Shown here piece by piece: positions 1-64,000 of a stretch of DNA of 64,000 nt. Location: the NCBI GenBank assembly GCA_944388045.1, contig CALXHG010000007.1, positions 23,440 to 87,439 on the forward strand. The letters are read 5' to 3'. The DNA is from an uncultured Clostridia bacterium. GTDB lineage: Bacteria; Bacillota; Clostridia; TANB77; CAG-508. Numbering within the stretch: the stretch's first letter is position 1; every line of letters begins with the position of its first letter. Both the position numbers and the translations under genes were made by a program. The notes beneath the pieces were generated by a model, which was not told the origin of the DNA, did no database searches, and worked only from the letters and a program-made list of their open reading frames with translations.

Positions 1-654
1 ATTCAAGAACAGATTCCACCAATATATTCTGCAATAAAAGTTAATGGAAAAAAACTTTATGAATATGCAAGAAAAGGTGAAAATATAGAAGTACAACCTC
101 GTAAAATAGAAATATATTCTATGGAATTAATTGATGTTGATAAAACAAATAAACAAATTCATTTTAGAGTAAAATGCTCAAAAGGTACATATATCAGAAC
201 ATTATGTGAAGATATAGCATATAAACTACAAACTGTTGGATATATGAAAGAATTAAAAAGAACACAGGTTGGAGAGTTTAAAATAGAAGATGCAATTACA
301 ATAGAGCAATTAGAAGATATTATAAAATATAGATTAAAGAAAGAAGAAATTAAAGATAATATTGAAAATAATTTAGAAGAAAAATTTGAAGATGGTGCAA
401 AAAATGAATTAAAAGAAAAATTAAAAAATAGTCTTAACAATAATTCAAAAAATAATAGTTTTATTAGTATAGAAGAATATTTTAATAATAAGGAAAACAT
501 TAATTTAGATGAAAAAAAATTAAATTTGTTTTTAAATGGAGTTAAATTGACTTTTAATCTAAATAATGATATTTATAAAATATATAGTAATAATAAATTT
601 ATAGGAACTGGTGTAATAAGTAATAATTTATTAAAAAGAGATATTGTCATATAA
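1..654 (+). CDS. truB: tRNA pseudouridine(55) synthase TruB, C-terminal part (5' end outside window)
   Basis: Frame 1 is open from base 1. Translation IQEQIPPIYSAIKVNGKKLYEYARKG...KCSKGTYIRTLCEDIAYKL...GYMKELKRTQVG is TruB-like. An Asn/Lys/Glu-rich insertion precedes the C-terminal PUA-like end. Confidence 0.85.
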   Translation: MQEQIPPIYSAIKVNGKKLYEYARKGENIEVQPRKIEIYSMELIDVDKTNKQIHFRVKCSKGTYIRTLCEDIAYKLQTVGYMKELKRTQVGEFKIEDAITIEQLEDIIKYRLKKEEIKDNIENNLEEKFEDGAKNELKEKLKNSLNNNSKNNSFISIEEYFNNKENINLDEKKLNLFLNGVKLTFNLNNDIYKIYSNNKFIGTGVISNNLLKRDIVI

Positions 655-768
655 ATATAGTAGATTTTATAAAAATATACAACATTAACTGACTAGATTA
701 AATTATTGAAGTACGAGAAACAATAAAATGAATACATAATAATATTAAAGAAAGGAATGGTGTAAAAT

Positions 769-2331
769 ATGGAAGAAAAATTTTATGTAACAACACCTAT
801 TTACTATCCAAGTGGAAAATTTCATATTGGAACTGCTTATACAGAAGTATTAGCAGATACAATAAAAAGATATAAACAACTTAGAGGGTATGATACATTT
901 ATGTTAACAGGTGTTGATGAACATGGTCAAAAAATAGAAACTGTTGCACAAAAAGCAGGGAAAACACCACAAGAATATGTTGATGAAATGGCAAAATTAG
1001 CAAAAGAGTTGTGGAAATTAATGGATATAAAATATGATTATTTTATTAGAACAACTGATAAATTTCATGAGCAAACAGTTCAAAAAATATTTGATTATTT
1101 TCTAAAAAATGGAGACATATATAAAGGTCAATATGAAGGCTGGTATTGTATGCCATGTGAAACATATTTTACAAAAACTCAATTAGTAGATGGAAAATGC
1201 CCTGATTGTGGTAGAGAAGTAAAATTATTAAAAGAAGATGCATACTTCTTTAATATGAAAAAATATGCAGATAGATTAGTAAAATTCTATGATGAAAATC
1301 CGGATTTTGTAGAACCTGCATATAGAAAAACAGAAATGATAAATAATTTTATTAAACCAGGATTAGAAGATTTATGTATAACAAGAACATCTTTTAATTG
1401 GGGAATAAAAGTTCCTAATGACCCAAAACATGTTATATATGTATGGTTAGATGCACTAACAAATTATTTAACTGCACTAGGATATATGCAAGATGATGAC
1501 ACATTATTTAAAAAATACTGGCCAGCAGATGTACAAATTGTTGGAAAAGATATAGCAAGATTTCATTTAATATATTGGCCAATTTTTTTAATGGCACTAG
1601 ATTTGCCACTACCAAAAAAATTCATTGTTCATAATTGGATAGTTATGAAAGATGGGAAAATGTCTAAATCTGTTGGAAATGTAGTTTATCCAGAAAAATT
1701 AATTAGTAGATATGGATTAGATGCAACAAGATATTATTTATTAAGAGTAATGACTGTTTCTCAAGATGCAATTTTTACTCCAGAAGATTTTGTTGAAAAA
1801 TATAATTCAGATTTATGTAATGATTTAGGAAATCTAGTAAATAGAACTATTTCAATGGTTAACAAATATTTTCAAGGAACAGTTCCAAAATATAATGGAA
1901 CACCAAATGATGTTGACAAAGAACTTGAAGAATTTACACAAAATAAACTTAAAGAAGTAGAAGAATTAATTGAAAAATATCAAATGTCAAATGCCTTACA
2001 AGAACTATGGACAGTCATATCAAGAACAAATAAATATATTGATGAAACTCGTCCATGGGAATTATCAAAAAATGGAGAAACAGATAAATTACAATCTAGT
2101 ATATATCACCTAATAGAAAACATAAGAAAAGTAGCAATATATTTAATACCATTTATGGAAAATACAGCTAAAAATATATTTAATCAAATAGGAATACCTA
2201 GTAATTTACAAACATGGGAAAGTCTTGACAGATATGATAAATTAAACAGTATAAAAGTAGTTGAAAAAGGTGAACCTATTTTTATGAGAAAAAATATGGA
2301 AGAAGAATTGGAATATTTAAAAAATAAATAA
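769..2331 (+). CDS. metG: methionine--tRNA ligase (short form, no C-terminal tRNA-binding domain)
   Basis: Contains KFHIGTAY (HIGH-type) and KMSKSVGN (KMSKS) motifs and a Cys knuckle CMPCE...CPDCG. 520 aa. Confidence 0.95.
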   Translation: MEEKFYVTTPIYYPSGKFHIGTAYTEVLADTIKRYKQLRGYDTFMLTGVDEHGQKIETVAQKAGKTPQEYVDEMAKLAKELWKLMDIKYDYFIRTTDKFHEQTVQKIFDYFLKNGDIYKGQYEGWYCMPCETYFTKTQLVDGKCPDCGREVKLLKEDAYFFNMKKYADRLVKFYDENPDFVEPAYRKTEMINNFIKPGLEDLCITRTSFNWGIKVPNDPKHVIYVWLDALTNYLTALGYMQDDDTLFKKYWPADVQIVGKDIARFHLIYWPIFLMALDLPLPKKFIVHNWIVMKDGKMSKSVGNVVYPEKLISRYGLDATRYYLLRVMTVSQDAIFTPEDFVEKYNSDLCNDLGNLVNRTISMVNKYFQGTVPKYNGTPNDVDKELEEFTQNKLKEVEELIEKYQMSNALQELWTVISRTNKYIDETRPWELSKNGETDKLQSSIYHLIENIRKVAIYLIPFMENTAKNIFNQIGIPSNLQTWESLDRYDKLNSIKVVEKGEPIFMRKNMEEELEYLKNK

Positions 2332-2342
2332 AAGGTGGAAGA

Positions 2343-3251
2343 ATGGATTTGATATCTATAAGAAGAAAATATAATAATATAAGAAATATTATAATAATAA
2401 GTTTTATACTTGTTGTTTGTGCTATTTTGGCGTTAATTGTAAAAGAAATTAATAAAAATAAAGCTGAGGAAAATGTATTTTTATCTTATTCAGAATTAAA
2501 AAAAATAGTTGCTCAAAAAGAAGAAGAAATTCAAAAACAGAAAGAAGAACAGCAAAAAATTGAAGAAGAAAATAGAAAAAACAATTTACCTCAATTAACA
2601 GAAGAGGGTAAAAATAATGTTGCAAAAATATATAAATCAGATACCAAAAGAGTATTTTTAACTTTTGATGATGGACCTTCTTCAACAGTAACACCAAAAA
2701 TATTAGATGTGTTAAAAGCAGAAAATATTAAAGCAACATTTTTTTTACTGGGAAGTAGAGTTGAACTTAATCCGGAAATTGTAAAAAGAGAATATGAAGA
2801 AGGACATTATATAGCAAGTCATGGATATTCTCATGTTTATTCACAAATATATTCATCGCCACAAAGTGTTTTAGATGAATATAATAATTGTGTAAGAGCA
2901 ATTCAAAATGCTATTGGTGTACCAGATTATAATCCTCATTTATTTAGATTTCCTGGAGGATTTAAAGGTGGAAAATATGATAAGATAAAATCTCAGGCAC
3001 ATGATTTATTAGAACAAAATAATATAGCTCATGTTGACTGGAATGCTTTAACATCAGATTCTGCAGGTGCTAAAACAACAGAACAATTTATAGCAGAATT
3101 AGAAAAAACGGTGCCAAAATACAATAGTGTAGTGGTTTTAATGCATGATGCAGGAAATAAGCAAGCAACTGCAGAAGCCTTGCCAACTATTATTTCTTAT
3201 TTTAGAGAACGTGGATATGAATTCAAATCCTTTTATGATATAATTAAATAA
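2343..3251 (+). CDS. membrane-anchored polysaccharide deacetylase (NodB homology domain)
   Basis: N-terminal TM helix and a charged coiled-coil linker, then NodB motifs TFDDGP and HGYSH. Confidence 0.8.
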   Translation: MDLISIRRKYNNIRNIIIISFILVVCAILALIVKEINKNKAEENVFLSYSELKKIVAQKEEEIQKQKEEQQKIEEENRKNNLPQLTEEGKNNVAKIYKSDTKRVFLTFDDGPSSTVTPKILDVLKAENIKATFFLLGSRVELNPEIVKREYEEGHYIASHGYSHVYSQIYSSPQSVLDEYNNCVRAIQNAIGVPDYNPHLFRFPGGFKGGKYDKIKSQAHDLLEQNNIAHVDWNALTSDSAGAKTTEQFIAELEKTVPKYNSVVVLMHDAGNKQATAEALPTIISYFRERGYEFKSFYDIIK

Positions 3252-3260
3252 TTATTATTA

Positions 3261-3600
3261 GGGCTGACTCTTTTAGCAATTTGGCTATTGGGGTCGGTCC
3301 CTTTTTGTGCTGGGGTCGGTCCTAAAATCAAATTCAATATATAAATTGTTTTTTATACCTTATGTGTCGCAACCTACAAAAGAATTTCAATAAGTAGGTT
3401 GCTCCAAATCACATTCACTACGCTCATTTGGTCGCTTACGCGGTATTGCAAAATACTTTATATATTGGTTTATTTTAGGACCGACCCCAGCACAAAAAGG
3501 GACCGACCCCAACAACCACCCCCACAACACCAAAAAAGACCGACCCCAACACAAAAAAAGACCGTCACCAGACAAAGAATACAAAAATAGAACTGACACA
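3261..3600. repeat. Family A composite repeat, copy A1: inverted GGGGTCGGTCCC/GGGACCGACCCC units around a ~155-nt core
   Basis: Forward units at 3290-3301 and 3312-3322. Core at 3323-3477, with hairpin GCAACCTAC(3369-3377)/GTAGGTTGC(3394-3402). Reverse units at 3478, 3499 and 3538. The same architecture and core recur at 38625-38968. Confidence 0.8.
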
Positions 3601-3688
3601 AGTATGATTTTATTATTGAAAAATATGCTAAAATATGATATAAAAGAACTATAAATAAAATTTTATATTTGAAAAGAAAGGGAAAAAA

Positions 3689-4714
3689 ATGTTATATTTA
3701 AAGAGTTTTTTTAGAAAAAAGAGTACAAAAATATATTTGATAATATATAGTGTATTATTAACAACAATTTTTTCAATGTTAGTTTTGATAAATTATTGTA
3801 ATAAATCAATAAATGATGTGTATAAAACAAAATCTTATATACTAATGACATGTAAAGGAGATTACTTTAAAGAAATATCTAAATTAAATGTAGTCAAAGA
3901 AGTAGAAAGAATAATAATTTTTGAAGAAAATGAAAAAGATACTACATTTAAAAATCAATCATATTCTATTATAAGTAAAGATACAACAGTTAATTATGAT
4001 AATGGAGAAAATTATAATGAAATAGTTTGTTGGGAAGATTATGGTATGCCATCTATAAACTCTGCAACAAAGATAATAATTAAACCAGATAAAAATAATG
4101 ATTTAAAGTTAAAAGATAATGAAATAGTATTATCAACAGAGGGGGTAAAAAATAAAAAGCAAGAGACAAAAGACAATTTAAAAGGTAAGAATATTATATT
4201 TAAATATAATGAAAATGATATTGAATTTACTATAAAAGATTATTATGATAGTAATGATTTAGAAATGATGATTTCTGAAAATAAGTTTAATGAATTAAAT
4301 TTAAAAAATAATATATATTCATACAAAATATATGTTGATGATTATCTTAATACAAGTGAAATAAAAGAAAAATTGAAAATTGCAAGTAATTATAATGATA
4401 TAAATATTGGAACAAGAATTAATTTTGATGGTAATGAAAATGCTGATAAAGTGACTAATAGCATTGAATTTAGAAGTGTGTTTGAAATGATAACATTTTT
4501 TTCAATATGCGGTTTTATTATAATATTTATAATAGTTACAGGGAATATTTTATCAGATGAAAAGAAGAATTCAAAGATAGAAAGAGTATTAGGTTATAAT
4601 AAAAAGCAATTAAAATTACATGTAGTAGTAAAGCTAATAAGCTTAATGATTACAGCCTTATTTATACCTCTAATTATTTCATTAATCATAAGTATTATTT
4701 TGAGCTTAAACTAG
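3689..4714 (+). CDS. membrane protein with FtsX-like C-terminal segment (paralog 1)
   Basis: N-terminal TM, ~230-aa ectodomain, then TM-loop-TM (..GNILSDEKKNSKIERVLGYNKKQLKL..) resembling TM2-loop-TM3 of FtsX/MacB permeases. About 75% identical to the 5821..6840 product by eye. Confidence 0.5.
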   Translation: MLYLKSFFRKKSTKIYLIIYSVLLTTIFSMLVLINYCNKSINDVYKTKSYILMTCKGDYFKEISKLNVVKEVERIIIFEENEKDTTFKNQSYSIISKDTTVNYDNGENYNEIVCWEDYGMPSINSATKIIIKPDKNNDLKLKDNEIVLSTEGVKNKKQETKDNLKGKNIIFKYNENDIEFTIKDYYDSNDLEMMISENKFNELNLKNNIYSYKIYVDDYLNTSEIKEKLKIASNYNDINIGTRINFDGNENADKVTNSIEFRSVFEMITFFSICGFIIIFIIVTGNILSDEKKNSKIERVLGYNKKQLKLHVVVKLISLMITALFIPLIISLIISIILSLN

Positions 4715-4787
4715 CATAATAAAAAATCCATATACTTAATTACATTATATATATTCTATTTTTAATAAATTTACTTTAAATTTATTT

Positions 4788-4887
4788 GAAAAGAATTCAT
4801 TTGGCTTTAATATTTTATAAATGTATTTTATTTTTTTGTAATTTTTAGGGTTTTATTGTTGTATGTAAAACAAATGAATTCTTTTTC
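4788..4887. terminator. long-loop inverted repeat between convergent genes (possible bidirectional terminator)
   Basis: GAAAAGAATTCATTTG (4788-4803) pairs with CAAATGAATTCTTTTTC (4871-4887), with one bulged base. About 67 nt of AT-rich loop. Confidence 0.3.
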
Positions 4888-4895
4888 TATTATAA

Positions 4896-5609
4896 TCAAT
4901 ATTTTATTAAATCAACAATTTTCTTTAAAAAAAGTTTTGAAGAAATCCTTTTGGTATCTGGGAAATATCTTTTTAATATATCTATTTTTGTATATCGAAA
5001 CATAGAATTAAGACTTTTATCAATGGCCCACTTGACTTTTAAATGGTTGGAAATTTGATGCATTTTGGCAATGTGTGGATATAAATCTTTTTCTAAATTA
5101 TTTATACAATTTGGTCTTTTAATGCAATATTTAATACAATCAATTATATATAAATACCCTACACTATTTTTATTAAAATCAAAGTTATTTAAAATGTTAA
5201 TTATAAGCGATTGTGTATTATCATTATTTATTTCTTTATTGAATTGTATTAAATAACTACACAAGGCATCATAATCAATTGGTTTAATAATTATACCCGA
5301 AATCAACTGGATATTCTGCAATTTATTAATTGAATCAGGAAAGGCTGTAATTAGTAAAATTTTGGGTAAAGTTATGTTTTCTTTTAATAGTTTGTTGATT
5401 ATTTCTAAACCGTTTATAATAGGTAAATTAATGTCTAGTAAAATAACATCAGGTTTTAGAAGTTTTATTTTTTGATATGTTTCTAATCCATTAGTTGTAA
5501 TACCTATAACATTTATATTATTTAAATTTTGACTTTTAATAATATTAAAAAGTGATATATCTAAGTCTTTATTGTCATCAGCAATTAATACCTTAATCAA
5601 AACCAACAC
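4896..5609 (-). CDS. orphan response regulator with Spo0A-like C-terminal DNA-binding domain
   Basis: Receiver motifs IADDNKD, ILLDINLP, ITAFPD and IKPIDY. The C-terminus (VGYLYIIDCIKY..., LYPHIAKMH..., KVKWAIDKSL) aligns with the Spo0A_C pattern GYLYLREAI / LYPDIAKK / RVERAIRHAI. The start is a non-ATG codon and uncertain (5609 or 5603). Confidence 0.7.
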   Translation of the reverse strand: MLVLIKVLIADDNKDLDISLFNIIKSQNLNNINVIGITTNGLETYQKIKLLKPDVILLDINLPIINGLEIINKLLKENITLPKILLITAFPDSINKLQNIQLISGIIIKPIDYDALCSYLIQFNKEINNDNTQSLIINILNNFDFNKNSVGYLYIIDCIKYCIKRPNCINNLEKDLYPHIAKMHQISNHLKVKWAIDKSLNSMFRYTKIDILKRYFPDTKRISSKLFLKKIVDLIKY

Positions 5610-5820
5610 CTCTCTAATATTTTATTATAAATTTCTACAAAAATCAATAACTTATATATATATTTCTTTCTATTTTTCTACTTTTTTACAAATAATTTCT
5701 ATTTTTTCTATTTTTGTTGAAAAACGTAAAAAAAAATGATATAAAAAATTTATAAAAATATTTAATTTTAACAGTTATGACAATAAAATTATTTACTATT
5801 ATATGGAGAGGAATATAAAA

Positions 5821-6840
5821 ATGTTATATTTAAAGAGTTTTTTTAGAAAAAAGAGTACAAAAATATTTTTGATAATATATAGTGTGTTATTAACAACAAT
5901 TTTTTCAATGTTAGTTTTGATAAATTATTGCAACAAAATAATTAATGATGTTTATAAGGAAAAATCATATATGTTAATGACAACAAGAGGAGATTATTTA
6001 GAGGAAATATCAAAACTTGATGGAGTTGAAAAAATCGAAAGAATAATTATTTTTGAAGAAAATGAAAGTGATATGACACTAAAAAATTATTCGTTTTCTG
6101 TTGTAGGTGAAGATACGACAATTAATTATGATAATGATGAAAATGGTGAAGAAATAGTCTGTTGGGAAGACTATGGACCAGCCTCTTTTAATGATGCAAT
6201 AAAAGTAATAATAAAATATGACAAAGACAATTTACTAGGATTAGAAGATAATGAAATAGCATTATCTTTAGAAGGGGTAAAATTTAAAAATCAAAATACA
6301 AAAGACAATTTGAAAGGTAAGAATATTCTTTTTAAATATAATGAAAATGATATAGAATTTAGAATAAAAGATTACTACGATAGTAATGATTTAGAAATGA
6401 TGATTTCAGAAAATAAATTTAATGAGTTAAATTCAAAGAGTAATATTTATTCGTATAAAATATATGTTAAGGATTATCTTAATACAAAGGGAATAAAAGA
6501 GAAAATGAGAATGGTAAGTAATTGTAATGATATCGAAATTGATACAAGAATTGATTATGATGCAAATAAAAATGCTGAGAAAGTTTCATTAAGTCTTGAT
6601 TTATGGCAAATGTTTAGTATAATAACATTTTTCTCAATATGTGGATTAATTATAATATTTATAATAATTACAGGGAATATTTTATCAGATGAAAAGAAGA
6701 ATTCAAAGATAGAAAGAGTATTAGGTTATAATAAAAAGCAATTAAAATTACATGTAGTAGTAAAGCTAATAAGTTTAATGATTACAGCCCTATTAATTTC
6801 GCTAATTATTTCATTTATATTAAGATTAATAATGAGTTAA
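5821..6840 (+). CDS. membrane protein with FtsX-like C-terminal segment (paralog 2)
   Basis: Same architecture as 3689..4714. ATG at 5821 is preferred over the ORF-track 5803: it has a GGAGAGG RBS and matches the MLYLKSFF start of paralog 1. Confidence 0.5.
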   Translation: MLYLKSFFRKKSTKIFLIIYSVLLTTIFSMLVLINYCNKIINDVYKEKSYMLMTTRGDYLEEISKLDGVEKIERIIIFEENESDMTLKNYSFSVVGEDTTINYDNDENGEEIVCWEDYGPASFNDAIKVIIKYDKDNLLGLEDNEIALSLEGVKFKNQNTKDNLKGKNILFKYNENDIEFRIKDYYDSNDLEMMISENKFNELNSKSNIYSYKIYVKDYLNTKGIKEKMRMVSNCNDIEIDTRIDYDANKNAEKVSLSLDLWQMFSIITFFSICGLIIIFIIITGNILSDEKKNSKIERVLGYNKKQLKLHVVVKLISLMITALLISLIISFILRLIMS

Positions 6841-6920
6841 TAGATTGCTTGAAAGACTATCAAAAAAGTTTTTTAATTAAGGAATACTATATTAAAAATA
6901 AAAGAAAGAAGTAGATAGAA

Positions 6921-7316
6921 ATGAAAAATAAGAAAATAATTTTTATTGTAACAATATTATTAGTAGGACTAAGTATTACAGGAATTACCCTTGCAGCAAG
7001 TAGACTTACATCCGTATACTTTACAAAAGGAAAGGAAATTGAAGTTACAGGTGATTATGGAACTGAGATAAATCCAAGTGTAAGAGCTAGTCAATTAATT
7101 GGAACACCAGTTATAAATGTTAAATGCCAAAAAAAAGTTTTGTTTGGTTTTAGTGGTGGTGCAAATATGGATTTGACTATATCAGAAGTTGAAAAAACTT
7201 ATTATGCAGCATTTGATGCTGAATCCGCAGGAACATTTAAAATAACATGGAAACAAACAAATGATAATGCTAGCATGCTCGCAACTATTGATGTACAAAG
7301 TAATAATATAGGATAA
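6921..7316 (+). CDS. small secreted protein, unknown function
   Basis: Signal-peptide-like N-terminus MKNKKIIFIVTILLVGLSITGITLAAS. RBS AAAGAAAGAAG upstream. No recognisable domain. Confidence 0.5.
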   Translation: MKNKKIIFIVTILLVGLSITGITLAASRLTSVYFTKGKEIEVTGDYGTEINPSVRASQLIGTPVINVKCQKKVLFGFSGGANMDLTISEVEKTYYAAFDAESAGTFKITWKQTNDNASMLATIDVQSNNIG

Positions 7317-7371
7317 AGATAATAATAATAATATAGTATTCCTTTTAAATTAATAAAAAATATTTATCATA

Positions 7372-7409
7372 AACAGTGATTATTTTTGGATTTATGAATA
7401 ATCACTGTT
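7372..7409 (+). terminator. intrinsic terminator-like hairpin
   Basis: Perfect 13-bp stem AACAGTGATTATT / AATAATCACTGTT with a 12-nt loop, downstream of 6921..7316. Confidence 0.55.
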
Positions 7410-7528
7410 GAAATTTTAAAATAAGAACAGAGAAATTCTACAAAATAAAATGATTAAAAATTAACATTTATTTTTATTGAATAATAGTTAAAAATATGTT
7501 ATAAATAAAGAAAAAAGGAGAGAAATAT

Positions 7529-8221
7529 ATGGAAGAAAAAAGCAAAGTAATACAATTAAAAAATATTCAAAAAACATTTCATACAAAAAACAAAGAAGTA
7601 AATGTTTTAAGAAATTTAAATGCAGAATTTTACGAAGGAAATTTATATGCGGTAATGGGACATAGTGGTAATGGAAAATCAACATTAATACATATTTTAG
7701 GCTTAATAGATGAATGTGATGAAGGAGAATATCAAATATATGGCAAGAATGTAAAAAATTTAAAAGATAAAGATGCATCATATATGAGATTGAAAAATAT
7801 AGGATTTGTTTTTCAAGAATTTAATTTGGTTCCAACGCTAAAAGCATATGAAAATGTTATGGTTCCAATGTTAATAAATAAAGAAATTCAAGCAAAAGAA
7901 AGAAAAGAAAGAGCTATAGAATTGCTATCAAGTGTAGGACTAAAAGAAAGAATAAATCATTTTCCCAAAGAATTATCAGGAGGAGAACAACAAAGAGTTG
8001 CAATAGCTCGTTCTTTAGCCAATAATCCTAATATTATACTTGCAGATGAGCCAACAGGAAATTTAGATGAAAAAAGTGAAAGGGAAATATTTACACTATT
8101 AAAAAAATTAGCAGAAGAAGGAAAATGTGTTATAGTTGTAAGTCATAGTAGTGAAATAAAAAATTATGCAGACAAAGTATACATATTAGATAAAGGAAAA
8201 TTGGAAGGAGAAAATGAGTGA
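7529..8221 (+). CDS. ABC transporter ATP-binding protein (MacB/LolD-like)
   Basis: Walker A GHSGNGKST, signature LSGGEQQR, Walker B ILADEPT. Confidence 0.9.
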   Translation: MEEKSKVIQLKNIQKTFHTKNKEVNVLRNLNAEFYEGNLYAVMGHSGNGKSTLIHILGLIDECDEGEYQIYGKNVKNLKDKDASYMRLKNIGFVFQEFNLVPTLKAYENVMVPMLINKEIQAKERKERAIELLSSVGLKERINHFPKELSGGEQQRVAIARSLANNPNIILADEPTGNLDEKSEREIFTLLKKLAEEGKCVIVVSHSSEIKNYADKVYILDKGKLEGENE

Positions 8222-9468
8222 ATAAATATCATTTAAAAAATTTATTTATAAAAATAACAAGAGATAAAAACAATATATTTTTTATAATACTATTAGTCAT
8301 TTCAACAATAATGCTTATTGGTTCAATAACATTTAATAAAAATTTTAATGAATATATAGAAGAAAATATAAATAAAAACATAAATTTTAGAGTATTATCA
8401 GTATCAAATAAACAAGACGAAGCAGATTTAGGAAAGGAAGAATTATTAAGTATTGAACATGTACAAGATGTATATAGTTCAGTATATGGTACTTTTTTGA
8501 TAGATAGTAATTTTGCTAATGAAGATCTAGATGGAAAAATAACACCTCAGTATTTACCAAAATCTACAGTTATTCATTCATTAATAGGTTCGCAAATTGG
8601 AGAAAATGATACTGGAGTTGCAATAATCCCAAAAGATTTTTATCCAGATAATTCTGTATATGAATATAATATAAATGCTAAAAATATAATAGATGGTGAG
8701 AGTTTAATAGGAAAAGAATTTACTATAACATATTATACAAGAAAATTTGAAAATATGAAATTTGTTAATGATGAGAAATTAACAAAAACATTTACAGTAA
8801 TAGGTGTATATGATAATAAAGAATTTATGAATTACAATAATGATATATTTATTTCACAAATAGATATAGATGAAATTGCAAAAGCTAAAATACCAATAAA
8901 TGATAATCCAGATATTGAAATTACTCAAATAGATGATTATAGTTTTAATGTAGTAGTAGATAGTTTAGAAAATGTAGAAAGTGTTACAGAAAAAATATTA
9001 GAACATAATTTTTCTAATGTAGAACCTTCAATGGAAATAGATGAAGGAGTAATAAATACAATAAAAATTTCATGTTTGGTAATTGCAATAATTTCTATAG
9101 CTGTAATTATTTTGATAGTGTTATTATACATGAGAAAGAAATTGATAAGAGAATCAAATTATATTGGAATATTAAGAGCTTCAGGATATACAAAAACTAA
9201 TGTAACAATACAGTATTTATTTGAAACAATAATAACTAGTATAATTACATATATTATAGGCTGTATTTTATTAATACTATTATGTGTAATATTGAAAAAT
9301 ATTGTTTTTAATTCATTTAATTATATAGGATATAATATAAGAATATTTTCAACAGATTTTATAATTGGATTTGTAATTCTTATTTTAACTTCATCAATAA
9401 GTTCACTATATATGATACATATGAAGTTAAAAAGCAATATTATAAATTTAATTGAAAGTAGAGAATAG
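8218..9468 (+). CDS. ABC transporter permease, FtsX family
   Basis: Overlaps the ATPase stop by 4 nt. N-terminal TM, large ectodomain and three C-terminal TMs with an IGILRASGYTK loop. Confidence 0.75.
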   Translation: MNKYHLKNLFIKITRDKNNIFFIILLVISTIMLIGSITFNKNFNEYIEENINKNINFRVLSVSNKQDEADLGKEELLSIEHVQDVYSSVYGTFLIDSNFANEDLDGKITPQYLPKSTVIHSLIGSQIGENDTGVAIIPKDFYPDNSVYEYNINAKNIIDGESLIGKEFTITYYTRKFENMKFVNDEKLTKTFTVIGVYDNKEFMNYNNDIFISQIDIDEIAKAKIPINDNPDIEITQIDDYSFNVVVDSLENVESVTEKILEHNFSNVEPSMEIDEGVINTIKISCLVIAIISIAVIILIVLLYMRKKLIRESNYIGILRASGYTKTNVTIQYLFETIITSIITYIIGCILLILLCVILKNIVFNSFNYIGYNIRIFSTDFIIGFVILILTSSISSLYMIHMKLKSNIINLIESRE

Positions 9469-9480
9469 TGTTGTTGTAAA

Positions 9481-9662
9481 TTGGGCGGTACTTTTTCGTG
9501 TTTGGGAGTGTTTGTTGGGGTCGGTCCCTTTTTGTATTGGGGTCGGTCCCTTTTGTTGCTGGGGTCGGTCCTTTTTGCTATTGGGATCGACCCCAACATA
9601 AAAAAGGACCGACCCCAGCGACCACCCCCAACAAGGAAAAGGGAAAAAAGAGAACTGGCACA
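9481..9662. repeat. Family A repeat, copy A2 (no core)
   Basis: Three forward GGGGTCGGTCC(C) units, a central hairpin and reverse GGACCGACCCC units, then CCACCCCCA and the terminal AAAAAGAGAACTGGCACA. The left end GGGCGGTACTTTTTC is a degenerate inverted copy of that terminus. Confidence 0.8.
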
Positions 9663-9670
9663 TATTTTCC

Positions 9671-10300
9671 CTAATATAATAAAGTAATTTTAGTGCCTTC
9701 TTTTTTTATAAAACCTTCATCAGTCAACATTTTAATTTCTCTCATCAAAGAACTTCTATCAACACTAAAATAATCAGCTAAATCCGTGTATGTATATGGA
9801 ATGGTGAACACTTTATTCATAGAGCTTTTCGATAAAATCTCAAAATAAGATAATAATTTTTCACGAATACTTCTTTTTGTTAATAATTCAATACGTAAAT
9901 TTAAACCTATTATTTCATCTATAAATAATTCGCTCAAATTATTAATTAATTCTTTATGAAAAGCACATTCATATTCACATTTTTCAAAAAGAGTATCATA
10001 TGTAAAAAATAAAATCTCAGATTTTTTAATAGCTGTTACAAAAAGTTCATTATTTGTATTTGCAGGATAAAAAACTTCACCAAAAATGTCATTTTCAACA
10101 AAATGACCTATTATAGTTTTATTACCATTAAAATCATATCTAATTAAATCAACTTCTCCACTTAGGACTATACATATCTGATTACGCTTTTCAATATATG
10201 TAGTAACAGTTTCTCCTTTTATAAAATTTTTAACCTGAATTTTTTTGCAATTTGCTTTAAAATTTTTTATAAAATTTTTTTTATCAAAATTAGTAACCAT
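9671..10300 (-). CDS. Crp/Fnr-family transcriptional regulator
   Basis: cNMP-binding-like beta-roll (..DIFGEVF..) and C-terminal HTH YTDLADYFSVDRSSLMREIKML. Confidence 0.8.
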   Translation of the reverse strand: MVTNFDKKNFIKNFKANCKKIQVKNFIKGETVTTYIEKRNQICIVLSGEVDLIRYDFNGNKTIIGHFVENDIFGEVFYPANTNNELFVTAIKKSEILFFTYDTLFEKCEYECAFHKELINNLSELFIDEIIGLNLRIELLTKRSIREKLLSYFEILSKSSMNKVFTIPYTYTDLADYFSVDRSSLMREIKMLTDEGFIKKEGTKITLLY

Positions 10301-10408
10301 AACATTTTCTCCAAAATTAAATAAATTTGAAATTTAGAATACTTCAAAATTCTACATAAAAATTATACTTCAATTTATGATATTTTTAAAAAGATTATAT
10401 TATAAAAT

Positions 10409-10424
10409 TGTTGCATTTGCAACA
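10409..10424. promoter_or_regulatory. candidate operator palindrome in the Crp/Fnr-nrdD divergent intergenic region
   Basis: TGTTGCA-TT-TGCAACA, with perfect 7-bp arms. Confidence 0.3.
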
Positions 10425-10649
10425 GATTTCAATAAAATTAAATGTATAATATGGTCATAATTTCTTTAAAGATTAAGAAATATTTTTTAGAAATTATAAA
10501 ATTTTTGGGGGATGAAAGTAATACTATGAAAGAATAAATTTATAACTATATACTTAAATTGTAAAATAAGAAACATAAGAGATATTTAGTTCAAAAGAAA
10601 TTCTTTTATTATTATAAGTGCCTTAGAGAAGAAAGGAATGAAATGTAAA

Positions 10650-12776
10650 ATGAAAGTTATTAAAAGAGACGGAAGAACAATAGATTTTGATCGTTCAAAA
10701 ATTCAAGTAGCTATTGAAAAAGCAAACAAAGAAGTTAGAGGAAAAGAAAGAGCAACTAAGGATGAGATAGATGAAATTATCTCATATATTATGGATTTAG
10801 GAAAGAAAAGAATGTTAGTTGAAGACATTCAAGATGTTATTGAAGAAAAATTAATGGAATTTGATAAATACGAATTAGCAAAAAAATACATTGTTTATAG
10901 ATATACAAGAGCACTAGTAAGAAAATCAAACACAACAGATGAGTCAATATTAGGATTAATACGTAATGAAAACAAAGAATTAGCAGAAGAAAACTCAAAC
11001 AAAAACACAATGCTAGCATCAACACAAAGAGATTACATAGCAGGAGAAGTGTCAAGAGATTTAACAAAAAGAATTTTACTACCAGAAAAAATATCTAAAG
11101 CACATGAAGAAGGAATTTTACATTTCCATGATGCAGATTATTTTGTACAACCAATATTCAATTGTTGTTTAATAAATATTGGAGATATGTTAGATAATGG
11201 AACAGCAATGAATGGAAAGATGATAGAAAGCCCAAAAAGTTTCCAAGTTGCATGTACAGTTACAACACAAATAATTGCAGCTGTTGCAAGTAACCAATAT
11301 GGTGGACAATCTGTAGATATGAAACATCTAGGAAAATATTTACGCAGAAGTCATGACAAAGTAAAGAAAAGATTAACAGAAAAATATGGTGGAAAATTAA
11401 GTAAAGACATAATTGAAGACATGGTAAAAGATAGAGTAAAAGAGGAGCTATCAGCAGGAGTTCAAACAATCCAATATCAAATAAATACTTTAATGACAAC
11501 TAATGGACAATCACCATTTGTAACTTTATTTTTACACTTAGACCCAGATGATGAATACATTAATGAAAATGCAATGATAATTGAAGAAATCTTAAAACAA
11601 AGAATTCAAGGAATAAAAAACGAAGTAGGAGTATATGTAACACCAGCATTTCCAAAATTAATTTATGTTTTAGATGAACACAATTGTTTAAAAGGTGGTA
11701 AATATGATTATTTAACAAAATTAGCTGTTAAATGTTCAGCAAAGAGAATGTACCCAGATTATATTTCTGCTAAGAAAATGAAAGAAAATTATGAAGGAAA
11801 TGTATTTAGCCCAATGGGATGCAGAAGTTTCTTAGCCCCATGGAAAGATGAAAATGGAAATTATAAATTTGAAGGAAGATTTAATCAAGGAGTAGTAAGT
11901 ATTAATTTACCACAAATTGGAATTATAGCTAATGGAGATGAAGATAAATTCTGGAAATTATTTGATGAAAGATTAGAATTATGCAAAGAAGCAATTATGT
12001 GCAGACATTATGCATTACTTGGAACAAAATCAGATATATCTCCAATACATTGGCAAAATGGTGCAATAGCACGTTTGGCAAAAGGTGAAAAGATAGATAA
12101 ATATCTATTTGGTGGATATTCATCAATATCATTAGGATATATTGGAATATATGAATTAACAAAATTAATGAAAGGTGTATCACATACAGAGCCAGAAGGT
12201 CATGATTTTGCAATAAAAGTTATGAAACATCTTGAAGAAACAGTTCAAAGATGGAAAAAAGAAACAAATATTGGATTTGCATTATATGGAACACCAGCAG
12301 AAAGCTTATGTTATAGATTTGCTCGTATAGATAAAGAAAAATTTGGAAGTATTCCAGATGTAACAGATAAAGGATATTATACAAATTCTTATCATGTTGA
12401 TGTTAGAGAAAAAATTGATGCATTTAGTAAGCTTAAATTCGAAAGTGAATTCCAACCTCTATCAAAAGGTGGAGCAATATCTTATGTTGAAGTTCCAAAT
12501 ATGAAAAATAATTTAGAGGCTTTAGAGGAAGTTGTTAAATTTATCTATGATAATATTCAATATGCTGAATTTAATACAAAATCAGATTACTGCCAAGTTT
12601 GCGGATTTGATGGAGAAATGATTATTAATGATAATAATGAGTGGGAATGCCCTCAATGTGGTAATAAAGATAAATCTAAATTAAATGTTGTTAGACGTAC
12701 TTGTGGTTATTTAGGAGAGAATTTCTGGAATGTTGGAAAAACTAAAGAAATTAAGTCTAGAGTTATGCATTTGTAA
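10650..12776 (+). CDS. nrdD: anaerobic ribonucleoside-triphosphate reductase
   Basis: N-terminal ATP-cone (VIKRDGRTIDFDRSKI), Zn-ribbon CQVCG...CPQCG and glycyl-radical motif RRTCGYLG at the C-terminus. Start 10650 is preferred over 10638 by RBS spacing (AGAAAGGAA-N10-ATG, as at valS). Confidence 0.95.
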   Translation: MKVIKRDGRTIDFDRSKIQVAIEKANKEVRGKERATKDEIDEIISYIMDLGKKRMLVEDIQDVIEEKLMEFDKYELAKKYIVYRYTRALVRKSNTTDESILGLIRNENKELAEENSNKNTMLASTQRDYIAGEVSRDLTKRILLPEKISKAHEEGILHFHDADYFVQPIFNCCLINIGDMLDNGTAMNGKMIESPKSFQVACTVTTQIIAAVASNQYGGQSVDMKHLGKYLRRSHDKVKKRLTEKYGGKLSKDIIEDMVKDRVKEELSAGVQTIQYQINTLMTTNGQSPFVTLFLHLDPDDEYINENAMIIEEILKQRIQGIKNEVGVYVTPAFPKLIYVLDEHNCLKGGKYDYLTKLAVKCSAKRMYPDYISAKKMKENYEGNVFSPMGCRSFLAPWKDENGNYKFEGRFNQGVVSINLPQIGIIANGDEDKFWKLFDERLELCKEAIMCRHYALLGTKSDISPIHWQNGAIARLAKGEKIDKYLFGGYSSISLGYIGIYELTKLMKGVSHTEPEGHDFAIKVMKHLEETVQRWKKETNIGFALYGTPAESLCYRFARIDKEKFGSIPDVTDKGYYTNSYHVDVREKIDAFSKLKFESEFQPLSKGGAISYVEVPNMKNNLEALEEVVKFIYDNIQYAEFNTKSDYCQVCGFDGEMIINDNNEWECPQCGNKDKSKLNVVRRTCGYLGENFWNVGKTKEIKSRVMHL

Positions 12777-12802
12777 TAAATTTTGATATAAAGTTAAATA
12801 TA

Positions 12803-12849
12803 AATAGAGTGTGGTGCGACAGTAAGAAACTATCGCACCACACTCTATT
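12803..12849. terminator. GC-rich bidirectional terminator hairpin
   Basis: AATAGAGTGTGGTGCGA / TCGCACCACACTCTATT, a 17-bp stem with a 13-nt loop, between convergent nrdD and 12854..13495. Confidence 0.7.
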
Positions 12850-12853
12850 GTGT

Positions 12854-13495
12854 TTAGAAGAGGTTTAAACTCTCAAGTTTTGCCTTTGCTAAAGCAAAAA
12901 CCTCTTCCATCGTCATTTCAGTGCTGTCAATGTAGAAGTTTTTGGTTTTTGCGAAGTGAACCAAATCCGGATTCGAACCAGACTTGATCTCTGCATAGGC
13001 CCGACGTGTTTCGCGTTCCTGCTTACCAATGTAGGCGGGATACTCAAACTTGTCGGCATCAGGATCATTGCAAATCCGAGAATAAGCTACTTTGGCTTCA
13101 GCTACCATATGAAACATGATATCTGCCTGAGGCAGATCTTCCATATGATTGAGTTCTGCTATCCAAGAGTAACTAAATCCTTGTACGGCTCCATGAACAA
13201 AGCTGTCCAAGAAACCACGCTGGGTGATAATGAAATCATAGTCGTGATGCTCAATCATTTCTCTGATTTCAGTTCCAAAAATGCGGTTATCCAGTGCAAA
13301 CAGAAGCCTATCGGTATAGGCGTCTTTGCTCTTATCGAGCAAAGTTTTGTTCAGATAGACATCGTGCGGAAATCTATCCCGTTTGACACTGAACCCCTTT
13401 TCGGTGAGCCAAGCTTGCAGATTCCCAACCAAGGTAGTTTTGCCCGAGCCATCAAGCCCACTCACAACAATCCAGGTAGTTTTCTTCTTAGACAT
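12854..13495 (-). CDS. thymidylate-kinase-like P-loop nucleotide kinase (GC-rich, probably acquired)
   Basis: P-loop SGLDGSGKTT and a Tmk-like layout (..DRLLFALDNR.., ..ITQRGFLDSF..). Hand counts of two 60-nt samples gave 43-48% GC, against ~28% in the flanks. Confidence 0.6.
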   Translation of the reverse strand: MSKKKTTWIVVSGLDGSGKTTLVGNLQAWLTEKGFSVKRDRFPHDVYLNKTLLDKSKDAYTDRLLFALDNRIFGTEIREMIEHHDYDFIITQRGFLDSFVHGAVQGFSYSWIAELNHMEDLPQADIMFHMVAEAKVAYSRICNDPDADKFEYPAYIGKQERETRRAYAEIKSGSNPDLVHFAKTKNFYIDSTEMTMEEVFALAKAKLESLNLF

Positions 13496-13692
13496 AATTA
13501 AACCTCCTCAGAAGAATTGCGTCATTCTTTGCAAAAATTGCATAAAATGACTGAAAAAATAAGTATAAATATATTATATAATATATTAAGAATATTGTCA
13601 ATTAAATGAATTTTTTTTACAGTAGGAAAGTATAACTTTATTTTTGTAATATATATTAATAATGAAAACGAAGTTTTTATTTTTCTATAGTC

Positions 13693-14586
13693 TTAAAACA
13701 GAGTAACATTATTAATCCAAGAATTTAAAATTTCATCTGGAATTCTCAAGTTTCCATAACCAACACCAATATCAACATCAGGCTTAATTGAACCATGAAA
13801 ATCACTACCACCAGAAACAAATAAATTTTTTTCTTTACAAATATTTAGAACTCTTTCATGTTGTTCTTGAGTAAATGTTGTATAATAACATTCTATTCCA
13901 TCAATATTATAATTATCTAAAATGTAGTTTAAAATACGTTCAGCATTATCCCTATATTCAAAAATGTGTGGAATAAAAACTAATCCCCCAGCTTTTCTAA
14001 CAAGGTTACTTGTAGTAATAAAATCTGGAACTAAATCATCCATTTCTACATATAAAGGCATGTTTGGGTCAGACATATATTGTCTATAAAATATTTTGCT
14101 AGAATTCCATGATTCTGGAGTTAAAAGTTTTTTATTTTCTTCATGTTTTACAATTTCTTTATGAAAAAAGCCAGAAGCAAATGTATTAGGGTCATAATTA
14201 TCAGAACAATTTTTATCAAGTATAATACCATAATTAATACATTTATCATATAATCTTTTAAATTCTATTAAATTTCTTTCTTTAGGTGGTAAATATACTT
14301 TTGGAGCAAGAATATTCATTTTTTTATAATCTATACCATATCCTAAAATTTCTATTGGAATTTCCAAAATTTTTGTATTAAGCTCAATTCCCGGAATAAT
14401 TTTGCCTTTATATAAATTTGGAATATCTATTCTTTCTAATTCTTCGTAAGCTAAAGAGGTATTATGATCTGTTATTGAAATATAATTCAAATTTTTTTCT
14501 TGACATCTTTTTAAAACTGTTTCACAACTTTCAGTTCCATCTGAATAGGTTGTATGCATATGTAAATCTATCATATTAAATTTCAT
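13693..14586 (-). CDS. PHP-domain metal-dependent phosphoesterase
   Basis: N-terminal IDLHMHTTYSDGT, ISITDHNT and later GGSDFHG motifs. Confidence 0.8.
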   Translation of the reverse strand: MKFNMIDLHMHTTYSDGTESCETVLKRCQEKNLNYISITDHNTSLAYEELERIDIPNLYKGKIIPGIELNTKILEIPIEILGYGIDYKKMNILAPKVYLPPKERNLIEFKRLYDKCINYGIILDKNCSDNYDPNTFASGFFHKEIVKHEENKKLLTPESWNSSKIFYRQYMSDPNMPLYVEMDDLVPDFITTSNLVRKAGGLVFIPHIFEYRDNAERILNYILDNYNIDGIECYYTTFTQEQHERVLNICKEKNLFVSGGSDFHGSIKPDVDIGVGYGNLRIPDEILNSWINNVTLF

Positions 14587-14755
14587 TCCTTTCTGAGGTG
14601 TAGTTATAAAAGTAATTTATTTCAAACTAAAATTTTACCTCAAATTAAATATACCATTTTGCTAAAAAAAAATCAAATTATTTGATAAAAAGCTAAAAAT
14701 ATGGTATAATTTAATAGCTAAAATCATTAGAAAAAACATAGAAAGGAGCGACATA

Positions 14756-15256
14756 ATGACTATTGTCAAAGTTGCTACAAAAAATCAAGTCAAAATTGAA
14801 GCCATAATGAAAGCTTTTGAACGGTATTTTAAGGAGGTCAAAATAATATCTTATGATGTAAAATCAGGAGTTCCTTCTCAACCAATAAATGAAGATGTGT
14901 TTAAAGGTGCACAAAATCGTATAGATAACTTAAAAAAAGTAGATAGTCTACAATATGACTATTTAGTTTCCTGCGAAGGAGGATTAATTGAAGAATTTGG
15001 TCATTGGTTTAATCTGCAAGTTGTTCAAATAGAAAGAAATGATGGAAAAACTGGAATAGGATTAAGTCAAGGATGTCAAATTCCACCTGAATACATTAAA
15101 GAAATTCGCAGTACTAGTATTTCGAAGTTATTTAATAGACTTTTTGGAAAAAATGGAGGAATAAGTGTACTTACTTGTGGACAATTGAATAGAAAAGATT
15201 TGGTAGAAAACGGAACAATTATGGCACTTACAAGATTTTTAAATGATGCTTGGTAG
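14756..15256 (+). CDS. inosine/xanthosine triphosphatase, YjjX-like (DUF84 NTPase)
   Basis: VKVATKNQVKIEAI...VKSGVPSQPINEDVFKGAQNRIDN follows the YjjX N-terminal pattern. Confidence 0.7.
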   Translation: MTIVKVATKNQVKIEAIMKAFERYFKEVKIISYDVKSGVPSQPINEDVFKGAQNRIDNLKKVDSLQYDYLVSCEGGLIEEFGHWFNLQVVQIERNDGKTGIGLSQGCQIPPEYIKEIRSTSISKLFNRLFGKNGGISVLTCGQLNRKDLVENGTIMALTRFLNDAW

Positions 15257-15287
15257 GAGAAATGGGAGCGATTAGCTCCCATTTCTC
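15257..15287 (+). terminator. intrinsic terminator hairpin
   Basis: GAGAAATGGGAGC-gatta-GCTCCCATTTCTC immediately after the stop codon. Confidence 0.7.
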
Positions 15288-15353
15288 TTCTTGAATAGGA
15301 AAAATCGCTTTTTCCTATTCAAGAAAAGAGCTTCGCTCAAACGGATGCACACA
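15288..15353. repeat. Family C repeat (GAATAGGAAAAA hairpin plus AAAGAG..GCTCAAAC..CACACA tail), copy C1
   Basis: TTGAATAGGAAAAATCGCTTTTTCCTATTCAA plus tail. Related copies at 26480-26540 and, partially, 58287-58313. Confidence 0.6.
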
Positions 15354-15530
15354 AATTTTACTTTGTAAAATTTGGCGCACGAACAATGACGCGAACTTTA
15401 AAATGTTATGAATATATAAAATGTCTAAAAAAGCCCGCTATTGTTCATTGTTTCAAGTAAATTATTGTTGAAAAAAGTAATTAAATATGTTAAAATAGTG
15501 CTATTATTATTTTTATTTAGGAGAGAGAAA

Positions 15531-16151
15531 ATGGAAAAAAATATTGAAAAAGAATTAAAATCATTTAAAAAATTTAAAGAAACTTATATTTACACACCAA
15601 AAGAAATTGAAATAATAGATGGGAAGGAATACTATAATGGAGAACCTTTAATTGATGATGAAGGAAATGAAATAGGAGATTGCGAAAAATGGATAAATGT
15701 AGGTTATAAAAGAAAAGGTCCTTATGCTAAAGTTTTATCTAATTTATTTCCATATGAGTTTGAATTCAAAGGTAAAAAATTACAAAGTATAGAATCTTTT
15801 TTTCAAGGAATTAAATTCAAAGATATTGAAATGCAAAACTTAGTTTTTTCTTATCATAGTTTAAATTCTAATTATGTAAAGGTTTGTAGTGGATATGATT
15901 GGAAGGTAACAGGAATAGTTTATTGGCAAGGAAAAGAGATTAATAGATATGGTAAAGAATATGATGATTTAGTAGATGAATTATATATTTCTGCGATTCA
16001 AAATCCATTATATAGAAATATTTTAAAAACATGTGAAAGAGAAATAATTCACACAATGGGAGCAAAAGAGAAAAATGAAACTGTATTTACAAGATACGAA
16101 TTTGAAAGACAATTAAATTGCTTAAAAGATTTTTTAAAGAAAGAAGAATAA
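15531..16151 (+). CDS. NADAR (DUF1768/YbiA-like) domain protein
   Basis: VLSNLFPYEFEFKGKKLQSIESFFQGIKF parallels YbiA FSNFAAWPIKVDGKTWPTSEHYFQAQKF. The later AIQNPLYRNILKTCEREIIH parallels KFEQH..LRALLLAT..KLVEH. ATG 15531 follows an AGGAGAGAG RBS; the ORF-track start 15441 is a non-ATG extension. Confidence 0.55.
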   Translation: MEKNIEKELKSFKKFKETYIYTPKEIEIIDGKEYYNGEPLIDDEGNEIGDCEKWINVGYKRKGPYAKVLSNLFPYEFEFKGKKLQSIESFFQGIKFKDIEMQNLVFSYHSLNSNYVKVCSGYDWKVTGIVYWQGKEINRYGKEYDDLVDELYISAIQNPLYRNILKTCEREIIHTMGAKEKNETVFTRYEFERQLNCLKDFLKKEE

Positions 16152-16155
16152 TAAA

Positions 16156-17424
16156 ATGAATGAAAAAATAGATTTAAAAGATTTTGACATAATTGGAATT
16201 ATTTCATTAAATGATGTAGATGGAATAGAAAAATACGTAACACCAGTAAGAATAGATGACAAAATAGTAACATACTTGTCTCGCTCAAAAGAGTATTATA
16301 ATGTAAAAAGTATGACAGAATTAGCATTAGAAAGAGAAGAATTAAAAAATAAATTGACAAGAGAATTAACAAAAAGGAATTTTGTAATTTTAGAAAATAT
16401 GTTAAATTGTTCGGGAAAAGTATATTTTAAAAAGTTTGAAGAATATATTACAAAAGGAAAAAATGAAAAGATTAGATTTCAATTACAACAAGCCGAAAAA
16501 TGTTTAATTGAAGATGTTAAAAATATTTTAGTTCTTTTGCAAAATAAAGGACTAATTGAAATAGATCCTTGCAATATTCTTCCTGTTGGTGATGAAAATT
16601 CTGCTAAAAGATCTATTGAAATGGATAATAAAGCGATGTTATACATGTTTACAAAATCATTAAAAATGAACACAGATAGTAAGAAGATAGAAATATTAAC
16701 ACCAGGTTATGGTAGTATTTATTTAGGACCATTTTTCAAAGCTATGTATGGATATGATTTTACAAATATATTAAAAAGCAAGTATATTTCTGAAAGTAGG
16801 TCTTTATGTAATGATGAGATTTCTTCTTTAATGTCAAGTAATAGACCATTTAATACTAATAAAACAATAGTGCTATTAGATGATAATATTGGAACTGGTG
16901 CAACTTTATCAGAAATTAAATACCAGCTAAATAGAAGTAATGTGAATTGCATTATTTCTGGTGCTGTTCAATATAATTGGAGAAATTATTATAGGGTAAG
17001 TATAGGAGAAAAGAAAGATATAGATAGATTTGAAATTAGTGATTTTGATATTATAACTCCATTTAATTATGCAGGACATAAATTATATAAACATGCAATT
17101 GACCAATTACATTCTTCTGGATTGGAGTATATTGAATATTTAAAATCAAAATCATATAGAAAACAAAATTGTTGTGATTTAGAAGGTTCAGTACAAAGAG
17201 CACTAATTTGTGCTCAGAATACAGGTTTAGTCTTAACAGATAAAATATTACTTGGTTCTAACTTAAACAATACTTATTCTATAGAATTATTGGATAGATA
17301 TAAAAATGGACCACAACAAGTTACAAATCCAATTTCAAAGAAAATTATTGAATCTATAATCAAAAATATGGAACAATTAGTTAAAGAACAAGATGTTTTA
17401 GTAACTGAAAACACTTTTCAATAA
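16156..17424 (+). CDS. phosphoribosyltransferase (PRTase)-domain protein with unknown N- and C-terminal extensions
   Basis: PRPP-loop-like motif KTIVLLDDNIGTGATLSEI, preceded by ILTPGYGSIYLGPFF. Starts 4 nt after the NADAR-like stop, suggesting an operon. Confidence 0.5.
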   Translation: MNEKIDLKDFDIIGIISLNDVDGIEKYVTPVRIDDKIVTYLSRSKEYYNVKSMTELALEREELKNKLTRELTKRNFVILENMLNCSGKVYFKKFEEYITKGKNEKIRFQLQQAEKCLIEDVKNILVLLQNKGLIEIDPCNILPVGDENSAKRSIEMDNKAMLYMFTKSLKMNTDSKKIEILTPGYGSIYLGPFFKAMYGYDFTNILKSKYISESRSLCNDEISSLMSSNRPFNTNKTIVLLDDNIGTGATLSEIKYQLNRSNVNCIISGAVQYNWRNYYRVSIGEKKDIDRFEISDFDIITPFNYAGHKLYKHAIDQLHSSGLEYIEYLKSKSYRKQNCCDLEGSVQRALICAQNTGLVLTDKILLGSNLNNTYSIELLDRYKNGPQQVTNPISKKIIESIIKNMEQLVKEQDVLVTENTFQ

Positions 17425-17487
17425 TTTTTTATCTCATAAAAATATGCTAAAATTGTATAATTATATAAAAGATGTGAAAGGAAAAAA

Positions 17488-18636
17488 ATGAAAGAAAATT
17501 TAATTTTACCAAATTACGAACATTGTATATTAAATACAATAACATCAATTTTAAAATATTATAAAGTAAATACAAATCATAAAACATTACCAACATTAGA
17601 CCCAAAATTAGAACAAAAATATGATAATATAGTATTTATCATATTAGATGGAATGGGAGAACATATATTAAATAATATTTCACCTAATGGATATTTTAAT
17701 GAAAATAAGCTTGATACTGTAACATCTGTATATCCATCAACAACAACAGCAGCATTAACAACATATTATTCTGGAAGACCTCCATTTGAAACAGGGTGGA
17801 TTGCATGGTCTCAATATTTTAAAGAATATGGAAGAGCAATAGATATGTTATCACATAAAGAATCATATATTGGAGAAGATTTAAAAAATACGAAAATAGA
17901 TGTTTTTAAAGAAATAGTAAATTATAAACCTATTTATGAACAAATATAAGAAGCTTCTCCAGATGTTAAAGCTTATGAAATAACACCATCATATTCTGAT
18001 AAAAGAGCTAAAAGAAGTGTTAGAGCAGACAATTTAAATGAATTAATTAGTAATATAGAAATGGTTTGTTCAACACAAGGCAAAAAATTTATATTAGCTT
18101 ATTCAGATAATCCTGATGGAATATTACATAAATTTGGAACACAATCAGAAGAAGCTAAAGAATATATTTTAAATGCAGAAAAACAAGTACAAGAAATGGT
18201 TTTAAAACTTCCAAAAGATACAATTGTAATAATTTCTGCTGACCATGGTCATAAAGATATAGAAAAAGTATATTCATTAAATGATTATCCAGAAATAAGA
18301 GAATGTTTAATTATGCCAGAATCATTAGAATCAAGAAGTGTAACATTTTGGGTTAAAGAAGATATGAAAACACAATTTGAAGAAAGATTCAATAGAATTT
18401 TTAAAGATGATTTTTGGCTTATGACCAAAGAAGAATTTTTAGAAAAAAATATGTTAGGGTTTGGAGAAAAACATCCTAAAATTGATGATTTTATTGGTAA
18501 TTACATAGCATTATCTACAGGAAGTAGTATAATTAAAATAGAAACATTCTTAGGAGAAGGAAAGAAAGCAAAAAAATCAACACATTGTGGTTTAACAAAA
18601 GATGAAATGGAAGTTCCATTAATTGTGATTGATTAA
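17488..18636 (+). pseudogene. alkaline-phosphatase-superfamily (nucleotide pyrophosphatase/phosphodiesterase-like) gene interrupted by one in-frame TAA
   Basis: ORFs 17488..17949 and 18061..18636 share a frame, and 17950-18060 has no further stop. Motifs ILDGMG, VYPSTTTAALTTYYSG, ISADHGH and STHCG..EMEVPLIVI span both halves. Confidence 0.7.
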
Positions 18637-18691
18637 TTTACTTTTTATTTTCTTTTTTACTAAAAAAATAAGTTGTAGGAGAAGATTGAAG

Positions 18692-28357: not shown

Positions 28358-29458
28358 ATGAAAAAAATATTATTGTACTTTTTAGGATTTGTATTTGTTG
28401 TTTTTTTATTGCCGGTAATTTTTACAACTTCAATGGAAGGACAAGAAGTAGTTGCAAATGAAACAAGTTCTAATATTAAAAACGATTCAGACTCTTCAAA
28501 TGATGAAAATAATTTAGACAAACAAAATGAAGCAAGTTCAAATAATGGCGAAAGTAATAATAATGAAAATACAGATGATGTAGAACAAATTCAAAATTTT
28601 GACGAAAATTATTTAAAATACCAAACAATCAGATTATTACACACAGAAACAGGTGAAATTGAAGAATTGCCAATGGATGAATATTTATATGGTGTTGTAG
28701 CTGCAGAGATGCCAGCAAGTTATGAAGTAGAAGCCTTAAAAGCACAAGCAATAGTTGCAAGAACATATACAATTTATCAAGCAATGAATAGTGTAGGAAA
28801 ACACCCAAATGCTGATATATGTGATAATTATGGATGTTGTCAAGCTTGGATTAGTAAAGAAGAAAGGTTTGCTAGTTGGAAACCAGAAGAGGCAGAAGCA
28901 AATTGGCAAAAAATTGTTGATTGTGTAAATGCAACAACTGGGAAAATAATAACTTATAATGGACAACCAATAAATGCATTTTTCCATTCTAATAGTGGAG
29001 GAATAACAGAAACCTCAATAAATATATGGGGTGGAATAGATTATCCATATTTAAAATCTGTAGAAACTTCAGGAGAAAATGGTTATACACAATACAGTTC
29101 AGAAGTAACACTTTCAAAGGAAGATTTAGAAAAGAAAATGAAAGAAAAATATCCGGATTTTGAAATTAATTTTTCTGATTCTAATTGTATACAAATTTTA
29201 GAATATACTTCAAGTAAAAGAGTAAAAACTATAAAGATAGGTAATAAAGAAATTGCTGGAACAGAAGCAAGAACAATTTTAGGATTAAAATCTACAAATT
29301 TTACATTTACATTTGATGGAAATCAATTTAAATTTAGTGTTATTGGAAATGGACATGGAGTTGGAATGAGCCAAACAGGAGCTGATAGTATGGCAAAATC
29401 TGGTTCTAATTATGAAGAAATAATTAAACATTTTTATACAGGAGTAGAGATTAAATAA
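28358..29458 (+). CDS. spoIID: stage II sporulation protein D (lytic transglycosylase)
   Basis: EYLYGVVAAEMPASYEVEALKAQAIVARTY, FHSNSGGITE and GHGVGMSQTGA. Confidence 0.9.
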   Translation: MKKILLYFLGFVFVVFLLPVIFTTSMEGQEVVANETSSNIKNDSDSSNDENNLDKQNEASSNNGESNNNENTDDVEQIQNFDENYLKYQTIRLLHTETGEIEELPMDEYLYGVVAAEMPASYEVEALKAQAIVARTYTIYQAMNSVGKHPNADICDNYGCCQAWISKEERFASWKPEEAEANWQKIVDCVNATTGKIITYNGQPINAFFHSNSGGITETSINIWGGIDYPYLKSVETSGENGYTQYSSEVTLSKEDLEKKMKEKYPDFEINFSDSNCIQILEYTSSKRVKTIKIGNKEIAGTEARTILGLKSTNFTFTFDGNQFKFSVIGNGHGVGMSQTGADSMAKSGSNYEEIIKHFYTGVEIK

Positions 29459-29469
29459 TAAATTGTTAC

Positions 29470-29689
29470 AATTCAGCAAAAGTTTTTATATATTAATAAT
29501 AAATAAATTTTGAATACGATTGGAGGAAATTTAGAATTTCTTAAATTAATTTTATGGAAAATGTTTGCGTCGAGCGCCAGCGAGGACTAAGTGAAAGGGT
29601 GCCATAAAATTATTTTAGAAATTCTTATATTTCCGCATTGAGTCGAAAAATTTATGCAATTATTAATATATCAAAACTTTTGCTGAATT
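29470..29689 (+). mobile_element. Family B palindromic MITE-like element, copy B1
   Basis: Arms AATTCAGCAAAAGTTTT / CAAAACTTTTGCTGAATT. Inner repeats ATATATTAATA / TATTAATATAT. The core differs from B2 (42681-42896) at about 5 positions. Confidence 0.7.
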
Positions 29690-29843
29690 ATAATAAAAAT
29701 TCTTTCTAAGAATGAATAATATTTTGAAAAAAAGTAAATAATTGTATTAACAAAGAAATAGGAAATAAATAATAAAAAAATAGGAAGTAAAAAAACAAAT
29801 ATTTTTTAATTATTTATACCTTAGGAAAGGAAAGTGTTTAATT

Positions 29844-30779
29844 ATGAGAAAAGGAAAAAGATTTATTGAAAACGAAAATTTAATTATATATGTTGGAACA
29901 GCAATATTTATTATACTTGCAATTGCTGTTGGCATTGTAATGTATATGACAACAAAAACAAATAATGAAGATTCTGCGGAGAAAATAGCAAATGAGAATC
30001 AAAGTGAAGTTATTGAAGATGTTAATTCTAGTATAGGAAAAACAGTTGAGGAACAAGAAGAAATAATTGCTAAAACAGAAAACACCGTAAAAACAACAGA
30101 AACTACAACATCACAGGAAAACACAATAAAAACAGATAATACAAATTCAAAAACAGAAGCAACAAGTAAAAACGAAACTAACAATACTGTAAAAACAAAT
30201 GAAAGTGAGTTAAGTCAAACTAGTTCTAGTAAAAACACAGAGAGCACTACAAGTAAAACAACAGATGAAAATATAGATAAAAAAGAAAGTGAAACAAAAA
30301 AAGAAAATAGTGAAGCTCAAAACAAAGAGGATTCAAGCAAAAAAGATGAAAACATAACAGAAGAAAAAAATGAAATAACTTTTGTAAAACCAACAGATGG
30401 AGAAATTATTTCAGAATTTGCACAAGATAATTTAATTTACTCAGAAACATTAAAAGAATGGATAACACATCCAGGTATTGATATAAAAGCAGATAAAACA
30501 AGTATTATAAAAGCATCTGCTGATGGTGTTATATCTTCTATTTTAAATGACCCAAGATATGGACTTACAGTTGTTATTACACATGATGGTGGATATGAAA
30601 CAGTATATTCTAATTTATTAACAGCTGAATTTGTTGTAGAAGGAGAAGAAGTAAAACAAGGACAAACTATTGGAACAGCAGGAAATACAGCGGCTTTTGA
30701 AAGTAGTATGGAATCACATTTACATTTTGAAATTTTACAGGATGGAAAATATTTAGATCCTTCAATATATTTAAAATAA
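29844..30779 (+). CDS. membrane-anchored M23/LytM peptidase-domain protein, SpoIIQ-like
   Basis: N-terminal TM, Thr/Ser/Asn/Lys-rich linker and a LytM domain (HPGIDIKA...HLHFEI). Its position next to spoIID matches clostridial spoIIQ loci. Confidence 0.6.
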   Translation: MRKGKRFIENENLIIYVGTAIFIILAIAVGIVMYMTTKTNNEDSAEKIANENQSEVIEDVNSSIGKTVEEQEEIIAKTENTVKTTETTTSQENTIKTDNTNSKTEATSKNETNNTVKTNESELSQTSSSKNTESTTSKTTDENIDKKESETKKENSEAQNKEDSSKKDENITEEKNEITFVKPTDGEIISEFAQDNLIYSETLKEWITHPGIDIKADKTSIIKASADGVISSILNDPRYGLTVVITHDGGYETVYSNLLTAEFVVEGEEVKQGQTIGTAGNTAAFESSMESHLHFEILQDGKYLDPSIYLK

Positions 30780-30809
30780 TTAAATTGATGGTATAAATAA
30801 TTGATAGAA

Positions 30810-30851
30810 AAGTTTTTCTTAAATTTTGATATACAAACTTAAGAAAAACTT
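30810..30851 (+). terminator. AT-rich hairpin after the M23 gene
   Basis: Perfect 13-bp stem AAGTTTTTCTTAA / TTAAGAAAAACTT. Confidence 0.45.
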
Positions 30852-30994
30852 ATTATATAGTATTTTATAACATATATTCACATTTTTTCACAAAAAGTAC
30901 AAGTTTTACTTGTACTTTTTTATTTTAAGTGATATGATATAAACGTAAATTTAAGAAAAACGTTTTTAAATTCTTTAGGAAAGGAAAAATTCAT

Positions 30995-31867
30995 ATGAAA
31001 ATTTTAATAACAGGTGCTAATGGAATGTTAGCAAAAGAAGTGAGAGAAAAATTCGAAAAAGGAAATGACATTATAGCAACAGATGTAGCAGAACTTGATA
31101 TTACTAATGAAAAAATGGTTTATGATTTTATAACAAAATTAAAACCAGAATATATAATAAATTGTGCAGCATATACAGCAGTTGATAAAGCTGAAGATAA
31201 TTATGAATTAGCAGATAAAATAAATGGTGATGGACCAACAAATTTAGCAAAGGCTGCAAAATCAGCAGGTTCAAAATTAGTTCATATATCTACAGATTAC
31301 GTTTTTGGAGGAGACTTAGATGTTTCTAAAGATTATAAAGAAGATGATGAGAAAAAACCTGTAACAGTTTATGGAAAAACAAAACTACATGGAGAAGAAG
31401 GCATTATTGCAAATACTGAAGATTATTACATATTTAGAACTGCATGGCTATATGGTGTTGGAGGAAATAATTTTGTAAAAACAATGACAAAACTAGGAAC
31501 AACAAGAGAAGAAGTTAATGTTGTTTCAGACCAACATGGAAGTCCAACATATGCTAAAGATTTAAGTAATATAATATACCAAGCAATTGAAAAGAAAATT
31601 CCATATGGAATATATAATGCAACAAATGAAGGATATACAACTTGGTATGATTTTACAAAACAAATCTTTGCAGACCAAGGAATAAAATGTAAAGTAAACC
31701 CAGTAACAACAGAAGAATATATAGAAATGATGAAAATAACACAAGCTAAAAGACCTTTAAATTCACAAATGTCAAAAGAGAAATTACATGAATGTGGAAT
31801 TTCTGTTCCAGATTGGAAAGATGGACTAAAGAGATATTTAGAAGAAGCAAAAAATATGGAAAATTAA
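30995..31867 (+). CDS. rfbD: dTDP-4-dehydrorhamnose reductase
   Basis: ILITGANGMLA Rossmann motif, STDYVF and YGKTK catalytic motif. Confidence 0.9.
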   Translation: MKILITGANGMLAKEVREKFEKGNDIIATDVAELDITNEKMVYDFITKLKPEYIINCAAYTAVDKAEDNYELADKINGDGPTNLAKAAKSAGSKLVHISTDYVFGGDLDVSKDYKEDDEKKPVTVYGKTKLHGEEGIIANTEDYYIFRTAWLYGVGGNNFVKTMTKLGTTREEVNVVSDQHGSPTYAKDLSNIIYQAIEKKIPYGIYNATNEGYTTWYDFTKQIFADQGIKCKVNPVTTEEYIEMMKITQAKRPLNSQMSKEKLHECGISVPDWKDGLKRYLEEAKNMEN

Positions 31868-32009
31868 TTTTATAAATTAATTCGTAAAGATTTAAACATT
31901 AAAAATTTTTCTAAATAAATTTAATGAGAAATGAATTTTTAGTATAAAAATTATATATTAAAGCAATTTTTAATTAAAAATTGTTAAGAAGAAAGGATTG
32001 ATGTAAAAT

Positions 32010-32900
32010 ATGAAGAACAGAAAAGGAATAATTTTAGCTGGTGGAAGTGGAACAAGATTATACCCACTAACAATTGCAATATCAAAACAAATAATGCCTG
32101 TATATGATAAACCAATGATATACTATCCATTATCAATTTTAATGCAAGCAGATATAAGAGAAGTTTTAATAATAACAACTCCTAGAGATTTAGATACATT
32201 CAAAGACTTACTAGGAGATGGTTCTCAATGGGGAATGAGTTTTCAATATAAAGTTCAAGAAAAACCAAATGGATTAGCTGAAGCATTTATTATAGGTGAA
32301 GATTTTATTGGTAAAGACAATGTAGCAATGATTTTAGGTGATAATATGTTCTATGGTGAACATTTAGCAGAAAAACTAAAACAAGCAAATGAAAGAGAAA
32401 ATGAAGCAACAATATTTGGATATTATGTAAAAGATCCAAGAGCTTATGGAGTTGTAGAAATTGATGAAACCGGAAAAGCTATATCAATAGAAGAAAAACC
32501 AGCAAATCCAAAATCAAATTATGCAGTACCAGGATTATATTTTTATACAAATGATGTAATAGAAATTGCAAAAAATGTAAAACCATCAGCAAGAGGAGAA
32601 TTGGAAATTACATCTATAAATGAAGAATATATGAAAAGAGGACAATTAAGAGTAGAAAAATTAGGACGTGGAATGACCTGGTTCGACACAGGAACACATG
32701 ATGCTTTAATTGAAACAGCAAGTTTTGTACAAACTATACAAAAAAGACAAGGTTTGCAAATATGCTGTCCAGAAGAAATTGCATTTGATAAAGGATGGAT
32801 AAATTCTAATCAATTATTAGAATTAGCTCAAAAATATATGAAAACAGATTATGGTAAATATTTAAAAGATGTAGCAGAAGATGTATTTGGAGAAGAATAG
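32010..32900 (+). CDS. rfbA: glucose-1-phosphate thymidylyltransferase
   Basis: [16 protein letters not shown], ...[10 protein letters not shown]..., ...[13 protein letters not shown]. Confidence 0.95.
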
Positions 32901-33029
32901 TAAAAGTAATAATTATTATTTGATTTATGTGTAATTTAAAATGTATATAAGAATTGGTATAAATCAATTGTAATATTTAAATATCTTGATGTTTCAAGAT
33001 AAATTTAAAGAAAAAAGGAGAAATTAAAA

Positions 33030-33614
33030 ATGGGAAAATTTAAAAGAACAGATACCTCAATTGAGGGAGTATGTATTATTGAACCAACAGTATTTGGGGA
33101 TAATAGAGGATATTTTATGGAGACATATAGCAAAAAAGATTTTGAAGAAATAGGATTAAATTATAATTTTGTTCAAGATAATCAATCAAAATCTAAAAAA
33201 GGTGTTTTAAGAGGTTTACATTTTCAAAAAGAAAACACACAAGCAAAACTTGTAAGATGTCTTAAAGGAGAAGTTTTTGATGTTGCAGTTGATTTAAGAC
33301 CTGGAAGTAAAACTTATGGAAAATGGGAAGGTGTAATTTTAACAGAAGAAAATAAAAAAATGTTTATGATACCTAAAGGATTTGCACATGGATTTTTAGT
33401 TTTATCAGATGAAGCAGAGTTTGCTTATAAATGTGATGATATATATAATCATGATGCAGAAGGTGGACTAAAATATAATGACCCAGATGTAGCAATAAAC
33501 TGGCCAATGGAAAGTTTAAGAGTAGAAGAAATATTAACATCTGAAAAAGATTCAAAATGGCCAAGTTTAAAAGAATTAAAAGAAACAGAGCTATTTAAAA
33601 ATTTAAGTATGTAG
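33030..33614 (+). CDS. rfbC: dTDP-4-dehydrorhamnose 3,5-epimerase
   Basis: FGDNRGYFMETY, VLRGLHFQ and GFAHGF motifs. Confidence 0.9.
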   Translation: MGKFKRTDTSIEGVCIIEPTVFGDNRGYFMETYSKKDFEEIGLNYNFVQDNQSKSKKGVLRGLHFQKENTQAKLVRCLKGEVFDVAVDLRPGSKTYGKWEGVILTEENKKMFMIPKGFAHGFLVLSDEAEFAYKCDDIYNHDAEGGLKYNDPDVAINWPMESLRVEEILTSEKDSKWPSLKELKETELFKNLSM

Positions 33615-33730
33615 TATATATTGATTATTGTAAAACATATAATTAATAAATTATATAAAATTAATTAAAAAAATTTAAAATGATTTGAAAATCAATTCTT
33701 AAAATATGAAACAAAAAGGAGAAAAATTAA

Positions 33731-34699
33731 ATGAAAAACAATATATTAGTAACAGGAGCAGCAGGCTTTATAGGAGCAAATTTTGCAGAATATTTTGTAA
33801 ATAAACATCCAGACTATAATGTAGTTGTAGTAGATAAATTAACATATGCTGGAAATTTAGCAAATCTAGATAAAGTAAAAGATAAAATAAAGTTTGAAAA
33901 AGCAGATATATGTGATTTTGAAAAAATGAAAGAAATTTTCAAAAAATATGATATTAATGGAGTAATACATTTTGCAGCAGAATCACATGTAGATAACAGT
34001 ATAAAAAATCCATTTATATTTACACAAACAAATGTAATTGGAACACATACATTGTTAGAAACAGCAAAACAAATATGGGGAGAAGGTTCAGAAAATAAAT
34101 TTGTACATATATCAACAGATGAAGTATATGGAGCATTAGGAGAAGAAGGATATTTTACAGAAAAATCACCAATTCAACCAAGTAGCCCATATTCTGCATC
34201 AAAAGCAAGTTCAGATTTGATTGCATTTGCATATCACACAACATATAAAATGAATATAAATGTAACAAATTGCTCAAACAATTATGGTCCATATCAACAT
34301 AACGAAAAATTAATACCACATATGATTAAATTAGCTTTAAATAATGAAAAATTACCAGTATATGGAACAGGAAAAAATATTAGAGATTGGTTATATGTAG
34401 AAGACCATTGCAAAGCAATAGATTTAGTTTTCCACAAAGGTATTGCAGGAGAAAGATACAATATAGGTGGACATAATGAAAAAAGAAATATAGAAATTGT
34501 AAAACTTATATTAAAACGTCTTGGAAAATCTGAAGATTTAATCCAATATGTTGAAGACAGAAAAGGTCATGATTATAGATATGCAATAGATCCAAGCAAA
34601 ATAAAAGCAGAACTTGGATGGGAACCAGAAACAAAATTTGAAGATGGAATTGTTAAAACAATAGATTGGTATTTAGCAAATCCAGATTGGTTAAAATAA
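33731..34699 (+). CDS. rfbB: dTDP-glucose 4,6-dehydratase
   Basis: VTGAAGFIGANF, HFAAESHVDNS, STDEVYG and YSASKA motifs. Confidence 0.95.
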   Translation: MKNNILVTGAAGFIGANFAEYFVNKHPDYNVVVVDKLTYAGNLANLDKVKDKIKFEKADICDFEKMKEIFKKYDINGVIHFAAESHVDNSIKNPFIFTQTNVIGTHTLLETAKQIWGEGSENKFVHISTDEVYGALGEEGYFTEKSPIQPSSPYSASKASSDLIAFAYHTTYKMNINVTNCSNNYGPYQHNEKLIPHMIKLALNNEKLPVYGTGKNIRDWLYVEDHCKAIDLVFHKGIAGERYNIGGHNEKRNIEIVKLILKRLGKSEDLIQYVEDRKGHDYRYAIDPSKIKAELGWEPETKFEDGIVKTIDWYLANPDWLK

Positions 34700-34707
34700 T
34701 TTACGAA

Positions 34708-34736
34708 AACCATGCATTTACATTAAGTGCATGGTT
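34708..34736 (+). terminator. hairpin after rfbB
   Basis: AACCATGCA-(11 nt)-TGCATGGTT. Confidence 0.45.
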
Positions 34737-34841
34737 TCCTTGACTTTTAAGCTTAAATATCATATAATATATCGTGCTAAGCTTAAAAGCTTTTTATATA
34801 AATGTCCGAAAACACACTTAATCAAACAGAAAGGAAAAAAC

Positions 34842-36674
34842 ATGAAAAAGTACAAAGACAGCAAAGATTTCGGCTTAAAAGCTGGAGAAACACTTATCCA
34901 TAAAGGAAAATATATTCAAGTGTTTGACCGGAAGAATGGAATTCGCATTTATTGCTTAAACGGAAAATACTTGGGATACCATTGCTTTAAAAATGGTTAT
35001 TCTTCTATGGAAATGAAAGAATTTTGTATGCCACTTGCTGAATGTATTTTAATAAAAGATACATTTGTCTGGGAACTTTATTCTTATGAAGGAGAAAAAA
35101 TTTGTAATCAAAGAATTACAAAAATTGACTTTCCTAGTAAAGCTTCTGAATATATTTTCATTTATAATGGTTTAAAACAAATGGCAATATATTCGAAAGT
35201 AGGAAAATGCATTTTGGATTTTTGTAATTGTGGTGAACTTGTATTTGCCAAAAAAAATATTTTTATATTCAAAAATAACATTTCTGAGTATGATATTTTT
35301 GATGCAAAAGCAAAAAAGTTCATGCAAAATTCTTTTGAAGAAGTTATTCCCACAATTGGAGGATTTTATTTAAAAAACTCTGAAGGATACCATTTTTTGA
35401 ATGAAGAAACAGCAAAAATAGAAATCCAAGTAGACGCTTTTTATTCTATTGCTTATTATAAAATACCACATACAAGAAATTATATCTATTTTGATGTGAT
35501 ATATAAAAATAAATGTTGTGGTGTTTTGGCAAAACTTCAATTTTGTGACAGTACAAGAAAAAATCTTGTAAAAGTAATTATTCCTATTGAATTTAAAAAA
35601 ATCGAAGTTTGTGAAGACAAAATTAAAGCTTATGAGGAGGATGGTATTACAACATATTCTTGCCCTATGATTTATAGTAAATATTTTGGTCAAGAAGATT
35701 CTGAATACAAAGAAAGTTTCACAAAGATAGAGGAAAACACTGAAATTAAACTGTTTTTCCAAACTGTAAAAAGTGGCGAAATTGTCTATATGTATGACAA
35801 AATTTTTGCAATTAGAGGTTTGAAAAATGAAATTATTTCTTGTAGTTTCTTTTCTATGAATGGAACATATTTGGGCAAAGCAGGATTATTTGATGATGGA
35901 GAAAATTCTGTGCGTCCTAATATTGTGGAAACAGAATCTTGGGTTGCTCTTGGAATCGATTCTTCTGGAGGCACTTTTAATGCAAATTATGGCAATTGGA
36001 TATTACGTTCCTATGATGGCCAAAAGGTTATGAACATTCCATTTGATGATTATGAAAAACGTAATAACTATTATATCTTTAGTTATAATATGAAAATTAG
36101 GAGGTTTAGTGATAAAGCTCTTAAGAGTTATGTTGCCATATTTGACCAAAAGGGAAAATTGATTTTAACTTTAAATGATGTAGATGCAGTTGTATGTGAA
36201 AAAAGCTGTTTCAAAGTAATTGATTCTAATGGCAAAATTTCATTTTATAACTTAAGTGGTAAAATAATTGTTAAAGACTTAGATGAAAATAGAGTTGAAA
36301 ACATTGAAGATACCATTTGGGTAAAAAGTGAAAAAAATCCTTCCGAAGGCTGTATTATGTACAATTGTTTAACTGGTGATAAATATCAGCTTTATGATGA
36401 AAGAATTGAAAAAGTAACAGGTATTTATATTAACGAGTTAAAATTGTACAAAGTTTATCGTCAAAATTATTGTGGAATATTCAAGTTTACTGGTGATTTT
36501 TCGCTAAAATCTGATTGTATACCAGGTTTTAAAAAAGTTGTTCCTATTAAATATATCGAAATTGATACTACATCGGAAAATTCTGCAATATTTGTACAAT
36601 TCAGAGCTATTAGAAAAGAGTGTGAAGAAATTTATGACATTAATGGCAATGTGATTGCCACAACGGAAAGTTAA
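34842..36674 (+). CDS. large Cys-rich hypothetical protein with repeated beta-strand-like modules (WG-repeat-like?)
   Basis: ATG 34842 follows GAAAGGAAAAAAC. No signal peptide. Recurring ..NGK/DxxGKxI.. modules (FDQKGKLILTL, IDSNGKISFYNLSGKIIV, YDINGNVIA). No confident family assignment. Confidence 0.45.
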   Translation: MKKYKDSKDFGLKAGETLIHKGKYIQVFDRKNGIRIYCLNGKYLGYHCFKNGYSSMEMKEFCMPLAECILIKDTFVWELYSYEGEKICNQRITKIDFPSKASEYIFIYNGLKQMAIYSKVGKCILDFCNCGELVFAKKNIFIFKNNISEYDIFDAKAKKFMQNSFEEVIPTIGGFYLKNSEGYHFLNEETAKIEIQVDAFYSIAYYKIPHTRNYIYFDVIYKNKCCGVLAKLQFCDSTRKNLVKVIIPIEFKKIEVCEDKIKAYEEDGITTYSCPMIYSKYFGQEDSEYKESFTKIEENTEIKLFFQTVKSGEIVYMYDKIFAIRGLKNEIISCSFFSMNGTYLGKAGLFDDGENSVRPNIVETESWVALGIDSSGGTFNANYGNWILRSYDGQKVMNIPFDDYEKRNNYYIFSYNMKIRRFSDKALKSYVAIFDQKGKLILTLNDVDAVVCEKSCFKVIDSNGKISFYNLSGKIIVKDLDENRVENIEDTIWVKSEKNPSEGCIMYNCLTGDKYQLYDERIEKVTGIYINELKLYKVYRQNYCGIFKFTGDFSLKSDCIPGFKKVVPIKYIEIDTTSENSAIFVQFRAIRKECEEIYDINGNVIATTES

Positions 36675-36762
36675 TTAAAAAGGCTAGAGAAATCTTAATA
36701 ATTTAAAAATTCTCTAGCCTTTTGCATAAATATCTTAATATGTAATTTAAAGGAGATAATAT

Positions 36763-37515
36763 ATGCCAAGATTTTTTGTAAAAGAAAACCAAAAACAAAA
36801 TAACCAAATAACAATAATTGGAGAAGATGTAAATCACATAAAAAATGTACTAAGAAAGCAAATAGGAGACAATATAGAAATATGCAATAAAGATAATAAA
36901 AAATCATATAAATGTGAAATTACAAAAATAGAAGAAAATCAAATTACAACAGAAATTATAGAAGAATTAATATCACAAGAAGACAATATAATAGTTGACA
37001 TATATCAAGGTTTACCAAAAGCAGATAAAATGGAATTAATAATACAAAAATCTGTAGAACTAGGGGCTAATGCAATAATACCAGTAGATATGAAAAGATG
37101 CGTTGTAAAATTAGACTCAAAAAGTGAAGAAAAGAAAATAGAAAGATGGCAAAAAATTTCTGAAAGTGCTGCAAAACAATGTGGCAGAAATAATATACCA
37201 GAAGTAAAACATATAGTAAGTATTAAAGATATATGTAAACTAATCACGAATTATGATGCAATGATAGTTGCTTATGAAAATGAAAAAGAAAATACATTAA
37301 AACATGAACTAACAAAAATTAAACAGGAAAATAAATTTAATAATTTAAAAATTGGAATTGTAATTGGACCAGAAGGTGGACTAGAAGAAAATGATGTTAA
37401 ACTTTTAAAAGAAAGTGGAGCCAAAATTATAACACTAGGTAGCAGAATTCTTAGAACAGAAACAGTAGCACTAAATATGTTAAGTATAATAATGTACGAA
37501 CTTGAAAATAAATAA
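36763..37515 (+). CDS. rsmE: 16S rRNA (uracil1498-N3)-methyltransferase
   Basis: MPRFFV...GEDVNHIKNVLR N-terminus and IVIGPEGGLEENDV SPOUT motif. Confidence 0.85.
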   Translation: MPRFFVKENQKQNNQITIIGEDVNHIKNVLRKQIGDNIEICNKDNKKSYKCEITKIEENQITTEIIEELISQEDNIIVDIYQGLPKADKMELIIQKSVELGANAIIPVDMKRCVVKLDSKSEEKKIERWQKISESAAKQCGRNNIPEVKHIVSIKDICKLITNYDAMIVAYENEKENTLKHELTKIKQENKFNNLKIGIVIGPEGGLEENDVKLLKESGAKIITLGSRILRTETVALNMLSIIMYELENK

Positions 37516-37626
37516 AAACAGCACAATTGTATGAAAAAATAAAACAAAAAGCTTGACTTTTATGCTAAAAATGGTGTAAAATAATAATATTGGAAATTAT
37601 GTTAAGAATTAGAAGGGAGAATAATT

Positions 37627-38193
37627 ATGGCAGGAGTATATATGGCAGGAGATTTTAGAAATGGAACAACATTTGAAATGGATGGAGGAGTATATAGAGT
37701 AGTTGAATTCCAACACGTAAAACCAGGAAAAGGAGCTGCATTTGTTAGAACAAAATTAAAAAATGTAATAACAGGAGCAGTTTTAGAAAAAACATTTAAC
37801 CCATCAGATAAATATCCAGGAGCAGAAATAGAAAAAAGAGCTATGCAATATTTATATAATGATGGAGACTTATATTACTTTATGGATAATAATACTTATG
37901 ACCAAATGCCATTAAATAAAGATGATATAGGAGATTGTTTAAAATATTTAAAAGAAAATATGGAGGTTACAATACTTTCATTTAAAGGAAAAGTATTTGC
38001 AGTAGAACCACCAATATTTGTAGAATTAGAAGTAACATATACAGAACCTGGATTTGCAGGAAATACTACTACAACATCTGGAAAACCAGCAAAATTAGAA
38101 ACAGGATTAGAATTACAAGTTCCAATGTTCATAAATATTGGAGATATTATAAGAATAGATACACGTACATGTGAATATATGGAAAGAGTGTAG
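37627..38193 (+). CDS. efp: elongation factor P
   Basis: [40 protein letters not shown], with the conserved KPGKG loop. Confidence 0.95.
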
Positions 38194-38375
38194 AAACTAA
38201 AAAAACGCGAGCTAAAAAACAAAGTCCGCGTTTTTATTTAAAATTAAAAAATTTTAAATTTATTACTAATGTTTATAGGTAGCCTTTTAAAACCTATATA
38301 TTATAGTTTTAAAAAATTGTTTTACTACTTACTATGTGTGTCATTAGAGCTAATTAAGAAAGGAAGAAAAATAAT

Positions 38376-38603
38376 ATGTCAGAAAAAGAATTATTAGAAA
38401 AAATTGAAAAATTAGAAAAAAGAGTTGAAGAACTTGAAAAAGATATGAAAAATATGAAAGATGATTTTTTCATATATGATGATGGTTTAGAAGATGATGA
38501 AGATTTTGCATATGATGATGATTTTGAAGAAGATGAAATTAATGATGATTGTGATGATGATGATAACTGCAGTGGATGTTGTTCAAATTGTAAAGGATGC
38601 TAA
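38376..38603 (+). CDS. small acidic protein with C-terminal six-Cys cluster
   Basis: 75 aa. Coiled-coil-like N-terminus, Asp/Glu-rich middle, and ends CDDDDNCSGCCSNCKGC. RBS GAAAGGAAG. Confidence 0.45.
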   Translation: MSEKELLEKIEKLEKRVEELEKDMKNMKDDFFIYDDGLEDDEDFAYDDDFEEDEINDDCDDDDNCSGCCSNCKGC

Positions 38604-38624
38604 TTAAAAAGTTAACCATGTGTT

Positions 38625-38968
38625 GGGGTCGGTCCTTTTTTGTGCTGGGGTCGGTCCCTTTTGTTGCTGGGGTCGGTCCTAAATTAAACCAATATATAAA
38701 GTGTTTTTTATACCTTGTGTGTCGCAACCTACAAAAGAATTTCTATAAGTAGGTTGCTCCAAATCGCATTCGCTACGCTCATTTGGTCGCTTACGCGGTA
38801 TTGCAAAACACTTTATATATTGGTTTAATTTAGGACCGACCCCAATAGAAAAAGGGACCGACCCCAGACGAAAAAAGGACCGACCCCAGCAGACACACAG
38901 CAAAAAAAACCGACCACAATAGAAAAAGGACCGCTTCACAACAAAATGAAAAAAAGAGAACCGGTACA
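38625..38968. repeat. Family A composite repeat, copy A4 (with core)
   Basis: Three forward GGGGTCGGTCC units. Core at 38680-38832 has a perfect outer stem AAACCAATATATAAAGTGTTTT / AAAACACTTTATATATTGGTTT and the hairpin GCAACCTAC/GTAGGTTGC. Reverse units follow, then the terminal AAAAAGAGAACCGGTACA. Confidence 0.85.
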
Positions 38969-39075
38969 AAATTGTCTGATTAATAAAAAATTAAGAAAAA
39001 AATAAGTTTCAAAATTTGACAAAATATCAAAAAATAAGTATACTATATTTGTAATAAAAATAAAAGAGGATAAAT

Positions 39076-39915
39076 ATGATAAATATATTATTATGTGGAA
39101 ACAAAAAAGTATTTGATGGAGCCCTAACGGAGCTAATTTCAATAACAAATAAAACAAAAGAAACAATTAATTGTTATATATTAACAATGGATTTATCTAG
39201 ACTTAAACCTGAATATGTATGTATTACAGATGAGCAAATTGATTTTTTAAATAAAGTAGTACGAAGTAAAAATTCAGAAAATAAAGTAACAAAAATAGAT
39301 GTTACAGATTTATATGAAGAAGAATTTATGAAATGCAAAAACGAAAGTGCATATTGCACACCATATACTTTATTAAGATTGCTTATAGATAAAATACCAA
39401 ATATTCCAGACAAAATATTATATTTAGATATAGACATGATGTTTAACAAAGATATATCTGAATTATATAATATTGATATTGAAGAATATGAATATGCAGC
39501 AGTAAGAGAAAAATATGGAAAATGGTTTATAAGACCAGATTATATTAATGCTGGAATGTTATTAATTAATATGAAAATTGTAAGAAAAACAAAATTATTT
39601 GAAAAAGCAAGAGATTTAATCAGAAGAAAAAAAATGTTATTTGCAGACCAAGATGCAGTATTTAGGTCTACAACAAAGAAAAAATTATTGCCTAACAAAT
39701 TTAATGAACAATCAAAGTTCAATAAAAAAGATACTGTACTATGTCACTTCTGTAAGAGGCTATTATGGACACCATATCCACATACAGAAAATTTTAAACA
39801 ATGGAATGTAGAAGAAGTACACAAAGTACTAAAATGCTATGCATTTGATAAAGATTTAGAAGAATATTTAAATTTAAAAAAAGAATTTGAAAGTTATATA
39901 AGAGAGGAAGTTTGA
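39076..39915 (+). CDS. glycosyltransferase family 8 protein
   Basis: LYLDIDMMF (DxD), NAGMLLINM and FADQDAV motifs. Confidence 0.8.
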   Translation: MINILLCGNKKVFDGALTELISITNKTKETINCYILTMDLSRLKPEYVCITDEQIDFLNKVVRSKNSENKVTKIDVTDLYEEEFMKCKNESAYCTPYTLLRLLIDKIPNIPDKILYLDIDMMFNKDISELYNIDIEEYEYAAVREKYGKWFIRPDYINAGMLLINMKIVRKTKLFEKARDLIRRKKMLFADQDAVFRSTTKKKLLPNKFNEQSKFNKKDTVLCHFCKRLLWTPYPHTENFKQWNVEEVHKVLKCYAFDKDLEEYLNLKKEFESYIREEV

Positions 39916-41721
39916 ATGGAAAATAATATTATACCGATTTTTTTTGCAATAGATGATGGCTATACACCATTTTTAGCAGTAGCTTTGCACTCGTTAATAG
40001 ATAATGCAAGTAAAGAATACAATTATTGCATAAAAGTTTTACATACAAATGTTACAGAAGAACATATGAAGCAAATTAAAACATATGAAAATGAATATGT
40101 AAATATCGAATTTGTAGATTTAAATTATTATATAGAAAAAGTAAAAGATAAATTATATACAAGAGATTATTATACAAATACAACATATTTTAGATTATTT
40201 TTACCAGAACTATATCCACAATATAATAAAGCATTATATTTAGATAGCGACATAGTTGTATTAGGAGATATTTCAGAATTATTTAATACAGATATGGGAA
40301 CAAACTTAATTGCAGCAGCACCAGATGATATAATTCAATGTAATAAAGTATTTCAAGATTATGCAGAATTAGTTGTAGGAGTAGATTCCTATAAAAACTA
40401 TTTTAATGCAGGTGTTTTACTAATGAATTTAGACCAACTAAGAAAATTTAAATTCCAGGAGAAGTTTATTCATTTATTAACAACTGTAAAATACTCTGTT
40501 GCACAAGACCAAGACTATTTAAATAGATTATGCAAAGGTAGAGTAACACTAATTGACCATAAATGGGATTGTATGCCATTAGTAAATAATGAAACAAAAA
40601 GAGAAGACATAAAATTAGTCCATTATAATTTTGCATACAAACCATGGCATTTTGAAGATGTATTATATAAAGAATTTTTCTGGAAATATGCAGAAAAAAC
40701 ACAATATTATGAACAAATTTTAAAAATAAAAAATGAATATACAGAAGAACAAAAATTTAAAGACAGAGAAGCTGAGCAACAATTAAGATTACTTGCAGAA
40801 AAAGAAAACTCATGTGTTGGTGATGATAGAAGAAAATTATCAATAGATGAAAATAATAAAAAGATTGAAAAATCAAAAGACAGATTAGAAGTTTTAGAAA
40901 AAATAAAACAATTAGAAAAAGAAGGAAAATTTGATTTAGATGTAGAAAATGATCCACCAAATGTTGTACTAACTCCAGATAATGTAGATTATTTAAACAC
41001 AAAAAGACTAAATAGATGGAAAACAGCATTTGCCAATAAAGTTGGAGAAAAATTTCTTGATGAAATTATAAAAAATAATAAATTAATTATAAAAGAAGTT
41101 AATGGAATAGAAAATCTTGCAAATATTGAAAATGGTGCAGTAATAACATGTAACCACTTTAATCCATTTGATTCATTTGCAGTAGAAAAAGTATTTAAAG
41201 ATTGTGGACTTTATAAAGAAAAAAAATTATATAAAGTTATAAGAGAAGGTAATTATACTAATTTCTCTGGATTTTATGGATTTTTATTTAGAAATGCAGA
41301 TACATTGCCATTAAGTTCAAACAGAAGAACAATGGTTGAATTTATAAAAGCAGTAGATGTAATCTTACAAAGAGGAGATTGTATACTAATTTACCCAGAA
41401 CAAAGTATGTGGTGGAATTATACAAAACCAAAGCCATTAAAAATTGGAGCATATAAATTTGCCAAAAGAAATAATGTACCAATTATTCCAATATTTATAA
41501 CAATGAGAGACAGTGAAATAATAGGAGAAGATGGTTTTCCAGTACAAGAGTATTATATTAATATAGAAAAGCCAATATATCCTAATAAAAAATTATCAGA
41601 AAGAGAAGATGCAGAAATAATGAGACAAAAGAATTTTGATACATGGAAAAAAGTATATGAAGACTTTTATAAAATTCCATTAGAATATACAACTGTAAAG
41701 AGAGAAGTTATAAATAATTAG
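39916..41721 (+). CDS. fusion protein: N-terminal GT8 glycosyltransferase plus C-terminal PlsC-like acyltransferase
   Basis: GT8 motifs IFFAIDDGY, LYLDSDIVV, NAGVLLMNL and AQDQDYLN. A charged linker follows. Acyltransferase motifs CNHFNPFD (HX4D) and IYPEQS. Confidence 0.75.
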   Translation: MENNIIPIFFAIDDGYTPFLAVALHSLIDNASKEYNYCIKVLHTNVTEEHMKQIKTYENEYVNIEFVDLNYYIEKVKDKLYTRDYYTNTTYFRLFLPELYPQYNKALYLDSDIVVLGDISELFNTDMGTNLIAAAPDDIIQCNKVFQDYAELVVGVDSYKNYFNAGVLLMNLDQLRKFKFQEKFIHLLTTVKYSVAQDQDYLNRLCKGRVTLIDHKWDCMPLVNNETKREDIKLVHYNFAYKPWHFEDVLYKEFFWKYAEKTQYYEQILKIKNEYTEEQKFKDREAEQQLRLLAEKENSCVGDDRRKLSIDENNKKIEKSKDRLEVLEKIKQLEKEGKFDLDVENDPPNVVLTPDNVDYLNTKRLNRWKTAFANKVGEKFLDEIIKNNKLIIKEVNGIENLANIENGAVITCNHFNPFDSFAVEKVFKDCGLYKEKKLYKVIREGNYTNFSGFYGFLFRNADTLPLSSNRRTMVEFIKAVDVILQRGDCILIYPEQSMWWNYTKPKPLKIGAYKFAKRNNVPIIPIFITMRDSEIIGEDGFPVQEYYINIEKPIYPNKKLSEREDAEIMRQKNFDTWKKVYEDFYKIPLEYTTVKREVINN

Positions 41722-41849
41722 GAATTATAATTGCTACCACTTTGAGATTTTCTCCTTTCAGTCAAAAATACAAATAGAAACATGGATAATTTAAAGATTT
41801 ATTTGTTAATGTTAACAAATAAGTAAAGATTAGAAGGGAAATATACAAA

Positions 41850-42629
41850 ATGGAGAAACAGACTTATTATTATTCTGATGAATTAAATGACGAATTTTCT
41901 AAAGCAAAGATTGAACCAAGAATAATTGATGAAAATTACAAATTTTTGCATAAAAATATATTATGGAACTTAGCACATTTTTTAGTACAAAATGTGCTAA
42001 GTGTGCCTTTAAAATATTTATATGCAAAAATAAAATTTAGAGTAAAATATATAGGAAAAGAAAAATTAAAGAAATATAAAAAACAAGGATATTTTGTATA
42101 TGCAAATCACACTCAAGCTTTTGCAGACACATTTTTAACATCAAATGCAATATATCCAAAAAGAAATTATTTAATTGTAAATCCAGAGAATGTTTCGATG
42201 AAATTTTTAGGAAACTTTGTTCAAATGTTTGGAGCAATACCAATTCCTAACAATAAAAATGGAATGAAAAATTTTTTAGATTCAATAAAATATCATATTT
42301 CAAAAGGACAATCTATTACGATATATCCAGAAGCTCATATTTGGCCTTATTATACAAAAATTAGACCTTTTAGAAATGTTTCTTTTAGATATCCTATAGA
42401 ATTGGAAACTCCTGCTTTTTGCATAACCAACACATATCAGAAAAGGGGAAAAGATAAGGTAAGAATTACTTCATACATAGATGGACCTTTTTGGGCAGAT
42501 GAAAATTTAAATTCTATTAAAGATAAAAAGCAAGATTTAAGAGATAAAATATATAATCAAATGGTGGAAAGAAGCAAAAATAGTACATATGAATTTATTG
42601 AATATAAAAAGGTTAAAAATGAAAGTTAA
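41850..42629 (+). CDS. acyltransferase-like protein (PlsC/LPLAT superfamily, tentative)
   Basis: YANHTQAFAD (His..Asp block with atypical spacing) and IYPEAH. Similar in length to the acyltransferase part of the preceding fusion. Confidence 0.45.
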   Translation: MEKQTYYYSDELNDEFSKAKIEPRIIDENYKFLHKNILWNLAHFLVQNVLSVPLKYLYAKIKFRVKYIGKEKLKKYKKQGYFVYANHTQAFADTFLTSNAIYPKRNYLIVNPENVSMKFLGNFVQMFGAIPIPNNKNGMKNFLDSIKYHISKGQSITIYPEAHIWPYYTKIRPFRNVSFRYPIELETPAFCITNTYQKRGKDKVRITSYIDGPFWADENLNSIKDKKQDLRDKIYNQMVERSKNSTYEFIEYKKVKNES

Positions 42630-42680
42630 AATAAAGTCTCAAACTCAAAGAACAATAGCGGACTTTTACAATGAAAATAA

Positions 42681-42896
42681 TTTGCTGAAATTTTTTATAT
42701 ATTAATAATAAATAAATTTTGAATACGATTGGAGGAAATTTAGAATTTCTTAAATTAATTTTATGGAAAATGTTCGCGTCGAGCGTTAGCGAGGACTAAG
42801 TGAAAGGGTGCCATAAAATTATTTTAGAAATTCTTATATTTACGTATTGAGTCGAAAAATTTATGCAATTATTAATATATAAAAAATTTCAGCAAA
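42681..42896 (+). mobile_element. Family B palindromic MITE-like element, copy B2
   Basis: Arms TTTGCTGAAATTTTTT / AAAAAATTTCAGCAAA. Same inner repeats and core as B1. Ends 41 nt before the mutL ATG. Confidence 0.7.
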
Positions 42897-42937
42897 CTAT
42901 AGAAGTTTTGTCAGTGGAAAGAAAGGAACTATTACAT

Positions 42938-44773
42938 ATGGGGAATATAGTTTTACTTGATGATTTAACAATTAACAAAATTGCGGCAGGAGAGGTAATA
43001 GAAAGACCTGTTAATGTTGTAAAAGAAGTTGTAGAAAATTCAATTGATGCAGGAGCAAACAAAATAGTTATAGAAATAAAAAAAGGTGGAAAACAATTAA
43101 TTAAAATAATTGATAATGGAAAAGGCATCCAAAGAGATGATATGGATATAGCTATAGAAAGACATGCAACATCTAAATTAAGAAAAATAGAAGATTTAGA
43201 AAAAATTTATACAATGGGCTTTAGAGGAGAAGCATTAGCAAGTATTGCATCAATTTCAAAATTAACTATTATTTCTAAAACAGCAAATGACGAGTTTGGA
43301 AATAAACTTGTAGCTGAAGCAGGAGATATTATAGAAAAAGAGGAATTTGGAACACAATTAGGAACAACAATAATAGTAGAAAATTTATTTTATAATGTAC
43401 CTGTTAGATATAAATTTTTAAAACAAGATGCAACAGAATTTAAGTATATTAAAGATTGGGTACAAAAAGAAGCATTTTCTAATCCATCTATATCATTTAA
43501 ATTAATAAATGATGGAAATACGGTGTTTCAAACTTCTGGAAATGGTAAAATAGAAGATATAGTTTATCAAATTTATGGTAAAGAGCTAAAAGAAAATTTA
43601 GTTAAAGTTAATTATGAAGAGGATAGCATAAAAATTACAGGTGTTGTTGGAAATACTAGAATTGCAAGAGATTCTAGAAAAGACCAAATAATTTTTCTAA
43701 ACAAAAGAAATATAAGAAATCAAATATTATCAAATAGTGCAGACCAAGCATTTAAAGGAAGTGTAGGAATTGGAAAATATGGATTTTTTATATTGAATTT
43801 AGAAATGCCTGCAAATTTTTATGATATAAATGTTCACCCAACTAAAATGGAAGTAAGATTTGAAGATGAAAATAAGATTTACAAAATTTTTTATCATGCA
43901 ATAAAAAGTGCTATTCTAAGCAAAGATTTTCTTGGAAATAATGAAAATGAACAAAACGAAAAATATATTACAAATGAATTTGATTTTTTGACAAATCATT
44001 TTATAGAAAATAAAGATTTTAATAGTAAATTAAATAATAATATATTTAATCAAAGTAATAAACAAGGAAAAGATGATAGTAGTTTACATATAAATAAAAA
44101 AGAGAATAATAATTATTTTTCTAAAATTGCTTATAATGCAAATAAAAGTATGAATGTTTTAGAAGATAATGATTTAATTTATAGAAAAACTCAAAGAGAG
44201 GTTAACTATAAATATATTGGAATTATTTTTAGAACATTTATAATAATAGAAATTGAAAATGAATTATATTTAATTGACCAACATGCAGCACATGAAAGGC
44301 TTTTGTATGAACAGATAAAAGATAATTACAAAAATCATATTAGTAGTAATAGTCAGATGATGTTAATTCCAGAAGTGTATAATTTAACACATAAAGAATT
44401 TGAATTTGTAAAACAAAATTTAGAAATGTTTAAAACTTATGGATTTGATTTAGAAATTTTCGGGGAAAATGCAGTAAAAGTAAATGGCATTCCAGATATT
44501 GAATATCGTTCTAAAAGTAAAAATATTTTTTTGGAAATTTTAGATGAAATGATTACAAATGAAAGGGTTTCTTTAAAAGATGTTGAGGAACGTTTTGTTG
44601 CAACAGTTGCTTGTAAGGCTGCAGTTAAAGCTAATATGGATTTAACTCAAGAAGAAGTTGATTATTTAATACAAAATTTATTAAAATTAAAAAATCCGTA
44701 TACATGTCCACATGGCAGACCTACTACTATTAAATTAAATGAAAAGGATTTAAAGAAGTTGACTATGTTTTAG
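42938..44773 (+). CDS. mutL: DNA mismatch repair protein MutL
   Basis: LDDLTINKIAAGEVIERPVNVVKEVVENSIDAG, GFRGEALASI, and C-terminal ...ACKAAVKAN...CPHGRP. The ORF-track start 42863 lies inside repeat B2, so ATG 42938 is preferred. Confidence 0.95.
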   Translation: MGNIVLLDDLTINKIAAGEVIERPVNVVKEVVENSIDAGANKIVIEIKKGGKQLIKIIDNGKGIQRDDMDIAIERHATSKLRKIEDLEKIYTMGFRGEALASIASISKLTIISKTANDEFGNKLVAEAGDIIEKEEFGTQLGTTIIVENLFYNVPVRYKFLKQDATEFKYIKDWVQKEAFSNPSISFKLINDGNTVFQTSGNGKIEDIVYQIYGKELKENLVKVNYEEDSIKITGVVGNTRIARDSRKDQIIFLNKRNIRNQILSNSADQAFKGSVGIGKYGFFILNLEMPANFYDINVHPTKMEVRFEDENKIYKIFYHAIKSAILSKDFLGNNENEQNEKYITNEFDFLTNHFIENKDFNSKLNNNIFNQSNKQGKDDSSLHINKKENNNYFSKIAYNANKSMNVLEDNDLIYRKTQREVNYKYIGIIFRTFIIIEIENELYLIDQHAAHERLLYEQIKDNYKNHISSNSQMMLIPEVYNLTHKEFEFVKQNLEMFKTYGFDLEIFGENAVKVNGIPDIEYRSKSKNIFLEILDEMITNERVSLKDVEERFVATVACKAAVKANMDLTQEEVDYLIQNLLKLKNPYTCPHGRPTTIKLNEKDLKKLTMF

Positions 44774-44826
44774 TAAAAATTTCTCACTAAACTGTAATGA
44801 AAAAATTTAGAATTTACTTAAAAAAG

Positions 44827-44855
44827 TTGACTTTTTATAATTTTGGGAATATAAT
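44827..44855 (+). promoter_or_regulatory. sigma-A-type promoter for the glyQS leader
   Basis: TTGACT (44827-44832), 17 nt, TATAAT (44850-44855). Confidence 0.5.
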
Positions 44856-44861
44856 ATGGAT

Positions 44862-45082
44862 AATTTAATAATTACGATGATAAAGAAAAATCGTGAAAAT
44901 ATATTTATAGAGAGTTAATGTTGGTGGAAATTTAACAGTATGTTTCATGAGGGGAGCTTTGGAGTAATAAATAAAATTAAGGTGCTTAAAATTTTGGGTT
45001 TTAAGAATTAGGGTGGAATCGCGGAAGAAACTTTCGTCCCTAGCTATATATAATATATATGGCTAGGAATGAAAGTTTCTTT
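44862..45082 (+). promoter_or_regulatory. T-box riboswitch leader (glycine, by context)
   Basis: AGAGAG stem-I motif. T-box sequence AATTAGGGTGGAATCGCGG (45006-45024). This overlaps the 5' arm of a ~20-bp terminator, AAGAAACTTTCGTCCCTAGC / GCTAGGAATGAAAGTTTCTT. Confidence 0.75.
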
Positions 45083-45087
45083 AATTT

Positions 45088-45309
45088 GGAAAATAATTAT
45101 AATTTTGGCGTTGTTGTACTGCAAAAGAAAATCCTCAGCGTACAAATTGTACGCTTCCGGTGTTTCTTTTTTGTACGCCTAGCCAAAATTTAATTCTTTT
45201 CCAAATTTAGGAGCTGTAATTAAATAATTATAATTTTGGCATTGATGTACCGCAGTTGTAATTAAATAGTTATAATTTTGGTGTTGCTATACTGCAAAAG
45301 AAAATCCTA
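45088..45309. repeat. Family D repeats (long imperfect hairpin plus partial direct copies)
   Basis: AATTATAATTTTGG(C/T)(G/A)TTG.TGTAC.GCA occurs three times and ..CTGCAAAAGAAAATCCT.. twice. Central perfect palindrome AGCGTACAA-A-TTGTACGCT. Confidence 0.6.
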
Positions 45310-45316
45310 ACAAAAA

Positions 45317-45390
45317 GGGACCGACCCTGGTAGGCAAAATGGCACTGGACAGAAAAGGGACCGACCCCAATAAAAAAAAGGACCGACCCC
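45317..45390. repeat. Family A repeat units, copy A5
   Basis: Three (G)GGACCGACCC(C/T) units directly upstream of the glyQS RBS. Confidence 0.7.
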
Positions 45391-45427
45391 AATAAAATCC
45401 AATGAATAAACGAAAGGAGTATTTTTT

Positions 45428-46810
45428 ATGGTAAAATCAATGGAAACAATTGTTAATTTATGTAAGGCTAGAGGATATATTTATCCTGGCTCAGAAATAT
45501 ATGGTGGTCTTGCAAATACATGGGATTATGGACCACTAGGTGTAGAATTAAAAAATAATATAAAATCATTATGGAGAAAAAAATTTATTCAGGAAAATCC
45601 AAATAATGTCGGGTTAGATGCTGCAATTTTAATGAATCCATCTGTATGGGTGGCATCAGGACATGTTGGTGGATTTTCTGATCCGCTTATTGATTGTAAA
45701 GAATGTAAAACAAGACATAGAGCAGATAAATTAATAGAAGAATGGGCACATGAAAAGGGTAGAGATATGATTGCTGATGGTATGTCTGATACAGAAATGA
45801 TAAAATTTATTGATGAAAATAATATTTGTTGTCCAAATTGTGGCAAACATAATTTTACATCTATAAGAAAATTTAATTTAATGTTTAAAACATTCCAAGG
45901 TGTAACAGAAGATGCTAAAGCAGAAATTTATTTAAGACCAGAAACTGCACAAGGAATATTTGTAAACTTTAAAAATGTTATGAGAACAACTAGAAAAAAA
46001 TTACCAATGGGAATTGCCCAAATAGGAAAAGCATTTAGAAATGAAATAACACCAGGAAACTTTACTTTTAGAACAAGAGAATTTGAACAAATGGAATTAG
46101 AATTTTTCTGCAAACCAGGAACAGATTTAGAATGGTTTAAATATTGGAAAGATTTTTGCGAAAATTGGTTAATTTCTCTTGGAATGAAAAAAGAAAATAT
46201 TCGTTTAAGAGACCATAGCAAAGAAGAGTTAGTATTTTATAGTAAAGCAACTACAGATATTGAATTTGCATTTCCATTTGGATGGGGTGAATTATGGGGA
46301 ATTGCAGATAGAACAGATTATGATTTATCAAATCATATGAGAGTATCTAATGAAGATTTAACATATTTAGACCCAGAAACAAATGAAAAATATGTACCTT
46401 ATTGTATAGAACCATCTTTAGGAGCAGATAGAGTTGCACTTGCATTTTTATGTAATGCTTATGATGAAGAAGAAATTGCAGAAGGAGACACAAGAGTTGT
46501 ATTACATTTACATCCAGCTTTAGCACCATATAAAGTAGCAGTATTACCATTATCAAAAAAATTATCAGAAAAAGCACAAGAAGTTTATGGAAAATTATCA
46601 AAAAAATTCATGTGTGAATATGATGAAACAGGTTCTATAGGAAAACGTTATAGAAGGGAAGATGAAATAGGAACACCATATTGTGTAACAATAGATTTTG
46701 ATACATTAAATGATGATACAGTAACAATTAGAGATAGAGATACAATGGAACAAATTAGGGTAAAAATAGATGAACTAGAAAGCTGGATTTCAGAAAAAAT
46801 TGAATTTTAA
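45428..46810 (+). CDS. glyQS: glycine--tRNA ligase (alpha2 GlyQS type)
   Basis: [44 protein letters not shown] and [25 protein letters not shown] (class II motifs). Confidence 0.95.
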
Positions 46811-46842
46811 AAGTTTCGCTAACAAATGAAAGGATGAAATAA

Positions 46843-47562
46843 ATGGAAAATAAAAAGAAAATTATTGGTATGATATTAATTATAATATTAATTATAGCAT
46901 TAATAGCAGTAACAATTTTATATAACAATTTTAGTGAGACACAATTGAATTTATTAACTGAGGAATCTAATAAATTAATACAACAAGATTTAATTAATGA
47001 AGAAATTGATGAAGAAATAAAAACTCAAAAAGATTATGCTGTTGTAGAAAAAACAATCAAAGAATATTTAAGTAATATTAAAAATATATATTTAGAAATG
47101 GAAAATTTAAACTCTAAAATAAATGCAGACGAAATATTTTCTGCTTCAAATGTACAAGACCATAAATTTAATAATGTTGATCCATTAATAGAAGAAATTA
47201 GAGAAAAAAGTAAAGAATATTTAGAACAATGCAAAACTTTAATAGGAGAAGAGAAAATTAAAGAGGCAATAAATTCTGTTCAATTTTCTACACCAATACC
47301 TAACAGAAGAGAATATTATATTAATCTATATAATACAGTAATGCTTTCAGATACAATGAAAAGCCAATTAACCAAAATAGAAGAAAGTGTAGAACAGAGT
47401 AAAGATAATTTGTATGATAAATTTTCTGTTTTAAGTAAAATAAAAACTCATTTAGAAGAAAATGCTAGATACTGGGATGTTAAAGATGATAAAATTGTTT
47501 TTACAAATGCAAATATTATGGTTGAATATTATGATTTAATTAATGAATTAAATTCAAAATAA
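46843..47562 (+). CDS. membrane-anchored hypothetical protein
   Basis: Single N-terminal TM (IIGMILIIILIIALIAVTIL), then a charged helical region. No recognisable domain. Confidence 0.4.
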   Translation: MENKKKIIGMILIIILIIALIAVTILYNNFSETQLNLLTEESNKLIQQDLINEEIDEEIKTQKDYAVVEKTIKEYLSNIKNIYLEMENLNSKINADEIFSASNVQDHKFNNVDPLIEEIREKSKEYLEQCKTLIGEEKIKEAINSVQFSTPIPNRREYYINLYNTVMLSDTMKSQLTKIEESVEQSKDNLYDKFSVLSKIKTHLEENARYWDVKDDKIVFTNANIMVEYYDLINELNSK

Positions 47563-47664
47563 AATGAATTCTTATATAATATGAATTATAAAAAGTTATG
47601 ACTGTAAGTAATTTGAAATTTTATACATATAATGTAATTTATTTAAGAAAGGAAATGATAATTT

Positions 47665-49029
47665 ATGAGAAAATATTTTGGAACAGATGGAATTCGTAGA
47701 ATTGCAAATACAGAATTATCACCTGAACTTGTATATAAAGTAGCAAAAGCAGGAGCATATGTATTGTCAAAACATACAGATAAGACTCCAACAATATTAA
47801 TAGGGAGAGATACTAGACTTTCTGGAACATTAATAGAAAGTGCAATGGTAGCAGGATTTTTAAGTTATGGTGCAAATGTAAAATTACTTGGTGTTATGCC
47901 AACTCCAGCAGTTGCATATTTAACTAGAAAATTACAAGCAGATGCAAGTGTAGTTATTTCTGCATCACATAATACATTTGAATTTAATGGAATAAAATAT
48001 TTTAGCAATAAGGGAATGAAAATTCCTGATGAATTAGAAGAAGAAATAGAAGAAACAATGGAATCTGGAAAGTTAGATGAATTAACTGCTGTAAAAGATA
48101 AAATAGGAGTTTCAGAAATTAGAACAGATTTATTAGATGAATACATATATTTCTTTAGAAAAAATTTTGATGACAATATTGAAAAATATAATAAGCCAGA
48201 TTTTAGAGTAGCTATAGATACTGCAAATGGTGCAACTTATAAAGCTGCAGAATTAATATTTAATTTACTTGGAATTAATTATGAAATAATAAATAATAAT
48301 CCAAATGGAATAAATATTAATGAAAATTGTGGTTCAACACATTTAGAAAGTCTAAAACAATATGTTGTAAAAAATAAAATGAGTTTAGGAATTGCATATG
48401 ATGGAGATGGAGATAGATGTTTAGCTGTTGATGAAAATGGGGAAGAAATTGATGGAGATAAAATTTTAGCAATTCTTTCTAAATATTTAAAAGAGAAAGG
48501 TAAACTTTCTAAAGATACTATTGTTGCAACAGTTATGAGCAATTTAGGATTAAACAAATATGCAGAGAAAAATGGATTAAATTTAATACAAACAAAAGTT
48601 GGAGACAGATATGTTTTAGAGGAAATGCTAAAAAGTGGATATAATTTAGGTGGAGAACAATCAGGTCATGTTATTTTACTAGATTACAATCCTACTGGAG
48701 ATGGAATATTAACATCATTAATGCTAATTCAAGCAATACTAGAGAGTGGCAAAAAGGCTTCAGAATTAGGAAATATTGTACAAAAATATCCACAGGTATT
48801 GATAAATGCAAAAGTTGATTCTAATAAAAAATATGATTATGAAAAAAATTCAGAAATTAAATCTGCAATAGAAAAATTGGAAAAAGAATTTTCTGGAAAT
48901 GGAAGAGTTCTAATTCGTCCAAGTGGAACAGAGCCATTAGTTAGAGTTATGATTGAGGGAAAAGATATAAAAATTATTGAAGAAAAAGCTAAAAAATTAG
49001 CAAAACTTATTGAAGAAAAGTGTAACTAG
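47665..49029 (+). CDS. glmM: phosphoglucosamine mutase
   Basis: YFGTDGIRR, active-site ISASHNTFEFNGIKYF, DGDGDR and GGEQSGH motifs. Confidence 0.95.
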   Translation: MRKYFGTDGIRRIANTELSPELVYKVAKAGAYVLSKHTDKTPTILIGRDTRLSGTLIESAMVAGFLSYGANVKLLGVMPTPAVAYLTRKLQADASVVISASHNTFEFNGIKYFSNKGMKIPDELEEEIEETMESGKLDELTAVKDKIGVSEIRTDLLDEYIYFFRKNFDDNIEKYNKPDFRVAIDTANGATYKAAELIFNLLGINYEIINNNPNGININENCGSTHLESLKQYVVKNKMSLGIAYDGDGDRCLAVDENGEEIDGDKILAILSKYLKEKGKLSKDTIVATVMSNLGLNKYAEKNGLNLIQTKVGDRYVLEEMLKSGYNLGGEQSGHVILLDYNPTGDGILTSLMLIQAILESGKKASELGNIVQKYPQVLINAKVDSNKKYDYEKNSEIKSAIEKLEKEFSGNGRVLIRPSGTEPLVRVMIEGKDIKIIEEKAKKLAKLIEEKCN

Positions 49030-49041
49030 CACTAAAAATAT

Positions 49042-49299
49042 TTACAATTCCCCACCAGATTTTGTCGTAAAGTAATTATATATTAATATTTTATAAATTT
49101 TTCAGTTCAATACAATATTTAAGAATTTGTAATATGATTTCTTGAGCCTCTTTCACTCAGACCCTCTCGTAAACTCGAGTACCGTGAACATCCCTCAATA
49201 AATCATATAACAAATTCTAAAATATTTCCAATCACATTCAAAATTTATTCAATATTAATATATAATTACTTTACGCCAAAATCTTGTGGGGAATTGTAA
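49042..49299 (-). mobile_element. Family B palindromic MITE-like element, copy B3 (second subfamily, opposite orientation)
   Basis: 35-nt arms TTACAATTCCCCACCAGATTTTGTCGTAAAGTAAT / ATTACTTTACGCCAAAATCTTGTGGGGAATTGTAA (2 mismatches). The core differs from B4 at one position. Confidence 0.7.
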
Positions 49300-49837
49300 C
49301 GAGAAATGTCGAAACATGTCAATGAAAAGTTTTAAAATTAAATAAACTATATTGAATTTGCAATTAAATTATGTTACTATAAATACGTACTAAGATTTTT
49401 AGTATGTATTTATTTTTTATTTTCAAAACTTTTGTTTATTAAATATTTTAATTCTTAAATTTTCCATATTATTGATAAAATAATATTATATATTTAATAA
49501 TTTATACTTTTATAATATTTTAAAAATTTATTAAACAGTTTATTTAGCGCGCAATAAACTAATATTTTAAATTATATAAAATTATAAAAATTATAAAAAT
49601 TGATGTTAATTTTATTAAAAAGGAAAAAATTAATTTAATCTTTTATTAAGAAAAAAGTAATATTAATTTGTCACATACTAAAATTCAAAGTAAAAAAATT
49701 TATTTTAAATAATATTTAGTTAAAATAATTATATGTAATTTTTATATGAATTAAATTAATTCAATATGTTAGATTTTGTCGTAAATCTTATTCATTTATA
49801 AATATATTATACGAGAAAGAAAGGAATGAAAAAATAT

Positions 49838-51760
49838 ATGAAAATAAAAGTAGTTAGTGTAATAACTATATTAGTAATAATATTATTAAATACAATATTA
49901 CAAGTACCAGTATTTGCAATACCAATGCAAGAAGCATATATAGAAAATTTAGGAGATTGTGAATATCATTTACAATATTGGAAAGAACCTGATGGAATAT
50001 GGAGTTATATAGTAACAACAGTTGTAGGATATAGAATTAATGGAAATTTACATTATGCATATTGCTTGCAAAGAGAGAAAAAAGGTGTAGGAGGAGAGCA
50101 AGGAAGTTATAGTGTAAATATATCTGATATGTTAAAAGACGAAAAAATTTGGAGAGCCATTATAAATGGATTTCCATATAAAAGACCAAACGAATTGGGT
50201 GTAATTAATGAACAAGATGCATTTGTTGCTACTAAGCAAGCTATATATAGTGTTATATATGGTTGGGATGTTAATACACATTTTAGAGGTGCTGATGAAA
50301 GAGGATGGCAAATTGTTAATGCAATAAAAAATATTGTAGATAAAGCTAGAAATGGAACAGAAAAGCCTAATCAATCTAATGTGTTAACAATAAAACAAGT
50401 TGGAGAATTTAAAAAAGAAAATAATGAATATTATTCTCAAGAATATAGTGTAAGTAGTAGTGTTGATATGGAAAATTATATAATTACAAATTTAGAAAAT
50501 TTTCCAAAAGGAACAATAGTTACAAATAAAAATAATCAATCACAAACAGAATTTTCATCAGGTCAAAATTTTAAAATTCTTATACCAACAAAACAAATTT
50601 TAGAAAATATTGAAGGAACTATAAAAATAAATGGAAAGGTAAAAACATATCCAGTATTTTATGGAGAGAGTTATGACCCAAATCTTCAGGATTATGCATT
50701 AACATATGATGCATATGAAACTATAGGAGCTGAAATAAAAATGAGAGTAAATGCATATAAATCCAAAATAACAGTTATAAAAAAAGATTCTGAAACAAAT
50801 AAACCAATTGAAGGAGTAGAGTTTAATATAAAATATAAAGATGGAACACCAATTGGAACATATAAAACAGATAAAAACGGAATGATAACAGTATCTAGTT
50901 TAAAACAAGGTATAATAATATTAACAGAAACCAAAACAAAACAAGAATATGTTTTAGATAGTACACAAAAAGAAATTGTTATTGAATATGATGCAGAAAA
51001 AACTGTAGAAATAAAAAATGATAGAAAAAAAGGTAATATCATAATAAAAAAAGTAGACAAAGATAATAATGAAATAACATTAAGTAAAGTAGAATTTGAA
51101 TTAATAGATGCAAATGGAAACATTATAAAACATTTAGTTACAGATGAGAATGGAATAGCCAAGGTAGAAAATATTGATATAGGTAAGTACATATTAAAAG
51201 AAACAGTAACACAAAGCGAATATAATATTGAAGTTGGTCAATATGATATTATTGTTGAATGGAACGAAACATTTAATTTAGAAGTAGAAAACGAAAAAAT
51301 TAAAGGTAAAATTAGAATTTTAAAAATTAGTGAAGATGATAATTTAATTAATGGAACTCCAGCAGGAACTCCTATTGAAAATGTTAAATTTATTATTTAT
51401 GATGAAAATGGAGAAATAGTAGATACACTTATTACTAAAGCAGATGGAATTGCAATATCTAAAGATTTAGTAAAGGGAAAATATATTATAAAAGAAGTAG
51501 AAACTGGAGAAGAATATGAATTAAACGAAAAAGACTTTTCTGTAGAAATAAAAAAAGATGGAGAAGTAATAGACTTAGAAATAAGTAATAAATCTAAAAC
51601 ACCTCCACCAGAAGAACCACCTGAAGAAGAAAAGCCACCAGAAGAGCCTCCAGAGGAAGAACCTCCTGTTGAAGAACCACCAGAAGAACAGCCAAAAGAG
51701 AAACCACCTGTAGAAGAACCTCCAGAAGAACCAAAAAAACTACCTGTTACTGGATATTAA
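49838..51760 (+). CDS. surface adhesin: signal peptide, thioester-like domain, 3 SpaA/CnaB-type repeats, Pro/Glu-rich stalk and LPVTG, but no membrane anchor
   Basis: YAYCLQ and ATKQAIYS resemble thioester-domain Cys and Gln motifs. Repeats follow the pattern KKDSETNKPIEGVEF...TDKNG...L..G.Y.L.E. Ends ...KKLPVTGY* with no hydrophobic or charged tail. Start 49838 or 49826. Confidence 0.7.
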   Translation: MKIKVVSVITILVIILLNTILQVPVFAIPMQEAYIENLGDCEYHLQYWKEPDGIWSYIVTTVVGYRINGNLHYAYCLQREKKGVGGEQGSYSVNISDMLKDEKIWRAIINGFPYKRPNELGVINEQDAFVATKQAIYSVIYGWDVNTHFRGADERGWQIVNAIKNIVDKARNGTEKPNQSNVLTIKQVGEFKKENNEYYSQEYSVSSSVDMENYIITNLENFPKGTIVTNKNNQSQTEFSSGQNFKILIPTKQILENIEGTIKINGKVKTYPVFYGESYDPNLQDYALTYDAYETIGAEIKMRVNAYKSKITVIKKDSETNKPIEGVEFNIKYKDGTPIGTYKTDKNGMITVSSLKQGIIILTETKTKQEYVLDSTQKEIVIEYDAEKTVEIKNDRKKGNIIIKKVDKDNNEITLSKVEFELIDANGNIIKHLVTDENGIAKVENIDIGKYILKETVTQSEYNIEVGQYDIIVEWNETFNLEVENEKIKGKIRILKISEDDNLINGTPAGTPIENVKFIIYDENGEIVDTLITKADGIAISKDLVKGKYIIKEVETGEEYELNEKDFSVEIKKDGEVIDLEISNKSKTPPPEEPPEEEKPPEEPPEEEPPVEEPPEEQPKEKPPVEEPPEEPKKLPVTGY

Positions 51761-52472
51761 GAGAACTGTCTAGAGCAAGTTTTATCGTTGTATTTAATCC
51801 TGTTTGACGTTCTTCAGCAGTTGCAATTTCTTTAATATATTTAGAATCAACAACACTCATAATGCATGCTGCTCTTTTATTTAAAATTTTTGCAACATAA
51901 AATAAAGCAAAAGCTTCCATTTCTGCTGAAACAGGATTAAAATCTTTTGGAACTCTTTCAAGAAATTTATTTACATCAGTCATATAAATATCAAAACAAT
52001 CTGTACAAACAGTATTACCTGCATATAATGGAATATTAGTATTTTTTGAAGTTTCCTTAATTATATTGTTCAAATCATTATTGCTAGAAACGATATGGCA
52101 ATTATCGTTATTTAATGTTAAAGCAAAATTTCCCTCACTAAAAACATTTTCTGCAAGAATAACATCAAATAATTTTAATTCAGGTTTATAAGCTCCACAA
52201 GAGCCAATACGAATTATATTTTCAACTTCATAAAATTTATATAATTCATAACAATAAATTCCCATACTTGGCATTCCCATTCCAGAAGCCATAACTGTTA
52301 TTTCTTTATTTTTATATTTACCAGTATAAGCATACATTCCTCTTACAGAATTTACTAATTTATAATTTTGTAAAAAGTTTTCTGCAATATATTTTGCTCT
52401 TAGTGGATCTCCTGGCATTATAACCGTTTTTGCAATATCTCCTAAATTTGCTTCATTGTGTGGTGTAGACAT
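51747..52472 (-). CDS. deoD: purine nucleoside phosphorylase DeoD-type
   Basis: MSTPHNEANLGDIAKTVIMPGDPLRAKYIAENFL and SAEMEAFALF. ATG 52472 follows an AGGAGG RBS. The 3' end overlaps the adhesin 3' end by 14 nt. Confidence 0.9.
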   Translation of the reverse strand: MSTPHNEANLGDIAKTVIMPGDPLRAKYIAENFLQNYKLVNSVRGMYAYTGKYKNKEITVMASGMGMPSMGIYCYELYKFYEVENIIRIGSCGAYKPELKLFDVILAENVFSEGNFALTLNNDNCHIVSSNNDLNNIIKETSKNTNIPLYAGNTVCTDCFDIYMTDVNKFLERVPKDFNPVSAEMEAFALFYVAKILNKRAACIMSVVDSKYIKEIATAEERQTGLNTTIKLALDSSLNIQ

Positions 52473-52560
52473 AAAAATACCTCCTATATATTTTAATTTC
52501 ACTATTATAATAAATAGTAGAAACTAAGTAAAAACATCACTTAATTTCTACTACATAGCC

Positions 52561-52734
52561 TTATTCAACAATCATTTCTAATTTTATGATATGTCGTCTG
52601 CTCTGGTAATAAAAATCACAATACTTTTTTAGTTCACGTTCTGCAATTTCCTTCGTTTTGCAGTATGCTTTTATTTCGCCACTTTTTTCATCATTGTGGA
52701 TTAATACAGCATAAAAAGTTTTAGTTTTTGCCAT
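52561..52734 (-). CDS. small hypothetical protein (57 aa)
   Basis: ATG 52734 follows an AAGGAGG RBS. MAKTKTFYAVLIHNDEKSGEIKAYCK... has no known motif. Confidence 0.35.
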   Translation of the reverse strand: MAKTKTFYAVLIHNDEKSGEIKAYCKTKEIAERELKKYCDFYYQSRRHIIKLEMIVE

Positions 52735-52976
52735 AGAGAACAACCTCCTTCAAGTATTTTTGGGATAGTATATCATATATTTTAGATTATGTCAAAATGT
52801 AGATAATCCATTTTTTTTAATAAATTACAAAAAAGATTAAAATGTGAATTGAATAAATAAACACAAAAAAGAGTTGAATAAAAAAGTAAATTCCAGTCAG
52901 ATTTTGTCTTCATACTGGAATTTATTATTTTAATTAAGGTATTTTAAAATAACTATCTCGAATGTAAAAAAAATTA

Positions 52977-53005
52977 TTTACATTTTACATATAAAGTGGT
53001 ATAAT
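52977..53005 (+). promoter_or_regulatory. strong sigma-A-type promoter with extended -10
   Basis: TTTACA (52977-52982), 17 nt, TATAAT (53000-53005), preceded by TGg. Confidence 0.5.
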
Positions 53006-53051
53006 GCAAGTACGTTACTTAAACTTTGGTCAAGTAATAAGGAGGCAAAAC

Positions 53052-53399
53052 ATGGTTAAAGAAAGAATTCGGTTAGTTCTCAATCCCGTGAGTAAAACTC
53101 ACAATTTCATCAGTGTGATTATTCCTATTTCTTATGATAGGAATGATACTATGCTGGAAGCTGAAATTGATAAGGCGCTGAAAAGGCGGAAGACCCTCCC
53201 TGAAATTCGCTCCTTTGATATGGAAAATCGTTTTATCAGGCATTTGAAAGAGATTGTTCCCATCGATGAGATGCACAGGGGAGAATCCAACCAGGTTGGA
53301 ACTTATGTTTCTTTGCACATTCTTCGGAACGAGATTAACAAGGGAATTCGTCTGACTGAACTCAGGGAGCTCGTGGAAGACTACAATTATTTCACCTAA
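53052..53399 (+). CDS. hypothetical protein, GC-richer orphan (115 aa)
   Basis: AAGGAGG RBS. Hand counts of three 60-nt samples gave 32-47% GC. Contains three CGG codons. No recognisable domain. The antisense ORF 53073..53465 is considered spurious. Confidence 0.45.
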   Translation: MVKERIRLVLNPVSKTHNFISVIIPISYDRNDTMLEAEIDKALKRRKTLPEIRSFDMENRFIRHLKEIVPIDEMHRGESNQVGTYVSLHILRNEINKGIRLTELRELVEDYNYFT

Positions 53400-53409
53400 T
53401 GTTCTCCGT

Positions 53410-53436
53410 AGCCCTCTGCAGAAATTGCAGGGGGCT
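53410..53436 (+). terminator. GC-rich terminator hairpin
   Basis: AGCCCTCTGCA-gaaat-TGCAGGGGGCT, then a T-rich tract. Confidence 0.6.
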
Positions 53437-53538
53437 TCTTTATATATTTTATATGTATATAACAATTCAAAACCCGCGTTATTGTTTGTGCATCTAATTT
53501 AAAGTTAGTAAATTTTTTTATTAAATTACAAAAAAATA

Positions 53539-53567
53539 TTGAAAAAAATTCCAAAATATAATATAAT
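53539..53567 (+). promoter_or_regulatory. sigma-A-type promoter for the valS leader
   Basis: TTGAAA (53539-53544), 17 nt, TATAAT (53562-53567). Confidence 0.45.
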
Positions 53568-53574
53568 AACAACA

Positions 53575-53892
53575 TATTAAAAAACAAGAAAAAAGAGGAG
53601 TACATCTATACTTGTTTTACAGAGAAAGAAGTTATAAGCTGAAAGCTTCTAAATAAAGGTAGATGGAAGGTAGCTTTTTTTGTTGATATTCCGAAAAATA
53701 AATTAAAAAATTTATAATAATTAAATTTGTAATAATTTAAAATAATTTTTTAATTTAAAAATAATAATTTAAAGTAAGAATATCCGTGTGGTTACGTTAT
53801 AAACTTAGAAAGAGAAATTATTAGAAATAATAATAATTAAGGTGGTACCGTGAGATATAAAAACTCGCCCTTTTGTTTAAGGGCGAGTTTTT
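53575..53892 (+). promoter_or_regulatory. T-box riboswitch leader (valine, by context)
   Basis: AGAGA stem-I motif. T-box sequence AATTAAGGTGGTACCGTGAG (53835-53854). Terminator AAAAACTCGCCC-ttttgtttaa-GGGCGAGTTTTT (53859-53892). Confidence 0.75.
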
Positions 53893-53994
53893 GCCTTTGT
53901 ATAAGAAAAAATTAAAAGACAGAGCAGATTTAGTAAGGCTTTTCTTAAAAATCAAATTATAAAAAAATTAAAGAAAAGAAAGGAATGAAAACAT

Positions 53995-56667
53995 ATGAGT
54001 AATCATAAATTAATGGATAAATACAATCCAAAAGAATTTGAAGAAAAATTATATAATGAATGGGAGGAAAAAGGATATTTTAAGCCATCAATGGATAAAA
54101 CAAAAGAAAGTTTTTGTATAGTAATGCCACCACCAAATGTAACAGGAAAACTACATATGGGACATGCCTTAGATGGAACAATACAAGACATTTTAATTCG
54201 TTTTAAAAGAATGTGTGGATATAATACATTATGGGTTCCAGGAACAGACCATTCTGCAATTGCAACAGAAGTTAAAGTTGTAGAAAAAATGAAAAAAGAA
54301 GAAGGGCTTACTAAAGCAGATGTAACAAGAGAACAATTTTTAGAAAGAGCATGGGCATGGACAAAAGAATATGGTGGAACAATTCAAAAACAACAACGTA
54401 GACTTGGTTGTTCATGTGATTGGACACGTTCTAGATTTACAATGGATGATGGATTATCAGAAGCTGTTTTAGAACAATTTGTAAATTTATATAAAAAAGG
54501 ATTGATTTATAAAGGAACAAAAATGATAAACTGGTGTCCATCTTGTCATACATCACTTTCTGATGCAGAAGTAGAATTTGAAGAAGAAGCTTCACATTTA
54601 TGGCATATAAAATACCAAATTAAAGGAACAGATAGATATGTAATAGTTGCAACAACAAGACCAGAAACAATGCTTGGAGACACAGCAGTTGCAGTACATC
54701 CAGATGATGAAAGATATAAAGACATTATTGGAAAAACATGTATATTACCAATAATGAATAAAGAAATTCCAATAATAGCTGATGAATTTGTAGAAAAAGA
54801 ATTTGGAACAGGTTGTGTAAAAATTACACCAGCACATGATATGAATGACTATCAAGCAGGATTAAGACATAATTTAGAAATAGTAGAAGTATTTGACGAT
54901 TCATCTATAATGGGAGATTTAGTTCCAGAATATAAAGGATTAACAACACTTGAAGCACGCAAATTAATTGTAAAGAAATTAGAAGAAATTGGAGCATTAG
55001 TAAAAACAGAAGATTATACACACAATGTAGGAAAATGTTATAGATGCCATAATACAGTTGAACCAAGAATTTCTGAGCAATGGTTTGTAAAAATGAAAGA
55101 ACTTGCGGAACCAGCAATTAAAGCTGTAAAAGAAGATGACGTAAAATTTGTACCAAAGAGATATGAAAAAACATATTTTAATTGGATGGAAAACATACAA
55201 GACTGGTGTATTTCACGTCAATTATGGTGGGGACATAGAATTCCAGCATATTATTGTGAAGAATGTGGACATATTAATGTAGCAAAAACTGCTCCAGATA
55301 AATGCGAAAAATGTGGTTCTACTAAATTACATCAAGATGAAGATTCTTTAGATACATGGTTTAGTTCAGCATTATGGCCATTTTCAACACTTGGCTGGCC
55401 AAATAAAAATTCAGAAGATTTAAAAACATTTTATCCTACAAATGTATTAGTAACAGGATATGATATAATATTTTTCTGGGTTGCAAGAATGATATTTTCT
55501 GGATTAGAAGTAATGAAAGAAAAGCCATTTAGTGATGTATTAATACATGGAATTGTAAGAGATAGCCAAGGCAGAAAAATGTCAAAATCTTTAGGTAATG
55601 GTATTGACCCATTAGATGTAATTGAAAAATATAGTACAGATGCATTAAGATTTTCTTTAATCCTTGGAATCTCACCAGGAAATGACATAAAATACATGCC
55701 AGAAAAATTAGAACAAGCTTCAAATTTTGCAAATAAATTATGGAATGCAGCAAAATTTGTTACAATGAATTTAGTACCTGATGAAAATATATTAGATTTT
55801 GAAAATAAGATTACAGATAAAAACGGAAAATATAATAATGAATTTTTAAAAATTGAAGATAAATGGATTTTAAATAAATTAGACGAATTAATAAAAACTG
55901 TAACTCAAAATATAAATGATTATGACTTAGGTATTGCTTTAGATAACATATATAACTTTATATGGAATGAATTTTGTGATTGGTATATTGAAATTGCAAA
56001 ATCTAGATTATATAGTGATAACATAGAAGAAAAAACACAAGTATGTTTTGTTTTAAATGAAGTTTTAAAAGATAGTTTAAAATTATTACATCCATTTATG
56101 CCATTTGTTACATCAGAAATATATTCAAAATTGGTAAAATCAGATGAAAAAGCTTTAATGGTATCTGAATGGCCTAAATTAATTAATAGAGTAAATTATG
56201 ATAAAAATAATGATTTTATAGAAAATGTTAAAGATGTTATTATTCAAATTAGAAATGTAAGAGCTAACAGAAATGTACATCCAACAAAGAAAACAAAATT
56301 AATATTTGTAACAAATAAATATAAAAACGAGATTGAGGAATCAAAATCATTTATTGAAAAATTAGGTTTTGCAAATGATGTAATTATTCAATCTAATAAA
56401 AATAATATTTCACAAAATGCTATTTCGATTATTTCAAATGAAATGGAAGTATATATTCCTTTTGAGGAATTAGTTGATGTAGAAGAGGAAAGAAAAAGAT
56501 TAGAAGAAGAAAAGAAAAAAGTTTTATCAGAAATTGACAGAGCAAGTAAAATGTTAGCAAATCCAGGCTTTGTAAATAAAGCTCCAGAGACAAAAATTAA
56601 TGAAGAAAAAGCAAAACTTGCTAAATATCAAGAAATGCTAAAAAGTATTGAAGAGAGATTGAAATAA
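53995..56667 (+). CDS. valS: valine--tRNA ligase
   Basis: PPPNVTGKLHMGHAL (HIGH), KMSKSLGN (KMSKS), a CP1 editing region and a C-terminal coiled coil. Confidence 0.97.
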   Translation: MSNHKLMDKYNPKEFEEKLYNEWEEKGYFKPSMDKTKESFCIVMPPPNVTGKLHMGHALDGTIQDILIRFKRMCGYNTLWVPGTDHSAIATEVKVVEKMKKEEGLTKADVTREQFLERAWAWTKEYGGTIQKQQRRLGCSCDWTRSRFTMDDGLSEAVLEQFVNLYKKGLIYKGTKMINWCPSCHTSLSDAEVEFEEEASHLWHIKYQIKGTDRYVIVATTRPETMLGDTAVAVHPDDERYKDIIGKTCILPIMNKEIPIIADEFVEKEFGTGCVKITPAHDMNDYQAGLRHNLEIVEVFDDSSIMGDLVPEYKGLTTLEARKLIVKKLEEIGALVKTEDYTHNVGKCYRCHNTVEPRISEQWFVKMKELAEPAIKAVKEDDVKFVPKRYEKTYFNWMENIQDWCISRQLWWGHRIPAYYCEECGHINVAKTAPDKCEKCGSTKLHQDEDSLDTWFSSALWPFSTLGWPNKNSEDLKTFYPTNVLVTGYDIIFFWVARMIFSGLEVMKEKPFSDVLIHGIVRDSQGRKMSKSLGNGIDPLDVIEKYSTDALRFSLILGISPGNDIKYMPEKLEQASNFANKLWNAAKFVTMNLVPDENILDFENKITDKNGKYNNEFLKIEDKWILNKLDELIKTVTQNINDYDLGIALDNIYNFIWNEFCDWYIEIAKSRLYSDNIEEKTQVCFVLNEVLKDSLKLLHPFMPFVTSEIYSKLVKSDEKALMVSEWPKLINRVNYDKNNDFIENVKDVIIQIRNVRANRNVHPTKKTKLIFVTNKYKNEIEESKSFIEKLGFANDVIIQSNKNNISQNAISIISNEMEVYIPFEELVDVEEERKRLEEEKKKVLSEIDRASKMLANPGFVNKAPETKINEEKAKLAKYQEMLKSIEERLK

Positions 56668-56708
56668 TTATGTATAAAATCACAAAAGTCGTTTGAAAAA
56701 TGTGAAAA

Positions 56709-56740
56709 ATATCACAAAAGTCGTTTGACTTTTGTGATAT
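56709..56740 (+). terminator. intrinsic terminator after valS
   Basis: ATATCACAAAAGTC-gttt-GACTTTTGTGATAT followed by T7. The 5' arm is duplicated at 56677-56696. Confidence 0.7.
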
Positions 56741-56773
56741 TTTTTTGTATAATATATAAAGAGGTGATAGAAA

Positions 56774-58079
56774 ATGTATAGATATAAGATTGAAGATTTA
56801 AAGCAATGGAAAAATTCTAAAGACAGAAAACCTTTAATAATAAGGGGAGCAAGACAAGTTGGTAAAACTTGGCTTATGAAAGAGTTTGGAAAAAAATATT
56901 ATGAAAAATGTGCATATATAAATTTTGATGATAATATTAGAATGGAACAATTATTTTCTGATGATTTCAATATCGAAAGAATTATACAAGGACTAAAAAT
57001 AGAATCTGGAGTAAATATTGAACCAGAAAATACATTAATTATTTTTGATGAAGTACAAGAAGTACCAAAAGCTTTAACTGCATTAAAATATTTTTATGAA
57101 AAAGCTAATAAATATCAAATAATTGCAGCAGGTTCTTTACTTGGAGTTGCAATGCATGAGGGAACCTCTTTCCCTGTTGGAAAAGTAGATTTTCTAGATT
57201 TATATCCATTAAATTTTTACGAATTTTTGGAAGCATTAGGTGAACGGAGAATTAGTAAAGCTTGTTAAGAGCAATGATATAGATATGATTACTGTATTTG
57301 CAGATAAATTAAAATCATATTTAAAACAATATTTTTATATAGGTGGAATGCCAGAAGTTATTGCTGCATATATACAGAATAAGGATTTTAATGAAGTAAG
57401 AAGAAAGCAAAAATTATTATTAGAAGCTTATGAGCAAGACTTTTCAAAACATGCTCCCAATAATGTTGTACCTAGAATAAGACAATTATGGAATAATATA
57501 CCAACACAGCTTGCTAAAGAAAACAAAAAGTTCATATATGGTTTAGTCAAAGAAGGTGCAAGAGCAAGAGAATATGAATTAGCATTATCATGGTTAATAG
57601 ACTGTGGTTTAGTTTACCAAGTAAACAGAGTAAATGATTGCAAAATTCCTCTATCTGCATATCAAGATTTCAATGCATTCAAATTATATTTATTAGATGT
57701 TGGTTTATTATGTGCAATGGCAGATGTAGATGCAACAACTATTATTGAGGGTAATGAAATTTTTGTGGAATTTAAAGGGGCTTTAACTGAACAATATGTT
57801 TTAACAGAATTAAAAACTAACACAACTGAAAATGTTTATTATTGGTCATCAGATAGAGGCTCTTCAGAAGTTGATTATATAATTCAATTTGGAAGGAATA
57901 ACATTCCAATAGAAGTAAAAGCAAATGAAAATTTGCAAGCTAAAAGCTTAAAAACATTTGTGCAAAAATATAATACGAAAATAAATGTAAGAACATCAAT
58001 GGCAAATTATAGAAAAGAAGATTGGCTAATTAACATACCTTTATATTTGATTGGAAATATAAGAGAAATATTGAAATAA
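56774..58079 (+). pseudogene. AAA ATPase with DUF4143 domain, +1 frameshift at CGG_A
   Basis: P-loop GARQVGKTW and IIFDEVQ lie in ORF 56774..57268. DUF4143-type GGMPEV...DFSKHAP...KENKKFIYG lies in ORF 57240..58079. Frames join if the C of CGG (57245-57247) is skipped: ...EALGE-GELVKLVK... Confidence 0.8.
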
Positions 58080-58110
58080 AAGATTATTATCAGGCAGATC
58101 ATACTTAGAT

Positions 58111-58242
58111 ATGAAAGAAAATCCATATTTTGAAATAGAAGAAAGTGCTAAATATGGAGACCAATTAATTACACTTTGTACGTGCGATTATTGGGCAAAA
58201 GATGCAAGATTGCTTATAGTTGCAAAAGAGATCACAAAATAA
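58111..58242 (+). pseudogene. sortase C-terminal remnant
   Basis: A 43-codon ORF ending ...GDQLITLCTCDYWAKDARLLIVAKEITK* resembles the sortase catalytic TLxTC strand and following Arg strand. The N-terminal ~150 aa are absent. Confidence 0.5.
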
Positions 58243-58286
58243 ATATTCCCTGGAAATGACATTGTCATTTCCAGGGAAATTTTACT

Positions 58287-58313
58287 GAATAGGAAAAAGC
58301 GATTTTTCCTATC
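58287..58313. repeat. Family C repeat, partial copy C3
   Basis: GAATAGGAAAAAGCGATTTTTCCTAT. Confidence 0.4.
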
Positions 58314-58471
58314 CTATAACAAATTAAAGAAAATCAAAGATTTTCTTATTTGTTATAGATTCAAATTCGAAGTACAAAGTTACAATAAAATTTAGTTCTA
58401 AAAAATAGAAAAATCGCATATTATAATTTAGTATAAAGAAATTAATTAAAGTGAAAGGAAGTAATTAAATT

Positions 58472-58774
58472 ATGATAGAAGAAAGAAAAAATGTTAATGT
58501 AAATACAAATGTTGTACAAAATATAATTTTAGAAAATAGAGAAAAATTAAGTGTATCTGGAGTAAATGATGTGCTTAGTTTTGATGACCAAGTTGTAATG
58601 ATAGATACAGAACTAGGTTTACTTACAGTTAAAGGAGAGAATATTAAAATAAACAAATTAAGTTTAGATACATCAGAAGTTGTTGTTGAAGGTGAAATAT
58701 CAAGTTTAAATTATAGTCAAAAAAGTCAAGAAAAAAATAGTGGAAGTTCAATATTAAGTAAAATTTTTAAATAA
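58472..58774 (+). CDS. yabP: sporulation protein YabP
   Basis: ILENREKLSVSGVNDVLSFDDQVVMIDTELGLLTVKGENIKI is the typical YabP pattern. Followed by yabQ-divIC, as in Bacillus. Confidence 0.85.
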   Translation: MIEERKNVNVNTNVVQNIILENREKLSVSGVNDVLSFDDQVVMIDTELGLLTVKGENIKINKLSLDTSEVVVEGEISSLNYSQKSQEKNSGSSILSKIFK

Positions 58775-58803
58775 AATTAATATTAATATGAGAAAGGTAA
58801 AAA

Positions 58804-59292
58804 ATGGTAGAAAATCAAGCACTTATATTTATTGTTTTTACATTTACAGGAATTCTATTAGGAATATTATTTGACTTTTTTAGAGTTTTTAGAAGAACAT
58901 TTAACACAATTGATATTATTACATATTTAGAAGATATATTATACTGGATTTTAGCAGGAATAATTGTTTTGTATAACATATGGTTTTTTAATAATGGAGA
59001 AATTAGATTCTTTATGATTATAGGAATTGTAATGGGAGCGATTATCTATTCTTTGCTATTTAGTCCTATTTTAATAAAGATAGAAACAATGATTTTAACT
59101 AAATTAAAATATATTATAATGTTTTTTTATAAAATAATTATAATTCCTATAGAAAAAATAATAAATTTTTTTGCTTTTTACACTAGTAAAATTAATATTA
59201 TAGCAAAAAAACAAAATAATAAATTATCAAAAATAAGTATTTTAAAGAAAATTAAAAATAAAAAGGGGAATTTTAGAAAAAATGTAGAATAA
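58804..59292 (+). CDS. yabQ: spore cortex biosynthesis protein YabQ
   Basis: Polytopic membrane protein with GILLGILFDFFRVFRR. Synteny with yabP and divIC. Confidence 0.75.
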   Translation: MVENQALIFIVFTFTGILLGILFDFFRVFRRTFNTIDIITYLEDILYWILAGIIVLYNIWFFNNGEIRFFMIIGIVMGAIIYSLLFSPILIKIETMILTKLKYIIMFFYKIIIIPIEKIINFFAFYTSKINIIAKKQNNKLSKISILKKIKNKKGNFRKNVE

Positions 59293-59326
59293 TATATTAT
59301 ATGAGTTTTTTGTTTGGAGAGTACAT

Positions 59327-59611
59327 ATGAAAATTAAAGTAAAATTATTAGTTCCCATATTCATTATAATATTAATTATATGGGTAGTTGTTTTAATAAA
59401 ACAGCAAATAAATATTGCACAATATCAAAAAGAAATAGACGATTTAACTTCAAAAATAAATGTAGCACAAGAAGAATTAAACCAAAATAAACAAAATTTA
59501 GAAGAAGAAATTAATAAATCAAATTCATTAGAATATATAGAAAAAGTTGCACGTGAAAAACTAGGAATGTATTTACAAAATGAAAGAGTTTATGTCGATA
59601 GTAATTACTAA
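59327..59611 (+). CDS. divIC: septum formation initiator (DivIC/FtsB family)
   Basis: N-terminal TM, a coiled coil, then EKVAREKLGMYLQNERVY. Confidence 0.75.
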   Translation: MKIKVKLLVPIFIIILIIWVVVLIKQQINIAQYQKEIDDLTSKINVAQEELNQNKQNLEEEINKSNSLEYIEKVAREKLGMYLQNERVYVDSNY

Positions 59612-59642
59612 AAATCCCTAAAGTTTAAACGTTTAGGGATTT
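59612..59642 (+). terminator. intrinsic terminator after divIC
   Basis: AAATCCCTAAA-(9 nt)-TTTAGGGATTT followed by a T-rich tract. Confidence 0.65.

Positions 59643-64000: not shown

Follow-up and report, generated by a model that had tools for sequence, protein, structure and literature searches.

The window, i.e. the whole stretch of 64,000 nucleotides analysed here, contains exactly four complete copies of a palindromic element, as found by a search with an HMM of the family (Table 1). All four lie 3' of genes on the + strand, whose products carry SpoIID, Acyltransferase, PGM_PMM (GlmM) and Rho domains, respectively. The right arm of copy 2 stops about 40 nt ahead of the mutL start, and copy 3 is followed about 530 nt downstream by a gene for a TED/SpaA surface protein. 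A sister genome, BRZ_ER__bin71 (bin71 or ER71), and a second one, BRZ_HH__bin29 (bin29), are used for comparison throughout.

Table 1. Copies and remnants of the element in the window, and related elements found elsewhere.
Feature	Position	Strand	Subfamily	Arms and termini	Inner repeats	Remarks
Copy 1	29465..29694	+	A	Arms 29465-29487 and 29672-29694; outer termini GTTACAATTC / GAATTATAAT	29488-29498 and 29661-29671	Full element; conserved core ~29499-29660; flanking 8-mers AATAAATT / AAAAATTC, agreement 5-6/8
Copy 2	42681..42896	+	A	Arms TTTGCTGAAATTTTTT / AAAAAATTTCAGCAAA; outer termini decayed	42697-42707 and 42870-42880	
Copy 3	49041..49300	-	B	Arms of 35 nt with 2 mismatches; termini TTTACAATTC / GAATTGTAAC	49078-49088 and 49253-49263	Full element; core invertible
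Copy 4	61265..61482	-	B	Arms TGTCCTATAACAGGTG / CACCTGTTATAGGACA; GTTAC termini not recognisable	61281-61291 and 61456-61466	
Solo right-arm remnant	44774..44798	+		TAAAAATTTCTCACTAAACTGTAAT		Truncated fifth copy, directly 3' of mutL stop codon
Vacant target site	62161..62168			TATAATAT		232-bp element here in ER71
Minimal hairpins, 43-51 bp	L206 11539-11585					Duplication AATCAAAA
Coreless elements, 85-87 bp	L156, L178					
Elements of 133-369 bp	L152, L164, L245, L199, L216, L228, L234, L244, L191					Unrelated GC-rich centres
Diverged relatives of core	L142, L179, L239			Same termini		

The cores of copies 1 and 2 are identical at 149 of 154 positions, with 5 differences. Those of copies 3 and 4 are identical over 157 of 157, and a single base differs across the 186-nt repeat. 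The two subfamilies are approximately 72-74% alike. The inner inverted repeat, ATATATTAATA/TATTAATATAT, is matched 10 times in the window, where 1.07 matches would be expected, and eight of the 10 flank the four cores. The units fold into long rods, with energies of -76.4 and -100.2 kcal/mol (z = -10.6 and -17.7), and none of 200 shuffled sequences folds as well. The outer termini common to copies 1 and 3 read (G)TTACAATTC...GAATT(G/A)TAA(C/T). The 8-mers flanking copy 3 agree at only 5-6 of 8 positions.

The original prediction had given the four copies with their positions and orientations, their placing behind + strand genes, the number of core differences within each pair, the two diverged subfamilies of one family, the inner repeats in every copy and the rod-like fold, all of which stand. 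Copies 1 and 3 reach further than it proposed, to the limits in Table 1. The arms, described as perfectly complementary, match in copy 3 at only 33 of 35 positions. They were also described as unrelated between copies, which holds for copies 3 and 4, where no similarity is detectable, but copies 1 and 2 carry diverged forms of the standard arm of ER71, GTTACAGTTCAGTAGGAAATTTTG. Its argument that near-identical cores beside dissimilar complementary arms demand more than independent point mutation is sound.

No ORF of 80 aa or more is found inside any of the four window copies. A small ORF in the core was considered and rejected by eye: a frame of 33-38 codons exists in one subfamily only, its start and frame are not conserved, and it is broken by indels between the subfamilies. 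As for RNA families, the search of the window against Rfam 15 gave no family match at the gathering score. With E-values up to 10, only sub-threshold matches to generic hairpins of the microRNA type appeared.

Distribution in related genomes

A scan with AATAAATTTTGAATNNGATTGGA, using one genome per species, returned at least 102 loci. Nearly all are in MAGs of low-GC uncultured Clostridia, and two are chance matches. BLAST with the cores gave at least about 140 copies or fragments within the loci listed, with 53 in bin29 and 31 in bin71. Dozens of copies per genome are present, and solo ends and truncated copies also occur. In the plasmid and phage collections searched there was no real match.

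The window and bin71 are approximately 97% identical, with L101 corresponding to window positions 57029-64000 and L077 to 36979-42768. The left half of copy 2 is identical in its ER71 ortholog in L077. The solo right arm at 44774-44798 has 95% identity to ER71 arms, and a similar remnant is found at L068 1568-1611. Many bin71 contigs start or stop within an element, as expected of a high-copy repeat. In practice, the element breaks metagenome assemblies and causes misassemblies at the apex in these genomes.

Termini, target duplications and empty sites

A complete element extends from GTTAC to GTAAC, measures 176-352 bp, contains no ORF and is flanked by a direct target duplication of 8 bp. 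Its outermost part is a terminal inverted repeat (consensus GTTACAATTCACAGC), followed inwards by a variable arm, then by an inner palindrome rich in AT (GATATATTAATA) and, at the centre, by the core, a conserved imperfect hairpin of about 155 nt. The terminal inverted repeats, GTTACAATTCACAGC...GCTGTGAATTGTAAC, are present in many genomes. In the window they are found in copies 1 and 3 and have decayed in copies 2 and 4.

Among 18 elements bounded by GTTAC...GTAAC, 10 have direct repeats matching at 8/8 positions and three at 7/8. A flanking match of 8/8 has a chance of about 1e-4 in such DNA. Further 8/8 direct duplications were found among the metagenome elements.

Three sites were found empty. 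In bin71, a 232-bp element (L101 5148-5379) lies between two copies of TATAATAT, and the window has at this place one TATAATAT, no element and no hairpin. The second is the copy 1 locus in bin29 (L070), where the spacer downstream of spoIID is about 70 nt long and empty, with the hairpin absent. The third belongs to the fabF-accB spacer (set E), which is empty and without a hairpin in L041, carries the element in three other species and has other inserts in two more. As none of the three empty sites holds a hairpin, the arms belong to the element, and the direct 8-bp duplications together with the empty sites mean that the complementary arms come in with it. The arms are thus mobile with the rest of the unit, and they represent neither a palindrome that was there before nor flank copied in inverted form.

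As for a parent insertion sequence with matching ends, none was found in the window, in loci L001-L102 (~0.8 Mb) or in 0.7 Mb of metagenome matches. Ten window ORFs compared with Pfam include no transposase, as had been predicted, and long repeats within genomes were not found either. Where two terminal repeats lie within 4 kb of each other, they represent truncated copies or have paired by chance. The sole long pair in the metagenome scan (L165, 2 kb) encloses a 607-aa ORF, of ATPase/nuclease type by eye, and the pair in L256 encloses ordinary genes; both were rejected. An 8-bp duplication is consistent with several transposase families.

A common chassis with different centres

Scanning metagenomes with GTTACAATTCACAGC gave 120 stretches, of which many are chance matches. 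At least 17 short elements have the same terminal repeat without the core. They include minimal hairpins, coreless elements, elements with unrelated GC-rich centres and some with diverged relatives of the core (Table 1). The same termini surround other centres or none, so that the hairpin chassis is generic and the core is one of its cargoes.

Elements of this kind are also nested. Several times one begins directly past GTTACAGTTC of another terminal repeat (L206 7667, L002 7880, L102 1094), and L092 is nested in another palindrome that resembles a terminal repeat. The coreless 86-bp element of ES101 (L002 7880-7965) has one central TATTAATA, and the composite copies there have the arrangement TATTAATA-core-TATTAATA. 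This pattern would be compatible with an ancient event in which the core entered the middle of the chassis and duplicated a palindrome of 8 bp. Non-palindromic 8-mers adjoining the core are always inverted, never direct, and no copy examined gives a positive sign of the core moving alone at present.

These observations bear on a doubtful but possible alternative, by which the core (~155 nt), with ends TTGAATAAATTTT / AAAAATTTATGAAA, is itself mobile and enters the centre of pre-existing palindromes, duplicating TATTAATA. The arms would then be the palindrome in which it landed (hairpin MITEs or possibly terminators), and the TATTAATA duplication would resemble an inverted repeat. The coreless chassis elements agree with this, including the one with a single TATTAATA, and so do the nested insertions in the family (L092, L206, L102). 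Helix 2 (AATAAATTTT / AAAATTTAT) is invariant, as transposase-binding ends should be, copies 3 and 4 have identical cores within unrelated arms, and there is a hairpin at the rho/coatF spacer in relatives. However, the non-palindromic 8-mers beside the core are inverted rather than direct (bin29, L013, L025, L028, L030, L041), a search for any arm as a stand-alone hairpin found none, the empty sites lack a hairpin, and arms demonstrably change in situ, as described below.

The rho/coatF case concerns copy 4. In four relatives (CoatF 81-84% identical), this convergent spacer is 33-66 nt long. It contains in each case a hairpin with A and T runs that resembles a terminator, and the stem differs from one relative to the next. 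The arms of copy 4 are without a T-run, unlike these terminators. We assign a low probability to the arms of copy 4 being an old rho/coatF terminator entered by the core, as these arms resemble none of the stems of the four relatives. The original prediction had offered insertion into pre-existing palindromes as one explanation. This finds no support for hairpins of the terminator type, as the three empty sites hold none, and some support as nesting in palindromic elements of the same chassis (L092, L206 and the coreless element of L002).

Paired evolution of the arms

Within bin71, the arms form a continuum around GTTACAGTTCAGTAGGAAATTTTGATATATTAATA, with departures often on both arms (L001, L035, L093, L068, L045 and copy 1). 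Copy 1 falls within this continuum, so its arms are a diverged standard arm. The arm of copy 2 is similar to that of L016, minus about 12 nt deleted in mirrored fashion. Paralogs in ER71 also show mirrored arm variants. Of the explanations first offered, that of many arm-defined lineages comes closest, with a few arm types being common to many copies in the copy-rich genomes. Such a result is what the original prediction had itself named as speaking against a special mechanism.

Orthologous copies, meaning the same insertion in different species, are decisive here. In set A (L028, L029 and L062), 19 arm columns are mirrored and 3 are one-armed between GN76 and XCR1, and NV29 and GN76 differ at 19 mirrored and 5 one-armed columns. 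Among the mirrored changes are a changed block and an insertion of 4 nt. Approximately 3 coincident changes would be expected in this set from independent mutation. Set E has 5 mirrored against 3 one-armed differences, and in set B a two-base change is mirrored.

When whole rods are aligned (26 sequences), 97% of the cells are paired and double changes are seen in 32 of 55 pairs. There are 200 cells changed on both sides against approximately 30 on one side. Most double changes are A-U to U-A swaps, with no route through a wobble pair. As for the standing mismatches of the arms, 34 are G.T, 29 are A.C and 113 are of the transversion type, with no RNA-type wobble bias.

Taken alone, mirrored arm changes would also be compatible with selection for pairing. 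The rod might then be a functional structured RNA, with the arms kept paired through compensatory evolution under RNA-pairing selection. The proportion of paired cells and the covarying pairs just given fit with this, as do the unpaired conserved blocks (GATTGGA, GTATTGA.C.GAAAAATTTAT and GTGAAAG), the conservation of the core at orthologous loci and its biased orientation to genes. Within the core, one strand has 32 G.U against 5 A.C, and one pair occurs as C-G, U-G and U-A. We nevertheless find this unlikely. The arm mismatches have no wobble bias on either strand (34 vs 29), most double changes have no path via wobble, multi-base indels are mirrored on both arms, the G.U-favoured strand is mostly antisense to the neighbouring genes and Rfam has no matching family. 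The mirrored indels and the lack of wobble intermediates argue for copying between arms at the DNA level rather than compensatory selection at the RNA level. From the mismatch spectrum and these indels, we infer that the arms are kept complementary as DNA.

One arm may serve as the template for the other, via polymerase template switching or intramolecular recombination between inverted repeats, and identical products would be expected from both. The same process would invert the spacer, here the core. Under arm-to-arm templating the arms could drift freely as a pair, and such paired drift beside a constant core would leave nearly identical cores between arms that differ from copy to copy and yet pair almost perfectly. 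For copies 3 and 4, with their identical cores and arms without detectable similarity, drift of the arms is not a sufficient explanation. Here a recent common ancestry of the cores is needed, either by conversion between copies or by independent movement of the core.

Inversion of the core

The core inverts relative to its arms. In the bin71 ortholog of copy 4 (L101 ~4236-4458), the core is identical over about 170 nt and inverted relative to rho and coatF. The arms of the two orthologs differ at mirrored positions, and the nearby intergenic DNA is approximately 15% diverged. Copy 3 was followed across samples that have an identical GlmM and the same arms, with orientations read from the assembled contigs of different samples. 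L111, L112 and L114 have the orientation of the window, and L110, L113 and L115 the opposite one. In bin29, the two arms are of different types, so that flips are visible, and the core is reversed relative to the arms in 3 of about 30 copies. The core of L076 is also reversed relative to L003. The close strains of copies 1, 2 and 4 have the window orientation in all cases examined (seven strains for copy 4).

The states of the arm mismatches in copy 3 differ between strains. In the window the left arm has C,T and the right arm A,G, in L110 the states are C,T and A,T, and the left arm of L113 has C,G. These differing states in flipped strains imply that flipping happened independently several times, with the exchange falling within the copy-specific arms and accompanied by conversion. 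Copy 3, which flips among close strains, has the longest arms, of 35 nt plus the inner repeat.

Another reading takes the core as a programmed inverton, in which a site-specific recombinase would act at the inner repeats and the orientation would control the neighbours through a promoter. It draws on copy 3 being in both orientations among near-identical strains, on the surface-protein gene downstream of this copy, and on promoter-like hexamers, TTGAAT-16-TAGAAT, in invariant columns of the core. The promoter match is 9/12, which shuffled sequence equals, and a scan for promoters and terminators in this AT-rich DNA gave 3 sites against 3.1 expected. Also against it, strains with a flipped core show an arm mismatch, located beyond the conserved inner repeat, that has been swapped or homogenised, so the exchange is in the copy-specific arms and not at a fixed site. 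The flipping is in the longest-armed copy and not in copies 1 and 2, with copy 4 uniform in seven close strains. Most copies sit between housekeeping genes, and no recombinase was identified. We consider this reading very unlikely. Homogenisation of arms together with inversion of the spacer is the known signature of template switching or inverted-repeat recombination.

Conservation and orientation of the core

Identity between orthologous loci is 97-99% in the core, against 57-82% in the arms and 50-90% in the adjacent 80 nt. In set A the core identity is 151-152/153, and Chk24 and ERR716 agree at 148/153. Paralogous cores in the genomes of these ortholog sets are 93-95% identical, and in copy-rich genomes 96-98%. 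Orthologous cores are more alike than paralogous ones, which means vertical inheritance with each copy kept near constant. In the copy-rich genomes, recent spread or conversion between copies may add to the uniformity of the core.

The blocks that are kept are asymmetric: one side has GAAT..GATTGGA, the opposite side GTATTGA.C.GAAAAATTTAT, and the apex TGTTC and GTGAAAG. They persist despite arm copying, by which asymmetry would tend to be lost, and this argues for selection on the core. We infer purifying selection from the four ortholog sets.

In terms of orientation, the strand with AATAAATTTTGAAT..GATTGGA between co-directional gene pairs is antisense in 49 cases and sense in 9 (p = 9e-8), with orthologs counted separately, so that independent loci number fewer than 58. 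In bin29 alone the antisense to sense split is 18:1, and bin71 with the window has a mixed picture, 8:5. In the three bin29 copies with reversed arms, the core is still antisense. As the core can flip, the bias is more likely to come from selection on orientation than from a bias of insertion. It suggests an effect on, or from, transcription, and a tie to the direction of replication is possible in these genomes, which are biased in gene strand.

The core may be a module maintained by the host and sensitive to orientation, be it a gene for a small structured RNA or a switch that carries a promoter, which the hairpin chassis has spread and which can flip in place. We see this as rather unlikely. 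Behind it are a core that is more conserved than neighbouring coding DNA at orthologous loci, the invariant asymmetric blocks, the 49:9 orientation, kept even where the arms are reversed, and the two orientations upstream of a surface-protein gene in near-identical strains.

Discussion

The units are best read as copies of a non-autonomous DNA transposon (MITE), in which the arms are copied from each other and the core is constrained and invertible. We give this reading a probability of roughly 0.7. The puzzle of identical cores with dissimilar arms is largely settled by arm-to-arm copying, a constrained centre and some nesting. It is a new MITE family, instructive in its evolution, and not a new kind of element. 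The original prediction also proposed that insertion itself yields an inverted duplication of the flank, which can hardly be right: complementarity sometimes continues past the GTTAC termini (L092, L001), but clean copies have 8-bp direct duplications, the empty site has a single TATAATAT and the extension in L092 is like another terminal repeat, i.e. nesting.

The outer GTTAC termini, the mirrored evolution of the arms in situ, the strong conservation of the core among orthologs and its flipping had been overlooked in the original prediction.

Hairpin MITEs of bacteria include bcr1 in the Bacillus cereus group, ERIC in enterobacteria and Correia in Neisseria (PMC3184786). Of these, bcr1 is about 155 bp long with compensatory base changes, and copies of such MITEs are often found 3' of genes and co-transcribed (PMC3184786). 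The present family is likewise short, non-coding, multicopy and intergenic, with terminal inverted repeats, direct duplications and a long hairpin. Its termini are GTTAC...GTAAC, and its duplication is 8 bp, compared with 5 bp for bcr1 and TA for ERIC and Correia. Its centre is the most conserved part, and not just the ends, the centre flips, and many unrelated centres share the same termini.

Template switching at imperfect inverted repeats leads to arm homogenisation, arm extension and spacer inversion, and mutation associated with quasipalindromes gives clustered multi-base changes that recur at one site (PMC8604942, PMC13100816, PMC7202029). Mirrored multi-base changes and the inversion of a spacer between unchanged arms are seen here as well. 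In the published cases, the arms measure about 10-16 bp and a few bases separate them. The arms of the present family measure 16-60 bp, and their spacer is a conserved module of 155 nt that belongs to a transposon.

The flagellar, cwpV and cmr switches of C. difficile are inverted with RecV as a recombinase (PMC7446863). They resemble the present case in a segment of about 150 bp, inverted repeats of at least about 20 bp and both orientations among close relatives. Those switches are single-copy regulatory sites, each inverted by a dedicated recombinase at fixed positions upstream of the operon that it controls. The present element is mobile, exists in dozens of copies and has its exchange points in copy-specific arms.

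Finally, IS1397 and ISKpn1 are cited in PMC3184786 as targeting palindromic REP/BIME units. Mobile DNA at the centre of a palindromic repeat is a shared feature, in our case by nesting in related elements (L092, L206). As presented in that source, they are autonomous IS3-family elements with a defined loop target, whereas the empty sites of ordinary insertions here have no palindrome.

A pattern that resembles a new mechanism of insertion is thus explained by known processes: transposition, arm-to-arm copying and selection on the centre. The family records with unusual clarity how arms are homogenised and a spacer is inverted in nature, with arms of tens of bases and a spacer of 155 nt, and this record spans orthologous series across species as well as flips at the level of strains. 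Interest now lies in the modular chassis and in a 155-nt core that flips, is strongly conserved and is biased in its orientation. Should the core be a module maintained by the host, these bacteria would have dozens of mobile, invertible regulatory cassettes. Absence from Rfam, conservation at 97-99% where the flanks are 10-50% diverged and strong orientation to genes make the core a good candidate for a functional RNA or DNA module that has yet to be described in uncultured gut Clostridia.

A remnant and apparent apex changes of the hairpin element

The element appears in the window not only as complete copies, with a solo right-arm remnant lying directly behind mutL (see table). Precisely at the apex, several metagenome contigs show deleted or duplicated sequence or an insertion of 60 nt. 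Numerous contigs from strains that carry copy 2, 3 or 4 terminate within the element. The contigs with apex changes or with ends inside the element are L104, L105, L110 and L119-L122. Either the tip of the hairpin is genuinely unstable, or these observations are artefacts of assembling a hairpin that is both repeated and invertible.

Features in the window and in related contigs
Feature	Position	Description
Solo right-arm remnant of the element	window 44774-44798	immediately 3' of mutL stop codon
Distant relative of the element	L030 ~7560-7780	end blocks recognisable, apex different
Longer variant of the element, 352 bp (related MAG bin29)	L054 964-1315; also L037, L089, L051	
Second palindromic repeat family	window 3264-3576, 9491-9623, 23300-23607, 38599-38946, 45313-45419	
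72-nt repeat	window 15280-15351, 26469-26540	hairpin inside, TTGAATAGGAAAAA...TTTTTCCTATTCAA
Surface-protein gene	window 49826-51760	TED and SpaA domains; ~530 nt downstream of invertible copy 3
Tandem paralogous genes	window 3689-4714, 5803-6840	C-terminal domain FtsX-like (weak)

Other repeats and neighbouring genes

A second palindromic repeat family, distinct from the hairpin element, is also present in the window. It consists of a 22-nt unit, TTGGGGTCGGTCCCTTTTTGTA or as complement GGGACCGACCCCAATAGAAAAA, arrayed in tandem, with up to 14 units in the longest array. Two of the sites, 3264-3576 and 38599-38946, each have a GC-richer centre of ~125 nt enclosed by a pair of arrays in inverted orientation, and the two centres share 94% identity. 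A search of Rfam gave no match for this family. As for the 72-nt repeat, its two copies are 81% identical, and a similar sequence adjoins elements in L014, L083 and L100, which are loci from related genomes.

The surface-protein gene contains 15-nt tandem repeats at 51605-51730, abundant in CCA, CCT, GAA and GAG codons (Pro/Glu). The tandem paralogs share 84% identity over a 300-nt stretch.

A distant relative and a longer variant

The distant relative in L030 has the end blocks CGGTCGCATTCGAATTC... and ...TTCTCGGCT, with the terminus GAATAGTAAC. It is found in the fabF-accB spacer, the same spacer that carries the main family in other species, and the spacers of the fab operon appear to be recurrent landing sites.

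Lastly, the 352-bp variant has an additional module of ~100 nt, placed between the inner palindrome and the outer repeat, that includes a GC-rich hairpin, GCGGGCGAACACTGTTCGCCC. This extra module is further evidence for a modular or nested build-up of the element.
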